Shown: piece by piece, positions 1-19,793 of the stretch
Position numbering within the stretch: position 1 is the stretch's first letter
Layout: the number at the start of each line of letters is the position of its first letter
NCBI GenBank assembly: GCA_963775685.1
Contig: CAVZJV010000004.1
Span: 1 to 19,793 of the forward strand
DNA length: 19,793 nt
Reading direction: 5' to 3'
Source of the DNA: Candidatus Bathyarchaeota archaeon
GTDB lineage: Archaea > Thermoproteota > Bathyarchaeia > Bathyarchaeales > Bathycorpusculaceae
Program-made: the position numbers and the translations under genes
The notes under the pieces: generated by a model
Told to the model about the DNA's origin: nothing
Database searches by the model: none
The model's input: only the letters and a program-made list of their open reading frames with translations

Positions 1-18
1 CTCACCACGATAATCTAG

Positions 19-38
19 GCCCCTGTTTAAATAGGGGC
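19..38. repeat. 20-bp near-perfect palindrome GCCCCTGTTTAAATAGGGGC directly after the integrase stop (candidate att or recombinase-binding site, or terminator hairpin)
   Basis: 9 of 10 positions pair around a central TTTAAA, with one G-T mismatch (25/32). It abuts the integrase TAG at 38-40. Confidence 0.55.
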
Positions 39-1264
39 TACTTACGCTTCCTGAACAACTTTGTGTCTCCAAAATCGCAAACATACTCAAAACCTGCTTC
101 AACAAGCTTTTGAGCATCTTGAACTGTTTTAGCGGTGGCTGAATGGAAATCGTCGTTCTCAAAGCTTATGAGCTGAGTGTATAGCAGCGTATTTTGGATG
201 TTTTTGTGGCCGAGTATTTTCATGACATGTAAGATGTCCTTGGTTTTGGCGTATTCCATGGTTGCTTTCCAGTGTCTAAGCGTGTGGAAGTGGATTTTGC
301 GTATGCGGTCATTTTTGAGTTTGGTGGCGATTTTGTTTCTTTGTATTCTGAAGGTTCTAGTGAAGTGTCGGGGAGAGCAGGCGAAAGGTTTGGTTTTTTC
401 TTGGGGTAGGCTGTTTAGCATTGCGAGTAGGCGTACCGAGATTTTTAGTTGGCGTGGTTCGCTTCCTTTTTCTGGTGTTATGTTAACGGTTCTGTTTTCT
501 AGGTCAAAGTCGATCCATTGAAGCATGAAGGCTTCTCCGCAGCGCATGCCTGTCTCTTTGAGTAGTTGGAGGAAGGTTGCGGTTTTTTTGTTGCATCCGG
601 CGATTAAGTTGTTTACTTCATCTTCGGTTGGAATGAAGGGCAATTTTCTGGCTGATTGGTATTTTGGGGGGTTCCAGGTTTTTCCTTGCATTTTTAGGAA
701 GCACGAGTAGGTTTCTACTGCGATTTTTTTGGTCTTCGCGGTCCATGTTTGTTGTTTAGCGATTGCTTCTTTGACTGATTCTGGGTCTTGGAGGTTGGCG
801 CCTTTGTTTACTATTGTTCTTAAGAGGCGTATTCTTCGGGTGATAGTTGATTCGGCGTATCCTTCTTTTTGCATCCAAAAGGCGTGTTCGACGATTTTGC
901 CTTTTACTTCTGCTTCATTTCTACGCAGAACTACGGTTTTTTGAGGTTCTGCTTCCAAATTTTTCGTCTCCTTGACGCATATTTGGCTGGTATTAACTAT
1001 GTTGGCTTGGCTTTTTAATGACTTCGATTCAACTGTTTCAACAACTTTGAAGTTTTCAAATTCTTTTTTGGCGCTCTCTAAGTCAGTGGGATCTGAGAAT
1101 CTTCGTCCGCAGTCTCTGCAGTACCATCGTTGAATTTCATAGCCGAAGCTGTTTTGTCGTTTAGCATCTTTCCAGACTCTTTCGGATTTGCATTGAGGGC
1201 ATCGCGGATTTATACTCGTTGAGCTAATGCAAGGAGAGCAAGAAAGCAGTATTTGATTTTCCAA
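38..1264 (-). CDS. Tyrosine recombinase/integrase (XerC-like) with N-terminal Zn ribbon
   Basis: Catalytic set intact: GMRCGE (R), PEKGS (K), HTLRH (HxxR), LGH, LLYTQ (Y). N-terminal CPQC...WYCRDCGRRF. Start moved from 1309 to TTG at 1264, which follows GGAGG and lies 1 nt past the upstream stop. Confidence 0.92.
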   Translation of the reverse strand: MENQILLSCSPCISSTSINPRCPQCKSERVWKDAKRQNSFGYEIQRWYCRDCGRRFSDPTDLESAKKEFENFKVVETVESKSLKSQANIVNTSQICVKETKNLEAEPQKTVVLRRNEAEVKGKIVEHAFWMQKEGYAESTITRRIRLLRTIVNKGANLQDPESVKEAIAKQQTWTAKTKKIAVETYSCFLKMQGKTWNPPKYQSARKLPFIPTEDEVNNLIAGCNKKTATFLQLLKETGMRCGEAFMLQWIDFDLENRTVNITPEKGSEPRQLKISVRLLAMLNSLPQEKTKPFACSPRHFTRTFRIQRNKIATKLKNDRIRKIHFHTLRHWKATMEYAKTKDILHVMKILGHKNIQNTLLYTQLISFENDDFHSATAKTVQDAQKLVEAGFEYVCDFGDTKLFRKRK

Positions 1265-1265
1265 A

Positions 1266-2933
1266 CTAAGAAGCCTCCATTTCTTGGCTTTGGAGGTGCT
1301 CCAAGACACGGCTTCCGCAGTTAAAGCAGATTTTGGCGGTTGAGTGGTCGTAGAACTCTACGTTATATAGAATATCGAGGGGCTGTTGGTTACACATGGG
1401 GCAGAGTTGGTCAACGGCACGTTGGTCTAAGTCGAGGACATGGCAAACGACGACTTGGTCGAGGGAAAGCAACTTAGGAATTTGTAGTCGATTATTTTGT
1501 TTGTACGATTCCGACGATTGCGACGTTTCCGACGAATCCGACGATTGTAGCAAAGAAGTAGCTTTAGGTTTTAATTGGTAGTTTTCAGGGTCAAATCCGA
1601 AGCGTTCACATAGTAGTCGCAGTTTTTTTGTGTCCCAAGTGAAACCACGTTTTTTGCCAACTCTGCACCGTTCAAATCCTAAAGCCGCTATTTTTGAGGT
1701 TAACGTTTTCCCAAATAACTGTTCTTTTTGTGTGCGCTCAAAATTGAAGGCGTTTTCTATATATTCGTTAGCAACTGCACCGTTTTCTACATGGTCACTA
1801 GCTGTGATTATAGCAAGCAGTATTTCCGATTCAATGCTTGTGTTTTCTTCTGTTTTCTGTTGACTTGAAACTGCCTTCGCATAATCTACGATGATTTTCT
1901 TTTCGGCTTCATCTGCTACTGCACAGAGGGGCATGAAGATTTCTACGACTCGTGCATTTTTTATGGCTCTGAGTTCTTCTGGAATGTCAAGGGTGGCTTT
2001 GGTTTTTGCGTCGTATTCGTCGTAATCGTCGAATTCGTCGTATTCGTCGTCGAAGGTAGCGTTAACGGTTTGTTGGTTTTGAATAGTATTGCCAAGTAGA
2101 GTTTCAAAACGCCACTGTAGAAGTCTATTTCGTATTGTCTGTGCTGCTTTATCGTTCAGTACTATGTCGAGTTGTCGAGTGTTCTTTGCCATGGTTATGA
2201 TTATGCTTCGACTTTCGAGTGTGGCTTTGAGTGCTTCTGTGCCTGCTATGCCTTTGAATCCGAAAACGTGGAAGGATTTTATCTCTTGGTTGTCGCCTTG
2301 ACATCTTTCTATGATTGCGCTTCTGCGTTTGTATCCTGCGTTTAGGCATGCGATTACATCGACTTTTTCGTCTTGGTTGTAGACTTCGGCTTCGTCGAGG
2401 AATGGTACACAGTTGAATTTTTCGATGCTTCTAAAGAGTGCTGGTGCTGTGGCAGAGACGCTTATTTTTCCTCTACATGTGAGAACTTGGAGTGTTTCGA
2501 GACCTCTGGTTTTTCCTGAATTTTTGACGCCGACAAAGAAAACGTATGGTGCTGTTCCCCATTTTTCACTTATCCATGTTGCGAATACCCACGCGGTTAG
2601 AACTTCGTATAAGCGCTCATCTGGGAGCTCTACACTTCGCCAAATGAATCTTTTGATGAATCGCCAGAGTTTCTTTTTGTTTACAGGTTGTATTTGGGTT
2701 GGTGTGCATAAGTTCCAGTTTATTTCATCTTGTGATATGGGGGTGTATGCTGTGTTTGTTCCTTTTGGGATTATTTTTGCTGTTTGGCCGTTGTTGAGTA
2801 GGAATTGTTCGCCTTCGACTTGTTCAAAGATCACGCCTTTTTCGGGTAGCCATAAGCCTGGGGTTTGTACGTATATGGTGGTGTCTTCTTTGGCTTTTGT
2901 TTCTGCTCGTTTAAGATCAGCGATTATAGCCAT
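1266..2933 (-). CDS. P-loop AAA+ replicative helicase-like protein (DUF3631/MCM-SF3-like) with C-terminal Zn finger
   Basis: Walker A GVKNSGKT, Walker B FLDEAE, candidate Arg finger LESRSI, C-terminal CPMC...CFNC. GGAGG precedes the ATG, and the gene overlaps the primase stop. Confidence 0.75.
   Translation of the reverse strand: MAIIADLKRAETKAKEDTTIYVQTPGLWLPEKGVIFEQVEGEQFLLNNGQTAKIIPKGTNTAYTPISQDEINWNLCTPTQIQPVNKKKLWRFIKRFIWRSVELPDERLYEVLTAWVFATWISEKWGTAPYVFFVGVKNSGKTRGLETLQVLTCRGKISVSATAPALFRSIEKFNCVPFLDEAEVYNQDEKVDVIACLNAGYKRRSAIIERCQGDNQEIKSFHVFGFKGIAGTEALKATLESRSIIITMAKNTRQLDIVLNDKAAQTIRNRLLQWRFETLLGNTIQNQQTVNATFDDEYDEFDDYDEYDAKTKATLDIPEELRAIKNARVVEIFMPLCAVADEAEKKIIVDYAKAVSSQQKTEENTSIESEILLAIITASDHVENGAVANEYIENAFNFERTQKEQLFGKTLTSKIAALGFERCRVGKKRGFTWDTKKLRLLCERFGFDPENYQLKPKATSLLQSSDSSETSQSSESYKQNNRLQIPKLLSLDQVVVCHVLDLDQRAVDQLCPMCNQQPLDILYNVEFYDHSTAKICFNCGSRVLEHLQSQEMEAS
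1503..1547 (+). repeat. Tandem 9-bp repeat array A (CGACGAWTS-like, 5 units)
   Basis: Units gtacgattc cgacgattg cgacgtttc cgacgaatc cgacgattg; encodes QSSDSSETSQSSESY in the helicase. Confidence 0.85.
2009..2052 (-). repeat. Tandem 9-bp repeat array B (CGACGAWTW-like on minus strand, 5 cores), inverted relative to array A
   Basis: CGTCG cores at 2009, 2018, 2027, 2036 and 2045; encodes FDDEYDEFDDYDEYDA. Confidence 0.85.
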
Positions 2934-3982
2934 GGGGGAACCTCCACTTGCTTTGTTGTGCCTGTATGTTGGTTGATGGCTTTGATGACATCGTAGATGC
3001 CGCTGATGCCTTTGAGGTTGCCGATGTTTTTGCGGTGGCTGTATTGGTAATCAACTTTAGCTAAGAATTCTTGGCGGTCAAAGTCGCTTGTGGCTGTGCG
3101 GGTGCATAGTTCTGCAATGACGTTGCGGGTTGCTTCAATGGTTATACCTTTTTTGATGCACAAACCACAGAAGCTTATGACGAGTTCGTTGCGGTAGCCG
3201 TTTATCCAGTATTGCATTAGGAACTGGATGGTTTGCTCTTCATCTTTAGCGGTCAATGGCTTGGTGGTTGGGGGGTTTGGAGCAAATGACATCTGTACGT
3301 TTGTTTTAGTTTGCATCTCCATTATGGCGGTGTCGGCTTCGCTGAAACTTAAGCCATGTTTGTTTTCAAGTTCTTTAATGGGTAAGGGTTCGAATGTGTC
3401 GAGGTCGAGCATTCGGCTCCATTTGCGTTCCACTTGATGCTTTCCAAAGGGTAGCTTGACAAAGTTGCCGTAGGGTGTTTGCGGGGTTAGCGCATCCTGC
3501 TTGGGGAAGACTTCGATTTGTTTTGGGCTAAGGTTTGCCATTTCTAATATGCGAGTTCCCAGCCAGCGTGCTGCTTTTGCTTGCATCGGAATGAGGAATA
3601 ATAGCCAAATGTGGTATGATGGGTCAGGGTATCGTGAGGCTTCAAGGATTATGCAGTTAGGCCATGCGCTGGGTCTTTCGTTGCCTTCTTTGTCCGCGGT
3701 CTTGTGCAGAAGGATGCTTAGGATTGTTTTGGCTGCGGCTTTTGGGTCAATGTTTTTTTCTGGGTCTATGTCGAAGCAGAGGTATTTGACCAAGTTATTA
3801 AGGTCCAGTTGGTAGCTGCCCACTGTGATTTTGCCGTCTAAGTGTTGCTGTAATGTTTGGTCGGTTAAGGGTTGGGGTATTTTGCTGTAGCCTTGCTTTA
3901 GTTGGATACAGTAACAGTCGGAGCGGTTAACAAACAAGTCTTTGAGTATAGATAAGATGTCAGCAGTCATTGAGTAAACCAT
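2924..3982 (-). CDS. Archaeo-eukaryotic primase (AEP, TOTE-associated primase-like) with PriCT-like helical C-terminus
   Basis: Motifs HLDGKITVGSY, CFDID (DxD), SYHIW, IEVFPKQ, GNFVKLP. C-terminal GYRNELVISFCG resembles PriCT-1. The true start may be ATG 3970. Confidence 0.85.
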   Translation of the reverse strand: MVYSMTADILSILKDLFVNRSDCYCIQLKQGYSKIPQPLTDQTLQQHLDGKITVGSYQLDLNNLVKYLCFDIDPEKNIDPKAAAKTILSILLHKTADKEGNERPSAWPNCIILEASRYPDPSYHIWLLFLIPMQAKAARWLGTRILEMANLSPKQIEVFPKQDALTPQTPYGNFVKLPFGKHQVERKWSRMLDLDTFEPLPIKELENKHGLSFSEADTAIMEMQTKTNVQMSFAPNPPTTKPLTAKDEEQTIQFLMQYWINGYRNELVISFCGLCIKKGITIEATRNVIAELCTRTATSDFDRQEFLAKVDYQYSHRKNIGNLKGISGIYDVIKAINQHTGTTKQVEVPPWL

Positions 3983-4022
3983 CCGGTCTGTTTTTGCAGT
4001 TTATGCATTTTGCAGGGCACAT
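3960..4022 (-). CDS. Possible 20-aa Cys-rich peptide MCPAKCINCKNRPDGLLNDC
   Basis: Hand translation. Its stop overlaps the primase 5' end. The frame extends upstream to an ACG behind GAGGTGA. Confidence 0.3.
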   Translation of the reverse strand: MCPAKCINCKNRPDGLLNDC

Positions 4023-4062
4023 ATTGTTGGCACTCGCTTCATCGGTTCTGTGTTTGGAGGGT

Positions 4063-4272
4063 TTATTCGTCTGCTTTCACCTCTCTAACAATCTTTAGGT
4101 ATGCAACGTCTTGATGCTGGAAAATAAGTCTCGCTGAAGTTTCCTCAAGAATAAAACGTTTAATACGTTCGCTATCTGAGGAGGTTGCTTTGACAACTAT
4201 CCCAGTAAAAAACAGGTTCTCTGCTGGGTTGATAATGATCTGGTTTTTAGATGTTTTATCGTTTTTGTCCAT
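4063..4272 (-). CDS. Small hypothetical protein (69 aa) in the replication operon
   Basis: ATG start after AAGGA; co-oriented directly upstream of the primase. Confidence 0.6.
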   Translation of the reverse strand: MDKNDKTSKNQIIINPAENLFFTGIVVKATSSDSERIKRFILEETSARLIFQHQDVAYLKIVREVKADE

Positions 4273-4331
4273 TTATTAGTTCCTTGGAAACAAGGTTCCT
4301 GCACCCTTCGGTTTTAAGTCTAGAAAGTCAC

Positions 4332-4370
4332 GGGAAAAAGGGAACTAAAAAAAGATGGAAAAAGGAACTA
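4332..4370 (-). terminator. Oligo-T tracts (archaeal-type terminator) within a short direct repeat
   Basis: Minus strand TAGTTCCTTTTTCC-ATCTTTTTT-TAGTTCCCTTTTTCCC, 16 nt downstream of the stop at 4386. Confidence 0.4.
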
Positions 4371-4385
4371 TACTGCCGATAAAGC

Positions 4386-5106
4386 TTACTTTAAGGTCTG
4401 GTGCAGGGTTAAGATCGGGCAGTAGGTTGTACATTTCTCTTCACTAAGAGGGCATTTCTTATTGCAGAAAACTTGGAATTCATTGCTATTAATGACTGCT
4501 TCAAGATGGTTGGATGTTGTTACTTCTGGTTTCATAACAGTGTGCTCTTTACTGTTATCAATGCGTTGCCTTAGTAGGCTTATCTGAATGGCGTTTTTCG
4601 ATGGCGTTTGGGTTCGATATTTGTTGAAATTGATGTAAACTCCATACTTGCAACCCATCTCACAGCAATAAGCCCAAATCCCGTATTCCGTTAAGCAATA
4701 GATTATTTTTTCACTGCTATGCTGGATAACTGGGCATCGCCATTTTTCAAAAACGTTAAAACCAAAAAAAGAAACAGCCCCCATAATTTCTTTGGCAATC
4801 GTTAGTTGCTCCAAGGTAATTTTTCTTGTAAAATAAAAGTTCTCGTCATATCTATTGCCTAAACCAAGTTTACCGAGTTTGTATAAATAAATTTGAGCGA
4901 TTGGTATGTTAATGGAATAGGTTTTTTTCTTACCCCCATGAATACTTTTCAACAACTCCTTGCCGCTGAAGTCTTTTTAACGCTTCATAGAAAGTCTTTC
5001 TTTGCATCCCCGACTTTTTCAGGGCTTGAGTAAAACAAATACCTGGGTTGTCTACCATTGCATCTAAGACATGAAGTTCATTTTTTAATTTAAGGGTAAG
5101 TTTCAA
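4386..5106 (-). CDS. Winged-HTH regulator with Cys-rich C-terminus, split by one frameshift at the G5 run (4933-4937)
   Basis: Untracked ORF 4930-5106 (TTG after AGGAGAGG) reads MKLTLKLKNELHVLDAMVDNPGICFTQALKKSGMQRKTFYEALKRLQRQGVVEKYSWG, a wHTH pattern. Removing one G continues it as GKKKTYSIN... into ORF 4386-4955. Confidence 0.65.
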
Positions 5107-5314
5107 ATTGCCTCTCCTGCCTTATCTTTTAGTTAGTCTTAGAAACTATATGAAAACGAGTTACTGTTTTGGTTGCTCTCAGCTTGTTTGGCTGGTAACA
5201 GTTTTGGAAAATTGGTTCAGATTTTTCTGGAAGTTCGGTTCAACTTTACGAGTGAGATTAATCTTTTATTATCCTGCTGGGCGTAATCAATTTTGGTTAC
5301 GGTGTTGGTGCTGT

Positions 5315-5983
5315 ATGTTTAAGCCGCCAAAAAAGACACGTCAACAAAGGAGCAAGGCTCGTAGTAGTGCGCGTGGCTATTTCAATAAATTATCTGGTAT
5401 TATTGAGGAGACTTTTGATACAGTGGATAATCCTCGGAAAGAGTTTGCTTTGATGTTTAATGATCCTGATATGCTGCGGAAGGTTACAGAAGTTATTTGT
5501 CCTGTTGTTGCTGCGGGTGTGTCCAGTCAAATTTTAACGATTGGTAAACCGTTTCCTCAGTGCGTTTCTGACGATAGAGTGAATTCTGCTTATGACAATG
5601 TTAAGTCTCATCTTAAAAAGTCTGGCAAATGGGGTGTTACGGTTAGGAAGTTTCCAGACATAAAGCATATTGTTAAAGAAGTGTTGGAGCGTGAGCCAAC
5701 TGCGGAGCTTGATTTGGCTATAGATTTTGAAACTTTGCGTGACTACGACTTTTTGGAGGATTGGTTTGAGTGGTTGGAGTTTGAACGCAAGATTCCTCGG
5801 GATTATACTCGATGGGCGCTTAATCATGCGTTAGAGGAGTTGGAGGAGAAAGCAGAGTATTTAGGCAGGGCTGTTGTGCCGAAGTATGAATATGATCGAC
5901 TCCTAAGGCTTGATGCACGTTATGGAACGTTGGATAGAAAGTTGAATAAGAGGCAGAATAAAAGGCAGCTGAAGTCTAGGTAA
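5315..5983 (+). CDS. Hypothetical protein (about 222 aa), divergent from the wHTH gene
   Basis: ATG 5315 (MFKPPKK...) follows GGTG. The track's extension back to 5108 reads like non-coding sequence. No motif recognised. Confidence 0.65.
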   Translation: MFKPPKKTRQQRSKARSSARGYFNKLSGIIEETFDTVDNPRKEFALMFNDPDMLRKVTEVICPVVAAGVSSQILTIGKPFPQCVSDDRVNSAYDNVKSHLKKSGKWGVTVRKFPDIKHIVKEVLEREPTAELDLAIDFETLRDYDFLEDWFEWLEFERKIPRDYTRWALNHALEELEEKAEYLGRAVVPKYEYDRLLRLDARYGTLDRKLNKRQNKRQLKSR

Positions 5984-5985
5984 TA

Positions 5986-6410
5986 TTAAGTCTTTTTAGT
6001 TATGATTTCTATTTGCAACTTGTGTTGTAAAACTATTGCTGCTTGGTTAGCTTTGTTCTTGGTTTGTTTTAGTTCTTCCAGTATGCCGTTGAATTGTTCA
6101 AGCGCTGATTGCAGGGTTTTCCGCTATCTCCACAGCTAATACTTCTGGTGCGGGCAGGTTATCTGTATCCTCAAGGCTTTCGTCTTTAAGCCAAAAGATG
6201 TCCAAGTTAGCTTTATCCCTTTTGCATAAGATCGTTGTAAGTAATGGATTTGAAACGCTCATTATCTTTGCGTTCATGGCGGTTTTTTGGGTTATATCAG
6301 GCAATAAAATCTTCTAGGTCTTTATATGCCAGGGTGGTTGTTTTAAGCGTAAAGTGTTTGTTGGTGCGTAGGTCGTATATCCAAAGTTTGTCGGTTTGGG
6401 GTGTTTCGCT
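5986..6410 (-). pseudogene. hsdM: 3' relic of type I RM methyltransferase subunit
   Basis: Reconstructed LWIYDLRTNKHFTLKT...LEDFIA*YNPKNRHER...RDKANLDIFWLKDESLEDTDNLPAPEVLAVEIAENLQSALEQF, a typical HsdM C-terminus. TGA at 6297-6299, frameshifts near 6221 and 6115, 5' part absent. Confidence 0.8.
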
Positions 6411-6504
6411 GAATATGAAAAACGATTCAAACATAAAGTCAAAGTAAAATAAGCAAAGACGTTAAAAGCGTAGAAACCTCAATAATGATTCTCTAGGTGT
6501 ATCC

Positions 6505-9500
6505 GTGTTTCAGAAGTATATTAAAAAAATCTCCGATACGGCAAAACAAGGAGATGCCCGTGAAGAGAGTTACTATTCTACACTTGAAACATTAATAATC
6601 GATTTTGCAGAATCCATTGGCAAAAAGGATATTCGTGTCACTTCTCAACCCAAGAAAACAACCGCTGGAAATCCCGATTTCCGAGTATGGTCTGGGAAAC
6701 TGGACATAGTCGGATATATTGAGGCAAAAGTTCCTGAACAAGACTTATCTCCGATTGAGACAAGTGAGCAGGTAAAAAGGTACAATAAGACTTTCCCAAA
6801 CGTCATACTTACAAATTTTATAGAATTTCGATTCTATAGAAAGGGAGTCTGCATTGACACAGTAACAGTTTGCGACCTTTCAAGTCTTATTCAATCAAAG
6901 AAAAAGCCATTTTTTAGAAATGAAACCGAGTTTACAAGTCTTTTGTCCAAGTTCCTCTCTTTTTGTTTCCCAAGCATAACCTCTGGCAAAGACCTAGCAA
7001 TTGAACTAGCAAAGAGAACCCGCTATTTGCGGGATGAAGTCGTTGCTGAGGAACTAAGAGAAGGAAAAAGTGAGAATGCGGGAAAAATTCTTGGATTTTA
7101 TGAAGCATTCGAACGATTCCTAATCAAAGGATTGACAAAAGCACAATTTGCAGATTTGTATTCTCAAACGATAACTTACGGCCTATTTGCAGCAAGAATG
7201 CGCTCTGAAGGCGAGTTTAATCGGAAACTTGCAGTACATGATATTCCTCGGTCATTGGGTATTTTGAGGGAAATGTTTGATTTCATTTCACTTGGAGACT
7301 TACCTGTTCAAATGGAATGGGCTGTTGACGATATTTCATATGTTTTGGCTAAGGTACATGTGAAAAAACTGTTCTCAGATTTCTATCGAAAAAGAAAAGG
7401 AGAAGACCCTATCTTTCACTTTTATGAAACCTTCTTGGAAGAATACGACCCAGAAGAGCGCGAGCATAGAGGGGTCTATTATACTCCTACACCTGTTGTC
7501 AGTTACATTGTTCGTTCGCTCAACTTGATTTTGAAAGATAAGTTCGAATTGAAGGATGGATTGGCGGATGAAAGAGTAACGATATTAGACCCTGCGGCTG
7601 GCACACTTACCTTTATTGCAGAAGCTGTGAAGCAGGCAGTAGAAGAATTTGTATCTAGATATGGTGAAGGCGAACGAGAAGGGTTCATTAAAGAACATAT
7701 CATGAGGGACTTCTACGCTTTTGAACTAATGATTGCTCCCTACGCACTTGGGCATGTTAAAATATCATTTTTGTTGGAAGAACTAGGGCATAAATTAGAA
7801 CAAGATGAACGTATGAAGTTTTTCTTAACAAATACTTTAGATTTAGAAGATATTGAACAGACCTCCCTGCCTGGAATGGCTTCTTTGGCTGAAGAAAGCA
7901 AAAAAGCAGGTAAGGTGAAAAACGAAGTCCCAATTTGGATTATCCTAGGCAATCCTCCTTATTTTGGGATGTCATCGAACAAAGGAGAGTGGATCACAAA
8001 CCTAGTACATGAGTACAAATTTGTTGACGGAGAACCACTTGGTGAAAAAAACCCCAAATGGTTACTTGATGATTATGTCAAGTTTATCAGATTCGCTGAA
8101 TGGAAAATTAACCAAATGGGAAGGGGCGTCATAGGATTCATAACTAATCACAGTTACTTAGATAATCCAACTTTTAGGGGAATGCGTCAGCATCTAATGG
8201 AGAATTTTGACGAAATTATGGTTCTTAATCTTCATGGCAACACGCTAAAAGCGCCTACATCTCCAGATGGAAGCAAAGATGAAAATGTTTTTGGAGGCAT
8301 AATGCAAGGTGTGGCTATCTCTTTTTTTGTGAAGACTGGAAATAAAAAATCAGCATCAAGGGTATTTCATCATGAAAAATGGGGTACACGTGAGCAAAAA
8401 TATGAATGGCTCTTTTCAAATGACATGAGTACAACTCGTTGGACTGAGTTAACTCCTCATACGCCGTTTTACTTTTTTGTGCCGAAAAAAGAAAAGTATG
8501 AAAAACGCTATAATAAATTTTGGAAAGTTACAGACATTTTTAAGATCAACAGTGTTGGAATTGTCACTGCAAGAGACGGCTTAACTATTGCTTATACTGC
8601 AGATGAAGCATAGAAAACAGTGCAAGATTTCTCTTCATTGTCAATCGAAGAAGCAAGGACTAAATATGATTTAGGCGAAGATGCCCGCGATTGGAAAGTT
8701 TCTTATGCTCAAGAGGACTTGAAAAATACTGGACCAAACCAAAAAAGGATAGTTCCTATTCTCTATAGACCGTTTGACGTAAGGCACACGTACTATACAG
8801 GACATTCAAAGGGTTTCCACTGTATGCCACGACCAGAAGTAATGAACAACATGATGAAAGACAACATTGCATTAATTACCTCAAGATTAACAAAAGGAGA
8901 AAGCTTCAAACACGCTTTAGTTTCGAATACGATTTCAGAAGTGATTCTTCTCTCGCCTAAAACATCAAACAATGCTTTCGTTTTTCCGCTTTATACCTAC
9001 AGCGAAATGAAAGGCAAGTGTAAAAACATTAATTCTTATGTAATTAATGCGCTAGAAAAAGTATATGGTCAAAAAGTTTCTTCAAGAAGCATTTTTAACT
9101 ACATATACTCTATCCTTTATTCAAGCAAATATAGAAATAAATACGAAGAATTTTTAGAAAGTGACTTCCCAAGAATACCATTTACCACAAGTCTTCAAAT
9201 ATTCAGTACTTTAGGGGAACTAGGACAAAACCTTGTAGATTTGCATCTTATGAAAGATGAGGCTTTGAGCAAATCGAAAACTAAATTTCAAGGGCATGGT
9301 GAGCACACGGTTAAGAAACCTTTCTACGTCAGCGAGACAGAGAGGATTTACATAAACGAGACTCGATATTTTGAGGGCATCGAAAGAAAGGTGTGGGAAT
9401 ATCAAATCGGTGGATACCAAGTTCTATCTAAATGGCTGAAATATCGAATACGAAGGGTCCTCTCCTTGAGCGATGTTAAACACTTTTGCAGAATTGTTGA

Positions 9501-9624
9501 AGTTATAGGAGAGACTATTGAAATTCAAGACCGTATAGACGAATTGTATGGAGAGGTTGAACAAGACCTTATTCCTCTTGAGAAAACTAGTTCAAATGAA
9601 ATAATTGAAAAATTTATAAAATAG
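6505..9624 (+). CDS. Type IIG / type ISP-like single-chain RM enzyme (PD-(D/E)XK nuclease, N6-adenine MTase, LlaBIII-like specificity region), interrupted by in-frame TAG at 8611-8613
   Basis: Motifs GNPDF...YIEAK, GVYYTP, ILDPAAGT, GNPPY. C-terminal YRPFD, DFPRIPF, WEYQIGGYQVLSKWLK. ORFs 6505-8613 and 8620-9624 share one frame. Confidence 0.88.
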
Positions 9625-9766
9625 CAAAAAAACCTTTTACAATACTCTAAACAAATAAAATAAGAGCAACCCACGATACCACTTACTTCATGTTGAGTAA
9701 CTTAACATAACAGTATCGGATATACACAAAACTAAAAAGCATATTCTGCCCAAATTAGCTGTTTCT

Positions 9767-11251
9767 GTGGAAACTATGACACAGCTTACTCTCTATGGTG
9801 GCGTTAATGAAATTGGCGGAAACAAAATCCTTCTTGAAGATAAGGACGCAAAGATTTTCTTAGATTTTGGTATGAGTTTTGGTCAAGCAAACAAGTACTT
9901 CTCTGAGTTCTTGCAGCCCCGAAAATGCAACGGCTTAGGGGACTTTATCGCGTTTGGGCTTATCCCAGATCTTAAGGGACTTTACCGGCTGGATTATCTA
10001 AAACACATGGGGCGCTCCCATGAGGAGCTTGGTTTTGACGGAGTGCTTTTATCGCATGCTCATGCAGACCATGCCTCTTACATTAATCATCTGCGTGAAG
10101 ACCTGCCAATTTTTTGCTCAAAAGAAACCTACCACACACTCAAAGCAATGAACGATACTGGATCAGGCAGCTTTAACGACATTACCGATTTAACGCGATG
10201 TTTTGAAACGTACATTAACAAGAAAGGGGAAGTAAGCCGTAAAACCGCACAAACACACGATGACCTTTTGATTGAAAGAAAATATCAGCCCTTCGAATTT
10301 AAAAAACCCTTCAAAATAAAACATATCACCATAGAACCCTTTAGAGTTGATCATTCCCTAACGGGTGCCACTGGCTACATCATTCACACCTCTTCAGGCA
10401 CAATCGTTTACACTGGTGATTTTCGTTTTCATGGCCGCAGAGCAAAAGAAACTACTGCATTCATGGAAGCTTGCAAACGGTCAAATCCCGACCTGCTAAT
10501 CATAGAGGGCACGCGAATTGACGAGGATAACTCAAGAACAGAAACAGATGTGGAAGAAGAAATCTGTGGCATAGCGACTGAGGCAAATGGACTCTCAGTA
10601 TGCAACTGGTCGGTCAGGGATACTGATAGAATGCTTTCTTTTCTTAACGCTGCCAAAAAGATGAACAAAAAACTAGCAATTTCTTTGAAACAAGCTTATC
10701 TGCTTGATCAACTCTCAAAATGCTCTGACACCCTTATTCCAAGTTTAGATGATGATACTATAGAAATTTATGCTAACCGGAAGAGCTGGGGCTTGATCGG
10801 GAGTAGTGTATGTGAGCTACGAATGCGTAATCAAGATTATGATACTTGGGAGCGACCATATCTTGACCGAGCAATATGCTATAAAGACGTGAAAGCCAAG
10901 CAAAATGACTACCTACTGTTCTGCACTAACTTTGACCTAAAAGAACTAATTGATATTGCACCGTCAGCCGGATCAGTCTACATTAAGTCAGTCTGTGAGC
11001 CTTTTGACGCCGAAATGGAAATCGACTGGGAAAGAATACAAAACTGGATAGGACACTTTGGTTTAGATATAGCGGCAACTCATGTTTCTGGGCATGCAGC
11101 CGGGAATCAACTTAAAGAGTTCATAGATCAAGTCAACCCAAAAACTATTATCCCGATACATACAGAAAACGCTCAAACCTACAAAAAATGGTCAAGTAAT
11201 GTTCACCTTTTGGAAAAAGCCGGCGAAACCTTCAACCTTCCGTATTCTTAA
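9767..11251 (+). CDS. Metallo-beta-lactamase fold, beta-CASP / RNase J-like hydrolase
   Basis: GGVNEIGGN, LDFG, SHAHADH (HxHxDH), VDHS, YTGDFR, LIIEGT, HVSGHA, IPIHTE. The start may be ATG 9776. Confidence 0.88.
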   Translation: METMTQLTLYGGVNEIGGNKILLEDKDAKIFLDFGMSFGQANKYFSEFLQPRKCNGLGDFIAFGLIPDLKGLYRLDYLKHMGRSHEELGFDGVLLSHAHADHASYINHLREDLPIFCSKETYHTLKAMNDTGSGSFNDITDLTRCFETYINKKGEVSRKTAQTHDDLLIERKYQPFEFKKPFKIKHITIEPFRVDHSLTGATGYIIHTSSGTIVYTGDFRFHGRRAKETTAFMEACKRSNPDLLIIEGTRIDEDNSRTETDVEEEICGIATEANGLSVCNWSVRDTDRMLSFLNAAKKMNKKLAISLKQAYLLDQLSKCSDTLIPSLDDDTIEIYANRKSWGLIGSSVCELRMRNQDYDTWERPYLDRAICYKDVKAKQNDYLLFCTNFDLKELIDIAPSAGSVYIKSVCEPFDAEMEIDWERIQNWIGHFGLDIAATHVSGHAAGNQLKEFIDQVNPKTIIPIHTENAQTYKKWSSNVHLLEKAGETFNLPYS

Positions 11252-11730
11252 CACTCATGAAAAAAGAGTTAAATTATGAGAGGCCTGAAGATCTAAGATG
11301 TTTTGGATAAGAGAAATATTGTCCGGGGGAAAGACTATGGAGGTTAGGAGTAAGCACTATGATGTTTTGGGTCAGAGGATAGCGTTGGGGAACTCTGAAA
11401 CGGGTTGGTTGAAGGGTACGCCATCATCCAAGAAATAATTAAGATACCGGTGAAACAGATTCAAAAGTATGAGAGCAAACATCTTGCGACCAAATGGGCT
11501 GTTTAATATTCGGGAGATAAGGGGAGTTAAATCATGTCAAAATGTCTAAAGGGCATCTTTGATGCTGACAATCTTTCCTTTTAGACATCGATTGGTTTTT
11601 TCTCTTGCTAGTGCCAAATGCAAGCGATGAAAAACAAAACTCAATTAAAACTAATATAGATGTTAGAAAACCAGTTATCTGAAATCATAACTAAGGATTC
11701 ATAAAGCATAAGCCTCACAAAACGAATTGT

Positions 11731-11982
11731 ATGAGGACACTAATGACGCTTAGTTCAACCTTTAACCGAAGAATCTTCCTTGTCTTCCACTGTTTAGGCA
11801 TAAGTTGCACAGGCGGGGCAATATTCCTCCAAATCCTAACGTTCGCAAGCATATTCTACCAAGGATATTTTTGGGCAGTGGAGAAAAATCCCGCAATACT
11901 CTCAATAGAAATAGGCCTTACAGCCTTTGCACTGGTCTATTTTATTTATGTATATCAACGAATAATTCATTCTTTGAAATAA
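11731..11982 (+). CDS. Small integral membrane protein (2 predicted TM helices)
   Basis: Two hydrophobic stretches separated by AVEKNP. Confidence 0.6.
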   Translation: MRTLMTLSSTFNRRIFLVFHCLGISCTGGAIFLQILTFASIFYQGYFWAVEKNPAILSIEIGLTAFALVYFIYVYQRIIHSLK

Positions 11983-12089
11983 ACATAGAAACAGTTGCGT
12001 TTTTTCCCGTTATCTGACCCTCAAATAGGGTTATAGAGATGTCGGAGCTTGCAAATTATTTTGTTGTGTTCATCAACAATACTTATTTC

Positions 12090-14689
12090 TTAGAGTCGCC
12101 TTTTTTTCACGATTCTGAATGTAGCTACGCTGACTACTGCAATAGCAAACACTGCTAACGCATAGAGGTAGAGGGGTGTTTCTGTGGGCTGTGATGTAGG
12201 TGAAGGCGATGGTGATTGAATGCGGCTTGGACTTGGGGTTGCAGTAGCAGGGGTTATAGTAGGGCTTAGAGTTGGGGTTGACGAGGTAATTGTTGGTGAA
12301 GCCGTAGGCGTTGAGGTTTGCGGGGTTGTAGTTGTTGGAGTGGGTAAGGGTGTTGAAGAAGGTGAAGCTATTGGGGTCGAAGTAGGAGTAGATGTGGAGG
12401 AAGGTGAAGGTGTTGCCGTTGGATTTGGTGTTGGAGTAGACGTAGGACTCGGAGTGGGTGTGGGTGATGAAGTAGGTGTCGGGGTTGGTGTAGGAGGTGT
12501 TTCTAAAATGATGGTGTCTGAGTAGGTGGAACTGAGCAAACCCGCGTTATCCTTGACTTGATAGTAAACAGTTTTTATTCCGTCACCAGCTATTAAGGTC
12601 CAGGTCTTAAATGCTGAAGGCGTCTCCCATGGTTCAGTGTCCCATATACCGTCGTTACTGTATCGAGCTTGAGACACACCTGACGTCAAATCATTCGCAC
12701 TCAGCGCCAAGGTTACTGACGGAGAAGATGTAAAGGCATCGCCATTGTTCAAAATAATTGAGCCAGTAGGGGCGTTCTTGTCTAGTTTTATTCCTTGTAG
12801 AGTTTTATGCGGAAGCTCCTCGTTTCCGAGGCTGTCTGTACTCCAGTACTCTAACTTGTTTTTGGCGCCTTCAACGTTTATTATAGGTTGATTATTGATG
12901 TTGACACTTCTTATTGAGCCATCGTTGATTCTGTAGTAAGTGTCGAAAACGCCAGTAAAGTCATCTACGGCTGATAGTTTTATTGCGAAGTCTGCTGTGT
13001 GCCATAAACCGTCGTATTCATGAACAGTATGTGGGGGCGAATCTGCAGGAATCTTAACAAGCCAACCATCGCTACCTCCTGCTCCGTACGAGTTTGTAGT
13101 TCCTGCCATCGCGTAGCCCCCATCAGAAGCCTGGATAACAGATTCTGCTTGCTCGCTTTTTGTTCCTCCGTAGGTTCTACTCCATTGGGTATTACCAACT
13201 GAGTCAGTTTTGACAAGCCAAGCATCGCTTTCTCCAGCTCCATATGACCATGTAGTTCCTGCCATCGCGTAGCCCCCATCAGAAGCCTGGATAACAGAGT
13301 TCCAATCGTCGATGTCTGTTCCTCCGTAGGTTCTACTCCATTGGGTATTACCAACTGAGTCAGTTTTGACAAGCCAAGCATCGGTATCGCTCACTCCATA
13401 TGATGTGTCTGTGGTGCCCGCTAACGCGTATCCTCCGTCAGGAGTCTGGATAACAGACCTTGCAAGCTCATTTTTTGTTCCGCCTGTTGCTCCATCTCCG
13501 TAGGTTTTGCTCCACTGGGCATAGCCGGTTGAGTTAGTCTTGACAAGCAAAGCATCTCCTTTTCCAGATCCCGCTATTGCGTAGCCTCCATCAGAAGTCT
13601 GGATAACAGAGAAACCACGGTTGTAATATTCAATACCGTAGGTTCTGTTCCACTGGCTATTGCCCACTGAGTCAGTCTTGACAAGCCATGTTTTTCCGCC
13701 TCCTACTGCATATGTGATACCTGTTATTGCGTAGCCTCCATCAGAAGTCTGAATGATGCAACCTGGCTCTGCATACTCATTACCAGGTCCGCCGTAGGCT
13801 CTGCGCCACTGTTCGTTACCAGCAGAGTCTGTTTTAACGAGCAAGAAGTTCGAGTTGGGATATACACGTGGAGGAGACGACTGATTAGTACCCGCTAAAG
13901 CGTAGCCGCCGTCAGAAGTCTGGATGCCATACTGTATTGTTCCGTAGGTTTTGTTCCACTGGCTATCGCCCACTGAGTCAGTCTTGACAAGCCAACCTTC
14001 TGCACCAACTATTGAGTATCCTCCATCAGGCGTCTGAATTACAGAATATGCATATTCGTTGCTTGCTCCTCCGTATGTTTTACTCCATCCAAGCGATTGC
14101 ACAATCAATTGTCGTGCCTGCATCGTGTCCTGCCATACTGAAAACCCACCGCCCCACTAGGATGAGAATAATCCAGTGCCTCCAAAACCTTAACCCCGTC
14201 CACAAACAACTGCAATGAACCACAAACCGCAACCGCAGAAACCGTATACCACCTGCCCGCTTCTACCTCGCTGTAAAGCCCTGAAAAAGCCAACTCTTGA
14301 TAGACACCATCCACAACTCTTGAAAGACTATACTTGTGACCAAAACTTCCCAGCCCCAAAAGGTAAAAGTTGAAAGGATCAGTGTACCTCACGACAAGAC
14401 CCGCTTCGCCTCCAGGGTTAACTGCACGAAGATTCGCGGTTGCTTTATAATACATCCAAGAGAGATCTCCTGTCCAAACTAATGCTTCTCCATTAGCTGC
14501 TGTACCCTGAAGCAGACTTCCTGAAGTAGTCCAAACACCATTAATTACGTTCATGTTATCCAGATTGGCAAAATTATCGCTGAACAAAACCAAAGCACTG
14601 GCTTCTGGCAGTTTCACTTCAAAAACCAAAACACAAGATAACAGCAACAAGAAAGCTAATGCTACTCCAAACCTAAACGGTCTCCTCAA
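12090..14689 (-). CDS. Cell-surface protein: signal peptide, ConA/DUF1080-like beta-sandwich, 7-blade beta-propeller, Ig-like domains, Pro/Thr/Ser linker, C-terminal TM anchor; one frameshift near 14140
   Basis: ORF 14105-14689 joins 12090-14123 by a single base ([15 protein letters not shown]). Seven WxxTYG...IQTxDGGY...LVKT repeats, PT-rich tract, hydrophobic tail followed by KKRRL. Confidence 0.8.
12180..12500 (-). repeat. Low-complexity Pro/Thr/Ser coding tract
   Basis: [17 protein letters not shown]... linker, probably a glycosylated stalk. Confidence 0.8.
13095..13383. repeat. 156-bp-period intragenic duplication (propeller blades 6 and 7) with identical 48-bp and 67-bp blocks
   Basis: 13095-13142 = 13251-13298 and 13161-13227 = 13317-13383; the intervening 18 bp are highly divergent. 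Confidence 0.9.
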
Positions 14690-14822
14690 AACTTCTCCAC
14701 TCCATTAATTTTAAGGTTGAATCAGCATTTAAGTTTTATTCCGGCATCTTTTGAGGTTGACTCTGTAGGAATTAACAATGAGGTTAGTGGTTAGTAGAAG
14801 TCAACCCTGAACTCTACTCTTT

Positions 14823-14951
14823 TCAGTTAGGGCTTTGCATTTCCTTCAATGAGGGAATATACTGCAAGGAAACTGTTATTCGCCCTCGACTAAGTCTGCT
14901 TCTAATTTCGTTATTTATTCTTGTGTTGCCTCTTCCTTTGCTGGATGACCA
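14823..14951 (-). pseudogene. Orphan 3' tip (copy 3) of an ABC-GNAT homologue
   Basis: Reads SKGRGNTRINNEIRSRLSRGRITVSLQYIPSLKEMQSPN*, matching the gene end at 16975-17075. Positions 14914-14942 match 17036-17064 at 28 of 29 bases. Confidence 0.85.
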
Positions 14952-15195
14952 GAAAGAGATAATGAGTAAATTGTTCTAAAAATGGGATTTATGCCTCGCG
15001 TGTTTGAACTTAAGTTTAGATGTGGACGCCTTTAGGAGTCCTTATTCTATTTCTGGGAGGTAAGGTTTGGTTTTTTGTCTTTAAGTGGTCGGTTGCTTGT
15101 TGTAGTGACGAGGCTACAGCACGACTTTATATCTTTAATCGTCACTCTTAATATTGATTATATTCAGTTTTGAACTATCTAAAGAGGTGAAATAT

Positions 15196-15543
15196 TTGAA
15201 CAAAAAAATCTTCCATGGAGCCATTCTCGAAAGCATCCTGCTCAACCTAATAAGCGAAACATCCGAACGTGGCCTATACGGCTACGCCATCTTGAAGGCA
15301 GTGGATAAAAAATTTAAAATATACTTGAGCGCATCAACTATATACCCGAACTTAGGCGTTTGGAGAAACATGGGCTCATAGGTTCAAGCTGGGAGTTCGT
15401 TTGGGAAAAGCTCGCAAGCAATATCGAATTACGAGGAAAGGGAAAGGAGTCTGCTGATGGCGTATTTTGTAGAGTTGAAAGCTGTTATTCCAGTTTTCGT
15501 TACATGCAAAACAGAAGACGGTTTAGTTGCAGTGAATGAATAG
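15196..15543 (+). pseudogene. PadR-family wHTH regulator, three apparent frameshifts (near 15346, 15402, 15445)
   Basis: TTG after GAGGTGA. Reconstructed GLYGYAILKAVDKKFKIYLSASTIYPELRRLEKHGLIGSSWE..GKARKQYRITRKG. Confidence 0.75.
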
Positions 15544-15571
15544 GATTGTTTAATTTGTGAATTTCGAAGAT

Positions 15572-15626
15572 TTGCAGAAACATATTGCATGGAAACAGTT
15601 ATGCGTTTTCGGCTAAGGCTACCCCT
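15572..15626 (-). pseudogene. Orphan 3' tip (copy 2) of an ABC-GNAT homologue
   Basis: SLSRKRITVSMQYVSA versus SLSRKRITVSMQYVPA at 16973-17020; most differences are synonymous. Confidence 0.8.
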
Positions 15627-15678
15627 AAAGTAATGTAAAATAAAATTTTGAGTTAAAGTCATACTTCGAATGGTCTAT

Positions 15679-16826
15679 CTATTGCCCCACTCTGATACTT
15701 GATCCGCCGTACCTAAACGAAGGCCCAACTTGCCCTTGAGGGTTCAATTCACTGTAGACTGGGTCAACTCTGAATCCGCCTATGTCTCCTGAAGTGTTCC
15801 AACGGTATGTTTGGTTGAAAGGCTGGATAATCGCAGCGTTTGAACCAGGAGAAACTCTGAATAGGAGAATGTCTTGAGCTGCTGTGCTTGCTGGCCCATA
15901 AGTTATTTGTGAAATGTCATAACCTAAGAGAACATATTTTAACCGATCAAATTGCGGTGCCCCCCATGTGAGGGTGGCTTTTCCCTTTTCCCAGACACCG
16001 TTTAGAAAAGGCAGAGTGCCAAGTCCTGGCGGAACAACCGATATGCCTTCTCCAGTGATTGGAACACCTTGATCCGAAGTTGTGGGTTGCGGATTTAGGC
16101 TTCCCTGAATGCCAGTGGGCGTTTGTGTTTCTAACGAGGGAGACTGTTCATATTGGTAATTTCTAGGTGGCTTTCTCTCCACTGTATGGTCTCTCTATTC
16201 TTCTTATCCATTACATTTTGCATTCGCTGTTGCCTTTTTGCCTTACTAAACTTGATAACGGCTACTATAACCGCCATTAGGGCTATGCCAACGGCGCCAG
16301 CTATGATGAAAGGTACAAAGGCAACTATTGAATCACCATTAAAAAGACCCAAACCACCACCGCCTCCGCTTCCACCAGATGTTCTTGTAGCGGTCCAACT
16401 CATGCTAAAACTTCTTGCACCCAATGGGTCAACCATCGTTCCTGTGATTGTTCCGCTTGCTGACGTCGCTGATGGGAATTTTGCATTTAATGTTCCTTCG
16501 CCATAACCATTAATTTGCCCATTTCCAGAGTCGTAAGAAGCAGTTAAAGTCAGACTCATTATAGTATCAGACATAAAACCTTCAACAGAGATTGGGTAGG
16601 ATCCCGATGGCGTGCTGCCTGTGAAGCCTGAGGATGTGAAGTCACCGTTTGACTGCACATTTATCGTTCCAGAGTAAGATCCGCCTTCCACAGTTGCAAC
16701 CATTTCCCAAGTTTGAAATGCCGATTGCGCTTTAATCGTAGAAATGAATACTCCAAAAATAGCAAAACTTGATAGCAGGATAATTAACGCCAAAATCGCA
16801 ATTTTTGGATTCCTGTTAGCTTTCAA
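15679..16826 (-). CDS. Single-pass membrane protein: signal peptide, Ser/Gly/Thr-rich extracellular beta domain, TM helix, Pro-rich linker, small beta-rich C-terminal domain; probably one gene frameshifted near 16190 (alternatively two genes)
   Basis: ORFs 16131-16826 and 15679-16182 overlap by 52 nt, and the junction lies in an AG-rich microrepeat. Confidence 0.55.
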
Positions 16827-16947
16827 ACAAATACGCCCGCAACACCCTATTAAATATTAAATAATATATGATTTGTTTCTTCTCAATCAAGATTAGCAAT
16901 AAACGAAGAGCCGAGCGCTCTTATCTTCAGAATTTTTCAGTCATTGA

Positions 16948-18033
16948 TTACAGATTTAATGCGTTTGGACTCGCAGGGACATACTGCATGGAAACGGTTA
17001 TTCGTTTTCGGCTAAGACTTCTTCGTATTTCATTGTTTATTCTTGTGTTTCCTCTTCCTTTGCTTGCGTGTCCAAAGCGGGCTATTTTCCAGTTTTTCAT
17101 GTTTCCTCTGTATGATCTGAGGATTGCTTGTTAGGATGTAGAAGGGCATTTTTGTTTGGGAAGAGTAAAGTTCAGCGATAAAGTTTAGGAATCGTTTGCC
17201 AACGCCGATTCCTTGATAGTCTGGCAGCACAACTAATCGGCTTACTCGATAATATTTTGCTTTCATTCTTACGCATGCGACAGCTATGAAGGCAATGGGT
17301 TTGTCTTGATAGACTGCAGTGTAGCATCTGACTCCTGCACCTAAGGAGCCGTTTAGATAGTGATATTGCCGAAACATCTGCCAAAGGAAGCGCCGCACCG
17401 ATGGACTTGGAGTTCAACGGGCGGCCTGACTTCTTTTTTTCGGCTAAACTCCATAGTGTCAGTGCAGAAAACCCAATCGGGATCAAGCCAATCAACAACA
17501 TCATAATGGCAGGTTACAGCTATGAATTTCTTTTTGAGCTCTTCGAACTGCTTTGCTTATTGCAAAGGCGCTAACTTTGGCAATTTCCCTATCCACAACG
17601 ATTGTAAACTCATCGAAAACCACTAATGGCTTATCTAAGCAAAGTGCGCGTGCGATGTCAACACGCATCTTTTCTCCTTGGCTTAGGCAATCATAACTTT
17701 TGAGCCAGTCAGGAGGAGAAGCAAAACCTACACTGCAAAGCATCTTTGTAATTTCTCCTGTTTCAAGCTCTTCGGGAAAATCATCAAGACGCATTTGCTT
17801 GGATACTCAAACCCTCGGATGTAGGCTTCAGGGAAAAGCTGTTTAGCAATGCTTGTTTTGCCTGAACCACTGCGCCCCACAATAACGCCAACTTGCCAAT
17901 CATAATCTTCAATGGGCAAGGAGCCTTTGAAATGCTTCTCCAACTTGACTTCAGATAGGGTATAGCTGCCAACTACGCTTTGAGACCTGAAACTATCTGC
18001 TTCATCCCAGCTTTTTACAATGTCAAAATCCGT
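16948..18033 (-). CDS. ABC-type ATPase fused to a GNAT acetyltransferase, four apparent frameshifts (near 17787, 17533, 17388, 17110)
   Basis: GRSGSGKT (Walker A), LSQGEKMR (ABC signature), VVFDEFT (Walker B), AVTCHYDVVDWLDPDW (H-loop), FRQYHYL, RLVVLPDYQGIGVG (acetyl-CoA motif A). Confidence 0.82.
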
Positions 18034-18601
18034 AGCTTATACCCCTCCGCTTTTAGCTTCTCAAAATATGCTTTTTGATTCGCTTCATCTTTGCATTCAA
18101 TGATTATCTCGTAGGTTTCAGGAACCGAAAGAGAGACCTCACGTTCGCCTAACCTCCTCGGGGAGTCTTCTCGCCGACTGATTCAAGAAGCACCTTTAAA
18201 TCGTCTTTTTCACCCAGCTCAAGTATGCGCAGGTACTCAGCGTTATCAAGCTCCTTGTTGTGTTTCCCCTTTAGCTTGTTGAGCACTTGCCTAAGCATCC
18301 TTCTATCAACATCAGAGACGGACAATCGTAAAACGGGCGCATAGAATTCGCCATGTTGCTTGCAAACTTCAGCTCTTTGCTCGCCATCAGCATAGACGCC
18401 ATCCCTATTGGTTATTATCGGATATGCCCAACCGTATTTTTTCAGACTTCGCCAAATTTGCTCTTGCTGCTTAAGGGTGGTGCGGTTAGGGTTGTGCTGG
18501 TCTGCTGTTAAAAGGCGAATATCTTCCAGTAGTGGGATATAGGCTTCTGGAACTCTGAGGGTAGTTTTGTTTTCCAAAGAACAGGTCTCCTTCATCAACA
18601 T
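18015..18601 (-). CDS. ParB/Srx N-terminal-like protein, frameshifted near 18155-18168
   Basis: NPNR...SLKKYGWAYPIITNRDGVYADGEQR...LNKLKG. Continues in another frame as PETYEIIIECKDEANQKAYFEKLKAEGYKLRILTL*, overlapping the ABC gene start. Likely start TTG 18577. Confidence 0.75.
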
Positions 18602-18620
18602 ATTAGGTTAAAAAACAGGT

Positions 18621-19050
18621 TTACAGAAGCTTTTTTGCTTCCATTAATGATTTAAGCTCGGCAATCTCAGTTGCTGCCCTGGCTGATTTTGTATTATGAT
18701 CCTGCTTTTCTTTAAGCGTCTCTAACCCCAGCAAAGCCAAGAGTCCGATCGGTTATGTCCACCATTTTTGATAGGTACGCTGGTTTCTGGGCGTTCGCCT
18801 GCTGTTTGGAAGTGAAGGCTTGCCATCCGATAGAGATAGTCATACCGATTAACAAGTATAAGCCGTGCTTTGTCTAGTTCGAAGAGTTGGGTTAGGACGG
18901 GTTGCCAGGTGTCGCGGGTTTCTGCGTCATAGTAGATGTTTCTCTCTGAGGTTTGGTATTTTTCGCTTAGCACCTTCACTATTTCGCAGAGGGTAAAGCC
19001 TTTTGCTTCGAGCTTTAGGAATTCTAAGCGTCTTTCAAGATTTCGTTCAT
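18621..19050 (-). CDS. HTH protein (terminase small subunit-like architecture), several apparent frameshifts
   Basis: ATG 19050 follows GGAGG and overlaps the upstream TGA. ERRLEFLKLEAKGFTLCEIVKVLSEKYQTSERNIYYD fits an HTH. A helical tail ends ELKSLMEAKKLL* at 18621. Confidence 0.5.
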
Positions 19051-19703
19051 GCGAAAGCCTCCAAAATTGAAATGTGGATTTCATTTTCGCTATAATCGGT
19101 TGTTCGCTTTATCATGTCGCCTTCAAGCTTGATATCTTGGCGCTTCTTCTCTGACAGGAAGTAATAGGGCTCTTCAAAGGTTGGCACGTGGTATTTTCTG
19201 CAGATTTTAAAGTAAGCATCCACTACCTCGAATATGTCGCTGTCAGGTAAGCATTGTCTAAAGCCATCTCTGTTGGGTGAATTGTTCCAGTTATAAGTTA
19301 AATGCCAGTAGAAACGCAAACAAATCTTTTCGTATTCTGAAGCTTGAGCCTGCAAAACATCTATCTTACCATAAATAATTTTCATTTTAAGAAGTGTTTG
19401 TAAGAAGATTTTACTTTTTGGGTCTTCTTTGGCTTTAACTACATTAATTTGATTGGGCTCCTGTGGTTCTTCATCCCAAACTTGGCAAAGCATTTTTGAT
19501 TCTTGTTGTGACTGCGGGTATTTTTCGATTAGATACTTGCGCAGTTCAACAAAAGTTACCATGACTTCAAACTCTGAACCGGACATTAGGGACAAATCTG
19601 TACTACCGTCTTTATCTATAACTTCTGGGAATAACTGTTTAAGCGTACAGTTTTTTGGGTCTATGTCTTCTTGTTTTAGCTTCTCTATAACGTGAGGAGA
19701 CAT
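19047..19703 (-). CDS. Hypothetical protein (218 aa)
   Basis: Long ORF coupled by an ATGA overlap to the downstream HTH gene; no motif recognised. Confidence 0.65.
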   Translation of the reverse strand: MSPHVIEKLKQEDIDPKNCTLKQLFPEVIDKDGSTDLSLMSGSEFEVMVTFVELRKYLIEKYPQSQQESKMLCQVWDEEPQEPNQINVVKAKEDPKSKIFLQTLLKMKIIYGKIDVLQAQASEYEKICLRFYWHLTYNWNNSPNRDGFRQCLPDSDIFEVVDAYFKICRKYHVPTFEEPYYFLSEKKRQDIKLEGDMIKRTTDYSENEIHISILEAFA

Positions 19704-19793
19704 TAACGCTGTAGCCTCAGTGGTTTCACTGCTTTGTTGATTCTGTTCGCGTATTTTTTAGCAACTGACTGTTCGAAGTAATGTAACATAATA

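Follow-up and report, generated by a model that had tools for sequence, protein, structure and literature searches.

What produces several copies of one gene end, each followed by different genes, on a single archaeal contig? The window (the whole stretch of 19,793 nucleotides analysed here, from a Candidatus Bathyarchaeota archaeon) contains an ABC ATPase-GNAT gene pair, the 3' end of which, called the tip below, recurs twice downstream in one orientation. We think it fairly probable that the tips are scars of a serial, homology-anchored insertion of tip-plus-cargo units, similar to the C-terminal displacement known in Rhs genes. The observations are given below, and the competing readings are weighed after them.

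Tips, head gene and cargo in the window

The first-pass annotation described one attached and two displaced gene ends, and all three copies are present, on the minus strand and in the order reported. Tip 1 (16976..17110) comprises the conserved last ~45 codons of the GNAT and is still attached to its gene; tip 2 (15569..15628) is an orphan of about 57 nt, and tip 3 (14852..14961) is an orphan of about 110 nt with one frameshifting indel. Both extra copies are truncated at the 5' end, as had been claimed, and there is a common 3' limit directly after ...CAGTATGT; it coincides with the end of the coding constraint. The limits first assigned to the copies were slightly off: copy 3 occupies 14961-14852 and copy 2 occupies 15628-15569, and position 14823, taken as the end of copy 3, is the stop codon of a non-homologous tail. 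A repeat search of the window reports the copies as family D5 (16968-17019, 15569-15620 and 14846-14897) and as pair D6 (16976-17064 and 14854-14942, 83%), and the longest exact match among the tips, as read from this search, is about 11 nt. With positions 17110-16930 as the nhmmer query against the whole 3.06-Mb genome, copy 3 (14961-14852) is found at E 1.4e-13 and copy 2 (15625-15569) at E 8.2e-6.

The head of the array is the ABC ATPase-GNAT gene pair (16948..17972, minus strand). It was initially called full-length; this must be withdrawn, as the gene is a pseudogene here, spread over at least five frames; compared with four relatives, it has four or more single-base indels. These indels may stem from sequencing or assembly error. 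The ABC part (about 17972-17353) matches PF00005 at 1.7e-5 and the GNAT part (17398-16948) matches PF13508/PF00583, in both cases on fragments; the phage family phrog_11143 matches both halves, and the Walker A motif GRSGSGKT and the motif LSQGEK are readable in the ABC translation. The two domains occupy two overlapping frames in this genus, and intact paralogues of the pair are found in genome G000 (C14:6261-7345 and C14:600611-601695). A conserved module upstream of the head gene (18149..19703, minus strand) consists of a 218-aa ORF, a 120-aa ORF and a ParB-like protein assigned by ParB PHROGs. The 120-aa ORF is 46% identical to an ORF just upstream of TerL in G003, and we call it small-terminase-like from its position in relatives only. 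TerL follows the ABC-GNAT pair at 21 of 80 related loci, and in related proviruses the pair stands between the small-terminase-like gene and TerL.

Different cargo behind each copy had been proposed, and this agrees with our data: a 231-aa membrane protein, a PadR-family regulator, and a 194-aa protein with a 677-aa repeat-rich anchored protein, families unrelated to one another. Cassette 1 holds two genes on the minus strand. The first (16131..16826; ORF and hydropathy) encodes the 231-aa protein with N- and C-terminal hydrophobic segments, and has a single DNA match, at 68%, among 120 genomes of the genus; the second (15679..16182; from the ORF list) encodes 167 aa of unknown family. Neither protein has a Pfam or PHROG match. 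Cassette 2 is the PadR gene (15154..15539, plus strand), oriented convergently to the tips. In the window it is frameshifted and read in three frames; its intact relative of 113 aa in G104 matches PF03551 at 3.4e-15. Other genomes have the PadR module (15091-15626) at 80-91% identity, and in many of them tip 2 is contiguous with it. Cassette 3 (12090..14689, minus strand; ORFs, hydropathy and internal 156-nt repeats) encodes the 194-aa protein, whose hydrophobic segment is N-terminal, and the 677-aa protein, which is repeat-rich and has a Pro/Thr linker and a C-terminal anchor. This cassette is 80-84% identical to G000 C14:967320-970509, a place without an adjoining tip, and is missing from the equivalent position in G059.

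Arrays and their host element across Bathyarchaeia

The pattern extends through the genus of these Bathyarchaeia: 31 of 61 genomes have tip matches, with one-strand clusters in 12 of them. The loci were gathered by their match to a tip or to the GNAT, and some may be counted twice; three duplicates were dropped from the pair, polarity, p-distance and array-interior counts and kept in the 5'-end, codon-position and decay counts. All 75 pairs of tips less than 12 kb apart are on the same strand and none on opposite strands. The full module is first in coding order in each of the 13 arrays that contain one; some arrays have no head gene at all. Extra tips occur at 10 of 80 complete-GNAT loci, always downstream and on the same strand, the 10 including locus L152, which has a tip upstream of the matched GNAT copy in an array nonetheless headed by a full module. 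Arrays are confined to loci of types C, D and E, in which the GNAT is followed by a cargo bay (10 of 25); none is present at 21 virus-type loci (terminase genes after the GNAT) or at 15 type-B loci. The expectation that homologous elements would differ in tip number is borne out: they carry from 1 to 5 tips, each before different cargo. The tips measure 47-436 nt across arrays, and the variable tail past the conserved core is about 4-12 codons long.

The excess of differences at third codon positions, which had been noticed by eye, is real. In the three comparisons among the window's tips the differences at the three codon positions are 4/3/13, 2/0/7 and 4/1/8, i.e., 13 of 20, 7 of 9 and 8 of 13 at third positions (binomial p 0.004, 0.008 and 0.035). 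Over the collected tips the counts are 549/410/1062 (1062 of 2021 at third positions), and p-distances within arrays start at 0.16 (median 0.295). The tips come, therefore, from distinct homologous genes and not from a recent local duplication, as the first-pass annotation had concluded; a divergence of at least 16% that is concentrated at third positions arose under coding selection, which orphans do not feel. The displaced tips are dead and decaying: frameshifting indels affect 25 of 67 orphan tips vs 4 of 88 tips in full modules, and stops affect 16 of 67 vs none of 88. No rise of decay with rank or with distance from the head gene is visible in the arrays, the numbers being small.

The insertions at the head gene's 3' end, which had been thought to recur, are independent events. 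Four genomes have a common distal PadR cassette, and the proximal cassette and the truncation point differ in each. The PadR-linked tip measures 52 nt in G081, 57 nt in the window, 174 nt in G071 and, as a whole GNAT, 436 nt in G080; the cargo before it is, in the same order, DUF5752, the membrane protein, Endo_dU and a nucleotidyltransferase-like protein. The identities of the PadR module and the head module are discordant (91% vs 79% in G071, 85% vs 85% in G080). The tip-PadR-tip unit is present in at least five arrays with different neighbours, and the window's stretch from tip 2 through PadR to tip 3 is collinear with G104 (86% over 770 nt).

The arrays occupy the part of a probable tRNA-integrating element that runs from the GNAT gene to the primase/integrase end. 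In the window the far end of this element (38..3982, minus strand; Pfam) comprises a tyrosine integrase (38-1309, PF00589 at 4.3e-20), a 555-aa ORF and an AEP primase (2924-3982, PF22548 at 5.6e-23). In G128 the ends of a homologous element are marked by a 29-bp repeat at tRNA-Ala, and the only tip of that element is internal; the reading of the tips as the element's own att site is therefore rejected. In two relatives tRNA-Pro stands beside the integrase, at the equivalent of the window's left end. The window's contig reaches 37 nt beyond its integrase and stops 90 nt short of the first ORF, which puts its own att sites out of view, and tRNA and Rfam scans of the window found nothing. The window's integrase family is common, with many copies per genome, and does not adjoin the tips. 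That the stack sits inside a probable tRNA-integrating element was not seen in the first-pass annotation. The elements carry virus packaging-side genes and no capsid genes; we consider them candidates for archaeal virus satellites.

Origin of the tips

The following sequence of events would explain the arrays. The ParB/ABC-ATPase/GNAT module ends, at the GNAT 3' end, with the last sequence common to this family of tRNA-integrating, presumably virus-derived elements of these Bathyarchaeia; past that point a variable cargo bay extends up to the primase/integrase end. A unit consisting of a GNAT 3' fragment and foreign cargo could recombine with the resident GNAT through their common sequence. 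Such a unit would most simply be a circle, either looped out from the stretch separating two tips in a different array or formed by an illegitimate event. A single crossover would yield the head gene, the new cargo, a 5'-truncated tip and the old cargo; repeated rounds would stack cassettes, the newest adjoining the gene, and the displaced tips would stop coding and decay.

We infer homologous recombination as the joining step, and the scattered 5' ends of the tips fit homology arms of variable length. The truncated pieces start between positions 603 and 1636 of a 1717-nt profile, 45 of 63 of them in the last ~260 nt; 9 of 63 start ahead of about position 1300, the beginning of the GNAT on the profile, and thus extend into the ABC part; none reaches ParB. 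In the interiors of 28 arrays (109 kb), tblastn with the tyrosine integrase, ParB, ABC, the small-terminase-like ORF and further backbone markers as queries matched none of these; the sole matches were PadR in 8 arrays and one 26-aa piece of primase. The inserted units thus look like tip plus cargo only. The first-pass annotation supposed that related elements recombine into the gene: the recurring insertion at its 3' end agrees with this; the insertion of whole elements draws no support from the array interiors, which hold no backbone genes. At a divergence of at least 16%, homologous recombination between the tips would at present be inefficient; the insertion events may be old or may have proceeded through closer alleles that are now gone.

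The stack had also been described as time-ordered. A distal PadR cassette in common and proximal cassettes specific to each genome fit the newest cassette lying next to the gene, and this part of the idea can be kept tentatively; a strict order draws no support from decay by rank. Because decay shows no clear rise, the argument for a time order is the shared-distal, unique-proximal pattern in the four genomes.

An unlikely alternative is that whole elements integrate serially at the tRNA att site, and deletions running from the integrase to most of the next GNAT leave a tip and cargo. The elements do use tRNA genes, as the att repeat in G128 and the tRNA-Pro of two relatives indicate, their integrase family is present many times per genome, and selection against long direct repeats could leave nothing but the short tips. 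However, no integrase, att-side or backbone remnant lies between the tips in the 28 arrays, the few long pieces reach the ABC part and stop short of ParB, and many independent deletions would each have had to end within the last few hundred bases of the GNAT. We give still less credit to a site-specific capture of cassettes, in which a tip core of about 40-70 nt is the att-like target of a recombinase, as in ssrA/tRNA islands, ICE/CIME accretion and integrons. It is true that same-strand direct repeats flank each cassette, that all copies have one 3' limit and that the tip-PadR-tip unit recurs among changing neighbours. Nevertheless, third positions are no more conserved in the tip (0.36-0.46) than in the rest of the GNAT (0.33-0.45; 70 full genes), the tip folds no better than shuffles (z from -0.04 to 0.51), so that neither a stable hairpin nor a structured attC-like site was found at the cassette ends, and a near-identical att core at each junction is contradicted by the divergence of tips within one array and by the short exact matches between the window's tips. 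In addition, the 5' ends are scattered, the element's integrase probably uses a tRNA site, and the interiors of the 28 arrays contain no match to the window's tyrosine integrase, the single recombinase query used. The first-pass suggestion that a core of about 40 bp doubles as a site-specific recombination target draws no support from these findings.

A related proposal, to which we would assign an equally small chance, makes the GNAT tip the docking site of a dedicated cassette-capture system, an archaeal counterpart of the integron in virus-satellite-like elements. Tip-plus-cargo circles would be exchanged among the elements of a cell and of the soil community and joined by an unseen recombinase or a virus-encoded recombination function; if true, the arrays would be an active, ordered platform for gene capture and not passive scars. 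A local duplication of the gene end with divergence in place is very improbable: close direct repeats are what slippage or unequal crossing-over would give, but the divergence of the tips falls mostly at third positions, and tip 2 with its PadR flank recurs in other genomes directly after a long GNAT piece. We can hardly credit a chimera of repeats mis-joined in a metagenome-assembled contig. The window is indeed a whole short contig of a 14-contig bin, the other contigs of which end in repeats; yet like arrays exist in many independent genomes, including the one-contig G103:C1 (three matches within 2.1 kb), the tip 2-PadR-tip 3 stretch has its collinear counterpart in G104, and the tips are too different to mislead an assembler. 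Public runs contain at most 11% of the sampled words in any one; the contigs of 116-277 nt assembled from four of them show no joints and none bridges a tip, and two runs contain pieces of cassette 1 (16193-16619) at 99-100% identity and nothing more. In this material neither a circle nor a deletion joining tips, nor any other intermediate of recombination, was observed.

Comparison with known systems

The likeness to orphan C-terminal arrays of polymorphic toxins, drawn in the first-pass annotation, is apt (PMC2935791). As far as the account in that paper goes, an Rhs/CdiA orphan array likewise consists of a full gene followed by same-strand, 5'-truncated 3' fragments, each retaining part of the conserved region and having its own downstream genes, and the tips are laterally acquired alleles; here, this is matched by the p-distances of at least 0.16, the third-position excess and tip-flank junctions common to other genomes. 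Homologous recombination with circular intermediates was proposed for the Rhs arrays (Jackson et al. 2009, PMC2935791), and a circular intermediate is what we would also presume. The differences from the arrays as described there are as follows. The anchor here is the GNAT of a virus-type ParB/ABC/GNAT module and not a toxin; the variable tail of a few codons contains no domain, so that the functional C-terminal domain with a cognate partner has no equivalent; the cargo, which ranges from a regulator and surface proteins to nucleases and helicases, has no relation to the gene and supplies no immunity partner; and the host is archaeal, with the array inside a probable tRNA-integrating element.

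Islands that accumulate in tandem at a target gene's 3' end are described for ssrA in Dehalococcoides (PMC3146451), tRNA-linked arrays are described for tycheposons (10.1101/2020.12.28.424599), and ICE/CIME accretion is a further case. The cargo stacks in these systems are also split by direct copies of a 3' end in one orientation. Their repeats are short, near-identical att cores made by an island-borne integrase, in contrast to the present repeats, which measure 47-436 nt, are diverged by at least 16% and have scattered 5' ends, with no integrase match between them.

In phages, a GNAT coupled to an ABC ATPase is predicted to acylate DNA bases (PMC7824862). The head gene resembles the pair described there: it has the ABC ATPase motifs and the GNAT fold, matches phrog_11143 and has a virus packaging neighbourhood in relatives. 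It differs in the two overlapping frames, and its membership in the Mom-related clade and activity on DNA are putative. Our literature search returned no account of such arrays in archaea; the main text of a paper on Bathyarchaeia viruses (PMC10848311) contains no GNAT, ParB or ABC, and its supplements may hold gene tables. The arrays indicate that the stacking of displaced tips, known from bacterial polymorphic-toxin loci, also shapes the cargo of archaeal mobile elements, with an anchor that is not a toxin.

In phage satellites and prophages, hotspots of variable cargo or defence genes combine a conserved backbone (integrase, primase, packaging-related genes) with a changing accessory bay. 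The element reported here has the same arrangement, and its bay in the window includes a Type ISP-like methylase/specificity pair. Such hotspots are not known to contain orphan stubs of a flanking gene as marks of the single captures; stubs of this kind are present here, in an element of putative satellite status. The arrays flag a family of tRNA-integrating elements that are candidate archaeal virus satellites. Since each capture event is marked, the arrays record, in a partly ordered form that can be read, how uncultured Bathyarchaeia of soil and peat gained genes, among them regulators, surface proteins, nucleases and restriction-modification genes.

Tips and cargo in the window

The window, which is one entire contig of a 14-contig, 3.06-Mb genome, had been described in the first-pass annotation as carrying three same-strand copies of the end of the ABC-GNAT gene, the extra two 5'-truncated, each followed by different cargo and differing mostly at third codon positions; all these points are borne out. 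The last ~45 codons of the gene (the tip; 17110-16976, minus strand) recur on the same strand at 15628-15569 and 14961-14852 (repeat search, families D5 and D6; nhmmer against the whole genome, E 8.2e-6 and 1.4e-13, respectively). In the MAFFT alignment both extra copies are 5'-truncated, and the similarity of the copies ends at a single point, directly past ...CAGTATGT. The full gene is followed by a two-segment membrane protein and a 167-aa ORF, copy 2 by a PadR gene on the opposite strand, and copy 3 by a 194-aa protein and a 677-aa repeat-rich anchored protein. The three tip pairs differ at codon positions 1/2/3 by 4/3/13, 2/0/7 and 4/1/8 (binomial p for the third-position excess 0.004, 0.008 and 0.035).

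The surface-protein segment (11683-14769) is 80-84% identical to C14:967320-970509 of the same genome, where no tip adjoins; it is absent from the equivalent place in genome G059, and there a tip directly precedes a homologue of window 11238-11003. The 677-aa ORF has no signal-like start, and its beginning overlaps (14105-14123) the 194-aa ORF, which carries a hydrophobic segment N-terminally; a frameshift may have split a single gene into these two.

Arrays across the genus

Tip DNA matches are found in 31 of 61 genomes drawn from the genus, and 12 of the 31 have at least two matches within 12 kb on one strand. According to a tip profile run over the window's own genome and all fetched loci, tip pairs less than 12 kb apart lie on the same strand in 75 of 75 cases (0 opposite), and the full ParB-ABC-GNAT module comes first in coding order in 13 of the 13 arrays that include one; the tip array is real and general. 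The window's own genome has same-strand clusters at five loci and single tips elsewhere. Extra tips accompany 10 of 80 complete-GNAT loci, all downstream and co-oriented (the other 70 have one tip only). The origin of the window array in an assembly artefact is argued against by three matches within 2.1 kb in a one-contig genome (G103) and by the collinearity of tip 2, PadR and tip 3 with G104 (86% over 770 nt).

The tips are remnants of different alleles: within arrays their p-distance has a median of 0.295 (minimum 0.16), versus 0.397 for random locus pairs. In the pooled counts, which may hold some loci twice (three known duplicates were removed only for the tip-pair/p-distance and array-interior analyses), 1062 of 2021 tip differences fall at third positions, while frameshifting indels affect 25 of 67 displaced (orphan) tips versus 4 of 88 tips attached to full modules, and in-frame stops 16 of 67 versus 0 of 88. 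The former count implies that the divergence arose while the sequence was coding; the latter two show that tips decay once displaced.

A two-tip array occurs twice in the window's genome together with its flanks (C14:665904-666633 and C14:276974-276241; shared flanks in the alignment), so arrays themselves have been copied. Paralogues of transcription factor B stand just past tip arrays at two loci of this genome (C14:277698-278678 and C5:121763-122755), and a broken one is the cargo after the single tip of G044 (L074 8600-9576).

How the stack may grow

Window 15091-15626, the PadR module and its tip, has counterparts of 80-91% identity in many genomes, and we compared it in the four that have a full head module. 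The PadR-linked tip measures 57 nt in the window, 174 nt in G071, 436 nt (the whole GNAT) in G080 and 52 nt in G081; the respective proximal cassettes are the membrane protein, Endo_dU, a nucleotidyltransferase-like protein and DUF5752, the last with one further tip between. Given four tip lengths and four proximal cassettes, at least four separate events, with differing break points, inserted differing cargo behind the head gene and ahead of the PadR-linked tip. The only evidence suggesting a time order of cassettes is that these four genomes have the common cassette in distal and their unique cassettes in proximal position; tip decay has no clear trend with array rank. PadR-module and head-module identities are discordant between genomes (91% vs 79%; 85% vs 85%).

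Of 76 partial matches to a 1717-nt module profile, 63 are 5'-truncated pieces reaching the 3' end, with starts spread over 603-1636 (45 within the last ~260 nt). Over the 109 kb enclosed in 28 arrays, integrase, ParB, ABC, the small-terminase-like ORF and other backbone markers have no match; only PadR (eight arrays) and one 26-aa primase piece were found. It follows that each inserted unit is a tip with its cargo rather than a whole element, and the same lack of backbone markers speaks against tandem integration of whole elements with subsequent deletion. The earlier reading, that related elements repeatedly recombine into the gene, is largely right in outline: repeated insertion behind the gene and allelic tips stand, but whole elements as the units do not. 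Its alternative, a core of about 40 bp doubling as a site-specific recombination target, would make the tip a dedicated att site; this is not supported, as across 70 full genes third positions of the tip are no more conserved than those of the remaining GNAT (0.36-0.46 vs 0.33-0.45), and tips fold no better than shuffles. Their shared 3' limit is simply the point where coding constraint ends.

A homology-anchored single-crossover model is proposed for Rhs tip arrays in PMC2935791, and a tip-plus-cargo unit that would recombine in this way with the resident gene fits our data; we infer the recombination step, as well as the circular form and how the first unit arose. The arrays are C-terminal-displacement-like: the stacking of displaced gene ends is known from Rhs, whereas the non-toxin anchor gene, the unrelated cargo, the archaeal host and the location inside a tRNA-integrating, virus-derived element differ from the Rhs type.

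The carrying element and its head gene

The upstream module comprises a 218-aa ORF, a 120-aa ORF, ParB, ABC and GNAT; AEP primase, a 555-aa ORF and a tyrosine integrase occupy the far contig end. A homologous element in G128 (77-80% identity at both ends; its sole tip is internal) has its integrase adjoining tRNA-Ala, whose 3' end recurs perfectly over 29 bp, 190 nt past the element's first ORF, and for two relatives of the left end of the window tRNA-Pro begins exactly at the contig stop; on these grounds the window is probably essentially one tRNA-integrating element. The contig looks like a whole integrative element severed at its two att sites; its ends lie 37 nt past the integrase stop (tRNA-Pro(GGG) in the two relatives) and 90 nt before the first ORF.

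The tips lie mid-element, where a cargo bay begins; a Type ISP-like methylase/specificity pair and a metallo-beta-lactamase-fold protein are also in this bay. The former (6505-9624) has an N6-methylase/Eco57I-type protein (702 aa) first and then, as a protein of its own, the Type ISP C-terminal specificity part (334 aa, PF18135 6e-75); the pair is cargo of a defence type and shares the bay with the tips. In related proviruses the ParB-ABC-GNAT module stands beside terminase genes, and TerL (by Pfam) follows in 21 of 80 loci. Arrays occur at 0 of these 21, at none of 15 loci of another type, and at 10 of 25 loci of three types with a cargo bay after GNAT.

Besides ParB-ABC-GNAT, primase and integrase, the element has a small-terminase-like ORF (18722-19084), 46% identical to the ORF directly before TerL in G003; no TerL or capsid gene was recognised in the whole window. 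This layout is reminiscent of phage satellites; the related TerL-bearing proviruses would be helper candidates.

The "full-length" ABC-GNAT gene of the first-pass annotation is present at the array head, but is broken over several frames by at least four single-base indels relative to four relatives; sequencing indel errors may be behind the splits, and the corresponding gene of G080 is unbroken (227 + 159 aa). The phage family phrog_11143 (357 aa) spans both halves, and PMC7824862 describes the coupling of a phage GNAT with an ABC ATPase as a predicted DNA-base acylation system.

Intact copies in the window's genome (C14:6261-7345 and 600611-601695) have ABC (227 aa) and GNAT (144 aa) in two frames with a 34-nt overlap (window equivalent 17353-17454), and the GNAT frame is open for just 163-180 aa in all relatives. 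Across GNAT codons 1-10, conservation at third positions is unusually high (0.68), which is what dual coding would predict; the layout may represent overlapping genes or a programmed frameshift. One ABC copy (C14:1496163-1497654) breaks off near residue 197, where it meets a 292-aa ORF; more ORFs come next, and our guess is that they encode virus structural proteins. At a distance of 300 kb, the opposite strand carries a piece of GNAT (C14:1803991-1804242; residues 61-144, 93% identical), possibly through inversion between two proviruses. In G001 (C5:158152-158862) two tandem GNAT copies share a single 261-aa open frame.
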